Shown: positions 1-64,000 of the stretch, one piece after another | Layout: every line of letters begins with the position of its first letter | How positions within the stretch are numbered: the first letter of the stretch is position 1 | Origin: Pecten maximus | Taxonomy: Eukaryota | NCBI RefSeq assembly: GCF_902652985.1 | Contig: NC_047025.1 | Coordinates: 9,734,001-9,798,000 of the forward strand | Length of the DNA stretch: 64,000 nt | Reading direction: 5' to 3' | Made by a program: the position numbers and the translations under genes | The notes under the pieces: model-generated | What the model was told of the DNA's origin: nothing | Databases searched by the model: none | Seen by the model: the letters and a program-made list of their open reading frames with translations, nothing else

Positions 1-376
1 CCGCCCGAACAGAGATGAAGGCCTACTGAGGAATAAAGCACGTACAGAATCAAAGATATCTGTCTAACTCTCACCATACTTACCTTTTTTTTTTTTTTTA
101 CAAAATAATACTTTATATGATATATCTTAATTTGTCCTTTCTGGTGATTTAAATTAATTTTTCACAAAATAACAATGAAGTTTAATTAGAATTCCTGCAG
201 TATAAAGTTGAGGTTTAATTTGGGAGTCTGCTACCAAAATAGAAAAGATTGGTAAATATTTGATATAGGGTATATAATCAAAATTGAATGGTATCAAGCT
301 AATTTAAGCAAATACAACTCTCAGTGATGATCAAAACTTAGCATTTTTACTTATCTAAGAAATCAATTATGGGTCA
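1..376. repeat. Near-identical copy of 2877-3256, including the 5' part (1-25) and acceptor of the 87-nt exon; runs off the window edge
   Basis: Direct sequence match apart from a 3-nt indel (gatgatatc vs gatatc) and poly-T length. Confidence 0.95.
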
Positions 377-2814
377 CTTTTTACTAGCTGTATAAAAAGA
401 GTCATCATAGCTATTGGTGATGAAATGGTTCAACTCAGTCTGTTACTGGATTCAAGTCAAAATAATGAATGTTTTCATGATTATTGGAAAAAAAGTTTTC
501 ATGATTATTGAAATTCAAAAAAAAAAATTGAATTCTGTGATTCAAAAAGATCACCATTATTCAGCAAACAACCTTTTTAAAAATTATGTGTGATTTGAAC
601 TATTTAGTTATTACAAAACAAGACATATTTTTGAAATCTTCATGTTTATAAGTGTTCCAATTTTGATGAAAATGGAGCTCAATACATAACGTAGCCAAGT
701 TCAAAACATGGCTTTTTTAAAAAATCTTCCTCAACCTTATAAATCCAATTTGACTGCAAACAGAGATGCTTGACCCAAAAATGAATTTCATGCAAAATAT
801 TAGCATCCTATCACCATCAATGAGTACAATACGAACTGCAAAACTTCCTAACCAAAACCTTCAAACTATAACGAGAGATTATGGTAAAATATCAAGTCTA
901 AAACATAATCAACAAAAAAACTTGTATTTTTCAGTTTGGACTTTATATCATGGATATTTGACCTTAAAAAACTTCCATGCAAAACATCAGGATCTATGGC
1001 TGTCAATGAGACCTTGATAAAATCTGTAAAACTTCTTAACCACATTGTGACAGACAGATGGACAATGGGTAACACTTAATAACAATAACAATGATAATTG
1101 AAGTTCTTATATACTGCTTTATCACAATAAATTGTAGCCATTTTAAAGAGGTTCACAAATTATGTCTCAGACCTTTTCGTGTATACACTGTATGTATAAA
1201 AATTTCATCGTGATTTGTGATTGACATATATACACACTGTGTAGCTGTGACTGTTCTGTTCTTATTGGTGCAACGCATCTAGCTAATTAACCTTGAAATA
1301 TCACTGGGAGAGTTAATTGATCATCAATTTTTTCTTACGACCATTCTGATGAACATTTACATACAAATATATAATGTTTTCAATGAGTTGTCATTCTGTA
1401 TTCCAGCACAAATATTATCCTTATATAGACATAGTAAAATGCCAGGAAAATCACTCGAAGCTGCGAAAAATTTGTGATGTACACAGCAATGTGTTCTTTG
1501 CTCTTTCAGTGAATTCTTTGACAGTGTATCAGTATATTTGAAATCCTTTTGTGATTTAGGTGATGCAAAAATGATTCCCATTCTAGAAGATTTATATGGC
1601 ACTTAATAAGCCCATATCATTTCTACATGATGGGAACAACTCCATATGCTGTAGATTACTTACAATTCATGCTATATTTATCCTCCTTTACTCCCAAGTT
1701 TTTTTTTGTTTTTTTTATTGTTGTTTTTATTTAAGGTTCAATAATCTTTATTTCCCTTCATCATTTGAGAAATGCCAGGTGTGTGGATAATTATTACAGG
1801 AAAAAAGGAACAGCCATTTATCGAAATCTCTACTGCCAATGGTATATAGGTAGAATAAGGCAAGCTCCATCTTAAATTTCCACTACACAAGTGTACACAC
1901 TGAGTGAAACATAAAATATTCATTTTGAACACAATGTAAGTAATCTTCAGTATATGGTAAAGTACATGGAATATACACAAATGTGATTGGCTGCTATGAA
2001 AGGATCTGTTTTGCAGGCAATTCAGAATTCCGGTGTTCTTGGTTCACATACACGGACAATTAACTTTCTTTTCATACATGTAGCTGAAATGAGTTTGTAA
2101 TTTTCTGTGATTTTCTTGACAAATACACAAAGTCAGGTTCTTTGATCTTACAATGAAGACATCAATTTTCTTACTTCAATTCTCTACAAATACAAAATAT
2201 CTTAAGGGTTTATGTCACCTTCTATGGTGTACCTGTGATCTGTGTAAAGAGTTATCTCCCTTATGTAAGTCTGAAGCTGCATTTCCTTTATCTTTCGAAT
2301 GTTATCAGTTTTTGCATTACTTTCCATTATCAATTCTTGAGTATCTTTCAAATGTGTTATCAATTAATTGATCTGTCAGAAAATATTAAAAACAATTTTA
2401 ATAAAAAAAAATTTAAAAAAAGTCTCAATATTGTGATCACGTAGCAGTCCCCCTTAAATAGTACCCTTTTCCTGTTGAAGTTTAGCAACAGCCGTAAGAT
2501 TATTTGCAACATATGGTAAGATTCTTGCCACAAAATCATTGAGAATCAACCCTTATTCTGTTGAAAAATAAATAATCTTTAAATGATAACAAATGTCAAG
2601 AAATCATTTTAAAATAATCACCAAATAATTATAAAATTCCTGAAACTGCATGAAGCATTCAGAACCAAGTAGACAATCTGTAAAAAATACTGAGCAAAAC
2701 GACAAAAGCTGCAGAAAAAAAATGTTCTGAGGGAAAGGAATGGTAAAACACTAGCTGCTGACTGTGTGAAGATGAAGTGAAGTGTATAGGAAAAGAGAGA
2801 ACCAGGCAGCTTAC

Positions 2815-2901
2815 GGTTTGATAGCCTTAAGTTCCATTATTGGGTTAATGTCCTTTATCGGGCTGGTCTTGGATGACCGCCCGAACAGAGATGAAGGCCT
2901 A
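2815..2901 (-). CDS. kcc: Probable cassette exon: [28 protein letters not shown](P)
   Basis: ctttattcctcAG acceptor (NAGNAG: CAGTAG), CC|GTAAGC donor, 87 nt, symmetric phase 2, open frame. Confidence 0.7.
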
Positions 2902-5900
2902 CTGAGGAATAAAGCACGTACAGAATCAAAGATGATATCTGTCTAACTCTCACCATACTTACCTTTTTTTTTTTTTTTTACAAAATAATACTTTATATGA
3001 TATATCTTAATTTGTCCTTTCTGGTGATTTAAATTAATTTTTCACAAAATAACAATGAAGTTTAATTAGAATTCCTGCAGTATAAAGTTGAGGTTTAATT
3101 TGGGAGTCTGCTACCAAAATAGAAAAGATTGGTAAATATTTGATATAGGGTATATAATCAAAATTGAATGGTATCAAGCTAATTTAAGCAAATACAACTC
3201 TCAGTGATGATCAAAACTTAGCATTTTTACTTATCTAAGAAATCAATTATGGGTCAACATTAAAATCATTTATTTATTGCAAGACAGCAACAGATAGATA
3301 TTTATGTATAAATTGCTATAACATATTTCTGAAACGATCTAACAAATCACTTTTTCTGACACGATTCAATTAATTTTTAAATGTCTATAGATATACAGTT
3401 TAACTTATTTTTTCAGTGAAATTTAAGATAATAGCAGTTTCTTACACTCAAAACACTAATACCGTTATTTGTAATAGTGCATCCAAAAGCTGTTGTAAAC
3501 ACACTGAAAGCCAGTTAGCAACTCGCACTCAAAGATTGATATTCACATTCTGAAAGGCTGTTATAGACTTAAAATACACTTAAAATCTCTTTTAACATTA
3601 CTCAAACCGAAAGTCTGCTATTCATACAACAAAACCAAAATCTCCTTCAAAGAGTAAACTTTTATTTCATTTCTCATATATTGACAGGACAATGGCAGAC
3701 TTAGAGTGTTGATGGTAACTAAACCAAGATTAAGATTTTATATCAAATTTCACTTTTATAATTTATTTATCAATGAAAAATTTTCAATGTTTAACTGCAA
3801 AAAATCTTTGTAGATTATCTGGCCTGATTTTTTCCACATATTCCTTTACTTAAATTTCTTTCCAAGGAAAGCTTATTGGATTTCGGAAAAAATCTCAGTT
3901 AACAGAAATTTTATTACATTCTGTAAAGCCTTCCCATAGGAAATTTTAAGTTAAGGAACATTGATGAAACAGAGGCCTGATCATACATAGAACTGAAATT
4001 ATAGACTGCATAACAATAAATTATTCTACTAAATGGTGCACACTTACGGTTTCATACTAAGGAGATCATTGACCGGACTGGAAGGTGAAGAGGCTTTCTT
4101 GCCACTGGAGAGATTGGAGGGTGTGAATGTGTACTGGTGATTCTCGAGTTTCTCCTCGTCCGTCGAGGATTCTGTTGTTAGACTTGTAGGGTGACTCTCC
4201 TCGGTGACTGTCTCTAGTTGTATCTTGACTTGTGCAGGGCTCCGATGCACATTGTCTAGTATATCCTGGGGCTGTACAGAGAGGAAATCTCTGGTCAGAT
4301 CAATAGCTAATGTTTCAAGGAATTATTGAACTCATTCGGTTAAGGTGCTCTAAAAATATCACCAATGACACTGAACGAATATTAAACTAGGAAGTAAATT
4401 ATTCAATTCCTCATCGACTTTATTATTATCATCCTTTAATACTTACACTAAGCTTGGACCCTCCTCTCATCGACTTTAACATCATCAACCTCTAGTACTT
4501 ACACTAAGCTTGGACCCTTCTCTCATCGACTTTATTATTATCATCATCCCCTAGTACTTACACTAAGCTTGGACCCTCCTCTCATCGACTTTAACATCAT
4601 CATCCTCTAGTACTTACACTAAGCTTGGACCCTCCTCTCATCAACTTTATTATTATCATCATCCTCTAGTACTTACACTTAGCTTGGACCCTCCTCTCAT
4701 CGACTTTAACATCATCATCCTCTAGTACTTACACTAAGCTTGGACCCTCCTCTCATCGACTTTAACATCATCATCCTCTAGTACTTACACTAAGCTTGGA
4801 CCCTTCTCTCATCGACTTTAATATCATCATCCTCTAGTACTTACACTAAGCTTGGACCCTCCTCTCATCGACTTTAACATCATCATCCTCTAGTACTTAC
4901 ACTAAGCTTGGACCCTCCTCTCATCGACTTTAACATCATCATCCTCTAGTACTTACACTAAGCTTGGACCCTCCTCTCATCGACTTTAACATCATCATCC
5001 TCTAGTACTTACACTAAGCTTTGACCCTCCTCTCATCGACTTTAACATCATCATCCTCTAGTACTTACACTAAGCTTGGACCCTCCTCTCATCGACTTTA
5101 ATATCATCATCCTCTAGTACTTACACTAAGCTTTGACCCTCCTCTCATCGACTTTAACATCATCATCCTCTAGTACTTACACTAAGCTTGGACCCTCCTC
5201 TCATTGACTTTAATATCATCATCCTCTAGTACTTACACTAAGCTTGGACCCTCCTCTCATCGACTTTAACATCATCATCCTCTAGTACTTACACTAAGCT
5301 TGGTTCCTCCTCTCATCGACTTTAACATCATCAACCTCTAGTACTTACACTAAGCTTAGACCCTCCTCTCATCGACTTTAATATCATCATCCTCTAGTAC
5401 TTACACTTAGCTTGGACCCTCCTCTCATCGACTTTAACATCATCATCCTCTAGTACTTACACTAAGCTTGGACCCTCCTCTCATCGACTTTAACATCATC
5501 ATCCTCTAGTACTTACACTAAGCTTGGACCCTCCTCTCATCGACTTTAACATCATCATCCTCTAGTACTTACACTTAGCTTGGACCCTCCTCTCATCGAC
5601 TTTAACATCATCATCCTCTAGTACTACACTTAGCTTGGACCCTCCTCTCATCGACTTTAACATCATCATCCTCTAGTACTTACACTTAGTTTGGACCCTC
5701 CTCTCATCGACTTTAACATCATCATCCTCTAGTACTTACACTTAGCTTGGACCCTCCTCTCATCGACTTTAACATCATCATCCTCTAGTACTTACACTAA
5801 GCTTGGACCCTCCTCTCATTGCCTTCAACATCTCTGTCCTCTGTTCCATCATCAATGTTCTTTCATACGTGTATGCTGATATATCATTGTTAGCCTGTAA

Positions 5901-8900
5901 AAAGAACTCATTTAAACATTTTCCACAAGAAAAGTTAAAAAAAAATTGACACAGTTTGAGCTTGATTGGATATCTTTTGAGAGTGTAAATGAAAGATAGA
6001 TAATTTTTTGCAATGTTATGATGGAATGGAAACATAATAATATGATGCCTCGGTTATTTTACAGAACATTTGATTGGTGAATGTCTTGATTATGACACAA
6101 AACTTTTGATTGGTCAATATAATGCCATGGTTAAGCTATAGAACAATTGATTGGTGAATGTCTTGATTATGACACAAAACTTTTGATTGGTCAATATAAT
6201 GCTATGGTTAAGCTATAGAACAATTGATTGGTGAATGTCTTGATTATGACACAAAACTTTTGATTGGTGAACCTAATGCCTTGGTTATGTTACAGAACAT
6301 TTGATTGGAGAGTTGCCTACCATTTCCACAACCTCGACCTCTGCCTCTATTCTCAGGTGATACATAAAGATCTCCAGGTCTTTCTTCATCTGTATAGTGT
6401 TATCCTCAAGTTCTGGTCTCAGCTAAGGATTTTTATTTTATTGTATGTTGAAAATTATCTTTCTAGAAATGAAAATTTTGTGGTTGCACAATATCAGTTT
6501 CTTACAAAGAGTAGCATTTTCCTCATTTTTTTTACAAACAAACATTATTTCAAGTAATAAACACAAATCTTAATGTTACAAATCCTGCACTATGATACAT
6601 GGTATATCAAAGTGCTATACAAAAGGATACGAGCCACAGTAAATATCCTCAGACGACAATTCTTCCACACTTTATGTTGTTTCAGCAGGAACGGCAGCAA
6701 CATCAACATACCTCCATCATGTAGTCTAGTTAAGGAAACTTCCTATTCATTTATCAACCAATAAAGATAAATCATAAAACATCTGCAGATATCATACAGA
6801 TATTTCTACTCTTGTTTTATCTGTGGGATTAGATTTCTTCAAGATATTTCTTCTATAGTTATACATCTGGTGTCCCTGCCAAATGTGACATTATCTGACT
6901 ATGATGTTATTCAAAAGTATCCATGGTGATGTGACAGGGTCAGCCTTGCCAATAGTCTGATACTTCTCCAAGTTCTTGTATGATCTCATTACCACATTAA
7001 GACTAAAACAACAGGCTGATGGGCCTAGTCATGAAGATTATAAGACTCTTTCATATGTGTATATGTAGGATAGGGATATTCCACCCGAGGGGTCACAAAA
7101 TATGGTGAAACCCGAGGCTTGCCGAGGGTTTTACCACATTTTGTGATCCTGAGGGTGGAATATCCCTATCCTACATACACACATAATGAAAGAGTCTTTT
7201 TCTCTCATATCATTACCGAATTTCTGGCGAAAGTGTCCCTCAGCCATCCATTTTCTTCAATTTTTTAATTTCTTTATTTGACGTTTTTACTAAAAATACT
7301 TGTGATATTCTGAAAGATCATACCATCTTTTGGCAAACTAAGTTTGCACGCAAATTTTATTCATTTTGTGGTTAAGTGATAAACGAATGAACAGTTCGCC
7401 GATAAAAATTACCGTAACTTGACCGACTTTTTACGTGGCGGTGATCAAATTGTCAACATCCGAGAAAAAGAAGTTCTATCAACAATACTGAAAGCCAACG
7501 CCAACGTTAAAATGAGTTTTCAAACTTTACATATAATTTGATTTGCACCTCGACATATTTAATCATTTCACAGAACACACTGTACTTTTAATTGTCAAGT
7601 CAATTTTTTTTTATAAAATACTACGTCACTGCATGACGTCACGACTGTCATTGGAATTCCATTCATAGTTCAAGGATATTGAGAGTGATGTCGATCTTGA
7701 TCGCCATGACGCGGCGATGTTTCGTGGCTGGTAATTTTAAATTCACTGTGATTTTGGCAACTTCGTGTGTGAACCAGCGAACAGTGACTCTATACGAGTA
7801 TTCGATCTTTTCTGTGACATAGGATTATATGTGTTTAATCGGTTGTCTTGATGGAATGACGAAGGTAGGTCAGTCGATAACGATGATCATATTGAAAGGC
7901 TAAGATGACAGTTAGTTTTCATGGTTACTATACACAAATATAGACTCTGAGTTACAATTAAAATAAATATTTTTATATGAACATCGAGGGGTGTCATTTT
8001 TACCGAATGTTCGTTCATTTAAGAGCCAATTCCCAACTTCCAAATACACAGGTTACTGAGTAGGCCTAACAGTTACTGACAGTAGGCCTACAGACTACAG
8101 TAGAGTAAACAATATTCCGCTCAGATGAAATGTCTAATCGTTAAACCATGTAGCCCTATTGCTTTCTGCTGATATGATATATATTTATCTAAGAATGTAT
8201 GTATTTTTATAGTTAAGTCCAACATTTCAAAACCGACACTGACGATAAGGACTGTCGGATGTAAACACAAGCAGACGACGTTGTGAGAGTTGTCCCCCTT
8301 GAACGCAGGTTACTCCGCGCGCATGAAATGCTATGTAAGATAGATTTATCTTACATGGGCAAACTCTATCCAACATGGCGAGATATGAGAGAAGATTTGT
8401 TTCAAATAATGATTTAACTCATCATATCTCTGTGACCTTGAAAGTAGATAAATATTGTTCATACCAGCAGGCTATTGACCTAATATCATGACCCTGGGCT
8501 CTTGCATGGTTATTGAAAATTACTTGTTAAATGATTTTAGCATATTTGACCTCTGTGGCAGGTCAAAGTCTTTCTTTTGAACAAATTTGGTAGTCCTTCA
8601 TCCCAGCATGTCTGATATCACGACCTTGAGCATTTTCGTTACTGAGAAGAAGTTATTTAAATAATGAAACACATTTGACCCTTGTTACTTAACAAGCAGT
8701 ACATTTGACATCGAATATATAAAGCTATCATTGATTGACCATATTTTTGTTGTTGTTGTTGTTTTTTTGTTTTGTTTATTTGTTGTCCATTTCTCAGCTT
8801 CCCGAAAACACAATTCAAAATAGGGGTAGGGAGTGTTGAACCACTCACCTCGGATCTCCACCTGAGATTATGTGGCTGCATGGGGCTCTAACTGACAGAG

Positions 8901-11900
8901 ACCTGAGATTATGTGGCTGGGGCTCTAACTGACAGAGACCTGAGATTATGTGGCTGGCACTCTGACAGAGCTATCGCGGCCCCTTAAAAATCACCATGTA
9001 AATGACATTTTGATAAAATATGCCTATCTACAGTGGACGGTTAGCGTTGGTATTTACCTAAGTCGACCTAGAAAATGCTACGCTATAGGCATTAATTTGT
9101 TATGTGCAATTCATTATGTATTGCAATTTCACATACAAATGATAGGGCTTCTGGTCGGGAATGAAAAACACTACACCATAGACATGAATTTGTTGTAAGA
9201 ATGTTCCTTATAATATGTATATAAATTGTGTGGATTAAACCCTGTACACAAACTTGTATATATCGGATCACCTGTAGTATCTATATTTAGTATCTATTAA
9301 AAGGATATGGACAATCCACCATACATCGATAGTGCCCTTCAGTTTCCCTGCACTCTGGGGGAAGTTGTTGATGCCTTTCACAGCTAGTAATGCCATTTGT
9401 CCAGCATTTATATTTTTTACGGATTCTGAAAGAATTTGGCAAAATATGAAGTCAATGATGCGAAAAGGCATACTTTTAGCATAGACACTGCAATTAGCAG
9501 TAATACTTCAGCACAATACTTTCCAATGTAAAAATGTGCATAAATGAAATTTACACTAACATCATGAATTTTGATTAAACAGTTAGATATGACACATGAT
9601 TCCATTCACAGCTAATTCTTACAATAATTTTTCATCTAATTACTTATTATTCTTTAATTCAAACAATTGCCATCAAAATTTCTGATAGCTGATATTCTAT
9701 CACATACTAATTTTTCAAAGGTTTTTTTTATTTTGTTTAACATCCTTTTAACAGTCTGGGTAATTTAAGGATGTGCCAGGTTTTGGAGGTGGAGGAAAGC
9801 CGGAGTATCCGGAGAAAAATCACCAGCCTCTGGTCAGTACAAGGCAACTTCCCCATGTGGCCTTCAAATGGGGCAGTTGCCTGGTATTGACCGTAGGCTG
9901 GTAGTTTTTCTACATATTAAAATCTTGGATACCGGGATGTAAGCTTACCTAGAAACACTCTGTAACTCTTGGCATTGTGATCGTGTCTCCATCCGTACGG
10001 CCAGCCAATCATCACCGTGTTGTGTCTCAGTCCACCAAGACCAGCGTTCTGTATCCTGGAGAAAAGAGGATTCTCAACACCAATTCTTATCATATGTATA
10101 ACTCAGTCACCAGATTCCTGGAGTTTCATAAACATTCCTTAAACTAAAACTTTCCATGTGAAACATGATGGAATTCATTTATTAAGATTTTTTCCCTTAA
10201 AACTCAATAGTGCTTTCCGTTGAAACATTTTAAGTTAAGGAATATTGATGAAACGGGTGTCTAATCCAACTTTATATTTTATTCAAAGTTACAAAGAACT
10301 GAAGTAAAATTTCAACTAACTTGTAAACTGGCCATTCTAGTCGTGGCCAGTTAATAATAAATATCTATCTTAAACCTTAAATGCTATTTTCACAACATTA
10401 ATTGTACACATTATTCAATATACAAGTCCTTACATGTGACACAGCCCCTCTGTTACATTGGATGATATCACCAAATCAGCGAATCCCTTCACTCCAGTCG
10501 ACTCCACCAGCTTTGTCAGAGTCTGAAACAAACCAACAATTTAATTACACATCACTGGATCAGGGTACATACACCTATAAGCATGTGCACTAGAACCCCA
10601 AAAGGAAGAATAACTTATTTTATATAGACTGACTTTGTAAATATATCTGATGAATCTATGGAGCTGTCTGTGGGATCTGACTGACGGTCTGATATATACA
10701 ATTTTGTGTACAGGGTTTTGATAAAACAGGTTTTAAACTACACAACACAGCCACACACTATTATCTCCAATTTAACCCTAATTTTGATCTTATAGACATT
10801 TTAACGTTATAAACTGAAATATTTACTCATCCAAATTAAGTCCGACACAAATTATCTCAATCATTTCGCACAACATTTCAACGCTGAATAGTATCTACTG
10901 CTCTTCTATCAAAACGAGAAGAAGATTTTGTGAAATTATACATTACACAAAATCTTTCCTTAACCAAAATGAAATCCCACAAAATAAACTGTACATTGGT
11001 TGTCATCAATGTACAAAATATTTTCTAAAGACAACACTGTACTTTGGGCAAGACACTTTGACATACTAGTGTGGAATGCATGTGACAACTCTCCCATATG
11101 TTATTCAGTGAGGGAGCCACCAGCTACTACAATTAGTAGTGTACATGTCAAAATGATACTGACAATTTATAGGGCAATATCCCTAGTAAACAAACATACA
11201 AGACAACTAACCTGTTTTGCGGCCTGGGCGTCAGCATATCTCTCCTTGAAGTCGCCTTCCACAACACTGTTGACCAGGGTCAAACCTTTTCCTGTGGTAC
11301 AATATAAAGTTTGATAAAAGACTCTACTGGACATCTATCCTGCAGTGGGGACTGTCCACCAATCCATATAACACTTAAAATACATATTTCAGTACTTTTT
11401 GCTCCTAAATCAGGTTGGGAACTCTCTTGAAAAGTCACGACAATCTTGATATTTTAAGACTATTTTGTATTTTACAATTGAGATTGCCCAACATAGAAAA
11501 TAAATAAACTTTTGGATTTTTGTATATTTGATTGATATGAACAACTTTTGTTTGAACAGTTTTCATTTTTGGCTAATATCTTGGTTTTTACAGCTTCCAA
11601 AAAACTGATTTTGGAAGCTATGAAATTGGTGAATATCATTTTACCTGCTTTAAGCTGACTTGCAAAGTTGATCATGTTTGGGTATTTTGGCTGTAGGTTT
11701 TCATCGAGTTTCATTAGAACCAGGATCTGAGGTCTGAAAAGAAATATAACATGGAAATGTATTCAGTGGTTCTATAACATGATTCAAAGTTTTATAATTG
11801 AGCTGTTCTTACCAATCTCCCTACAATCTTCATACTTTTGTTGACACGACTAACGTCGTTGAAGCTAAATCTAAGAATAGGTGGGAAATGATGGGATTCC

Positions 11901-14900
11901 TATATAGAATTTAAATACAGTTCCTGGAAATTACTCGAGTCCTTTCTATTTTTTATTATTTGAATTAGCCTTATAATTCAAATAATTTGAGTTTTACCCC
12001 CAATTTAGATTTAAATTGGAACTAGTACAACCCTGCACCTATGGGGATTCCCCAGGGGGTTCGGTTATCACTATGGATTGGAAATTACAAAGTTAATTCC
12101 CAAAGGTACTTCAAGGTATAATTCTACAGAGTAGCCTCTAAGAATGCCAAATATCTATAAGGTGTTGATATGAAAGTAGAAGTGAATCTTCCGCCTGTGA
12201 CAATTATACCACAAACAATCCTTGGTTGCCCCAGTGTATAGTGAATGACTCTACCTACCTCCAGTTTTTGGTATGGGGTGGACCCTGTTGTAGCCTCAGG
12301 AGAGAATATCTGGCCGCAGACATAGCCAAACCCCGGATTCCATCTCCCCACTCTTTCTCTGCACTGTCAACACAAATATTACACATAATCATATAATTAT
12401 TAATCATTTTAACTCAAGGCAGTGTGGCTTGTATATCTATGTCAAATATTCCCTGTTACTCAGATGACAGATTATCCTTAATAAGGCCATTACACCTCAG
12501 ACCTGGGTTTAATTCAGGGACACTCAGCATTTTCGAGTACTGAACACTTGTTAAATTCCACGAGGTTAATATTTTGCCAATGTTCCTATTGAATCAGTCC
12601 TAGTTCATGGATAATTAAGTCCATACCATTCTGCCTGGTAAACATTCTGCTGTAAATTTTTGTATAAATATACACTGGGTAATTATTTCTGTGCTTTGTT
12701 TGGTTTAGCGCCCTGTGAACAGCCAGGGTCATTTTCAGGTGTGGTATCCTTGTAGTAGTTGGTAACTACCTCACTGAACAACATACAGGAGGATAGTTGT
12801 GTGTCATCCAGAGTAATTAGGATAAAGTGTCTTGCCTCTGGACACAACCACAACAGCACAGACCAGCCTGTTTCTCAGCTTCAGGAGAAACATAAATTGA
12901 CATGGGTAGAAAGCTTCAAACCGCATACATGTACCTAGTATCCTCACCAGAGGTTACATGGCCAGCACTATAACCAACTGAGCTATCACGGCTCCACTGT
13001 ATGCAAAGAATATGAGTATGTAATATTGGAATATTGTAGTTATAGATATGCGTAGGACTTACCCTTTGTACTCTATATACTTGTAGATGAAGGCTGCGAG
13101 AGCGATGGCAGCCAGGGCGTAGTACCAACTTGATATAAACATAAGGGTGATACACAGGGCCATACCGATCAGTGACAAAACCCTGAAACACAACACAATA
13201 TATAGGTCAAGGTCGTACAAATCAGTGACAAAACCCTGGAACACAACATAATGTATAGGTCAAGGTCGTACAAATCTGACAAAACCCTGAAACACAACAC
13301 AATATATAGGTTTAGGTCGTACCAATCAGTGACAAAACCCTGAAACACAACACAATATATAGGTCAAGGTCGTACCAATCAGTGACAAAACCCTGAAACA
13401 CAACACAATAAATAGGTCAAGGTCGTACAAATCAATGACAAAACCCTGGAACACAACATAATGTATAGGTCAAGGTCGTACAAATTAGTGACAAAACCCT
13501 GAAACACAACACAATAAATGGGTCTAGGTCGTACAAATCAGTGACCAAACCTTGAAACACAACATAATATATAGGTCAAGGTCGTACCAATCAGAGACAA
13601 AACCCTGAAATACAAAACAATATATAAGTCAAGGTCGTACCAATCAGAGACAAAACCCTGAAACAAAACATAATATATAGGTCAAGGTCGTACCAATCAA
13701 CAACAAAACCCTGGAACACAACATAAGGTATAGGTCAAGGTCATACAAATCAGTGACAAAACCCTGAAACACAAAACAATATATAGGTCAAGGTCGTACC
13801 AATCAGTGACAAAAACCTGAAACACAATATATATGTCAAGGTCGTATCAATCAGTGACAAAACACTGAAAACATCATAATATATAGGTCAAGTTTATATC
13901 AATCAGTGAGAGAACCTTAAAACTGAACACAAAATACAGGTCAAGGTCAAACTGATCAAAGAGTGAACTCTAGAACAGCAAAATATAGGTCAAGGTCGTA
14001 TCAATTAATACTTACCAGTGATAAAATCGAAAGCGTGGTCTCCAGCTTGGTGTCCTCAGAAGGGTTTGTAGAGCACAGGCCATATTTACAAAGCCATAAC
14101 ACATCAGGAAAAACCTTAATAAACAAAATTTCAATCTTAAACATTACAAGGAACTCTCAGGAGACTTTTTTTGGTCAGTTATTCTGAACAAGATGGCATT
14201 TCAATGGAACCCAATTATTTGATATGAAAGTGATATCACTATCTTTACTAAAGTTCTCATTTCATAAAAAGTAGTTGATATTTCATATGTTCCAACTTTC
14301 AGTGTAATATTTAAAATGTTTTACTTCATTTTTTTCTTTCTTTTATAATCCATATTTTAGAGATTTGGATATAGTACTTACATTGTAATAATGGGAGCGA
14401 CGTCATCCAGACTGGCAATCAGGATTCCAATCTCTGATATAAAAACTGTCATGATGAGGGCTCTGAAGGGTTCACCCCGCTTTGTGGTTACACTGAACAC
14501 CTTGAGAAATGGGATCACTCCATCACTGCTGATGGCTTGTAGTAGTCGCGGCGCACCTGTGTCAGGTAAATAGATTTATAAGTAGTATTGAGAACCTTTT
14601 AATGTTCTATTTTTACTGAGATACACTATTAAATAATATCCTTTTTACTTTAAGGCTTGAAATGGGGGTCTCTCACTCTCTAAGTGGATGTCTATCACAA
14701 GTCCATTATAAGGAAGACTTTTTGGCAAAGATAATGATGTAGTGGATACTATGAGTTACTTCCCTTTGACAATGTAACACAGTGCATAATCAAGATGTCA
14801 TAAGAAAGGCATGTTGGGGCCATAATGGCATCAATACAATAGACATGATTGATATATTTTGAAATAATGGACCACAGAGCCCCACACCCATGGCAGTACG

Positions 14901-17900
14901 GAAAGTCTACATACCTGTTAGACTATGGAGCCCCACACCCATGGCAATACAGAAAGTCTACATACCTGTGAGACTATGGAGCCCCACACCCATGGTAGTA
15001 CGGAAAGTCTACATACCTGTTAGACTATGGAGCCCCACACCCATGGCAATACAGAAAGTCTACATACCTGTGAGACTATAGAGCCCCACACCCATGGCAG
15101 TACAGAAAGTCTACATACCTGTGAGACTATAGAGCCCCACACCCATGGCAGTACGGAAAGTCTACATACCTGTGAGACTATGGAGCCCCACACCCATGGC
15201 AGTACGGAAAGCCTACATACCTGTGAGACTATGGAGCCCCACACCCATGGCAGTACGGAAAGTCTACATACCTGTTAGACTATGGACCCCCACACCCATG
15301 GCAGTACAGAAAGTCTACACACCTGTGTGACTATGGACCCCCACACCCACGGTAGTACAGAAAGTCTACATACATGTGAGACTATAGACCCCCACACCCA
15401 TGGCAGTACAGAAAGTCTACATACCTGTGTGACTATGGAGCCCCACACCCATGGTAGTACAGAAAGTCTACATACCTGTTAGACTATGGAGCCCCACATC
15501 CATGGCAGTATGGAAAGTCTACATACCTGTTAGACTATGGAGCCCCACACCTATGGCAGTACAGAAAGTCTACACACCTTTGAAACTATGGAGCCCCACA
15601 CCCATGGCAGTATGGAAAGTCTACATACCTGTTAGACTATGGAGCCCCACACCCATGGCAGTACGGAAAGCCTACATACCTGTGAGACTATGGAGCCCCA
15701 CACCCATGGCAGTACGGAAAGTCTACATACCTGTGAGACTATGGAGCCCCACACCCATGGTAGTACAGAAAGTCTACATACCTGTTAGACTATGGACCCC
15801 CACACCCACGGTAGTACAGAAAGTCTACACACCTGTGTGACTATGGAGCCCCACACCCATGGCAGTATGGAAAGTCTACATACCTGTTAGACTATGGAGC
15901 CCCACACCCATGGTAGTACAGAAAGTCTACATACCTGTGTGACTCTAGACCCCCACACCCATGGCAGTACAGAAAGTCTACACACCTGTGTGACTATGGA
16001 GCCCCACACCCATGGCAGTATGGAAAGTCTACATACCTGTTAGACTATGGAGCCCCACACCCATGGAAGTATGGAAAGTCTACATACCTGTGATACTATG
16101 GACCCCCACACCCATGGCAGTACGGAAAGTCTACATACCTGTTAGACTATGGAGCCCCACACCCATGGCAGTACGGAAAGTCTACATACCTGTTAGACTA
16201 TGGAGCCCCACACCCATGGTAGTACAGAAAGTCTACATACCTGTGATACTATGGAGCCCCACACCCATGGCAGTACGGAAGTCTACATACCTGTGAGACT
16301 ATGGAGCCCCACACCCATGGCAGTGTGGAAAGCCTACATACATGTGAGACTATGGAGCCCCACACCCATGGTAGTACAGGAAAGTCTACATACCTGTGAG
16401 ACTCTGAAGGCCTGCTCCTAGTGTAGACAGGAAAGAGCCTATCAGGATAACCCATTCGTTAGGCCAGGCTAACTTGGCCACCACCAGACCTCCATTAATA
16501 CTTTCACCAAACCTGAAAGTCAAAAGGTTGTCAATACAACATCAAATAGCCCTTATAAGTCACATTCCTCATACAGAAGATATCATTTAGAAACCATCCA
16601 ACAGTTTTTTTTAATTGGAATTGGAAACATCCTTTTCCATCCTTTTCCTGTATTCAATGATAACATTTCAGCAGTCATTAATTAGATTCTATATCAATGA
16701 TTTATAATTTTGCATATTGATTTGTTCAAAAGAATCCAGTTGTACATAAAGAATGTTTTAAAAATGAAATACAGTTTCAAACTAATTATAAGCATTGATG
16801 TCAATATTTTTCAGCTTCATAGGGGTAGGTATGTAAACGTTTGTAAGAATCTGCTACGTTCCTCAAAACTAATGATTACAAGCTTCAATTATGCCTTTAA
16901 TTTGTGGATTTATTATGAATGAATTATGCTTACTATACTAATACTTACTTGTCTCTGAGGAGATCTCCTTCTACTGTCCCAGCAAAGAAAATTACACTGG
17001 TGATGTCTACAGGGGCTAAGGAATTTATCATCAATACAACATTTCTCAACACAGTCATCAGGCAGTTACAATAACTTACAGTTCTTTTGATCCTAATTCT
17101 AACACTTTTTTAGCCATCTTACTCATATGTTCTCAGCCATTCTAACTCTCATATTGTTTAGACATCCAAATTTTCAATTTTCTCTCCAATAATGCATAAG
17201 TTCTTTATAGGTCTGTTTGCTCTTTTTTTTTCTTTACATTGTTTCCTCATTTCAATTATTCCTGTTAGTTATAAAATAGCTCTGCAGGGTGCATGGTGTT
17301 ACTGTTTTAACACATACATCTCTAAATAAATCTTTTATTGTTTAACTGTCAACCTAAAGGATACAGACAAATGAAGTGGTTGCTATGGCGGCGATGGTAC
17401 CTGTTGGTATGGACCTGGAGGCATCGGCCAGATCGCCAGATCTGTTGGAACCCGCCATGATACCTGAAAGGTCAGAGGTCAAAAATAAAAATATTCTAAC
17501 AAAATTACAATGTAGTCAAGATATGCTACCTTGCTTATCAAGAAGACTTCTGGTATCAGATTACTGTTTATATTGTTGATATTTCTAAGTCATTTACCTT
17601 TGTGAATCACAGTTATTTATATGCTATACCCTTATTGCACACGGTTATAAGAATTACCACTCTCACAAATGTCAAATATATAAAGAATATTAACTATATT
17701 ATGTAAAATATTGGAGAGTCTGAGGCAGTAGTTCCAAAGACTATCTATCAAATATTTTATATGATAGAAACTTTGAAGTTTTACCTTACTTAACACTAAA
17801 TGGGATGTGGTTTGATACATTTTAAATGTTAAGCTAGTATTTACCTGTACAGGAAGGGAAGTAAATAGCCAATAACACCATGAATGATGACGTAACATCG

Positions 17901-20900
17901 GCTATGATTTCAGCTTGGGATATACTGCTCTCATCCGTACCAATGATTTTATCCTTCCTTGTGTACTTGTTGTTCAGATTTCCTGGAAAAATAAAAATTA
18001 CCACAACTCACTTGAATTTTGTAAAAGATTGTTTCTGTAAATTCTCACAACAACCTTCCATACAACAAGCATTATGAATACCAACACAGAAATTACAGAT
18101 ATAGTATTGTCAAAGCAACGAGTACCAAATATTATCCAATAATGGGCCAAGATTAATAGAATCTAACATGGGTCTGTTCCGTGGACAGGGATTTCTCCCA
18201 TACTTCACAGGGGTATCCGGCGGTTGCTAGGGAAAAGATAAATCCGTCTTGCACAGGGTCGGTAAAGACAGCCGGCACGCGCTATATGATGCTGCTCACA
18301 AAAACGTAACGTCATCATTTTACGTTGAGTAACCAAGTCGTAAATAATGACGCCGTAAATTTTGACGCACATTCTAAGGAGCATTGAAGATGGCGTGATG
18401 AACAACTTTCATTAAAACTTATGTTTGGTTGCAAGCATGTGAGAAAAAGAATCAATCACGGGTCTGTTCCACGAACAGGGATATCTCAACCCTCGTGTAA
18501 GCCTCGTGCTGACTGGCCAAACTCTTACACTCAGGTTGAGATATCCCTGTCCACGGAACAGACCCGTGATAGATTTTATTAATCTCAACCCTCTTTCAAG
18601 AGTTTGGCCAGTCAGCACGAGGCTTGCCAAGTACTACGTAGTGGCCAGTCAAATCTTACACGAGGGTTGAGATATCCTTGTTTGCGGAACAGACCCATGT
18701 TTTCTCACATACTTGCAAGCAAATGTAAGTTTTTATGAAAGCTTTTCATTGTGCCATCTGCAATGCTCCCTGGAATGTACGTCAAAATTGATGACGTCAT
18801 CATTTACGACATATTTACTCAACATTAAATGATGACATTATGTTATTGTAAGCAGTGTCATATAGCATGTGCCAGCTGTGCAACAGCTTGTGTGACATTG
18901 ATTTACCTTTTCCCTAGCAACCGCAGGATAACCCTGTGAAGTATGTGAGAAATAAACTTTACAAATAGACTTAGGTACTGCATGTCAATGAAGTAGTATT
19001 ATTTATTTGCATTTTCACTACATTGGCTGATATTTACAGAGAGTGGGGCTTATCATCAGGCATATAGGCCTATGGTTACATAAAGACTGTATGTAAAATG
19101 CAAACTTACTGACAAAAACACCGCTGCTGAGACCAGGGATCCCTGGTATCGTCCTTGCCGAGTGTTCCTCGAAGTAGTCTCCCCGACAGTCTGTTGTACC
19201 ATTGTATACAGTACAGTAACTTGAGAAAATACCTCCGCTAATATTTGGGTTCTTTGAGCACAGAAACGTCCCATTCGATTCCACCACTTTCGATGACATC
19301 AGCCGATCTCCTAATATACATACACTGCAACAAAATCAAAACAGGTCAACTGGACATCTAGCATAAAATTAACAGGTCAGCTGGTCATGTAGCAACAAAA
19401 TTAAAAGCCTAGATCATATTCACTATAGCCACCTGATGACGTTAGTCCCGGTTTCTAGAGGGGGAGAATACACAGCCATCCAATATGAAATTTACCTCAA
19501 TATATGCAAAGAATAATCTAATTTACATCAGAAACAGTAAATTTTTAGAAATTAATTCTTCCCTCTCTTGGATTATTTTGGTAGCTATCTGTACCACTAC
19601 AAACTTACTGTGGTGTTGACTGAAGAGAAGTCTCGGTTTATGATTCTGGGAGCTATCATGTGGTACCACTACAAACTTACTGAGGTGTTGATTGAAGGGA
19701 GGTAACTCTTCACAAGTTAGTTCAAGTATCTTCCCAATAGAAATGTTTTCTCAATTTATTCAGTTTCAAAATTATACATTGTCACAAAATGCTGCATCAA
19801 ATGAGGTATCGATCATGCAATTTGGCTGTTTGATGTTTTAATTCTTAAACACTTAATATAACACCAACATTACGAGCTGTGAGTAATGCTTGGTAAGTTT
19901 TAGGTAACCAGTGCCATAAAATGGTATGTTAATATACACTGTACCATAATCACACAATAAAACACTTTAAATCCAAGCAATAGTTTCAATAACTACAACA
20001 ATTAAAATGAATATAGCAGGTTGATAAGGTTGTGAGTTGTATTTATATATAAACAAAACATTTCTGTAATTAAATGACAAAAATTTCATAGCAAAAACAG
20101 TGCAGACAATCTGTTAAAAAATAATCGGTTTAGAGCTATAAATAAAAGATCACATAATAAACAAAAATAATTTTTATAACCATGAGCTTCAAAATCTTCA
20201 CTGCTTTTTATCCAATACACTGACAATCTATGATACTTTTTACTTATATTTATATTTAATCTTTGTCTCCAGAAAAATTTCAATTGATAAATCTTCAACT
20301 TATATTAAACGTCAGTGTCATTGTCATGGATTCTTAAAAACATGCATTTTTTATCAAAAAAGAAGAAAAAGTACAGACATTTAAAGAAATACTCAGTGTC
20401 TTATGAGTCCCACAAGAGTTGAACCAAGAAAGAGTAACATCCCTCATAAAAGATTATACAATTACTTAAAATCTCCCAGCATGATATGATTACAGTGTTA
20501 GTGATTAAAAACAATTGGAATTTTATAGAACATGAATCCAAGACACCATTTGATTCTCCCGCTGTGTACAAGTGTCAACCTCAAGAATAAGGAAAAGACA
20601 GATAGGATTGTTAGGGAGCTTGGGAAATAACAATTTTTCTCTGCTTTTTTCCCCATGGCTAGATTAAAAAGTTATCCGTTTATACAAATTACAAATAACT
20701 GAAATTATGTTTTTCAATATGATTTAAAGTTGAAGATATTCAACATAGAAGTGGGATTGCAGTGAACATACTGATAACTTAATGGAATTTCAACTCACTG
20801 TATCCAGATATAGTATGTGTTTAAATTTCAAGTTTATGACCCCTTTTAATTAAAAAAAAAAGAAAAAAAAGTTAATAATAAAAAAGCTCAATAACTAAAT

Positions 20901-23900
20901 ATTTCAAGCAGCTCAATTTCGTAGAAAAGGTTTTTTTCCTGGAATTAATGTATGCTTGAATTAATTGTCCAATTTTGAGTCTCATTCCATATAGGAATTT
21001 TTAGGATTCTGGAGTAGAAACCATCACACAAGTCATTGAAGCATATTATTTATGTATCATTCAATAAGTCTAAATATTGTAGAAAATTCATATTTCCAAA
21101 CCTCAGTAAAAGCACAAACAAAGGGCAACAACTCTGTATAAAGGGAGGTACAAATAATCACAGTTTGCAGCACTCAACCATCCCAAGAGTTACATGCATA
21201 CAACACTGCACAACTGTACTAGACATAGCATATGAGATATGCTGAGGAACCACTGGCATATATCAAATTGAACAAAGGGCAATAACTCTCTATAAAGATG
21301 GGACTGGACAAGATATCTGATTTTAGCATTTGACATTCAACCCCAAATAAGAACTTGCATACAAATAGCAATTGTACAAATGACACGTAGATATGTCCCC
21401 AGAGAAGGTGGCACACAGGCTGACAGAAAATGAAACCATCACACAGCAGTGCTGCTGGAGAACCAGCTTTTAGAGAAGGATAAGTCATCTCCAACATGAT
21501 CTGGAGAAATTCTCATGTCAATTTCAAATTACAACTTGGATGTTGTGTCAATGATGATTTATGATGTCATCAAAACACAACTTGGGGGAATGTCTCAAAA
21601 CAGGATTTTGGATGTCATCACAAACATAGCTTGGGGGAATGTCTCAAAACAGGATTTTGGATGTCATCACATACATAGCTTGGGGGAATGTCTCAAAACA
21701 GGATTTTGGATGTCATCACAAACAGAACATAGGGGAATGTCTCAAACAGAATTATGGATGTCATCACAGCACAGCATAGGGGAATGTCTCAAAACAGGAT
21801 TTTGGATGTGTCATGTCATCACAGCACAACTTAGGGGAATGTCTCAACCAAGATGTATAGGAATCATAACATAACTTTGTGGAATGTCTCAAACAAGAAT
21901 TTGGATGTCACCACAAACACGCTTTCAGGGATGATCTCAAAAAAATATTTGAAGAGTTAATTGATGGGTTTTAAGGCAAATATCTCTCCTCAAGTTCAAA
22001 GATCATCCTGTACTTGTAAGAATGACTCCAAGTAATCAACCTGTAATTTTTTTCCGTTTAAAGAAACAAACAGTCAACATTATAGTGGTCTATTCGATGA
22101 TAAATCGTAAACTAAATAATTAATTATCATAACCATCCTCTAATGACTTTCACTGTTACGACTGTCTTGTTCAATAACTGAGGGTAACAGAGTTCATTTC
22201 ACTATGGAATCGCATGCTTTAGAAAAGCCATTAATTCCATGTAACAATTTTTTAGGATTCTGGAGTAGAAACCATCACACAAATTGATTCCCCAGGGAAG
22301 ATTTGTTTCACAGAACCAACATAGACTGACAGGCAGGCTGAGCTATTCTCTGGGAGAACCTGACAACAAATTAACAGGTTGCATGCCTAAAACCCACCTA
22401 CCGTTCCTGGCAATGACAAAATTTGACTATTAACAATGACTAATTGTTCCATGCTTAACATGTTGCTACGTAAAACTGTCCAATGCACAAAATTTATGAA
22501 AAAGAAAAAAAAATCATTGACAACTATGAAATAGCAAACCTATCAAATGTTAATTAAACTTACCGCATTCACCATAGAAGATCTACTAACTAAATTTATT
22601 TAGTAATAAAACTTGATATATTTAGCTGAAATGGACAATAACACCAAATCTGTTCCATCATTAATTAGAAATACGCAAGTTTTAATTAAAAAGAAATACC
22701 GTTAACGGTACATATTTTTCTATTAATAAATATTAACAATTTTGAAATAATTGAACAAAACCTGTTATCAAGATAATAATATCTGATCAAACGGGTTAGT
22801 AAGGTCAATCAGAGTTGATGTATAAGGAGAAAGGTCAGAGGTCAGAGGGCATCACACTGTATCAATGTTTACCTCTTCAGTATTAAATCTACAGTGTAGT
22901 AGCATCAGTAGCATGCTGAAATAAAACAAACATCATCAAACATGCTTAAACATCTATTACAACACACGAAACATCTAATACAACATCTATTACAACATAT
23001 AGGCTACAAAGTTTAATACAGCGGACACTACATCTAATACAACATCTATTATAACATATACAACATCTATTAAAACACATACAAAGTTAAATACAACACA
23101 TACAATACAGGTACGATACATACAATGTTTCATACAGCGGACTCAACATTTAATACATTTAACATCCTCAGAAACATTGAATGCATTATACAAAATATCT
23201 CATACAACACATACAATGTTTAATATAATGGTCAACACCATATAAAATCCCTCACATACACCACTGCCCTACAAGAATGGCGTAAGAATCGCACCTGCTT
23301 CCCCCCTTTGCAATATATATGATTCATGACTAAATTGGATTTTTTTTAATTTTTCAATTACTTTCTTCCTCCTAATGTCTCCCTTGACACTGCCTCACAT
23401 TTTGGCCTTTAGTTGAGTGTTCTCCCCTGTGAGGAATGCTTTGGGTTCAAGAAATACCAAAGTACCTAAAATGGTAGTTTTTATTCCTGCTTAGTGTATA
23501 GCATTTTTAAAAGTGGGGAACATTCTGGGATTGGGCGACTAGTTCACCTGTATAATGTGACAGTGGGAGATTTTTATGCAGTGATCAGAAAAAATGATTC
23601 TGATTGGTCAAAAATAACTGACATCTACAAAGTATGACACATGTCACTTTTGAAATTGATTAATCTGCATGTGCAAAAATATCAGCTTTATCAAATTGAT
23701 CAAATCCAAATCTTACAGGCAAAACCATAATAAATTGCTCTTACAAACACAACATCTTAACACAATACTGGCATTTTCCCTACACATACAAAATTTAATA
23801 CAATATCAAAAGATTTCATCACAAACTGTGACAGCACTTGTCAAACTTGGCTATAAGATTAATTATATATCCATTTATCTTTCAAGAATCTTGGAAGCAC

Positions 23901-26900
23901 CTCAACAACATGTAACAATTAAATGTTTAATGATTTGTTTGAATGCTTGATAATGTGTACTTACGATAAACTACTGTCCGGGTTAGATGCGAAGATGCCG
24001 ATATATATACAGAAGATTGAGAGGATGACACAAGCGAGAGAAAGAGCAGCAAATTTACTGACGAAGGCCACGCCTATAAATACGATGATCGCCAGGAGAA
24101 TGAGCACACACGTCCCATACACCCGGTAGTTGTTGAATGCGTTTGCCTGTATGTCCATGTCACCAAATATAGACATCTGGGGCGCCATGTATTTCTGTAA
24201 GAGAAAAATTTGAAATAGTTGAGTACCATATTTAATCTCAAATAAGCCTCCTCTCCTAGTGTGAAAGTTTAGTATAAAATTTCGGAAAGGGTTTACTTGT
24301 ACATGAACCAATATAAGGTCACAATTTTAAAAGTGACCGATTCTGCAGAAATTAAGAGGGGCTTTTTTGAGGGTGAAGGATATATACGGTAAGCGACAAA
24401 CTTACATAAGTCCTGTCTTTCAGTGTATTTAAACAATGAGTAAGAAATAACTTGTTTTTGAAATGTTATGGCCCCTTCCTGTTTTGACAGAAATAGAGCT
24501 GAATACAAGGTCTAATACAATAAGAAATGGCACTGAGCACAAGTTAATGTGAACAGACTTTGGAATATCACGCTATGTGGGTTTGAGCGAGACGTTTTGG
24601 TGACTACACTGTCACCTTCATCAGACAAATGACCAGTAATAGACTTTGGTATATCATTTAGTGTAGATTTGAGCGAGATGTTTTGGTGACTACACTGTCA
24701 CCTTCATCAGACAAATGACCAGTAATAGACTTTGGTATATCATTTAGTGTAGATTTGAGCGAGATGTTTCATCAGCTTCATCAGACAAATAACCAGTACA
24801 GCAGAAATATGAACTTAGGTTGAAATGCATTCACATTTACCCACCTAAAGAACATGTTTTACAAGAAAATAAATTAAGCACATGAAGAACATGTTTTCAG
24901 TGTTCGAAAGTAAAGGTAGTCTGATTGTGTGAGGCTATAGAAAACCTGGACGCTCTATGTAAAATTTCTAAGTGTTGGCCTGATTGGCTATGAAAAGTTT
25001 GAGTCCTGACATACATTACAATTCATGTAAAACAACATTCCAATATTTTCTGATAAATGATCATATGAAATCAGAGCTAACAATCAAGGTGTTTTTACCA
25101 AGAACAGCATGTTATTGGCTTCAAACATTTGAGTGAGTATGAACTTGATGATGCAAGTGTTTGCGTGACACAGTTACTTATGCTACTTTCAACAATATGT
25201 TTACAAAATGGGCTTATGGAAAAATGACTTGGGCGAGCTATGGGATTTCAATTTTCTGTAGACAAATTGTCTAAAGAATTTTCATGTATACTTTCATACA
25301 CTGTGTTTTACAAGAAAATGAATTTAAGCTATCATTTTAGGGGATATTGGGTAAGGAGATTTTATTTCAGGGGTGAGCTAGTGTTAGGAATTGTTGTAAC
25401 TATCATATGATTATTGAGTAATGATTTCTGAATTGTGGAAGTATGGAGTCATGTTTGAAAATCAATTAATGGGGTACCAGCCCAGATTCAATGATAAAGG
25501 ATATGTGGTGTGAATATAATGTTATTCCATATTAGAGTTTGAACTGCTAAGGCATTTGTTGTTTTGGTAAAGGGTCAGCTTTGATTTAATGCCATCTGGA
25601 TTTTTATAAAAAAAAAAAAATGCATAGTGATGAAATAGTGATACATGACAAGCACGAATACATGTACTGCGTAAATTAGAATTGTAGACGACATCACGTT
25701 TCTCTTATGGAAACATTTATATTAAAATAATCTGTTTGTCTGAACAATTGCACTAATTGTTCCTGACATTTATATACCATTCCATGACTGAGTTTGTTAG
25801 CGTACGATGGGATTGATAGTTACCACCAATATCTCTATAGATCCAATGATATACATGGACGAAGCCACTGTGGTCCCTAGGTAGAAGAGAATCCCGACGG
25901 CTCCACCGAATTCTGGTCCCAGCGCTCGAGATATCATAAAGTATGACCCACCACCAGGAACGACACCGTTGGTTGCGATGGCACTCATCGATATAGCTGT
26001 TAACATTGTCTGAAAATGACACACTTGTTATTAGGAAAAGGCAGGCAAACAATACACAACTACAGATGTGTGGTTTCTGATATCGTACACCATAAATCAT
26101 ATATCACATTGCCGTCTGCAAAAATTTGTTCACGGTCATATAAAGGCTTGTCCTGTTTCAAATGTCAGGCATCTGCAGCCCCTGCAGAGTTGCAGTGTGA
26201 AAAATGTTACGATTTCATACATTTATAAAAATTTTAAACTTTCAACAGATGAAATATTTTAAAAAAAATCTCTCTGCCAATGACAGTTCCAGAAATGTGG
26301 ACTTGGTAAGAATCCAACGAAATTACCTAAATCAATATTATACGAAATACAAACATTTGAATAACACTTAGTACCGACCATTAGATTTTAAAATTAAACA
26401 TGTACCTCTACTTGTACTTTGCATCTATTCGGACAATTTTGATCGTGTCTATAGTATAGAGACTTGCTGGAACAATTTTGGATTATTTGAAAAATTTCAA
26501 GGACAAACAAAAGAGAAGCATAGGTCCTTTAAAGGAGATCTATTGGAACAATAGATTTTTTTCCAGATGATCAGAGATCAATTAAAGTCCTTGTGTAGAC
26601 GAATATCACAATATACATGTAACTGGATAAGAATCATCCATCTTGAACTGCCATTTAAAACAGGGTTTCTAAGATGTCAGCCGTTACTCTCACAAAGAAA
26701 TATCAACTGGTAAGTGTTTCAAACGTGCAGGCTTGTCAGGTTTGAATTTGCTGAAACCCTTATACTGATGAAACAGCTAACATTTTATACTGAAATTAGC
26801 TCCATCATCATAGGGAGTGAGGGTTACTTCAGTTGGAAAATCAATTTCAAGAACGAAGCCAAAATTTGAACATTAAATTATGTCTAGTACACACTAAAGT

Positions 26901-29900
26901 CAGAAATGTTATTATTGCATGTCTTATTGTAATGACATTTTATGATGCTGATGATGTAGTCAAATTTTCATTCTATAGTAGGTTGTAAGAAGATAATCAT
27001 TACCTAATTTAAATGCCACAATAGTGACGTATACATGTACACCACCTCAAATATTTTCTATGATAACTCTTTTACTATATTTACTCATATAGTGCTGCTT
27101 CTCTTAAAAGCTCCATCATAAAGCACTACAATATATTATAATACTATAATGTTCAAAACATTATATAAACTACTTATTTTAATAATATCCAAATATTAAT
27201 ACTGTATTTAACTTAATAAGCACACTGTGTGATTATACAAAAACACAAAAGGTAGCCATGTACAGGGAAATGTTTCCATGTGAAATCTGGGTGAAGAAAT
27301 TAACAACTTTTCATTCAAATATCTTTATGTAGCAAAAAAATCTAGTCTTTGGTTAAAAGATTAGGGATTATATTAGCAGATCAGCAAGGTAAGGAATTTT
27401 TATGTTTCAATTAGCACAACCATCCTCTTTTTCTAAAAAAGGTGGGGACTGTGTTATGCAGACAGGTGTACTAATTATGTTGAATATTGTATCTTTATTT
27501 GCCTGAAAATCAAGCACTGATTTAATTATTAGCAGACATGACCTTATTCCTGGACAAATATGGTTGTATATAAACTTACAGTACAACAGCATATGATGAC
27601 AATGCCAAGACTCTCCAGTGCCCCAGCCATACCAACAATCCACGTCATACGGATAAACAACAGCACGCCAAAGATGTTCTGTATGGTCGGCAGGTATACA
27701 CCAAGAAGGGTTCCAAGCTTTGCCTGAAATTAAGGTTAAAAGGTTAATTAGGGACCAAATTCTGACAAGAACATGTGCTAATTGTCCTTGGCATAAAGCA
27801 CAATGTTTCCAAGGAAATTCATACAATTTTAGAGTTTTTAAGCCATTTCAGGTCCATTATGAGTCTAAGACCATTGTGATAATGTCAGCCATGTCTACCC
27901 TCTTGTATACCTCTTTCAGAGCAAATATTTTTCAATAGGAGTATAATTTTATAATTTTTAATAAAATTTTAGATGTTTCCATATCAAAATGAATTCTGGA
28001 ATTTTCAACCTTGCATGCAATCATAAAGGTGCAGAAAAGCATTCGTAGGATAAAAATTATGTTAGTTAAAGTAATTTCTTTAAAAATCATTCAATTAATG
28101 TATTTCATGCAATCTAGAACACCAACTGTTAAATGAAAACAAAATCGAAAGATGAAAAAATAAATTGAATACTGAAAATATTGCTGTATTCCTAGTTGTA
28201 TTTTCCTTAAAACTTTGCAGTACATTCTTCAATAATATCACCTTTTAATGTTAAAAACACAAGAATCAGATTAGTCAGCTTACAACCAATCGAACAAAAC
28301 ACAAGTATGGAACGGTCTGCTTAGAACCAATCAAATTATACATGAGTATTGGATTGGTCAACTTAGAACCAATCAAATGATACATGAATATTGGATTGGT
28401 CAACTTAGAACCAATCAAATGATACATGAGTATTGGATTGGTCAACTTAGAACCAATCAAATGATACATGAGTATTGGATTGGTCAACTTAGAACCAATC
28501 AAATGATACATGAGTATTGGATTGGTCAACTTGGCACCAATCAAATGATACATGAGTATTGGATTGGTCAACTTAGAACTAATCAAACGATACATGAGTA
28601 TTGTATTGGACAGCTTAGAACCAATCAAATGATAGATACATAATTATCTGATTGGTCTGCTTAGAACCAATCAAATGATAAGATACATAATTATCGGATT
28701 GGTCTGCTTAGAACCAATCAAACAATACATGAGTATCTGATTGGTCAGCTTAGAACCAATCGAACAGCTGAATATGAGTCTTTGATAGCATCATGATTCA
28801 TTCCTGATGGGGATAAAAATCAATGAGTGTCTCTTGATATCAAAAAATGATTACCAGCAGCCAAGCAGTAGAAACATTAGCTGTGTAGAAAAATTCCTCA
28901 TTCTCTTTTATATAAAAAATTTCAGTCAATTCATCATGGAAATCTCCTGCGAATTTATATCTGTGACGGTCAAAAAATAATCAGGTTTGGAATGGAGACT
29001 AATAATGTGCAAAAATATACTCTGGGCACCTCACAAATAACAAATCCATTCCAATGATTTGTGGGTGACATTTTTCCTCAGCAGCATCGTTCACATCAAT
29101 TTGTAAGTTGTGATTGCAATATCTAATCTAATAAATGTGTGTCCTATATATATCCATCATAATACCATATACACTGCTGTAGTAGAATCCATATTTTCAC
29201 TCTAATCTGATTTACCAGAATTTTTTCTATACAAGTTCTATCATATGTCCCATCAAACAAATGTTTCTGTAAAACACTGTATATTTGTGGATTAACAAAC
29301 TTAAATATAACCAAAAGCCGAAATAAGTTTCAGTGATGGATTTGTCTGTTTTTGGATCTTCTGCCAACTGACTGGGTTATTTTGAGGAGGGGGGGTCTTT
29401 CCTCAAAATAAGTAGTATTATTTACTAAATACTAGTAAATTATTACTGTAGTAGCCGGTGGCTACCTCACTAAAGAATATACAGGAAGCCTGTCCTATGT
29501 GCTATCCAGAGCAATTGGGGTAAAATATCTTGCTCAAAACCAAATATCAAGAGCACATGGAAGTCCATGGTCAATGTAAGCTTCCTGAGAAACAACTAGA
29601 GCTGTCACTGAGGGGGTGACAAGTATACCCCCCGCTTTTCCATGATTGGTTTGGATACTTTGTCAAGCTGCCTATTTATGGTACTATAACCAATTCAAAC
29701 ATGTTCTATGTTTAGGTTAGAACTAAGTGAATACATAGCCAAACAAAATTTTGCTCGTCTTTAAAGAAAAAGGGGCATAACTCTATTAGAACTGGAAATT
29801 CGGCAAAATCTTTGCATAGAGCTAAGCCTCATAGGTTCCTCTAACTACATACTAAATTTTATTAAAATCCATTGAAAACAAAGCAAATGCATAGCCGGAC

Positions 29901-32900
29901 AAGCTAGTAACCATTTTTTACATAAAGGGGCATAACTCTGTAAAAAAGTTTTTTGGGAAGAAGCCATTACTGGAGACACAACTTCATGCCATCCCTCAAC
30001 TCTGTATAAAGTTTCAAGAAAATCCATCAAAAACTAAGTGAATGCATAGCCGGACAAAATTATGACACATTTTGTATGAAAAAGGGGCATAACTCTGTTA
30101 AAAAGGGCTAAAGTGGCATATTTTGTTTAAAAGGACTACTTGGGGGGAAATCACAACACCATATGGTCTTTTAACTATATACACCAATTTTGTGAAAAAT
30201 GAGAAAATGCATAACTGGACAAAATTATAACCATTTTTCAAATAAAGCGCTAGGGGCATAACTATGAAAAAAAACTTTTTTCGGAAAAAGGCATTTACTG
30301 GAGGCACAAGTGCATGCAGTCCTTCAACTGTGTAAAAAGTTTCAAGAAAATCCATTGAAAACAAAGCAAATGCATAGCCGGACAAGCTAGTAACCATTTT
30401 TTACATAAAGGGGCATAACTCTGTAAAAAGTTTTTTTTCGGGAGAAGCCGTTACTGGAGACACAACTTCATGCCATCTTTCAACTCTGTATAAAGTCTCA
30501 AGAAAAACCATCAAAAACTAAGTGAATGCATAGCCGGACAAAATTATGACACATTTTGTATGAAAAAGGGGCATAACTCTCTTAAAAAGGGCTAAATAGC
30601 AAAATCACTGCAGGGGACACAAGTTTATATGGTCTTCTAACTATAAACCAACTTTGAGTGAAATCCATAAAGAAATGAGCGAATGCATAGCCGGACAAAT
30701 TTTGTGACAGACAGACGGACGGACGGACAAGGTGATTCCAGTATACCCCCCCTAACTTCGTTGCAGGGGGTATAAAAACTGACCCAATTTAGTAGCAATT
30801 GAAGCACAAAGCTTGGACTTTCACCAGAGAAATCATTAGTCCGACACTCTACCTACTGAGCCTTTCAGCCATAGGAGCTTCTAGCAATAACTATAACACA
30901 CAAAAGAGAGATGAGAGCTAGGACATGATCTGTTCCTGACTTTGACTTTTCTTTATCATTATTAGGCTTCAAACTATTACATTATCAATCTGTAAGAATA
31001 CTAGAACTTTTAATTTTACCCAAAGATTTATTTTTTCAAAGTAAGAAGAAATAATAAGTGAAAAAAACCTAGAACAAATCAGTTTCAATCATCATTTATT
31101 TGTTCAAGTTAACCTAATAACTTCAAAGTTGTGTTCAAGGACAAAATTTTCAAATACACATATGAGAAATTTAAGAAAATAATGAGTGTTATAGTTTTTT
31201 TTTTCAAACTTAACTTTTCAGTCCTTCAATTTAAAAGTTTCATTCATGATAGTTTTTTCTAGCTTGTGGTTTTGCAATATTGCAACAGCTCAAGTGATAT
31301 GAAGACTGTTTACAGAGGTAATTGTATTGATCAATGACACATTTATAGTGTTATCACACCGCACTGTCCTACCCAACATAGCCGACATGGTAAAAAAAGA
31401 TAGTGGAAAATCCTGGGTGAGGCAATATTCAGTTTGACCATGGCTTACTGTGCTATATAATTTGCAATGGGGCTAAAATAACGCAGTTGGTTAGAATGTT
31501 GGCCATATAATGTCAGGTGAAGTCATTCAAGGTGCTTGGTTTGACACTCCCTACTCGCGGTGGTTTGTGTTACTAGAGAAACAGGCAGTCTGAGTTGTGG
31601 GGATTATGTCCTTGGGCAAGGCAAGACGAAGTGCTTCCTGTACGTTGTTCTTAGAGGTAATCATCAACTAGGCAACTTCTACAAAGAGACCCCACCTCAA
31701 AATGACCCTGGCTGTTCATAGGGAACAACCAACCAATTGAAAAAATATATTTTTGAAACAGCCCCTGTGTATAGAAAGTTGAGCCAGGGATAAAATGTCT
31801 GGCAGCCACTGATTGGCCAGTATGTTAGGAAGTGAGAAAATAGATATGTAGTCTGATAGGAAACTATCCATAAGAAATGTTGTTATAAATTTTGCAAGTC
31901 CGATTGTTTTTTTTCCCAAAAGTTCACGTCATAATAGTAAACAAGTAAACATTGAAGATTTTTGAGAATTTTTACTGCGAAATTCACCTATTTTCAAAAT
32001 GGCTACCCTGGAGAAAATTTGAGCTGAAGGACCCAACTTTTTTTTTTTGATTAAGTGTTATACCAGACCCTAAACTTTTGTTATAAACCATAATCGTCAC
32101 ATTCAATTCAAGAATTTGAATGAAATAATCCAAAACGTTAACACTAAAGTCTATGGGAAAACAATTGGTTGGTTGGTCTCTATAGGGTGATGAACCCAGC
32201 AAACAAACAAACTTGATTTATATTGATAAATTCCAATGTACAGCCCCCCCGGGTTGCCTTTTTCATCTGATATTTTGGCAGACATGACTAAGGATGATGG
32301 GATAGCTAAAACGATGATTGTTGCCTGATAGCAAGAATGGGAGGACGTCATGTCTCTTAAAGAAAACCTCAAACGTAACCCCTACTAAATTAAACCAGCT
32401 ATGTAATTAATGACACACACATCCACAATTAATGTATTCCAATCTCGCTAAGTATCTTTTAAAAAAATTATCTGACACATGAATTTTATTTTTATTTCCT
32501 CTCCTGCCTCAACAAAATCCTGCAATTAAGAATTACATTTAAAAACATTTGTTGGTAAGTCATGAAATTGCATGCAAACTACAAAACCATGGAATAAAAT
32601 ACATTAGCAAAAAATCACAAATCTCGCATTTCGTACTCTACGGCAGCATTGCTGGCTGTTTCATCTTTAAAAGGTATAACAAGGAAGGGAAGACATTCAT
32701 GAAAATTCTGTAAATATTTGAAGAATGCAAACTCTGAATCAGATTTTTTTTATTATTACTTTTTATAAAAAAAATGTAAGAATTTTTACTTCCAGATCTT
32801 AAACAGTACTTAAAGATATTAAAAAAAAAAACATTAAAAAATTTCTAAAACTACATTTAAGATAGAGGGTTCAATAAGTACAGGAGAATTTATCATTTTG

Positions 32901-35900
32901 TTTTCTTTTTCACTTAGAGTATATAATCTCTCTTTATTTTAAATGCATTAAAAACATGTTGTTTTTGCTTCAAGAGATACTTTAAGCTTCCCTCTACAAA
33001 TATCAATCTTTCATTTTGATGCTGTGCATATTATAATTGTTTTGGTAGCAACATCACGAACTGTAGGATTAAAAGTAGAACTATATCAACCTAAACCCTG
33101 AAAGTTTTCAGTTCACTTTTTTTGTTTATAGGAAAAATGTTATCTTACACAAAATAATTTTTTGAAATATTTCTTTGCAAAGTGTGATTCACATGGAGTA
33201 ATTTCGATGATCAATATTTGTATTTGTTTTTGAAAGGTTGCTGTAAAATGCATATATGTTAGTACTCAACAAAATATCCATTATAAAAATTATATCAATA
33301 TTCAAAAAATCAGAAATAAAATAAAATATCAAATTTTGATAATTTCTAAACAGTACAACTCTTAAAGGAATGAGGTCAATTCAAGGTTTATATATACATG
33401 AATTCAAAATTGACAAAATGATGGTGAAAATGGATTGAAATAAAATCAAACAATGGAAGACAATTGCATTACATATTATACAATAAATGTTTTACAGCGA
33501 TTGAAAAGTCTAAAAGCCTCAAGCAACTTTCCGTACCTTGTCTGGAATATTCTACAAATAAATCAAGTATACATGTATACACACAATGTCATGTTGTCCT
33601 GTGTCTACATGTATTACCTTGGTTGGAGGGAGACACAAGATTTGATCAACCAGTATTCAATTAAGGTTATGTTGCTGCATGGTGAACACATTGAGTATCA
33701 CCCTGGACAGATCTCCAGGGGCCTAGATAAAATTAATACCATATTTATTTGTAAATAAGCTCTTGTCAACTGTAGTTCAGAAAATAAGCAAAGTCCAGAC
33801 TATTGTAAGTCAAAGAAAAAAAAAGATACCTACCAAATTTACCCAAATTATCTCCCTTTTCCGGTTCAGTTTCATTGTCTTTTGATCAAATTTAATCCAT
33901 ATTATTTCTTAATGCTATTTCTAAGACTACTCACCTAAAAAAATGAACAAGAGAATATTGCAAATTGTGGCAGCCCCCATTCCCCTTTCCACAGCAATGT
34001 CATCTTACATAAAATTTATCATAATTCAAAACGTGAAAAGTTTACGGGAAAAAATTATTTCATTTTCCAAACTTGTATCATGCACAGTAATGAGGTTTGA
34101 TTCCAAAGGAACTTTCATGCAAAATATCACTATCATATCACTATCAATGAGTAAATGGTGAAATCTCAAAAAACTGGATGCTTCAGAACACTTCGTGACA
34201 ACATCTAGTTGACACATAGAAAGCAGTGAAACAATTTTTTCCTGATCTCACGCACATTCTGTAGTTAAAACATAAATCTCGCTATAAATCTGCAAATGTA
34301 ACATGGATAAAGTTCAACAAAATACAGTTGATTTATCACAAGTACAATACCGATGAACGTCAGAATCTAGCAGAGGAAGCGATTTTATATGGCTACAGGG
34401 GACCCATCAATTAGAATTACTACACTTTTATACTGTCAGAGGAATTCAGTCTGGACAGCCGTAGTAGAAAATCATGGTATGTCATGAAGAAGGAAACTTA
34501 GCTAGCAGAGGTCTTTGTCACACCTGCTGGCAATATATAAATTCTCACAAAACTTAAAGTGAATTCATAATATTGTATTTCACTTAAGATTTAAAGATGC
34601 ATTCAAAATGGAACAAACAAATTTAATTTAGCATTTAATGAACACATAAAAAAGATTGTATCCTGATCGAATTACACAGGAAATAATTAAAGATAATTTT
34701 TTTTTTAAGGACAGCAGAAAAAAAATCTATTATGGATTAAATTTCTTCTGTAGTCTGTTTAATGGTGTTTACATCAGTTTAGTTTGAAGAACGCTTTTAA
34801 TTCAGTGACTCATTCTTAAACAAAGCTGCCCTGCAGGTAGGGCGTACGAATTGAACCTACTGCCCCCATTGCATGATCGTAAGAGGCGACTAAATTTGGG
34901 ATCTTATCTTTTCTCTTCTTTCTTAACAACTTTCTTCTTCCTAATGTCTCCCTTGACAATGCCTCACTTTTGGCTTTTAGTTGAGCGTTCCCCACTGTGA
35001 GGAAGGCTTTGGGTTCTGTCCCCTGGCCGAGACATACCAGAGTCTTTAAAAATGGTAGTTACTACTCCTACTTAGCGCTCAGCATATTTGGAGTGGGACG
35101 ACTGGTTCGTCCGTTGTCAGTATAATGTGACCGGGTGGGGTGTGCTGCTGGGTGTCTTCGGCAGTATGCTTCAGTGAGGTAGCACTATAAATCGGCAAAA
35201 GTTCCGGCCTATCACAAGGAGACTTAACACGAACATACCGCAGCCTCCCAAAACACACATACGCACTCACCACACGCATGCATGTCGCACGCACGGGAGG
35301 GCCGTCCTTAAATTACCTTAGCTGTTAATAGGACGTTAAACAAAATAAACCAAACCAAACCAAACCAATCTTAAACAAAGGGAGATAACTGTCACACCAG
35401 GAATTCAAGAGAAGTATTTCTTTCAAGTTAGGGATGATTTCAGGGTAGTTTTACACAGTACTGTATTTCTTTCTCAAATAAGCGCTTGTCCACAAATAAG
35501 CTCCCTTCTTCATTTTTCCAGAATCACCAATTTTAAATTAGTAAGCTATAAGTGGTTTACAAATAAACCTTCCCTAATCTTAATATTAACCTTTTTCATG
35601 AGGGGAGGGGGTAATTTTCAAGGATAAATATGGTATTTAACTTTTTCACAAGGGGAGGGGGCTTATATGCAGATAAATATGATAAAAAAAATTACTCAGG
35701 GAAGGGGCTTTTTTGAAGATAAACATGGTACTGAATTGTTCATAGGGGGCTTGTTTGAGGATGAATATGGTACTAAATTTTTCACTATGGGAGTGGGTTT
35801 CTATGAGGATAAATATGGTACTAAACTTTTTCACTAGGGGAAGGGGATTTTTTCAGGATGAATATGGTAAGTTGCGTAGTTTTGAGAATCAATAAGGAAA

Positions 35901-38900
35901 ATAGGAGTACTTTGAGACTTTCATCTTTAAGAAATGAAACAAAAGAATTCTACTATAAAGATTTCTAAAATAAATTGAATCATCAGGCTTCCATTTCACT
36001 GAATCCAGAAACTGTAATTGACGAACCGATTCCTTTAGCATTGGAAAATCCATCTCAATTGAATTTGACTTGAACAATTTCGAGATTTGTTTTCATTTCT
36101 TGTCTTAAATCAGGTCTGTATTTAAATTTTCCCAAGCCACCAGCAAAAAACTAACCAACGAGAATGTCTTTTTAGATCCTCCCTTTCTTTTGTTAACTAT
36201 AAACAGAGTATGAACCGCAGGGGAAATCTGTTGTTCTACAAAGTCCAGATTGACAATAAATGAAGGTGCAGGCACCAGTAATATTCATTGAATTTTTCAA
36301 ATTGAAATCCAAATACAGTCTAATACAAACATTTAAAAAAAAAACCTTGCAATCATAGAAAGTTAACAAACACATGATTCAAATGTGTGTGATTAAATCT
36401 AAATATCTTTGTGTTTGGTTTTTTTCTTAATTGGAGATTCTGTCACACCCTTTTCCCGAAAATCCAAACCCATAGACCAAATTCCCAAAGCAGTGAAGAG
36501 AAAAAAATTCTGATTAAGTTAAAACAATGCAATTGTTTGCAAATTGCTTCCAGTCATAGTTGAAGATATCCTGAATTTCGATCCATTTTGGAAAATTAAT
36601 TGTGCATGCTTGAAATTTAAGACATCAAAAAGTAAAGTTAGATGAGAGATCTGCCTTTGGCTTTGACAAACTAGTTCCCTAGCTGAAACAACAAATTTTA
36701 AGCTTTTCTTTCTATTTTAACAGGAATAAAGAATCTGAGAATTGATTTCTAAATATAGAGTTAAAAAACATCAGAATTCTTACTAAATAGATCGGGATGG
36801 CTAGTAAACTAGTTAGAGTCAGTCAAGAACAAAAGATACTTCCACACAAATATAGGAAGATATGAAAAAACAGGGGAATTATAGCTGACTTCAGAAAAAT
36901 CTTGTAATGTAATTCAGACTTCAGGTTTAATTATGTGTTGTATTTTTCCTGTTTCGATATTAAACAAAAGTAAAAGGTCTGGGTTTTTTCTGAAAAAGTT
37001 TGTGGCCTTAATATATATATGGGCCTTATTTCCGATGACAAAAAACTTTATTTGTTTTCCAATCCAAATATTAAAACTTCCAAAAGAGTGGTACGCATAA
37101 GTTTAACAAATTGTTAAAACATCTCAATGTTGCCATACAATGTATGATTTGTTGGGTGTCTTGGATTCAGCACAGTATAACTATACTGGAGAGCAGCAAA
37201 CCTTCTATGAACAAATTCATATATATCTTCGTGCTGGCCATTTTTCTTTACTTAAGATTTTTTCAAATTGTTTTCCAAATGCCACAACCTTGGACCCTAT
37301 TTCCAAAGTAGTGAAAAAAGCCTGTATTAACCTAGAAACAGCATTATATCTGAAGCCTTCCATCAGAGATACAAATTCTTTTACAATGTATCTTGCATCC
37401 ACAAAGCAATATCTGTTAAACACAAGTCTCACCAATCAAACCAAGAACATTCCAAAATACACATATCTGTTAAAACAATACTCGCAGCTATAACCTGTGA
37501 CCAAAGGAGGTTCGAGCGAGAAAATTTCACACCAACACAACCTTAGCTGTATAATTATACTGGCTCACCTGCTTCGGTTTGTCGTTGTATTGCTCACTGA
37601 TGTTCGGTTCAATGCCGGCTTGGTAATTGGAAATTCTATTGATGATCTGTGAAATCTTTCCTCGTTCTGACAGATCATCCTTTAATCATGCGAAAGGAAA
37701 AATAAAACAACTTTAAATGAAAAAATTACAACAATTCATGTTCATACTACAGCTTAGCAAGGCTTTAGTTTTCATTCAATAGAGTGATTTGTGGCCAGAT
37801 ATGTAAAGGCTAAACTCTGAGTCAAAGGTCAAATAAATGCAAATAAGTTATACAAACACAACAGTTCAAGGAAATGAAATGTTCTTCTTGTCTGTTCTGA
37901 GGCCTACTGGGAATTTTTTTTTTTTAATTTCATTTGCATTACATTCATTTAAAAGTTGATTTTAGTAGTAAATGGTGTGGATTCAAAAGAAATATATCTC
38001 TTTTTTCTAACATAAAATAATAATCAAATAGCATAAACCTGGGATTCTTTCAAGACCTTGAAAGCGAGTGAAGGTCATTTATTTGAACAAACAAATACAG
38101 CCGTTCTTCTCAGCATATTACTGATTACAACCTCATATCATAACGTCTTATTTTCTCTTTGCCAGTGGCTATTTAAAAGAAGCTGTTCAAAGATTATGAC
38201 CTCTCTGACTTTGAAAAAAGGGTCAAGGTCATACATATGAATAAACTTGATAGGTTTTATTCACAGTATGCTACTGGTTGAATAAACCATGAATCTTGGC
38301 AATTGAGAAGAAGTCGTTTGAAGGAAAAGTGCATGTGGGACAAATCAACAACATCACACCACAGCCTATATAAGCTTGCTTGTCCTGTGGGCAGCTAGCT
38401 AATGAATGAACTTAACAAGAACATTAGAAATCCTGAGGGATTTGGTGAAAGATGGCTGTAATTTGGTTTCCCCAAGAGAAACGTCTAAAGTGTCTGTGTA
38501 TATAGAAATATTTAAGACAACAACACACCAGGATTTGATACTGTGTTTAAATCACAGTATAACTGAACACAGTTCTGGACTTCATCATAGGTCAGTGACA
38601 TATATGTATGTACACTCGACTGGCAATTAAGCCCCAGGGCCTGCTCAGCAATAAGCCCCCTCCCCTTTCTACGAAGTCTTTTGGAACCCAGCCTACATTT
38701 GACAATAAGCTCCCACGTCTTTCTATGAAGTCTTTTGGAACCCGACCTTCGATCATTCCACAATAAGCGCCCTCCCTTTAAAATCCTTTTCATTAAATTG
38801 CTACTAGGGGTGGGGTGGGGTGGCTTAGTGCTAGTTGAGTAATTATGTATTTTATGGTCACAAAACAAGATTTGATAATCAACAGAGATTACTTTAGTTT

Positions 38901-40403
38901 CCAATGACCTTGTTTTTTTTTTAAATTTCTATATTAAGGAGATATTGAGTCAAAACAACTGTTAGATATTATCAAATTCCCTGAAGAAATGAAGTTATTT
39001 AGTGCGATAAAACTGAAATGGTCAATAATTTTTTGGGTAATCTGACATTTCCATTCTAGACAGACAGTCTAGCCAATTGGGCATTATGGCAGGAATAATG
39101 ATAGTTCTATTACCATTTAATTGGGGCACTGATAATCCAGATACCTTGCTTTATTTTCAGCCAACGTAGTTTGTACCGAAAAGGCAAGACCCTGAGTCTA
39201 CAAGAAAACTGGCTTGATGATATAGTGGGATAACTAGAGTCATTGCGGCTCGATTAATAAGAAAGGCTTGGTTTCAAAAAATATTTTATATTCCAAAATA
39301 CCTAACAAATTTTTGATTTATTTGAATGTCTAGACGTAAATTGTTCAATTTCATAACAACATATTGTACTATCTGTAATATACAAGGTTTTTCCTCATGC
39401 TGAAACTCCAACTATGCCTACAAATAGATTTGAATTCAAACTCTGCTAATGCTTTAAATATCGACCAAATACGGCTGCTCATGATTTATGTATAGGTGTT
39501 GATCTTCTTCTTTTTCAGGATTTTCTGTTGAACAAATTTAGGTCCTGAGAGTTGATTGGCACCCAAAGCTATAACCTAGCAATACTTACAAAAATCCAGG
39601 TCCCTGAATATTGACCTAACACTAAGGGCACCTAAACATCTCCAGACAGATCCATCAGCGAGACAGTTATATGATGGTCAGCATGTATTTAAACATAAAT
39701 GGAACAGAGGAGCTACCAGTATTACATGTGATGTTTTTATGCCCAAAAACCTATGATTTTAGTTGCGACGCTGTAGCCCTCGTTTACTGCGGCTACTTCA
39801 AACTAAATCGTCTAACTCAGTCGTCTTTCAGACTTCGTGGAACTCAGACCCTCTGTCACCCCAAATCATCAACACTCGATTCCAGATGTCTTGTTCTACT
39901 CTCATGTTGTTAATAACAGAATTTAACAGCTTTTGGAATCTAATTAAGGTTTGGAAATTGGCATATTAATATAGAAGAGCTGATAAATCAATAGAAAGAA
40001 CTTGGGCGGCCATAACGATAAAACTTTCCTGACTGCCTTTCCTAACTAGTGGACTAAATCCATAAATCTTACCAAATATGGTGATGCACTTGAGATAAGA
40101 GAAAATTCATTGAAGTTTATGCTCTATGAATGAAAATTATGGACTTATTTATCCTGTACTAAGCCTGGGGAACCAACAAATAAAATTTGACACAAAGTCA
40201 AGTGATGACCGTTTTTAACATGCACCAAAAAAGTTCACTTGTAGGAAATTTATATATATTAGAAAAATCTCACAACTCATTTGCATTGCTTTTTTCTATT
40301 TCATTTGATCATACCTCATATAGTGCCATCTGATTTGAAAAGGGAGATAACTCATCATTGCTGGCGAGTGGTTCATTGTCTTTGTTGCGGTCGCTATCTT
40401 CCC
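2815..40403 (-). CDS. kcc: K-Cl cotransporter (KCC, SLC12A4/5/6/7 family), multi-exon, 5' and 3' partial; 24 exons, 2962 coding nt
   Basis: Spliced translation is open and phase-consistent across all junctions. It carries KCC hallmarks: [156 protein letters not shown] large Cys-containing TM5-6 loop distinguishes it from NKCC/NCC. Confidence 0.97.
3821..3977. mobile_element. Short MITE-like element (related copy at ~10117-10261)
   Basis: Imperfect TIRs GGCCTG..ATTCCTTTACTTAAATTTC / GAAATTTTAAGTTAAGGAACATTGATGAAACAGAGGCC. The second copy shares TTAAGTTAAGGAA.ATTGATGAAAC. Confidence 0.5.
4048..4271 (-). CDS. kcc: KCC exon: [14 protein letters not shown]...[10 protein letters not shown]...NDLLSMK(P)
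   Basis: tgtacAG / GTAAGT, 224 nt, phase 0 to 2. Low-complexity S/T/E-rich C-terminal linker ending in MKP, as in KCCs. Confidence 0.85.
4410..5819. repeat. 56-bp tandem array (~25 copies) made of the 5796 exon end plus donor
   Basis: Unit ccctcctctcatcgactttaacatcatcatcctctagtacttacactaagcttgga. Confidence 0.97.
5796..5894 (-). CDS. kcc: KCC exon: [33 protein letters not shown]
   Basis: ttacAG / GTAAGT, 99 nt. Contains the YTYERTL motif, homologous to the KCC2 T906 / KCC3 T991 phosphosite region. Confidence 0.95.
6060..6310. repeat. 77-bp tandem repeat (~3 copies; two GATTGG-containing subunits per unit)
   Basis: agaaca.ttgattggtgaatgtcttgattatgacacaaaacttttgattggt... repeated. Confidence 0.85.
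6321..6412 (-). CDS. kcc: KCC exon: [30 protein letters not shown]
   Basis: ATCCTTAGC branch plus ccAG acceptor, GTAGGC donor, 92 nt. Confidence 0.95.
6413..6630 (-). other. U12-type GT-AG intron
   Basis: 5' GTATCCTTT, branch ATCCTTAGC about 9 nt before the AG, no polypyrimidine tract. Confidence 0.9.
6631..6720 (-). CDS. kcc: KCC exon: [29 protein letters not shown](Q)
   Basis: AC acceptor preceded by TTCCTTAAC, GTATCCTTT donor, 90 nt. Confidence 0.95.
7040..8393. mobile_element. Non-autonomous element: ~150-bp palindromic head plus 1.2-kb body bracketed by TTCTCTCATATC / GATATGAGAGAA
   Basis: Hairpin 7045-7197 centred on CCGAGGCTTGCCGAGG. 12-bp inverted repeat at ~7200 and ~8382. Confidence 0.7.
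8860..8970. repeat. ~38-41-bp repeat x3
   Basis: cctgagattatgtggctg..ctctaactgacagaga. Confidence 0.85.
9309..9425 (-). CDS. kcc: KCC exon: [38 protein letters not shown](H)
   Basis: ttcAG acceptor, ATATCCTTT (U12 AT-AC) donor, 117 nt. Confidence 0.94.
9730..9910 (-). mobile_element. SINE-like fragment with a local inverted duplication
   Basis: tttgtttaacatcc...ggaggaaagccggagtatccggagaaaa, resembling mollusc SINE segments. 9815-9855 is inverted at 9870-9910. Confidence 0.45.
9949..10055 (-). CDS. kcc: KCC exon: [35 protein letters not shown](E)
   Basis: tccAG / GTAAGC, 107 nt. Confidence 0.95.
10434..10522 (-). CDS. kcc: KCC exon: [29 protein letters not shown](M)
   Basis: tttcAG / GTAAGG, 89 nt. 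Confidence 0.94.
11212..11291 (-). CDS. kcc: KCC exon: [26 protein letters not shown]
   Basis: cacAG / GTTAGT, 80 nt. Confidence 0.94.
11645..11733 (-). CDS. kcc: KCC exon: [29 protein letters not shown](G)
   Basis: ttttcAG / GTAAAA, 89 nt. Confidence 0.94.
12259..12363 (-). CDS. kcc: KCC exon: [34 protein letters not shown](R)
   Basis: gacAG / GTAGGT, 105 nt. Confidence 0.95.
12690..12996 (-). mobile_element. tRNA-derived SINE with CORE-like domain
   Basis: Minus strand begins GGAGCCGTGATAGCTCAGTTGGTTATAGTGCTGG (A box), then TGTGTCC...GGCAAGACACTTTA, ending in an AAACCAAAC tail. Related copies at 31468-31735 (+) and 29365-30870 (-). Confidence 0.7.
13063..13182 (-). CDS. kcc: KCC exon: [39 protein letters not shown](G)
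   Basis: tttcAG / GTAAGT, 120 nt. Confidence 0.95.
13168..14003. repeat. 53-bp tandem array (~16 copies) made of the 13182 acceptor plus exon start
   Basis: Unit atcagtgacaaaaccctgaaacacaacacaatatataggtcaaggtcgtacaa. Confidence 0.96.
14016..14114 (-). CDS. kcc: KCC exon: [32 protein letters not shown](W)
   Basis: ttaAG / GTAAGT, 99 nt. Confidence 0.95.
14382..14556 (-). CDS. kcc: KCC exon: [12 protein letters not shown]...LDDVAPIIT(M)
   Basis: acAG / GTAAGT, 175 nt. Confidence 0.95.
14877..16403. repeat. 51-bp tandem array (~30 copies) made of the 16394 exon end plus donor
   Basis: Unit gagccccacacccatggcagtacggaaagtctacatacctgtgagactatg. Confidence 0.97.
16394..16512 (-). CDS. kcc: KCC exon: [39 protein letters not shown](G)
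   Basis: ctttcAG / GTATGT, 119 nt. Confidence 0.95.
16949..17006 (-). CDS. kcc: KCC exon: [18 protein letters not shown](K)
   Basis: U12-like branch TTCCTTAGC plus tgtAG acceptor, GTAAGT donor, 58 nt. Confidence 0.93.
17007..17364 (-). other. U12-type GT-AG intron
   Basis: 5' GTATCCTTT, branch TTCCTTAGC at 17015-17023 just before the AG. Confidence 0.9.
17365..17463 (-). CDS. kcc: KCC exon: [32 protein letters not shown](Y)
   Basis: ctttcAG acceptor, U12-type donor GTATCCTTT, 99 nt. Confidence 0.95.
17845..17982 (-). CDS. kcc: KCC exon: (R)NLNNKY...LAIYFPSCT(G)
   Basis: ttccAG / GTAAAT, 138 nt, phase 1 to 1. Confidence 0.95.
18155..18954. mobile_element. Two copies of a hairpin-headed non-autonomous element, one nested in inverted orientation inside the other
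   Basis: 18192-18452 is the reverse complement of 18700-18952. Palindromic heads gggtctgttcc..gggatatctcaacc / ggttgagatatccc..ggaacagaccc. Confidence 0.8.
19110..19324 (-). CDS. kcc: KCC exon (large extracellular loop): [12 protein letters not shown]...[13 protein letters not shown]
   Basis: ttgcAG / GTAAGT, 215 nt, phase 2 to 1. Four Cys, N-glycosylation sequons (NGT, NIS) and GIPG motif. Confidence 0.95.
21575..21915. repeat. 49-bp minisatellite (~7 copies)
   Basis: gggggaatgtctcaaaacaggattttggatgtcatcacaaacatagctt. Confidence 0.9.
23965..24194 (-). CDS. kcc: KCC exon: [11 protein letters not shown]...[11 protein letters not shown](S)
   Basis: ttacAG / GTAAGT, 230 nt, phase 0 to 2. Confidence 0.95.
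24224..24391. mobile_element. Small MITE with TACCRTATTT..AATAAGCC-type TIRs (relative at 35460-35635)
   Basis: TACCATATTTAATCTCAAATAAGCC ... GGCTTTTTTGAG..ATATATACGGTA. Confidence 0.55.
24580..24798. repeat. 86-bp repeat x~2.5
   Basis: tttgagcgaga.gttttggtgactacactgtcaccttcatcagacaaatgaccagta... Confidence 0.9.
25824..26009 (-). CDS. kcc: KCC exon: [15 protein letters not shown]...IGSIEILV
   Basis: ttttcAG / GTAACT, 186 nt. Highly conserved CCC-family motif. Confidence 0.95.
27580..27723 (-). CDS. kcc: KCC exon (TM1-2): [48 protein letters not shown]
   Basis: tttcAG / GTAAGT, 144 nt, phase 0 to 0. Confidence 0.95.
28275..28765. repeat. 42-bp minisatellite (~11 copies) with inverted CCAAT motifs
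   Basis: ttagaaccaatcaaatgatacatgagtattggattggtcaac. Confidence 0.93.
29594..30775. mobile_element. Helentron-associated (HINE / pearl-like) non-autonomous element with internal ~160-bp tandem repeats, inserted in a SINE remnant
   Basis: AACTAGAGCTGTCAC..GTATACCCCCC start, six aaaggggcataactc units, (GACA)n(GACG)n microsatellite, terminal hairpin ATACCCCC..GGGGGTAT. SINE-like sequence continues on both flanks. Confidence 0.8.
31468..31735 (+). mobile_element. Degenerate tRNA-derived CORE-like SINE
   Basis: gcagttggttagaatgttggcc, tgtccttgggcaag and aaaatgaccctggctgttca match the 12690-12996 copy. Confidence 0.6.
34825..35368 (+). mobile_element. SINE-like element (Meta/MESC-type core suspected); degenerate copies at ~23265-23570 and ~45395-45640
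   Basis: GC-rich block with aaaatggtagtt..cttagcgctcagcat..gactggttcgtccgttgtcagtataatgtgac and tail ggacgttaaac(aaacc)n. Three homologous copies in the window. Confidence 0.75.
35600..35870. repeat. Degenerate ~49-bp repeat (5-6 copies), same family as 53730-54628
   Basis: ggggagggggcttat..gaggataaatatggtac motifs. Confidence 0.7.
37569..37679 (-). CDS. kcc: KCC exon: [37 protein letters not shown]
   Basis: aAG acceptor, CAG|GTGAG donor, 111 nt, phase 0 to 0. Resembles the KCC segment KVSSLLNRMANY. Confidence 0.85.
40315..40403 (-). CDS. kcc: KCC exon, N-terminal: (G)[29 protein letters not shown]
   Basis: ctttcAG acceptor, GAG|GTATGA donor, 89 nt, phase 1 to 0. QMALYE matches the KCC NMALFEE motif. 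Confidence 0.85.
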
Positions 40404-41081
40404 CTGAAAGAAGTGAATTCATAAGTTAGTAATTTATAACATCCATTATTCTTCCTTTAGAATAATACAGATTTATAGTTTTAATTTAAAGTTTCTCATT
40501 TCATGTCTGCTCTTGGGTATGAAAATTCAGCCTTCAGCTCTGTCGATCCTATTTCGTATCTTATGAATAATGGATTACATGAAATATCAAAAACATAACT
40601 TGCAAAAGTTGTAATACCAATATTTCATTGAAAATTCATAAAAGCAGAGAACATATTACAAAATTTCCAAATATTTCTGCCTAAAATTGAAATCAATACA
40701 CCTGTGTCCATGCAAATTGATATTTGACACACTTTGTTGGGAATTTTATACATGGAATGATGAATAGGACATCAGATTAGATTTTGAACAAATTTTTTCT
40801 TGGTGTATGAAGATCTGCTAGAATATTATAAACGTTTGTCTGTAGTTCAGAAGTCATACAATACACAACATCAGGAGAAAATCTCCTACAGCTGCTCAAA
40901 AGCTCATTTGATTCACAATGAACCTGCATGTGTGCATGTCTGCCTTACTTTATGCTATGGGCTGTATCATGCTATGGGCTGTATCATACTTTAGATTGTG
41001 ACTATAAGCTGTTACATAATTATATGCAATATAGACAAACTATCATGATTGTAATAAGATGTATAATACTGTTGACTTTAT

Positions 41082-42257
41082 ATAGGCTATATGCTATGAC
41101 ATATGCAATAGGATATATACTATGACATATGCAATAGGATATATACTATGACATATGCAATAGGCTACTATATGCTATGACATATGCAATAGGCTATATG
41201 CTATGACATATGCAATAGGCAACTATATGCTATGACATGTAATAGGCTACTATATGCTATGACATAGGCTATATGCTATGACATATGCAATAGGCTACTA
41301 TATGCTATGACATAGGCTATATGCTATGACATATGCAACAGGCTATATGCTGTGACATATGCAATAGGCAACTATATGCTATTACATATGCAATAGGCTA
41401 ATATATACTATGACATATGCAATAGGATATATACTATGACATATGCAATAGGCTACTATATGCTATGACATATGCAATAGGCTATATGCTATGACATATG
41501 CAATAGGCAACTATATGCTATGACATGTAATAGGCTACTATATGCTATGACATAGGCTATATGCTATGACATATGCAATAGGCTACTATATGCTATGACA
41601 TAGGCTATATGCTATGACATATGCAACAGGCTATATGCTGTGACATATGCAATAGGCAACTATATGCTATTACATATGCAATAGGCTAATATATGCTATG
41701 ACATATGCAATATGCTACTATATGCTATGACATATGCAATAGGCTACTATATGCTAATTTGACATATACAATATGCTATATGCTGTGACATATGCAATAG
41801 GCTACTATATGCTATTACATATGCAATAGGCTACTATATGCTATGACATATACAATAGGCAACTATATGCTATGACATATGCAATAGGCAACTATATGCT
41901 ATGACATATGCAATAGGCTACTATATGCTATGACATATGCAATAGGCTACTATATGCTATGACATATACAATAGACTACTATATGCTATGACATATGCAA
42001 TAGACTACTATATGCTATGACATATGCAATAGGCTACTATATGCTATGACATATGCAATAGGCTACTATATGCTATGACATAGGCTATATGCTATGACAT
42101 AGGCTATATGCTATGACATATACAATAGACTACTATATGCTATGACATATACAATAGGCAACTATATGCTATGACATATACAATAGACTACTATATGCTA
42201 TGACATATTCAATAGGCTACTATATGCTATGACATATGCAATAGGCAATATGCTATA
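41082..42257. repeat. 29-bp minisatellite (26- and 17-bp variants; ~300-bp higher-order repeat)
   Basis: atatgctatgacatatgcaataggctact. Confidence 0.95.
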
Positions 42258-42331
42258 TTCTATAAGATGTATATATACTGTTGACTTTATACCATATTCA
42301 ATACCCTTAAGGATATATTATGAGCTATATA

Positions 42332-43529
42332 CAGTGGACCAGCGATAATCCGGACGCCGATAGTCCGGAAAACTCACAGTCTGGACGGAAATGCACGGGA
42401 ACGGATTTCCGTAACGTTATTTGTACTCACCAGTCCGGAAATTCCGATTCCGATTCCGGAAGCCCATTTTGGGAACGGAACGTACTTTTCATTAGTAAAT
42501 TTCCCTCAATAATCCGGACGATTTTTTCACCACGAGGAGAAAAAAATGTCGGGGCAAGTCACCCGTGTCGACAGCTGTACAGACTATCGCTTGACACTGT
42601 GCGTAGTCATAGAGACCGCTGCCAGGTCATAGCCCTGGGTGTTTACCTGTGTTACAATGTGTAGCTTTTGTTTTTATAACGGTACATTGCTTTTTCTCTA
42701 CGACCTAAATGTTACAGAATTTATGCACAAACATACAGTACGTGATATGATAATTAATCAATCTCAAATACATGTAATACATTTATGGTCGGTAATTAAC
42801 ATCATTAACACTTTTATTGGGTAAACACGGATAAATCTATCGGCTTTGTAACACCGTTACATGAAACGACGACTCATTGAAAGATGCATGTTATTAATTA
42901 CATACACATTTACGTATTAAGCAGTGATCACAAGAACTGGGTTGATTACACACAAATTAGTCAATAGTCGTCTGATACTTAACTAAGCGTCACATTGTTA
43001 AGTGAATACGGGTTTAATAATTATCGGACATCTTGGGTAGTTCTCGCTGGTGTCGCGTACTTTTAAATAGATAGCTTGGGGTTTCTGGTACGTAAAAATC
43101 ATTAAAAAAAACATGGACTGACGGTAAGTTGTAAAATCCGGGTATTTTATTTAAGGTATTTAACGTTTGTAATTTCTACTTGATTGTGAACCTCCGGGAC
43201 GTGACACATGTGTGTTGTTTGTAGGTTACATATGCCCGCTATAAATAAAACGATTTTCACTTTACATGTTCTTTTAAAAACATAGTTTATTTTTTACTTT
43301 CTAAAAAACAAAACACGAATCATATCAGAAACATAAGTATATTTATTGTTAAAAAGTCTGACAAGTCTGACGTGTTTATGAAACGTCCCGGATTGTATAT
43401 AATCAAGGGAGATAACTCTTACATGACAATTTTTTTGACCTGGTACACGAAATTCGGCAGTCCGGAAAACTCGTAATCCGGACGGTTTGGACTGGGAACG
43501 AAGGTGTTCGGATTATCGAGGGTCCACTG
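42332..43529. mobile_element. Non-autonomous Tc1/mariner (pogo/Tigger-like) DNA transposon, 1198 bp
   Basis: TIRs CAGTGGACCagCGATAATCCGgAC / GTtCGGATTATCGagGGTCCACTG, TA on both flanks, subterminal AGTCCGGAAAACTC repeats, no transposase ORF. Confidence 0.88.
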
Positions 43530-45707
43530 TACTATAGACCAGTATATATCAAGCTATGCAGGCTTTAATGGTGTATACGTATGTCGTATACACGGGCTAA
43601 TAAAACTGTGATGTTTATGTAAAATTCAGGCTGTAATTAAAATTTACATCTTTATTGGAAAATTTCTTTATTGAAAATAATTAAATTAAGACTAACTTCA
43701 ATTAGAGGCCTTACTGAGCTAGGTCATAAAATAAATATCATCAATATCAAATTACTTTCTAAAGATTTATTTCTTAATTGTTAAAAATTTGGAAAATTTG
43801 TCTTTGGCAGCTAGAACAAACGACGTTCAACTAGAAATTTGTACTTGTCAACTCAACGACACAAAATAAAACAAAAGCTTTAGCATTACACTTATAAAAG
43901 TTGAATTTTAGGGTCTCGATCCGCATGTGATCATATATAAACTTCTTATAGAATTTAAACAAATCTTCCCCAACAAACCATGTGTTCACACATAACAACA
44001 CTACAGCCAATTACCTACAATTATCAACACCCAACGTGTTGATAGGGTACAGTTTTGAAATCCATTAACAAGACTAATGATAATATGAAGTGCATCGTTT
44101 GTGAGTTCAGAACTTTGATGTTGGCCTAAACCGTCAACAATTTGTTCCTGTCGACACTACAAATAAAGAGTATATGAAAAACTCATTGTGTTTGTAGAGA
44201 AAAATTAACGAGCTTTTGAAGTAGTTACTTTCAACCTCATTCCCTGTCGTTGCCACCACAGACCCAAAACTGATGAAGAATGCATGTTACGTACATTTCA
44301 TGCCGTTTTGACGCTCTTCCCTCCTAACGATGCATGGATACGAGTAAAACCCTGCTGTGATAATTTCCAACTTGTATTTTTTTCTGTTTTACAAGTCCCA
44401 TTCTAATTAAGATTGCCAAGTCATCGTTTCTGATGGCAATTTAATAAAACATTTATATATTGAGGTCTAAAGTATACATAATAGGAACTACCAGTATGGC
44501 ATAACAGTGTAAAGATATTGATTTTGTGTCTGTTAGCAAATCTCGTTGGAATTGTCTCGCGTTAAGACAGCACAATGGGCGTACTGTATATGAGCCGATA
44601 ACATTCTGGGAACTTTGTTGTTCTGTACGTATTTTCTAGTTATTCTGTAAAGAAATTTTACTCTGCATGTCATGTTAAAATTCTTACAATATATAAGTTG
44701 CACCTGTGCAGAATTCACCAATTAAAATGTTCTTATGAAATTAATTCAGTTTTTGCGTTAATGCAAACTCTACTACTATATACTGTATTAAATTTCAGCC
44801 CATTTTGAATTTTCTAGGAAATCGGAAATTTAAACAAAAAATATTTTGCCATGCTGGGCCTCAACTTAAATGACCTTATATGCTCTCTCAGATGACATCC
44901 TTAACCACTAGGCTAAAGGGAAATTAACACTTGTGGCCGGTGATCTAGCTAGTACTGTGACCTTGGGATAGGTCCACTTTACACTAAATTTACAATTCAC
45001 TTGCGTGTATGCGTTCATTGTTTTGCTAAGTCTGTTTTGCTACATCACTGAATAATAGTCTCTAGTGTTGGCAAGATGGATGTTGTTTTCTTTAATTAAA
45101 GTGTAATCTTACTGAAATATCAGGCAGTAAATAAAGGCCTTCTGATATTGTACCATATATCCACAGTAAAATCCCAAATGATTGCAAATTGTTGATAATG
45201 ATAATCAGTTTGCAAAATTTAAACAAAAAAATATATTACAATACTACAAGTATGATAGGGACGTATCAGGAATATTTATATTTTGACTATATATATACAG
45301 GACAATCTTTATCATACATCAATGGAATCCTGACCCTCGAATGGCCTTGCTTTTATTTATATCACATTGCTAATGACACTCATGTCTGAGCACAGACACT
45401 TCCTCACTTTTGACCTTTGAGTTGAATGTTCGCCCCTGTGAAGAAAGGTACTATATGGGCTCCATTGCCAGGCCGTGACATACTAAAGTCACTAAAATGG
45501 TACGTGATGCTCCTAGCTTGACACGAGCAGCACCAAAAGAAGGAAAGGGTTGGCCCATTACAATGTCAGTAAACTGGTCCGCGAGAAATGTCAAGTCAGT
45601 GTGCATATAACAATATATTTCAGTAAAATGGGACTTTAACAACAGTCTAAAGTTTGTCCAATTCCTGAAGCCACCTTCCTTGAATAACTTTTGTGTTGAT
45701 AAAGCAC

Positions 45708-48700
45708 TTTGATTTAAAAAAGAAAAACCAATAAGCCACGTACATTAAACATAAAGCTCTGTAAATCTACAACACAAAATTTAGATAGAATATCTGAAAT
45801 ACGTGACTAAAAACTTTTCCTCAGCTTTTCCTCAACAAATAATCATCTTTCCTGCCTTTAACTTTAACTTGCTAACATAAAACTGGCGAATTAAGTACAT
45901 CTACAAGATATTTGGCATGAATATAACAACAATTATATCAAAATATCTCCAAATTTAAGAGAATAATCACGTTTCCCGTTTAAAGAATCTGTTAATAGCT
46001 GATAAGAAATACTCCTTAATGACAATAATTGTTTATTATAGAGGAAATCCACTGGTAATTAACCCTTAACATTATTGAGAATTTGATGCTTCCTCGGTGT
46101 ATAGAATGTATACTTCAATAGAAGTTCTCTGTGTTAGCATTCATTTTACTGAGGTTTTTTTTGTCTTTGGAGATTTTTAACCTCAAACAGTTTAAAATCA
46201 TCTAAAAGTAGGGGAGGGCTTCATTACAGGATAAAGGAATACAAATATCATCCAAACATACAAAAAGGACAGGAGATCCCAGAAGAATATTGGCACCCAC
46301 CATTAAATGATCTTTATCAGTTCCATGAAAGACTGATCTTTTCTCTTCTTTTGTTAACTTTCCTCTTTTCCTCTTAATATGAAATTGGAGAAAGAGCAGA
46401 ACTTTTTGAGGAATACCGATGTTACAAACTGCCACTATCAAATTCATATAATCCACGAAGAACAAAATAATTTTAAAATAGCATTACACTGAACAAACTT
46501 CCACTGTAAAATTCCAATGGCCACCTATTGGCCATTTCGTTTTCCGATAAATCTCAAATTTCAATATACACACCTAGAGAACAGGAGTCTAAATTTGAGA
46601 AAGTTCCATGAAGAACTTTCTGAGAAATAGCGATAAAAATCCTCATTTCTCTCTTTTCATATGATGAACCACAGACAAACAATAACATCCACATAATGTG
46701 TCCTGATTAGTTGTACATCTATAAATCTATCAATCTGCATTTGTTTAATTCTTGGCTCAAACAAACTCCAATTAAAAGTAACGCTGAAGTGGATTTATGT
46801 CTAAACAACAAACAGATGTAGTTTACGAAAACCGACTTGGTTTGTTGAGTAAATGTAGAAGATCTACACAGATATATCTCCCTATAAAATGTCGGTAAAC
46901 TGTTCCAGCAAGAAATTTAACCAGCATTCTTATTGCTTTGCCAAAATGGTAGAAATCGCTAGAACTGGAGGTCATCAATTGGTTTTCAAAATAAACAAAA
47001 AGTGGAACCGGGAGGGCTCAGCAAGTTCAACCTTTGACCTTTTAACCTTGTCTGGTGATTACCAAAATCAATTGTAGACCTGGATGGTGTGACGCTATCA
47101 TGTGAATACCAACAAAATCTGTCCAGGGGTTCATGAGATGTACATATCATACATATATATACAATGTACTTCTTTTATTTTAAAAGTGGTCATCATTTGT
47201 AACCTTTGACCTTTAAAGACTGAAGATCACCAAATATACTGAAAAAATGATGTTGTATGAACTAAATCTGTCCAAAGGTTCAAGAGATGATCTTGTCCAC
47301 ATATTAGCTTTTAAATTTCACAGACAGAGCTGCACACATGCAGTAGATACCGGTGGTACACATGGTATCTTATTTAATCAATCACAAGGTCAGGCCTAAC
47401 ACCGTCATACCTGTCATGGCTGAAGGTAAAAATTTCATCTAGATATCTGACAATACCATCTGTTACACAAATCTGTTTGGGACAGCTAGTTCAAGGTTAT
47501 CAGAAAAGGATTATGTTGCACATTAACGATCTCAAAACCAAGGTTTGATATCTCTTCTGTAGTTCAGCAGGTACAAATCTTTCAGTTCATTTTGTTTTAG
47601 AAAATTCAAAATTAGAAATTTCTTTAATTCTTGTTCCACAAACATAAAACATGTCCTTCAGGTTTGTATTGGATTAAATGTAACGTTTTGGTGACTAAAC
47701 TCTTTCACAAAATTTTGTTTGATAACCTAATTTTCAAAACATTCTTTCACAAAATTTTGTTCAATAACCCAATTTTCATAACAATCTTTCAAAAAAATTT
47801 ATTTGATAAGCTATTTTTCAAAGTCTTTATTTTTCTTTTTTTTTTCTTTTTCTTTTTCTTGGGTTGGGCCTTGGAGAGGGGGTGGGGAGAAGGAAACTGG
47901 GCCTTGGGGGAGGGGGTGGGGAGAAGGTAACTGGGCCTTGGGGGAGGGGGTGGGGAGAAGGTAACTGGGCCTTGGGGGAGGGGGTGGGGAGAAGGAAACT
48001 GGGCCTTGGGGGAGGGGGTGGGGAGAAGGAAACTGCACCACCATTCCTTCAATACATAAAAAATTGAGCAACATTTTACATATTCTCTTTTTTTAACAGT
48101 AGAAGCTCAATCCTTTTAACAAATCCAAGATTAGGAAATATTACATTGTTCCACAAACCTATAAACGTCGGGAACTGAAATGCACATTAATATAATCACC
48201 CACTCCTCGATATATACACCTTGTATATATGTACACCACATTCCTGGATTTCATCTACTTCACGATAAAAGCTGTGAATTTTTAACAGTCCCCAGGCTAT
48301 AAAATCCCCATCATCCGTTTTTCCATTATCTATAAATGTAACCAAATCAAGAAGATGCTGGCAAAGAAATGCATTTTTACAATGGAACGGTGACGAGATT
48401 GGCGTAAATTTCCAAAGAGGTTATCAATCAGGGATAAACAGCAGTGATATATATATGGTATATGCAGCAATAATTCCATGCCTAAGTACAAACATTTAAG
48501 TTGAAGTACACGTCACACACACATATCGGGAGCCACACCAGGCATCCAAGTACACCTCCCCCCTGAAGACCCTTCAAATCTCTCAACAAAAAATTCCAAT
48601 ATTTACTAACAATGCATGCTTCCAGATGAAAAAAGGCTGAAAACAGAGATTCCAATAATCCACATCTGTTCAACTTATAAATCTGGTATCGACAAAAGGC

Positions 48701-49022
48701 CTTGAGGGCCTGTGTGGATATCTTCATACTTGAAGGTTCAGAAGGATGCTACCAAAGAGCATGTGGAAGGACTTAGTGTTTGTAAATATAAGACTGTAGC
48801 TAATTTGTGATTGGACAATAGAGCCACTATGCGCTGGGTTGATATTTTTTGATGTTGACCTCATGTGCAGTCAATGTCATTGCCATGGCGAAATGAGAAG
48901 GATTTTAGATAAATCTGAACACATCATGAACAAGAGGCCCATGCAGAGGGCCTGCATCGCTCACCTGGATATTTTAAATTTCAAATATTTTCCTCGTACT
49001 TTTGAACCGACTCTCCCAACAA
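45708..49022. repeat. Tandem segmental duplication, copy 1 (~3.3 kb)
   Basis: Collinear with 49613-52799, with scattered SNPs and indels. Confidence 0.96.
47866..48035. repeat. 34-bp G-rich minisatellite (5 copies; 3 copies at 51727-51830)
   Basis: gggccttgggggagggggtggggagaaggaaact. Confidence 0.95.
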
Positions 49023-49612
49023 GAGGCCCAATGGGCCTGTATCGCTCACCTGGCTCTACAGCAACTTTGAAGTTGATGAGGTCATTTCTAAAGATACTAT
49101 GTTGATTACCTCTTTATTCAAATAGCATTGTAAGCTAGTTTTATTCATATTAAACATTTTCTAGTCCTTCATTCCAGCATTCTATTGGCCTAATATCAGG
49201 TCTTGGAGGCTCTTGGCTATCGCAAATTTCACCCGTGACCTTGAATGTAGGTCAAGGTCATTTACTTGAACAAAATTGGTAGCCCTTCACCCCAGCATGC
49301 TACAGGCCCAATATCAAGTCCCTGGGCCTCTTGGTTATTGAGAAGAAGTCGTTTGAAGATTATAGCCTATTTGACCCATGTGACCTTGAATGAAGGTCAA
49401 GGTCATTTATTTGAACAAACTTTGTAGCCCTTCAACCCAGCAAGCTACAGGCCCAATATCAAGTCCCTGGGCCTCTTGGTTATTGAGAAGAAGTCGTTTG
49501 AAGATTATAGTCTATTTGACCCATGTGACCTTGAATGAAGGTCAAGGTCATTTATTTGAACAAACTTTTTAGCCCTTCAACCCAGCAAGCTACAGGCCCA
49601 ATATCAAGTCCC
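49018..49612. mobile_element. Truncated HINE-like element with ~146-bp internal repeats at the duplication junction
   Basis: AACAAGAGGCCCAATGGGCCTGTATCGCTCACCTG start and three gtgaccttgaatg.aggtcaaggtca units. Confidence 0.75.
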
Positions 49613-52600
49613 TTTGATTAAAAAAGAAAAACCAATAGCCACGTACATTAAACATAAAGCTCTGTAAATCTACAACACAAAATTTAGATAGAATATCTGA
49701 AATACGTGACTAAAAACTTTTCCTCAGCTTTTCCTCAACAAATAATCATCTTTCCTGCCTTTAACTTTAACTTGCTAACATAAAACTGGCGAATTAAGTA
49801 CATCTACAAGATATTTGGCATGAATATAACAACAATTATATCAAAATATCTCCAAATTTAAGAGAATAATCACGTTTCCCGTTTAAAGAATCTGTTAATA
49901 GCTGATAAGAAATACTCCTTAATGACAATAATTGTTTATTATAGAGGAAATCCACTGGTAATTAACCCTTAACATTATTGAGAATTTGATGCTTCCTCGG
50001 TGTATAGAATGTATACTTCAATAGAAGTTCTCTGTGTTAGCATTCATTTTACTGAGGGTTTTTTTGTCTTTGGAGATTTTTAACCTCAAACAGTTTAAAA
50101 TCAGCTAAAAGTCGGGGAGGGCTTCATTACAGGATAAAGGAATACAAATATCATCCAAACATACAAAAAGGACAAGAGATCCCAGAAGGATCTTGGCACC
50201 CACCATTAAATTATCTTTATCAGATCTTTCACTGATCTTTTCTCTACTTTTCTCATCTTTCCTCTTTTCCTCTTAATATAAAATTGGAGAAAGAGCAGAA
50301 CTTTTTCAGGAATACCGATGTTACACACTGCCAATATCAAATTCATATAATCCATGAAGAACAAAATAATTTTAAAATAGCATTACACGTAACAAACTTC
50401 TACTGTAAAATTCCAATGGCCACCTATTGGCCATTTCGTTTTCCGATAAAACCTCAAATTTCAATATACACACCTAGAGAACAAGAGTCTAAATTTGAGA
50501 AAGTTCCATGAAGACCTATCCGAGAAATAGCGATAAAAATCCTCATTTCTCTCTTTTCATATGATGAACCACAGACAAACAATAACATCCACATAATGTG
50601 TCCAGATTAGTTGTACATCTATAAATCTATCAATCTGCATTTGTTTAATTCTTGGCTCAAACAAACTCCAATTAAAAGTAACGCTGAAGTGGATTTATGT
50701 CTAAACAACAAACAGATGTAGTTTACGAAAACCGACTTGGTTTGTTGAGTAAATGTAGAAGATCTACACAGATATATCTCCCTATAAAATGTCGGTAAAC
50801 TGTTCCAGCAAGAACTTTAACCAGCATTCTTATAGCTTTGCCAAAATGGTAGAAATCGCTAGAACTGGAGGTCATCAATTGGTTTTCAAAATAAACAAAA
50901 AGTGGAACCGGGAGGGCTCAGCAAGTTCAACCTTTGACCTTTTAACCTTGTCTGGTGATTACCAAAATCAATTGTAGACCTGGATGGTGTGATGCTATCA
51001 TGTGAATACCAACTAAATCTGTCCAGGGGTTCATGAGATGTACATATCATACATATACTTCTTTTATTTTAAAAGTGGTCATCATCTGTAACCTTTGACC
51101 TTTAAAGACTGAAGATCACCAAATATACTGAAAAAAAGATGTTGTATGAACTAAATCTGTCCAAAGGTTCAAGAGATGATCTTGTCCACATATTAGCTTT
51201 TAAATTTCACAGACAGAGCTGCACTCATGCAGTAGATACGGTACACATACATGGTATCTTATTTAATCAATCACAAGGTCAGGCCTAACACCGTCATACC
51301 TGTCATGGCTGAAGGTAAAAATTTCATCTAGATATCTGACAATACCATCTGTTACACAAATCTGTTCGGGACAGCTAGTTCAAGGTTATCAGAAAAGGTT
51401 TAAGTTGCACATTAACGATCTCAAAACCAAGGTTTGATATCTCTTCTGTAGTTCAGCAGGTACAAATCTTTCAAAATTAGAAATTTCTTTAATTCTTGTT
51501 CCACAAACATAAAACATGTCCTTCAGGTTTGTATTGGATTAAATGTGACGTTTTGGTGACTAAACTCTTTCACAAAATTTTGTTTGATACCCTAATTTTC
51601 AAAACATTCTTTCACAAAATTTTGTTCAATAACCCAATTTTCATAACAATCTTTCAAAAAAAATTATTTGATAAGCTATTTTTAGTCTTTATTTTTCTTT
51701 TTTTTTTCTTTTTCTTTTTCTTGGGTTGGGCCTTGGGGGAGGGGGTGGGGAGAAGGAAACTGGGCCTTGGGGGAGGGGGTGGGGAGAAGGAAACTGGGCC
51801 TTGGGGGAGTGGGTGGGGAGAAGGAAACTGCACCACCATTCCTTCAGTACATAAAAAATTGAGCAACATTTTACATATTCTCTTTTTTTAACAGTAGAAG
51901 CTCAATCCTTTTAACAAATCCAAGATTAGGAAATATTACATTGTTCCACAAACCTATAAACGTCGGGAACTGAAATGCACATTAATATAATCACCCACTC
52001 CTCGATATATACACCATGTATATATGTACACCACATTCCTGGATTTCATCTTCTTCAAGATAAAAGCTGTGAATTTTTAACAGTCCCCAGGCTATAAAAT
52101 CCCCATCATCCGTTTTTCCATTATCTATAAATGTAACCAAACCAAGAAGATGCTGGCAAAGAAATGCATTTTTACAATGGAACGGTGACGAGATTGGCGT
52201 AAATTTCCAAAGAGGTTATCAATCAGGGATAAACAGCAGTGATATATATATGGTATATGCAGCAATAATTCCATGCTTAAGTACAAACATTTAAGTTGAA
52301 GTACACGTCACACGAATATCGGGAGCCACACCAGGCATCACAGTACACCTCCCCCCTGAAGACCCTTCAAACCTCTCAACAAAAAATTCCAATATTTACT
52401 AACAATGCATGCTTCCAGATGAAAAAGGCTGAAAACAGAGATTCCAATAATCCACATCTGTTCAACTTATAAATCTGGTATCGACAAAAGGCCTTGAGGG
52501 CCTGTGTGGATATCTTCATACTTGAAGGTTCAGAAGGATGCTATCAAAGAGCATGTGGAAGGACTTGGTGTCTGTAAATATAAGACTGTAGCTAATTTGT

Positions 52601-52799
52601 GATTAGACAATAGAGCCACTATGGTCTGATGTTGACCTCATGTGCAGTCAATGTCATTGCCATGGCGAAATGAGAAGGATTTTAGATAAATCTGAACACA
52701 TCATGAACAAGAGGCCCATGCAGAGGGCCTGCATCGCTCACTTGAATATTTTAAATTTCAAATATTTTCCTCCTACTTTTGAACCGACTCTCCCAACAA
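49613..52799. repeat. Tandem segmental duplication, copy 2
   Basis: Collinear with 45708-49022. Confidence 0.96.
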
Positions 52800-53052
52800 T
52801 GGTTCAAACTACAGGTGGACTAAATTCTGTCATTCTTGAAAAAGAAAAAGTATTTTAAAGTTTATTTTGCTACAATTCCCCTATTGGACCCCCTTTCTCC
52901 TGCCCCCAGGGTGTACGTCACATCCTTCATTTATGCAACATACAACATTGCCAAAAAATTCTCCAGACCAAATTTCATCAAAGTCCATTTAGTTTTTCAG
53001 GACTAGTAGCATTTTTAAATAATTTACCCTCTGGGCCAGGTGAGCCAAAAAA
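52706..53052. mobile_element. Short HINE-like element
   Basis: AACAAGAGGCCC..GGGCCTGCATCGCTCAC start and CAGGTGAGCCAAAA end (inverted subterminal motif). Confidence 0.6.
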
Positions 53053-53729
53053 TTGTCAATAATAATTATATGATTACAAATGGCAAAAACCAGTTATAGT
53101 TGAATAATTCCAATTTTTCAAACTTATCCAAGATCTTGTCAATATATGGCTACATGCACAGTTTCATCAAACTTGGTTGATATTTACTCAAGTTATCATG
53201 TTCACAAGGTCCAATAATATTCTGCAAAGGGCAAGAACTTTAGAAGTTATTGTCAAATAATTTCCATATTCGAACTTGTCAAAGATCTTGACGATATATG
53301 GCTGCATACAAAGTGCCCTCCTGTAGGGTATACAGATGATTTTTATTTAATAAAAACACCCCGAAACTCAAACTTGTCTGAGATATTATGGTCTTTTTTA
53401 TTATTGTGTGAAGTTTGATCAAAATCCCTCAAGGAATGAAGCCGCTAGAGCGCTGACAAACTTTTGCATTAGGTACATACGTATACATACATTCTGTACA
53501 TTAGGTACATACGTATACATACATTCTGTACATTAGGTAATACGTATACATACATTCTGTACATTCGAACAAGATGGATGGAGAGGAATCCGAAAGTCTC
53601 TCCTGCTTCATCGGTAGGGGACTTCTATTAATTACAACACACCATATATAGTATATCCATTACATTACTGAAAGATGAAAATGGTTCATAAATAAACCCT
53701 CAGTTTTAATACTGAACTTTCACAAGGAA

Positions 53730-54628
53730 AAGGGGCTTATTTGAGGATAAATATGGTACATAACTTTTACATTAGGGGAGGGGGCTTATTTGAGGTTTAA
53801 TATGGTACATAACTTTTACATTTGGGGAGGGGCTTATTTGAGGTTAAATATGGTACATACATTTTACATTAGGGGAGGGGGCTTATTTGCGGTTAAATAT
53901 GGTACATACATTTTACATTAGGGGAGGGGGCTTATTTGAGGTTAAATATGGTACATACATTTTACATTAGGGGAGGGGGCTTATTTGAGGATGAATATAG
54001 TACATAACTTTTACATTAGGGGAGGGGGCTTTAAATTTGAGCATAAATATGGAACGTAACTTTTACATTAGGGGAGGGGGCTTATTTGAGGATAAATATG
54101 GTACATCACTTTTACATTTGGGGAGGGGGCTTATTTGAGGTTAAATATGGTACATACATTTTACATTAGGGGAGGGGGCTTATTTGCGGTTAAATATGGT
54201 ACATAACTTTTACATTAGGGGAGGGGGCTTATTTGAGGATAAATATGGTACATAACTTTAACATTAGGGGAGGGGGCTTATTTGAGGATAAATATGGTAC
54301 ATAACTTTTACATTAGGGGAGGGGGCTTATTTGAGAATATGGTACATAACTTTTACATTTGGGGAGGGGACTTATTTGAGGGTAAATATGGTACACAACT
54401 TTTACATTTGGGGAGGGGGCTTATTTGAGGTTACATATGGTACACAACTTTTACATTAGGGGAGGGGGCTTATTTGAGAATATGGTGCACAACTTTTACA
54501 TTAGTGGAGGGGCTTATTTGAGGATGAATATGGTACATAACTTTTACATTAGGGGAGGGGGCTTATTTGAGGATAAATATATATGGAACATAACTTTGAC
54601 ATTAGGGGAGGGGGCTTATTTGAGGATA
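53730..54628. repeat. 49-bp minisatellite (~18 copies)
   Basis: ggggagggggcttatttgaggataaatatggtacataacttttacatta. Confidence 0.96.
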
Positions 54629-55712
54629 GATAAGGTAATTCATTCTCACTCTATCACGTTAACAGCCATTAGGGAATGCTGGAGAAAGAGTCTCCCAATA
54701 ATCAGTGATTATTGTTGATATCATTCGTATTTAACATAGTCCCACACCAATTCTCATCAGATTGCTCCACAATGCTGTGACCGTTTCATTTTCATCTTCA
54801 TTTCCATTCTCAAGTCTTCGGCTAAATTTCAGTGATTAACTGGAATATGGAGACTTTCCAACACAGGACTTTATTTGTGCTTATATGATTTCATGGTAAG
54901 ATGACAATATCAGTGTTTGAATGAACAAATTACCGTCTTGAACTATTGGGATTACAAACACGTTGCAGAATTGCAAACTAGTAGGATCGATATGAGTATT
55001 TCCACCAATCCTGATAACACTGCCGACACCATTGATAAAAAATGCAGCCATGATGTTGACTGAAGGGTTGATTTAGAAAAGAGCTCATTTGAGCCAATAA
55101 AAAACTACCATATTATGATGAAACTTTGAAATCATCTGAATGTTGTACATGTTTCTATTAGATATTTGATACAAAATCTAAATACAACCTCTTTTGGTGC
55201 TTCGCCCATATTAGGCACTTAATAAAAAGTGTGAATTAGAGGGAATCTTCTGTTCTATAGTGTGTCATTAAAATTCACCATGGAAACAGAAATCTTAATA
55301 GTTATGAAAATTAAAAATGTTTTAAGTGAGACATTTTACAACTCAACTCTTGACAACTCTGAAATATAATTTGAATTTAGAATTAAATAAATTGTTTCTT
55401 TTAAAAGCTTTTTAACTTTCTACTTTTTACGACAATAACTTGTTGATCCTGATAAGAGTGTAAGTGGAAAGCTCTGTTAGTCGGAGTAATGGATACAAAA
55501 TATATATCCATGGAGACAGTTGACCTGTACCTTAATTCGGACCAGGTATAACATTAAAAGTGTTGAGTGTGACCTTTGACCTTGACTGATTTCATTACCT
55601 GCAAAATCTAACCAAGTGTTTGACTTAATTGCTCTAGTGGGTTAAATAAAAACTAAATATGTCCAGAAGTCAATGAGATATCTCGTACTTGAGCTTGGCA
55701 TAGACACACCAT

Positions 55713-56487
55713 AGGATGGACACAGACAAGGATGGACACAGATAAGGATGGATGGACAAGGATGGACAGACAAGGATGGACACAGGCAAAGATGGACACA
55801 GACAAGGATGGTCGTAGACAATGATGGAGAGAAAAGGATGGACACAGACAAGGATGGACATAGACAATGATGGAGAGAAAAGGATGGACACAGACAAGGA
55901 TGGACATAGACAAGGATGGACAGAAAAGGATGGACACAGACTAGGATGGACACAGACAAGGATGGACACAGACAAGGATGGACGCAGACAAGGATGGACT
56001 CGGACTAGGATGGACAGACAAGTATAGACACAGACAAGGATGGCCAGACAAGGATGGACATGGATAAGGATGGACGCAAACAAGGATGGACTCAGACAAG
56101 GATGGACACAGACAAGGATGGACAGACAAGGATGGACACAGACAAGGATGGACACAGACAAGGATGGACAGACAAGGATGGACACAGACAAGGATGGACG
56201 CAGACAAGGATGGACTCAGACTAGGATGGACAGACAAGGATGGACACAGACAAGGATGGACTCAGACTAGGATGGACAGACAAGGATGGACACAGACAAG
56301 GATGGACAAAGACAAGGATGGACCCAGACAAGGATGGACGTAGACAAGGATGGACACAGACAAGGATGTACACAGACAAGGATGGACACAGACCAGGATG
56401 GACGCCGACAAGGATGGGTACAGACAAGGATGGACAGACAAGGATGGACGAAGACAAGGATGGACACTGACAAGGATGGAAAGACAA
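55713..56487. repeat. 16/14-bp minisatellite
   Basis: ggatggac(ac)agacaa. Confidence 0.96.
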
Positions 56488-57391
56488 AGTGATGAATTGC
56501 TATTTACCCCATATTCTGACCTTTTGGTACTCTCTGAATGTGTAAATCGATCTACATTTGTACATGTAGAACAACAGGCCCTCTTGTGTATTCACAACTA
56601 CACAAATTAATCTCTGGAGACACAACACAAGACATTCAGGCAGACTTAAGTTGGCATTACAAAATATATTCAGGTCTCACATCCAAATATCAAGACTGCA
56701 TCATCATAGGGTTCTTATAGAAAGCATATCTACACTCTACATGTAGTATGTTGACAGAGCATTCAGGGCCTGAAATATGCAATAGCAATCCTCATTTCTA
56801 TTTTTAGAACGTGACCTTGACCTCAGAAATGTATAACCGTGCAACATCATTTGAAATTTCAAGAATATTAAACTTCTGGATTCAAAAATAAAAATAATCC
56901 ACCTAAACAAATGGATAGATGGAAATTTAAGACACTTCTGTTTTTAGCACACATGACAAATCTTACTAAAACCATTAATTTAAAATTCACCTTTAATTAA
57001 ACAGCCAATGCATATGTAGAACTTGGAAGAAGTGTTGAGAAAGGGAATATATTAAAATATAACACAACTAGACTTTGTGTGTGTCATAAAAATACTCAAA
57101 ATGATCAAGGATTTCTGGAAAATTTATCAAGAATTAAAATAGAAAGTGACCTTGACTAAATTCTGGTATGTTTATTTGAAAGCCTTGAAAAGAGTTGAAC
57201 TATCATTAGCATTAATGAGCCATTCAGCATTGAGACCCAAAAGAGACCTGCCACCATAATTAGCTAGAATCTATTGTCTTAATTTCTATCAATTATATCC
57301 ATTCAAAGAACCTGGGTGATAGACTCTCTAATTCAATTCCTATCCAACGACTTACTACTATACAGTCATAACTGAGTAATGCAACACTCCT

Positions 57392-59328
57392 ACAGTAGTA
57401 GTTCAATAGTCCCCCTCCCTCAGTAGTTCAATAGTCCCCCTCCCTCAGTAGTTCAATAGTCCCCCTCCCTCAGTAGTTCAATAGTCCCCCTCCCTCAGTA
57501 GTTCAATAGTCCCCCTCCCTCAGTAGTTCAATAGTCCCCCTCCCTCAGTAGTTCAATAGTCCCCCTCCCTCAGTAGTTTAATAGTCCCCTCCCACAGTAG
57601 TTCAATAGTCCCCCTCCCACAGTAGTTCAATAGCCCCCCTCTCTCAGTAGTTCAATAGTCCCCCTCCCCCAGTATGTTAATATAGTCCCCTCCCTCAGTA
57701 GTTCTTCTATAGCCCCCCTCCCCCTGTAGTTCAATAGTCCCCCTCCCCCAGTAGTTTAATAGTCCCCTCCCTCAGTAGTTCTTCTATAGCCCCCCTCCCT
57801 CAGTAGTTCAATAGTCCCCCTCCCTCAGTAGTTCAATAGTCCCCTCCCACAGTAGTTCAATAGCCCCCCTCCCTCAGTAGTTCTTCTATAGCCCCCCTCC
57901 CCCAGTAGTTCAATAGTCCCCCTCCCTCAGTAGTTTAATAGTCCCCTCCCTCAGTAGTTCTTCTATAGCCCCCCTCCCTCAGTAGTTCAATAGCCCCCCT
58001 CCCTCAGTAGTTCAATAGTCCCCCTCCCTCAGTAGTTTAATAGTCCCCTCCCACAGTAGTTCAATAGTCCCCCTCCCTCAGTAGTTCAATAGCCCCCCTC
58101 CCACAGTAGTTCAATAGTCCCCTCCCACAGTAGTTCAATAGTCCCCTCCCACAGTAGTTCAATAGTCCCCCTCCCACAGTAGTTCAATAGTCCCCCTCCC
58201 TCAGTAGTTCTTCTATAGCCCCCCTCCCTCAGTAGTTTAATAGTCCCCTCCCACAGTAGTTCAATAGTCCCCCTCCCTCAGTAGTTCAATAGTCCCCCTC
58301 CCTCAGTAGTTTAATAGTCCCCCCCTCAGTAGTTTAATAGTCCCCCCCCCCACAGTAGTTCAATAGTCCCCCTCTCTCAGTAGTTCTTCTATAGCCCCCC
58401 TCCCACAGTAGTTCAATAGTCCCCTCCCACAGTAGTTCAACAGTCCCCCTCCTCAGTAGTTCAATAGCCCCCCTCCCCCAGTAGTTCAATAGTCCCCCTC
58501 CCCCAGTAGTTCAATAGTCCCCCTCCCTCAGTAGTTTAATAGTCCCCTCCCACAGTAGTTCAATAGTCCCCTCCCACAGTAGTTTAATAGTCCCCTCCCT
58601 CAGTAGTTTAATAGTCCCCCTCCCTCAGTAGTTCTTCTATAGCCCCCCCTCCCCCAGTAGTTTAATAGTCCCCTCCCTCAGTAGTTTAATAGTCCCCTCC
58701 CACAGTAGTTCAATAGTCCCCTCCCACAGTAGTTTAATAGTCCCCTCCCTCAGTAGTTTAATAGTCCCCCTCCCTCAGTAGTTCTTCTATAGCCCCCCCT
58801 CCCCCAGTAGTTTAATAGTCCCCTCCCACAGTAGTTTAATAGTCCCCTCCCCCAGTAGTTCAATAGTCCCTTCCCTCAGTAGTTCAATAGTCCCCCTCCC
58901 TCAGTAGTTCAATAGTCCCTTCCCTCAGTAGTTCAATAGTCCCCCTCCCTCAGTAGTTCAATAGCCCCCCCCCCCCCCCTCCCTCAGTAGTTCAATAGCC
59001 CCCCTCCCTCAGTAGTTCAATAGTCCCCCTCCCTCAGTAGTTCAATAATCCCTCTCCCCAGTAGTTCGATAATCCCGCTCCCCAGTAGTTCAATAATCCC
59101 TCTCCCCAGTAGTTCAATAATCCCCTCCCCAGTAGTTCAATAATCCCCCTCCCCCAGTAGTTCAATAGTCCCCCTCCCCCAGCAGTTCAATAATCCACCT
59201 CCCTCAGTAGTTCAATAATCCCTCTCCCCAGTAGTTCAATAATCCCCTCCCTCAGTAGTTCAATAATCCCCCTCCCCCAGTAGTTCAATAATCCCCCTCC
59301 CCAGTAGTTTAATAGCCTCCTTCCCCAG
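57392..59328. repeat. ~25-bp C-rich minisatellite (~75-80 copies)
   Basis: cagtagttcaatagtccccctccct. Confidence 0.97.
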
Positions 59329-62300
59329 AATTACCCTCACCCTCCCTTCCCTACTATTCCATCTATATGAACTCATATCCTCATCATAATCACACAGATT
59401 AGAACAGATGTTCTCCTCATCAACACCAGGCCATGTTTACGGTCTGCCATCAGTGGTCCTGGTACTGAGTGTTTTATGTTGTTATGGTTGTACCTCTGTA
59501 CATACATCCTTCTTCATTCAACACTAAAAAATCTCCCCGAAGTGAAATCATGCAATCTTGATTTTATAAGTGTTATTCACAGGGGAGATCTAATTAAAGT
59601 TTAATTTAAATTGCTTTGTTTTTTTCTCCATAAAACTGTTTTGATGTAATTATTAACAGATCATTCAGTACTGTATAAGTCGTATGACAAATTTGTCCTT
59701 TCCTGAATACAGGGGATGAAATTTCCCCAGCAATAAGTCCTGTTCTGTAAAATAAAATTATAAAACTAGAAAACGTCTTACATGAATTATTGAGATCTAA
59801 TAATTAAACAAAAGTTTTTTATGTAAGGAACCAAAACAAGTGGTCTTTATAGACAGGTATTACTTATATAGATATGGCCTTAAAGACAGGTTTGACAAAT
59901 CATGTGTGTAAATACTGATAATTTGTTTGACCATCACTACAGAGTGGTCTCCCCTGATTTGTGATAACATATCTTGCAACTGTCCTGTAGTCCTTATCTA
60001 CCAACTGACGTGAAGATTTGATGGAAAAGATAACACATTCCACAACAGATCTGATTTGATCCAATCACATTGAAGAGAAACATAGGGCTATTTACAATGA
60101 TTCCTTTTCCTTGTTACGAGAGTCTCTTATAAATGTACTTGTTGGTACAAGTCAACTTTCAAGTATTGAAATCTGTTGAGGAGCAACACAATTTCAACAA
60201 ATAAAAATATAATAAAGTATTATTTCATGGTGTAACATCGCCAATAAGAATAATCACAATTGATTAAAAATCAAAGAATAAGCTGTTGTATAAATACCAA
60301 AAGTTATATGCTTCCAGCAATTCATTCAACTCTAAAAGTTAGAAAGAAACTATCTTTTAAAAGTTTGAAGTGAATTAATAAATTCAATGAATCTCGAAGA
60401 AGCTTTATTATACTCCGCCTCTATCTTTCATTTTTAGGTAATTTTTGGTTTTGTAAGCGATGAATTTTAGAACACCTTTTCTTTTGTCTGTTATTTTAAA
60501 TTAGATTATTTCTGTACTGTGGGTGCCAATTTATTAATTTTTTGTGACACACAGTGTGTCAACCATGCAGCATCTTTGATTGGCTGCAATATCACAAAAT
60601 CTGAAATGGTCCCTAGAAATTTGTTAAGATAGACATGGAGTATTTATAGGCCTAGAATGCAACATATATCATAAGAAATAACTCATTTTAAATTCATAAT
60701 ACACTTTAATTAACTATGTAATTCTCATCATTAAATCCATTGTTCATTTAAAATTCATAAACTTGAGATAAAATCTGACATATTGTAAAAACTTCCTGAC
60801 GTACACAAAGATGAGAACAAAGCATTTAAGTCCACTATACTTCACTCCTCGAGATATCTTATCACCAAGGGTCTTTGAAAGTTCAAATCTCAAGAAGATA
60901 TTTATTTAAATTTAATCTGTATTCATGTGTGAGGCGATGACCCATTAAATAATAGGAACAAAGAGGGTCTGTCAAACTGTCCCCCTGGTTACAAACTATT
61001 GTTTAAATCCTTGATAAAAACTAGATATTGTCACAGGGATGTCCATTTCAGGGTACCCCGATTACAATAACAGAAATAAACGCCATCAATCATTCAATTC
61101 AGAGGATAAATACGGTATCAAGGGAAACGAAGTAGATTACCTGAAGTCCTGTCACCATCCCCTAAAACCATATTGATTAGGGCTGAGGGGGTTGGGGAGA
61201 AACATCTGACTGATCGTTTTCCTCCTTATGTGCCCCCGCATAAAAATATGTCAGAAATACATTTTAAATGAATATTACATAATATCAACAAATCTGACGA
61301 GAGGAAATATCAGGCAGACTAATTTGTTACGAAGACGACCAGGAGAGTAATACAAACAACTGAAACTCGGGAAAACACTAGACTGCAATAAGTTTTGTAC
61401 ACAACAGCCATGTTTGATGTTTGTCAGTGAGTCAGTATACATTCCTTCTTAAGCCCCTTATCAGTGCTGTTAGATCATACAAGGTCAGCCAAGCTGGTAC
61501 CTTGACACTTGCATATATCTCGGTCATTATCCTAAAACACTAAACCCTGTGGTGTAGCAACACGATTATTGACCTCTGTCACTAAAATCAGAAATGATGA
61601 CTTGGGTGGACTTGGGCGATCTTATTTGAACTGGTCAGAAGAAATGTTTTTGGAGACAATGACCTTTAGTGGATCTTGGGTGACCTTTGAGAAGCATCCA
61701 TGACCCTGGGTAGCTCTTGTTAGCCTTATATGAACTGGTCAAAATCGGAGAAGGGTCAAACAACCTCTGCTGACCTTTGTGAAACATCTAAGACCTTGGC
61801 TGACTCTTGCAAACCAAACACAAACTGGTCAAAATCTTATGAAGACTTGAACTGACCTCTACTGACCTTTTTGAAACACCCAAAACATTTGCTGACTCTT
61901 GCCAACCTTGAACAAGACCAGGTCAAATTCCAACAAAAACAATGATTTTTGATGACCTCGGTTGAACTTTTTGAAATGTTCAATGCATTTTAGGATTCCA
62001 GTGTCATCTTTCAAACTTTACCTGAGCTGGTCAAAAAAAATATTGACTTTATCTTCTCCTTTTATCAGGTAGGGTTTCACTTAAGGTGGTGACCTTATGG
62101 ACGTTTAAACAACAGGACACTTTCAAGGAAATGAGATAAAGTTGAAAATGCCTGAGAAGGTATAGGCCACTACAGATAGTACAAATGTACTTAATTTAAT
62201 CTAGAACAATAAGTGATCCATGAAAACATCGTAATATTTGTAATATCCTTAGAAATGATGTAAATTGAATCTCAAATATTACCATAAATTGAAAGATATA

Positions 62301-62486
62301 TCCCATAATAATGGAATAAGTGGAAAACATAGTTTACACTAATTATATTACATCTATTTGTCATAAAGTTGTGAGGAATATTAAATTTGTGCTCTCTTCC
62401 CCCACAAATATTATCAACCTAGCTACATACTGTATTTCATACTGTGGTACAGCCTTTGATGGCTATAAGAAATGTACAGTATAGGT

Positions 62487-62830
62487 AAACCAAGTATTAC
62501 GGACAGACAGATGGACAAAACAAACCCATAATACTCTACAAGGATGAATACCATCACAGAAAAAGGAGGTAAACTGAAAGACAAACCATGTGTTACGGAC
62601 AGATAGATGGACAGAATATTAACCCATAATAATAGTCCACTCTACAAGGATGAATACCATCACAGAAAGAGGCGGTAAACTGAAAGACAAACCAAGTGTT
62701 ACGGACAGACAGATGGACAAAACAAACCCATAAATACTAGTCCACTCTACAATGATGAATACCATCACAGAAAGAAGAGGTAAACTGAAAGACAAACCAA
62801 GTGTTATGGACAGAAAGATGGACAGACAGA
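62487..62830. repeat. ~100-bp repeat x~3.3
   Basis: aaaccaagtgttacggacagacagatggac...gaataccatcacagaaa..ggtaaactgaaagac. Confidence 0.9.
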
Positions 62831-63899
62831 ACTGACACATGATACCTATTTCATATCTTAACAAATACACTGATGAGCTCAATTAGGTAAAGAATTTCAA
62901 CTTTGAAGAGGCATAAAAAATGTGAGTGATTTATGATGAGACAGGTGTGTATACATAGTTATACACAGATAAGTCTTACACAACAAGTCTCCAGGTACAC
63001 CACTTCTCATCTAAAATCAGATCAAATAGAGGAATCTAGAAATTTCTACAGTGCAAGTTCAATAAATATCAAACAGCAATTTATCAACCTTTTGTGACAA
63101 GGAAAGCAGAACGCATTTGTGACAAGGAAAGCAGAACGCACAAATTCTATAATAAGTGAATTCGGCAAACATTTACAGGTAATTTATCATTTCTTTTTTC
63201 TTTCTTTATTTGTGAGAAGGCTTCCTGACATTGATAGGTTATTCGTGTACGAAATGTCGGGGTGGTTTCCAGATAAACACTAGGTAAACTCCAGGTAGAG
63301 CTGTAGGCAGATTCCTTCACACATTCCAAATTAGAAAGCTTGCTGAACAATCGTCAGACTCATAAGGAGGATATATTACCAATAAATCTGGCTTAAATGT
63401 AAGGACAGGAACATCCAGCCTGCTCCAATGGGCTAACTATGTTTGACATTAAGATTAGCGAGAACACCACTTCGTCTGCAATACTGTACCGACTTGCCCT
63501 ACACTTCCGCTAGCTCCTTACTTAGAATGTCATTGTGGCATATCTATAGCTATATGGTGTTAATATCCAAGTGGTTTGCAGTTGTAGTGTGTCTCCAACA
63601 ACTCTTGGGAAACTGCTCGTCATTTACACGCAACCATAAAAGTCTAATTTTGGCATTCACTGCGGAAATGGTCCAACACACCATGATCATACTTCAGTAT
63701 AAATTGAATTACTTCTCGCGCCATGTTCCATGGCAGAGCCAGCCATCATTATGTCTTAACACAGGGACATTTTTTGTCTTGAAAGAGAAGCTAATATGTG
63801 TCCGTCTACAACATCAAACACTTTGAGGAGGTATAACCTTGATTAATGATATATACGTACACACAGTCTTACTCTTTCCACTTTTGATGATGTCATTAC

Positions 63900-64000
63900 A
63901 AATACAGTATTCCCACAATACAGTCACTGATAATACAGTATTCCCACAATACAGTCACTAAAAATACAGTATTCCCACAATACAGTCACTAAAAATACAG
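63900..64000. repeat. 31-bp tandem repeat running off the window end
   Basis: aatacagtattcccacaatacagtcactaaa. Confidence 0.9.

Follow-up and report, generated by a model that had tools for sequence, protein, structure and literature searches.

Examination of a 64,000-nucleotide stretch of the Pecten maximus genome (NC_047025.1, positions 9,734,001 to 9,798,000; hereafter the window) reveals a minisatellite that repeats the end of a KCC exon together with its 5' splice donor (Table 1). We consider this array to be tolerated rather than selected and most likely neutral, and put the probability of this reading at roughly 0.8.

Table 1. Features of the KCC gene in the window, in window coordinates
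Feature	Position	Strand	Evidence
Donor minisatellite, 56 bp, 25 units, exon homology up to 5842	4415..5842	-	TRF, unit-by-unit alignment, single genomic locus
KCC coding exon, 33 aa, ending MRGGSKLS, residues 963-995 of P0002	5796..5894	-	exact P0001/P0002 mapping
Authentic 5' splice donor GTAAGT, in unit 1	5790..5795	-	protein mapping and RNA contigs
First in-frame TGA past the authentic donor	5778..5780	-	translation of read-through
Latent 27-nt in-frame segment, first copy, AAG before and GT after, 29 nt from preceding donor	5740..5766	-	
Repeat-free part of the intron, 143 nt, including the real acceptor	4272..4414	-	
Downstream KCC exon (PQDILD...)	4048..4271	-	protein matches and RNA contigs
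KCC acceptor minisatellite, 53 bp x 15, reaching 20 nt into the exon starting at 13182	13163..13948	-	TRF and protein mapping
Second KCC donor minisatellite, 51 bp x 30, spanning the 16393 donor	14877..16435	-	TRF and protein mapping

The host gene

Protein mapping assigns the host to a KCC (SLC12A4/6-like) gene, the identity that the initial annotation had proposed from the letters of the DNA. The exon at 4271-4048 is a 100% match to the Pecten maximus solute carrier family 12 member 4/6-like proteins (P0001 and P0002) and an 82-86% match to four records of three other scallops. P0002 maps to the minus strand in 23 blocks, from 40404 to 4047, which include 5894-5796 and 4271-4048, and its last exons fall before the start of the window. 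The closest solved relatives of the protein are human KCC3, KCC1, KCC4 and KCC2, and its YTYERT stretch, the threonine of which we take to be T991 of KCC3, aligns with KCC3. In KCC3 two threonines, T991 and T1048, are the canonical regulatory ones (PMC8280820).

The exon end that lies under the array (5796-5819) is a spot of indels among scallops, with GG, GGG, GGGG or GVGV preceding the final KLS or SKLS, and the rest of exon 5796-5894 is nearly invariant among them. Coding alleles unlike the assembly occur at 4089 (runs X8, X9 and X10) and at 5808 (X5, X8 and X10).

Structure and origin of the donor array

TRF delimits the array in the window at 4410-5832, with a period of 56, 25.3 copies, 95% matches and a score of 2554. 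Divided at each minus-strand ATGAG, it falls into 25 units of 55-59 bp between 5819 and 4415 (22 of 56 bp, two of 59 and one of 55), and these amount to 16 distinct sequences, nine units being identical to the commonest one. GTAAGT is intact in 24 of the 25, a single A being missing from that of unit 4, and the roughly 25 tandem donor copies first claimed for this region are thus borne out, with 23 spare intact donors beyond the authentic one. Of the GTAAGT hexamers in the window, 42 lie on the minus strand, 24 of these within the array, and 11 on the plus strand. The intron is 1524 bases long, and the array takes up 1381 of them. Given one unit plus the repeat-free remainder, the intron before the array would have measured about 175 nt. 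Variants common to several units are grouped locally (in units 2-5 and 8, and in units 21, 23 and 25), and the most diverged unit is the last one (25). A 22-nt pattern drawn from the unit has all 20 of its exact genome matches at the array locus, and all 12 DNA matches also fall there.

Assemblies can mis-size long tandem arrays, and the copy number given here is an assembly figure. The existence of the array as an artefact of assembly is nevertheless refuted by its distinct units with shared variants in local runs, and by contigs that join unit to unit in all three DNA-type runs (three samples); we give such an origin practically no credence. The depth of the unit-to-unit contigs against that of the flank in these runs is 171 against 11, 248 against 33 and 425 against 35, values of contig depth that do not translate into copy number; one of the runs, X1, could come from the source sample. 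The flank downstream of the array is joined in X5 to a unit of the consensus type and not to the diverged unit 25, which indicates that the array end differs between haplotypes.

The initial annotation had assigned 24 nucleotides of the unit to the exon and 32 to the intron, a division that we correct to about 47 exon-derived and 9 true intron bases. The 24 bases of the exon end are identical in the unit and a further stretch of about 23 exon-derived bases is diverged: the 23 seemingly intronic bases before each ATGAG, set in register against 5842-5820 of the exon, agree with it at 16 of 23 positions (binomial P ~1e-4 at a 30% background), and the same register comparison one period further up gives 23 matches in 56. 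From this likeness the unit is likely to consist of about 47 exon-derived bases plus GTAAGTACT, its 5' part having drifted in the copies; an alternative reading is that a chance resemblance to the exon pre-existed and seeded the duplication. If the unit is indeed exon-derived, the array would have been born by tandem duplication of about 47 exon and 9 intron bases and would then have grown by slippage or unequal exchange, the exon retaining its coding sequence as the copies drifted and gained stops. Homogenisation of the exon end in lock step with the array was also considered; it is weakened by the exon allele at 5808, a synonymous one, which X5 carries but which is absent from the X5 array contigs.

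Donor usage in RNA

Contigs of four of the RNA-type runs listed, from four studies, were compared on 3700-4500, an interval that covers the acceptor and the last unit and lies outside the true exon; one of the runs is RNA on record and three are guessed to be RNA, and at contig depths of 4-14 rare forms are dropped. In all four RNA-type runs the authentic donor is joined to the 4271 acceptor, the contigs displaying the main product. Those of X10 and X8 run from 4271 into sequence with exon-specific bases upstream of ATGAG. Those of X6 and X9 bear an apparent joint 4271-4447 with three mismatches, the very number that distinguishes the exon from the copy, and the X9 contig continues past the joint into exon sequence. 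Use of the last spare donor was rejected as the explanation of this joint, which is a mapping artefact in view of the three exon-specific differences and the exon sequence that follows. The X6 contig (576 nt, depth 8.54) recurs in X7 with the same length and depth, probably as one data set, and covers the exon at 5796-5895 with 0 mismatches and joins 4271, its loose spliced ends on either side being the neighbouring exons. No RNA contig lies over the array-only bases 4402-4428 and 4484-4500, a lack of cover that proves nothing. At the protein level, KLS-PQD is found with no insert in five of six records (P0001, P0002 and P0004-P0006, from this and three other scallops), and the sixth model lacks the KLS-PQD region.

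The joins of spare donors to 4271 that had been proposed as a check are thus missing from these contigs, which join only the authentic donor; a small leak could escape at depths of 4-14. A leak of a few percent may have been missed. Full silence of the spare donors is not guaranteed, given that human 6-16 and CBS use their two nearest pseudo-sites (PMC1557585). Since 24 nt are identical between the exon end and the copies, a split-read test requires anchors longer than 25 nt, and with shorter ones short-read aligners give false use of spare donors.

We propose that, as experiments on human F7 showed, the spliceosome would pick the functional donor lying furthest upstream, and that the spare donors are likely silent passengers excised with the intron. 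This extension is made with the caveat that the F7 rules derive from mammalian cells, whereas the present host is a mollusc. The retention of GTAAGT in 24 of the 25 copies, each offering seven contiguous U1 matches, speaks against silence but fits recent homogenisation equally well.

Possible regulatory roles

Taken together, the regulatory readings of the array appear unlikely. Read-through past the donor had been predicted to meet an in-frame stop, and a TGA is indeed found there (Table 1): the product gains VSTRG-stop in place of its last 149 residues, and any later donor leads to the same stop at 5780. At least three junctions lie downstream of it (at 4271, at 4048 and at the boundary of the last two exons), and the stop is well upstream of these later junctions, as in poison-type AS-NMD, an arrangement that comes into effect only if a spare site is used. 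Such a layout would suit a form of unproductive splicing tuned by copy number, in which later donors used at a low rate would give the premature stop and a lower KCC dose, with allele length setting the leak. Even from the last spare donor, 175 nt remain to the acceptor; the array end varies between individuals, and human 6-16 and CBS are described in PMC1557585 as using their nearest pseudo-sites, all of which speaks for it. Weighing against it are the authentic junction in all four RNA runs and the presence in the genome of many similar arrays, from which this one is not singled out; the same source also reports that later sites in F7 fail to compete even when strengthened to a consensus value of 91, and that position and not number decides there. 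The copy-number-tunable switch of the initial annotation is thus left unsupported by RNA contigs that show the authentic junction and by the commonness of such arrays, and we regard it as improbable. Were later donors used on rare occasions, the truncated product would likely be cleared by NMD at low cost; NMD of such a +56n leak is surmised by analogy with other animals.

A candidate landing array for the U1 snRNP, acting uncut as an intronic enhancer or as a guard against premature polyadenylation, appears more doubtful still. It would draw on 24 sites that match U1 at +1..+7 and to which U1 could bind, none of them hidden by a stable fold: RNA folds of the units are no better than those of shuffles (z +1.0 to +1.2). 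Masking of the donor by structure was dropped as a candidate, a small hairpin with the donor in its loop being seen in minimum-energy folds and missing from two of three centroids. The authentic donor, however, matches the U1 5' end at +1..+7 only and not at -3..-1, and its score, 3.1 by our own approximate consensus weights, is below the median of 4.0 for 354 called donors; an ancestral intron of about 175 nt would moreover have had scant need of protection. Least credible of the three is a reservoir of 27-nt in-frame microexons (SMRGGSKLS) that would lengthen a C-terminal loop of KCC. The latent segment noted earlier is present as described, in frame, free of stops and bounded by AG and GT, and the number of glycines in the matching loop differs among scallops. 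Its standing as a usable microexon did not hold, a functional acceptor with a pyrimidine tract before an exon of 3-27 nt being absent: on the same weights its acceptor comes to -5.9, whereas the two real acceptors nearby have scores of 5.5 and 6.3 and the 5th percentile of 352 called acceptors stands at -1.3, and the sequence upstream is purine-rich. Just 29 nt separate neighbouring segments, a length too short for an ordinary intron, and the insert occurs in none of six protein records and in no RNA contig examined. A +27n ladder is very unlikely. The neutral reading of the array is in turn opposed by an observation from the wider genome, where more true donors than controls are spanned by arrays, an excess unexplained by purely random array birth.

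Frequency of donor-spanning arrays in Pecten maximus

Exons were sampled by a Pfam search of the genome, and an array was defined by a period of at least 15 and at least 3 copies. Set 1 comprised 215 of 226 myosin, kinesin and SLC12 matches among those listed, with small contigs and KCC excluded; after length filters 209 were kept, in which 162 donors and 154 acceptors were called (score >2). Set 2 comprised kinase and ABC exons, 162 of 217 among the matches listed, of which 17 had no fetched DNA and 145 were kept, with 108 donors. Arrays occupy 22% of set 1 (851 kb) and 15% of set 2.

In set 1, nine of 162 donors have an array that begins in the last 40 exon bases and runs into the intron, where the deep-intron rate predicts 1.8 (P 1e-4, for a 40-base bin chosen after the data were seen; P 0.01 with an 80-nt bin). 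The donor test was fixed before set 2 was examined, and there 7 of 108 donors are spanned against 1.2 expected (P 2e-4). Combined, 16 of 270 donors (5.9%, about 1 in 17) are spanned by a minisatellite, a frequency that we regard as solid; by eye, one of the 16 was mis-called by one unit and another has lost the donor from its later copies. Given this rate, it is ordinary for KCC, with about 23 donors, to have two that are spanned (P 0.40). Acceptors are not enriched in the same bin, where 2 of 154 and 2 of 101 are at chance level, and 6 of 255 are spanned with an 80-nt bin; an excess of array starts just inside the introns of acceptors in set 1 (8/151) was not repeated in set 2 (2/100).

Control positions lie at array starts in 332 of 23006 cases (1.4%), donor-like motifs on the antisense strand in 53 of 1953 (2.7%), and those on the sense strand away from known exons, which include unannotated true donors, in 87 of 2617 (3.3%). 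The excess of true donors is thus about 4-5-fold over the position-only control and about 2-fold over the motif-matched ones (P 0.008 antisense and 0.037 sense, both optimistic because the motif-control sites are clustered), and its shrinkage against donor-like motifs implies that part of the enrichment is composition. The comparison of donors with acceptors gives P from 0.011 to 0.075, depending on the bin and on whether the mis-call is dropped. A donor-specific excess is therefore no more than hinted at. We tentatively suggest, at somewhat below even odds, that minisatellites of the scallop genome preferentially arise, or find a safe harbour, at true 5' splice sites, at about 1 in 17 donors and in excess over acceptors, with thousands of private donor arrays genome-wide if the sample is typical. 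The excess over acceptors could arise if spare upstream acceptors are chosen first and purged, and spare downstream donors are ignored.

Arrays beginning in the first 40 intron bases after donors also exceed expectation (6/162 and 5/107). The donor-spanning minisatellites include those of kinesins (L141, L079, L084, L083, L126, L091, L131 and L098), kinases (L310, L327 and L257) and ABC transporters (L244, L215 and L252), and reach 54 copies (L098, 49 bp). Acceptor-spanning arrays are found at L086, L117, L100, L198 and L310, with up to 41 copies (L086, 49 bp), and in L310 both ends of one exon are under arrays. No published genome-wide count of donor-spanning arrays was found in a search that left subscription journals outside, and the accessible text of PMC10078293, PMC12783039 and PMC2812944 contains none.

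Other arrays in KCC and the window

Two further arrays lie over splice sites of the same gene (Table 1). In the 51-bp donor array, 32 of 43 aligned columns of the unit match the exon end and are followed by 9 intron bases, and CAG-GTATGT is kept in most copies. The 53-bp acceptor array has its pyrimidine tract and CAG intact in most copies, and across 13163-14014 degenerate copies take up nearly all of the intron as far as its upstream donor. By the annotated protein, the last copy would be the one used. Exact pattern matches for the three KCC arrays number 20, 21 and 4, each set being in one place, and an origin from a dispersed element is out on this ground.

An array of 77 bp x 3.2 at 6063-6308 begins 13 nt downstream of the donor at 6320, which lies outside it. 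Between about 45900 and 52900 of the window, upstream of the mapped exons, open-frame translations recur some 3.9 kb apart (47017/50917; 48420/52215), which suggests that several kb were recently duplicated in tandem or appear twice in the assembly. A repeat of 145 bp x 2.6 at 49235-49613 is rich in TGACCTTGA, presumably a motif of bivalve non-autonomous elements, and the 53-bp acceptor array has a similar motif.

The KCC locus itself is of little import, its layout being known from human and amphioxus and its protein apparently unaffected. Of greater interest than any single locus is the sampled frequency, by which arrays of this kind would be a bulk feature of the genome and no curiosity. 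A donor-specific excess, if confirmed annotation-wide, would tie splice-site choice to the places where minisatellites are born or survive. If donors are indeed preferred birthplaces, the scallop would hold a large natural set of length-variable tandem donors in an invertebrate, which would test first-come donor choice and repeat-driven expression variation.

Comparison with known splice-boundary minisatellites

The scallop KCC array matches a known type, the splice-boundary minisatellite of human F7 and of the amphioxus mirages: its head-to-tail units fall within 10-100 bp and sit at one locus, unit 1 spans a real boundary, the donor is reiterated in later units, and the authentic site gives the main mRNA. 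In the account of Borensztajn et al. 2006 (PMC1557585), the first unit of the 37-bp VNTR of human F7 intron 7 lies over the exon-intron boundary, the most upstream donor is used, and experiments point to an oriented choice of the first site. The scallop array resembles F7, so described, in that unit 1 spans the boundary, identical donors repeat into the intron and the first donor is used. It differs in having 25 units of 56 bp, each with exon bases of which 24 are identical and about 23 diverged, whereas F7, in the same source (PMC1557585), has units of 37 bp, 5-9 in number, that include 4 exon bases, belongs to a mammal and not a mollusc, and was tested with minigenes. Human 6-16, with an authentic donor and 25 pseudo-sites, and the similar CBS intron 13, LMNB2 and PDGF (cited in PMC1557585, as far as accessible) share the layout and a comparable copy number. 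Unlike 6-16 and CBS, in which that text has the two nearest pseudo-sites also used, the scallop RNA, at low depth, displays no such use.

The amphioxus mirages, known in the accessible text of PMC3087553 and PMC3902484 from Adh3, the globins BflGb6 and BflGb9, troponin C and PGBD5, are minisatellite-like, occur at donors and acceptors and are reported to leave splicing undisturbed; these sources give case reports and suggest that the feature may be general in cephalochordates. Ebner et al. 2010, in the part available (PMC3087553), describe mirage turnover with divergent end units. As far as their accessible parts show, PMC1557585 and PMC3087553 portray such arrays as mostly silent in human and amphioxus genes. 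The scallop arrays are like the mirages, as described there, in their invertebrate host, their position at donors and acceptors, their diverged end unit and their local variant runs; unlike those case reports, the bivalve offers a sampled frequency (16/270 donors and 4-6/255 acceptors) and three arrays in one gene.

Follow-up and report, generated by a model that had tools for sequence, protein, structure and literature searches.

Introduction

The closest described relatives of the array considered here are the 'mirage' minisatellites of amphioxus, in which an intron-exon boundary, of either the donor or the acceptor type, is present as tandem copies that keep its splice signals while splicing itself remains intact (PMC3087553). 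The unit sizes reported there range from 10 to 160 bp, and the features described include concerted evolution, in which boundary or far-end units are excluded from homogenisation, together with haplotype length differences and somatic instability (Adh3) (PMC3087553). The genes named as carrying mirages are Adh3, those of the globins BflGb6 and BflGb9, troponin C and PGBD5 (PMC3087553, PMC3902484).

What determines which of several like boundaries is spliced? For acceptors, the human data described in PMC9225289 point to an exon-centric proximity rule, and in the same account competing human 3' sites still lean towards the upstream site, less so with long introns, such that cross-exon proximity alone may not give a clean choice. 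In the beta-globin intron 1 constructs described in PMC5389562, where the 3' site was duplicated together with 14, 55 or 205 nt of exon, only the distal site was used and splicing was inefficient.

A comparable array occupies an intron of a K-Cl cotransporter gene of the scallop Pecten maximus, within the window analysed here, a stretch of 64,000 nucleotides (G000:C11:9734001-9798000). The repeated unit spans the boundary, joining the intron end to at least 15 nt of exon in 16 copies, and with a length of 48-53 nt it is of minisatellite size. The splice signal is kept in many copies, given that an AG is present in 15/15 spare units and that 14/15 spare sites score above the 10th percentile of predicted acceptors, and regular splicing is undisturbed in 4/4 RNA contig sets, contigs being unable to exclude rare isoforms. 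Units 5-16 carry 0-8 differences from the majority unit against 8-17 in units 1-4, which is the pattern of concerted evolution minus boundary units. The scallop array is an acceptor mirage, a known type of repeat, and its splicing is confirmed by RNA.

The host gene

The product of the host gene, P0007, is the Pecten maximus SLC12A4-like protein (the name as given by the source), which maps exon by exon to the minus strand, with 26 coding exons, 23 of which lie inside the window. The exons on both sides of the 833-nt intron match P0007 letter for letter, and a 62-residue exon from the window is a 100% match to scallop SLC12A4/6-like K-Cl cotransporters. The main features are collected in Table 1.

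Table 1. Coordinates of the acceptor array, its flanking exons and the two donor arrays (positions in the window)
Feature	Position	Strand	Basis or remark
Upstream coding exon, 99 nt, SLC12A4-like gene	14016..14114	-	Exact spliced match to P0007; RNA contigs
Host intron, 833 nt, phase 2, GT-AG; non-array part about the first 10 nt (donor) only	13183..14015	-	
Coding exon of 120 nt downstream, with a strong donor at 13062; the unit's exon part derives from it	13063..13182	-	
Units 1-4, decayed far-end copies, AG and branch-like motif retained	13800..14004	-	8-17 differences from majority unit
Units 5-15, well-kept copies, each a spare acceptor	13219..13799	-	0-8 differences from majority unit
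Unit 16, working 3' splice site and first exon bases; AG at 13184-13183	13166..13218	-	RNA joint
Second mirage, 30 x 51 nt, repeats donor at 16393 and ~41 nt of exon end	14877..16403	-	Distal exon likeness p about 0.001
Third mirage, 25 x 56 nt, repeats donor at 5795 and ~49 nt of exon end	4410..5832	-	Distal exon likeness p < 0.001

Several other features of the window were recorded. Three introns of the same gene (17364..17007, 9308..6721 and 6630..6413 on the minus strand) have branch-like motifs near their 3' ends, and the middle one is AT-AC; their donors are presumably of the minor-spliceosome (U12-type) class, a label taken from consensus motifs. A decayed repeat at 19327-19404, with 2.4 copies of 31-33 nt, stops 3 nt away from the acceptor at 19325, whose branch-like motif and tract it duplicates, and is probably a small or old acceptor duplication. 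Near-identical blocks of at least 2 kb at about 46150-48500 and 50200-52300, some 3.9 kb apart and with the same small repeats and ORF-like frames, are a local duplication within the long first intron. The next intron holds a high-copy dispersed repeat (12700-12990) whose very deep RNA contig cover originates from other loci.

Anatomy of the acceptor array

The array consists of 16 head-to-tail units, which in the alignment run on the minus strand from about 14001-14004 to 13166 and fill about 820 of the 833 intron nucleotides, with the last unit continuing into the exon. This bears out an earlier note on the same DNA, which had described the intron as almost wholly made of some 16 copies of its own 3' splice site and had proposed a unit sequence that is indeed the majority unit of the alignment. 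Each unit of about 53 nt contains a branch-like motif, a pyrimidine tract, an AG and the start of the exon. TRF reports the repeat at 13163-13948 with a period of 53, 15.0 copies and 85% matches, and a 23-nt core allowed up to 3 mismatches has 13 matches in the window versus 0 in each of 100 shuffles. The AG lies at or beside its register in every spare unit, while the branch-like motif at -25 is present in the real site and in most of the well-kept copies and has been lost in units 10 and 14. The branch A of unit 16 is predicted, from a match to the motif, at 13207 (-25).

The unit is confined to this locus, as had been expected: BLAST of six units, in a search that skips very common words, matched the array only, and all five matches of an exact 19-nt pattern in the whole genome lie inside it. 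The array is neither a dispersed satellite nor a transposon-borne repeat. It is present in 3/3 DNA runs, where some unit variants recur among contigs, none of which spans the array. Run X5 has different unit variants and one contig joint, 13660/13885, with the middle unread. A loose end at 13957 in run X4 was considered as another allele and rejected, as it joins at GATC to G000:C11:2345190, which is 7.4 Mb off on the same contig, and looks like a library ligation junction.

The exon part of the unit is exact over 15 nt, and positions +16..+28 match the exon in register at 9/13 places (p 0.002, with end points picked after looking), whereas positions +29..+53 do so at 8/25, near chance. By this comparison the exon share probably extends past 15 nt to about +28, a limit immediately adjoining position +29 of the unit, where the branch A is predicted. 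Exon likeness past +28 is weak (p 0.04-0.06 for the majority unit; p 0.002-0.003, uncorrected, for the best of 15 units), and derivation of the entire unit from the first 54 nt of the exon, which is borderline only, was set aside with +29..+53 near chance.

Selection of the last acceptor

The acceptor in use is the last copy, as the earlier note had held. The joint 14015/13182, which employs the last AG, is found in the contigs of 4/4 RNA-type runs with cover (a fifth run, X11, is without cover), and the contigs of these four runs list no joint into the array, contigs being prone to drop rare isoforms. Of these runs, X6 and X7 seem to be duplicate filings of a single data set, leaving about three that are independent, and three of the four are only guessed to be RNA or are unlabelled as such. 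Loose ends in high-depth RNA at 13269 and 14317 are short matches from other transcripts and were left out.

The strength of the competing sites was compared by means of a weight matrix trained on predicted sites from the scallop genome. The real acceptor scores 13.4, a value that 7/15 spare sites equal or exceed; 11/15 spare sites lie above the median predicted acceptor score, and between -36 and +15 unit 13 has the same sequence as the real site. Since the spare sites match the real one in local strength, the core 3' signal cannot choose between them and the deciding information lies downstream. Here the last site is set apart, for it alone is followed by the full exon body and by a strong donor (score 10.7) 120 nt on. 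Cross-exon pairing of this downstream donor with the nearest acceptor is, on these scores, the likely mechanism of selection. In translation, all 15 wrong acceptors lead to a stop within 4-39 codons, two in-frame sites included, and because every wrong choice ends in this way, decay of the wrong products could hide leaky use. It had been proposed that exon definition must select the site; exon definition fits, given that local sequence cannot pick, but 'must' is too strong when leaky use could be hidden. As for the observation that 53 nt is not a multiple of 3, the stronger point is the early stop at 15/15 spare sites, including the two in frame.

Two donor arrays in the same gene

Two further mirages of the gene repeat donors, and most of each of their units is derived from the exon. 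The sequence of P0007 requires the first donor in both of these arrays, donor use being read from the protein match. Neither has a gradient of divergence (rho -0.22 and 0.16). Mirages are therefore present at 3/50 splice sites of the SLC12A4-like gene, and the two donor mirages beside the acceptor array in one gene are new here.

Frequency of splice-boundary arrays in the scallop genome

The frequency of such arrays was estimated from exons found in three family searches of the genome (myosin, kinesin and kinase), excluding the SLC12A4-like gene and covering 766 kb. The rows kept were 80/82 for myosin and 127/134 for kinesin, with small, duplicate-looking contigs dropped, and 101/136 for kinase, with mostly long single-exon matches dropped. 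Prediction of the splice sites relied on the family match together with the weight matrices and made no use of RNA. For a site to count, its 20-nt boundary word had to recur at two or more places up to 400 nt away on the intron side, and at none on the exon side.

Arrays are found at 11/194 donors in myosins and kinesins and at 5/87 in kinases, a total of 16/281 (5.7%), with a regular period in 14 (5.0%, interval 3-8%). Acceptors carry them at 3/187 sites in myosins and kinesins and at 3/91 in kinases, a total of 6/278 (2.2%), or 7 sites counting one mis-picked copy (interval 1-5%). Among random intronic positions the corresponding figure is 196/10,993 (1.8%). Donors are thus enriched about threefold over intronic positions (p 6e-5 for 16 sites, 6e-4 for 14), p values that are optimistic given that the draws cluster by locus, while acceptors have no excess over the same background (p 0.38 for 6, 0.23 for 7) and the direct comparison of donors with acceptors is not significant (p 0.18). 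A test based on the ends of TRF arrays agrees with the k-mer test, with 10 seen at donors versus 3.3 expected (p 0.002) and 4 at acceptors versus 4.7 expected. Mirage anatomy is present at 22/559 sampled sites. The genes concerned are unrelated and the units range from about 25 to 60 nt, which suggests a mutational by-product of a general kind. One would expect a high base rate, since tandem repeats are described as the most abundant repeat class of another scallop, at 11.3% of its genome (PMC5700196). That the scallop array is a rare oddity is not supported, since its class is a named one, found three times in the SLC12A4-like gene and, in the sample, at a few percent of splice sites. A search of the open-access literature brought up no mirage frequency for any mollusc.

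The sampled arrays differ in composition and state. Further acceptor mirages of 45-54 nt lie at C14:4990407 (L176), C13:13379444 (L233), C18:1784265 (L099), C1:55296260 (L090) and C12:28894635 (L200). The unit at C14:4990407 comprises about 38 nt of exon and 16 nt of intron, so that its working branch region must be exon-derived sequence. The intron part of the unit varies widely among sampled arrays, as judged by eye, and the idea that it always equals a minimal splice signal was dropped. Boundary arrays in which the copies have lost their AG or GT, or have diverged from the exon sequence, were seen by eye at C3:27244580 (L119), C19:16748545 (L097), C5:46332545 and C5:46330929 (both L040) and C11:17194125 (L091/L056), and may be mirages at a more advanced stage of decay. 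A kinase exon is flanked by mirages on both sides (C12:28894309-28894635, L200), and one kinesin gene has three acceptor mirages (C18:1784130-1788052, L073 and L099, with C18:1738507). Arrays may cluster by gene.

Alternative explanations

With respect to the history of the array, the divergence of its units had earlier been described as a decay towards the 5' end of the intron and taken to suggest directional growth from the exon. The decay of units 1-4 is real, with 9-16 differences from the last unit against 1-9 in units 5-15, but it is a step rather than a trend: distance and divergence are correlated when all 15 spare units are taken together (rho 0.63, p 0.011) and not within units 5-15 (rho 0.06, p 0.85). 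One-way growth, in which new units are added at the exon end and age rises steadily towards the donor, is favoured by the four most decayed units being the farthest, by the position of the closest pairs (11/15, 12/13 and 13/16) in the exon-side half and by the scarcity of arrays with at least 3 decayed end units, found in 4/75 of those sampled, although the far-end decay here is marked, not unique. Against this, adjacent units do not resemble each other more than units four positions apart do (6.4 vs 5.1 differences), derived variants are common to non-adjacent units (6/11/15 and 10/14), the two donor arrays of the gene are without a gradient, and far-end decay in amphioxus is read as exclusion from homogenisation (PMC3087553). 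The directional growth of the earlier note is therefore not upheld, and as a strict model one-way growth is weakened and unlikely; a weak form of it, in which recent events favour the exon side, may still hold. Variants are also common to units 7 and 8, and together with those of 6/11/15 and 10/14 they suggest mixed single- and multi-unit exchanges. A four-unit block duplication (10-12 to 14-16) is suggestive and not significant (permutation p 0.18), and the idea that spare sites close to the donor had been lost selectively was rejected given the signals that units 1-4 retain. A birth of the intron itself by duplication would suit an array that begins about 10 nt after the donor with almost no older intron body, as it would the likeness, seen by eye, of the upstream exon end to the unit's exon part over about 11 nt. 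However, a simple duplication model needs the first bases of the intron to match the downstream exon start and its last bases to match the upstream exon end, and neither does. If nothing has been deleted the ancestral intron would have been about 50 nt long, and loss of an older intron body is more likely. Origin of the unit from a mobile element is at odds with its having no other copy in the genome, and an assembly error with an array carried by the DNA contigs of three runs in which individual unit variants recur, so that this group of explanations has very little to commend it.

Other explanations concern what the spare acceptors do. They could serve as a dosage dial, being used at a low or regulated rate with their products destroyed, such that copy number tunes transporter output; the strength of the spare sites and their early stops would suit such a role, as would the sequence variants that differ among DNA runs, and repeat length is described as tied to splicing at many human loci (PMC10078293). 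This is nevertheless improbable, with the alternative joint absent in 4/4 RNA contig sets, unrelated genes carrying the same structure at a few percent of their sites and acceptor arrays no more frequent than background. A masking of the spare acceptors by RNA structure, with only the last left open, initially draws on a region whose fold is better than that of 20 plain shuffles (z -5.3) and on the prediction that each spare AG lies in a hairpin with the branch-like motif of the next unit. The real acceptor, however, is predicted in the same hairpin and is no more accessible (-9.6 kcal/mol vs -7.4 to -10.2 in units 3-15), and the folding energy is ordinary versus shuffles that keep the repeat (p 0.20), under which null the z of -5.3 is gone; RNA structure was rejected as the selector, and its chances are accordingly very low. 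Stepwise removal of the intron via internal acceptors, by recursive splicing or through 17-nt micro-exons, is the least credible of all. A recursive-splicing site is an internal AG followed directly by a usable donor, and although each unit has an AG with a weak GT 17 nt later (score up to 4.1), a GT comes directly after the AG in 3/15 spare sites only, with donor scores of -1.4, 1.8 and 3.7 that are under the 10th percentile (5.4) of predicted donors, so that no usable donor follows an internal AG here. A 17-nt exon would moreover shift the frame, and successive exons of this kind would be separated by about 36 nt.

Origin and significance of the array

The preferred explanation, which is held to be quite probable, is that the array is a locus-specific minisatellite formed from the intron end and the exon start, that its last copy is spliced, likely through pairing of the downstream donor with the nearest acceptor, and that the array is likely a tolerated by-product without function. 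Its seed would have been one tandem duplication across the boundary, taking in about 25-38 nt of intron and 15-28 nt of exon, and the common variants suggest that the array grew through slippage or unequal exchange of one or several units at a time. Coding sequence may have held the exon end in place while the far end left homogenisation and decayed. In splicing, the spare acceptors would give exons of 173-905 nt that are full of further pyrimidine tracts, whereas the last acceptor would be favoured by the complete exon and donor beyond it, and wrong products, having an early stop, would be degraded, making leaks cheap and unseen. The neutrality of the array is inferred because mirages are common.

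The locus offers a natural test, for with 15 spare acceptors, one of them identical from -36 to +15, the core 3' signal does not determine the choice. In itself it is ordinary for the mirage class, and the genome-wide rate and the donor excess, both resting on three gene families and predicted sites, carry more weight. A wider proposal, offered tentatively and with more doubt than confidence, is that across the scallop genome about 5% of donors and 2-3% of acceptors carry arrays (thousands of sites, if introns number on the order of 200,000); that donor arrays arise or persist about three times above ordinary intronic array ends while acceptor arrays do not, a gap that would reflect better tolerance of spare donors by the spliceosome; and that the working branch region here may be partly remodelled exon, such that mirages would rebuild 3' splice signals. 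If a few percent of scallop splice sites do carry arrays, they would represent (i) an extensive ready-made set for tests of acceptor and donor choice outside mammals, (ii) a cause of spurious exons when genomes are annotated and reads mapped, and (iii) a possible source of splicing variation between animals.

Comparison with known systems

The scallop array resembles the amphioxus mirages in its tandem boundary copies, with the acceptor side included in both (BflGb6 in amphioxus), and in the normal mRNA that is made. It differs in scale, with 16 copies of 53 nt in the scallop compared to 3-6 copies of 150-160 nt in BflGb6, and in the extent of this mollusc array, which takes up nearly the whole intron, unlike the amphioxus mirages as these are described. 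A sampled frequency is given here for the scallop, whereas the amphioxus accounts name individual genes. As for the exon-centric proximity rule (PMC9225289), its basis is mammalian and not molluscan. The beta-globin constructs (PMC5389562) are like the scallop in that an upstream acceptor copy with a short piece of exon competes and the distal site is used, but they are artificial, with two copies spliced inefficiently in mammalian extract, whereas the scallop case is natural, with 16 copies ahead of an internal exon and its downstream donor. In the 37-bp VNTR of human F7 intron 7 (PMC1557585) the first unit spans the boundary, the identical 5' pseudo-sites are silent and the exon-adjoining site wins, as it does in the scallop. 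What F7 repeats is a donor, for which 5'-to-3' scanning picks the first site, whereas the scallop array has the last of 16 acceptors in use, which is not what a scan from the 5' end of the intron would give. It is the two donor arrays of the scallop gene that are the direct counterparts of the F7 VNTR, the tested donor case.
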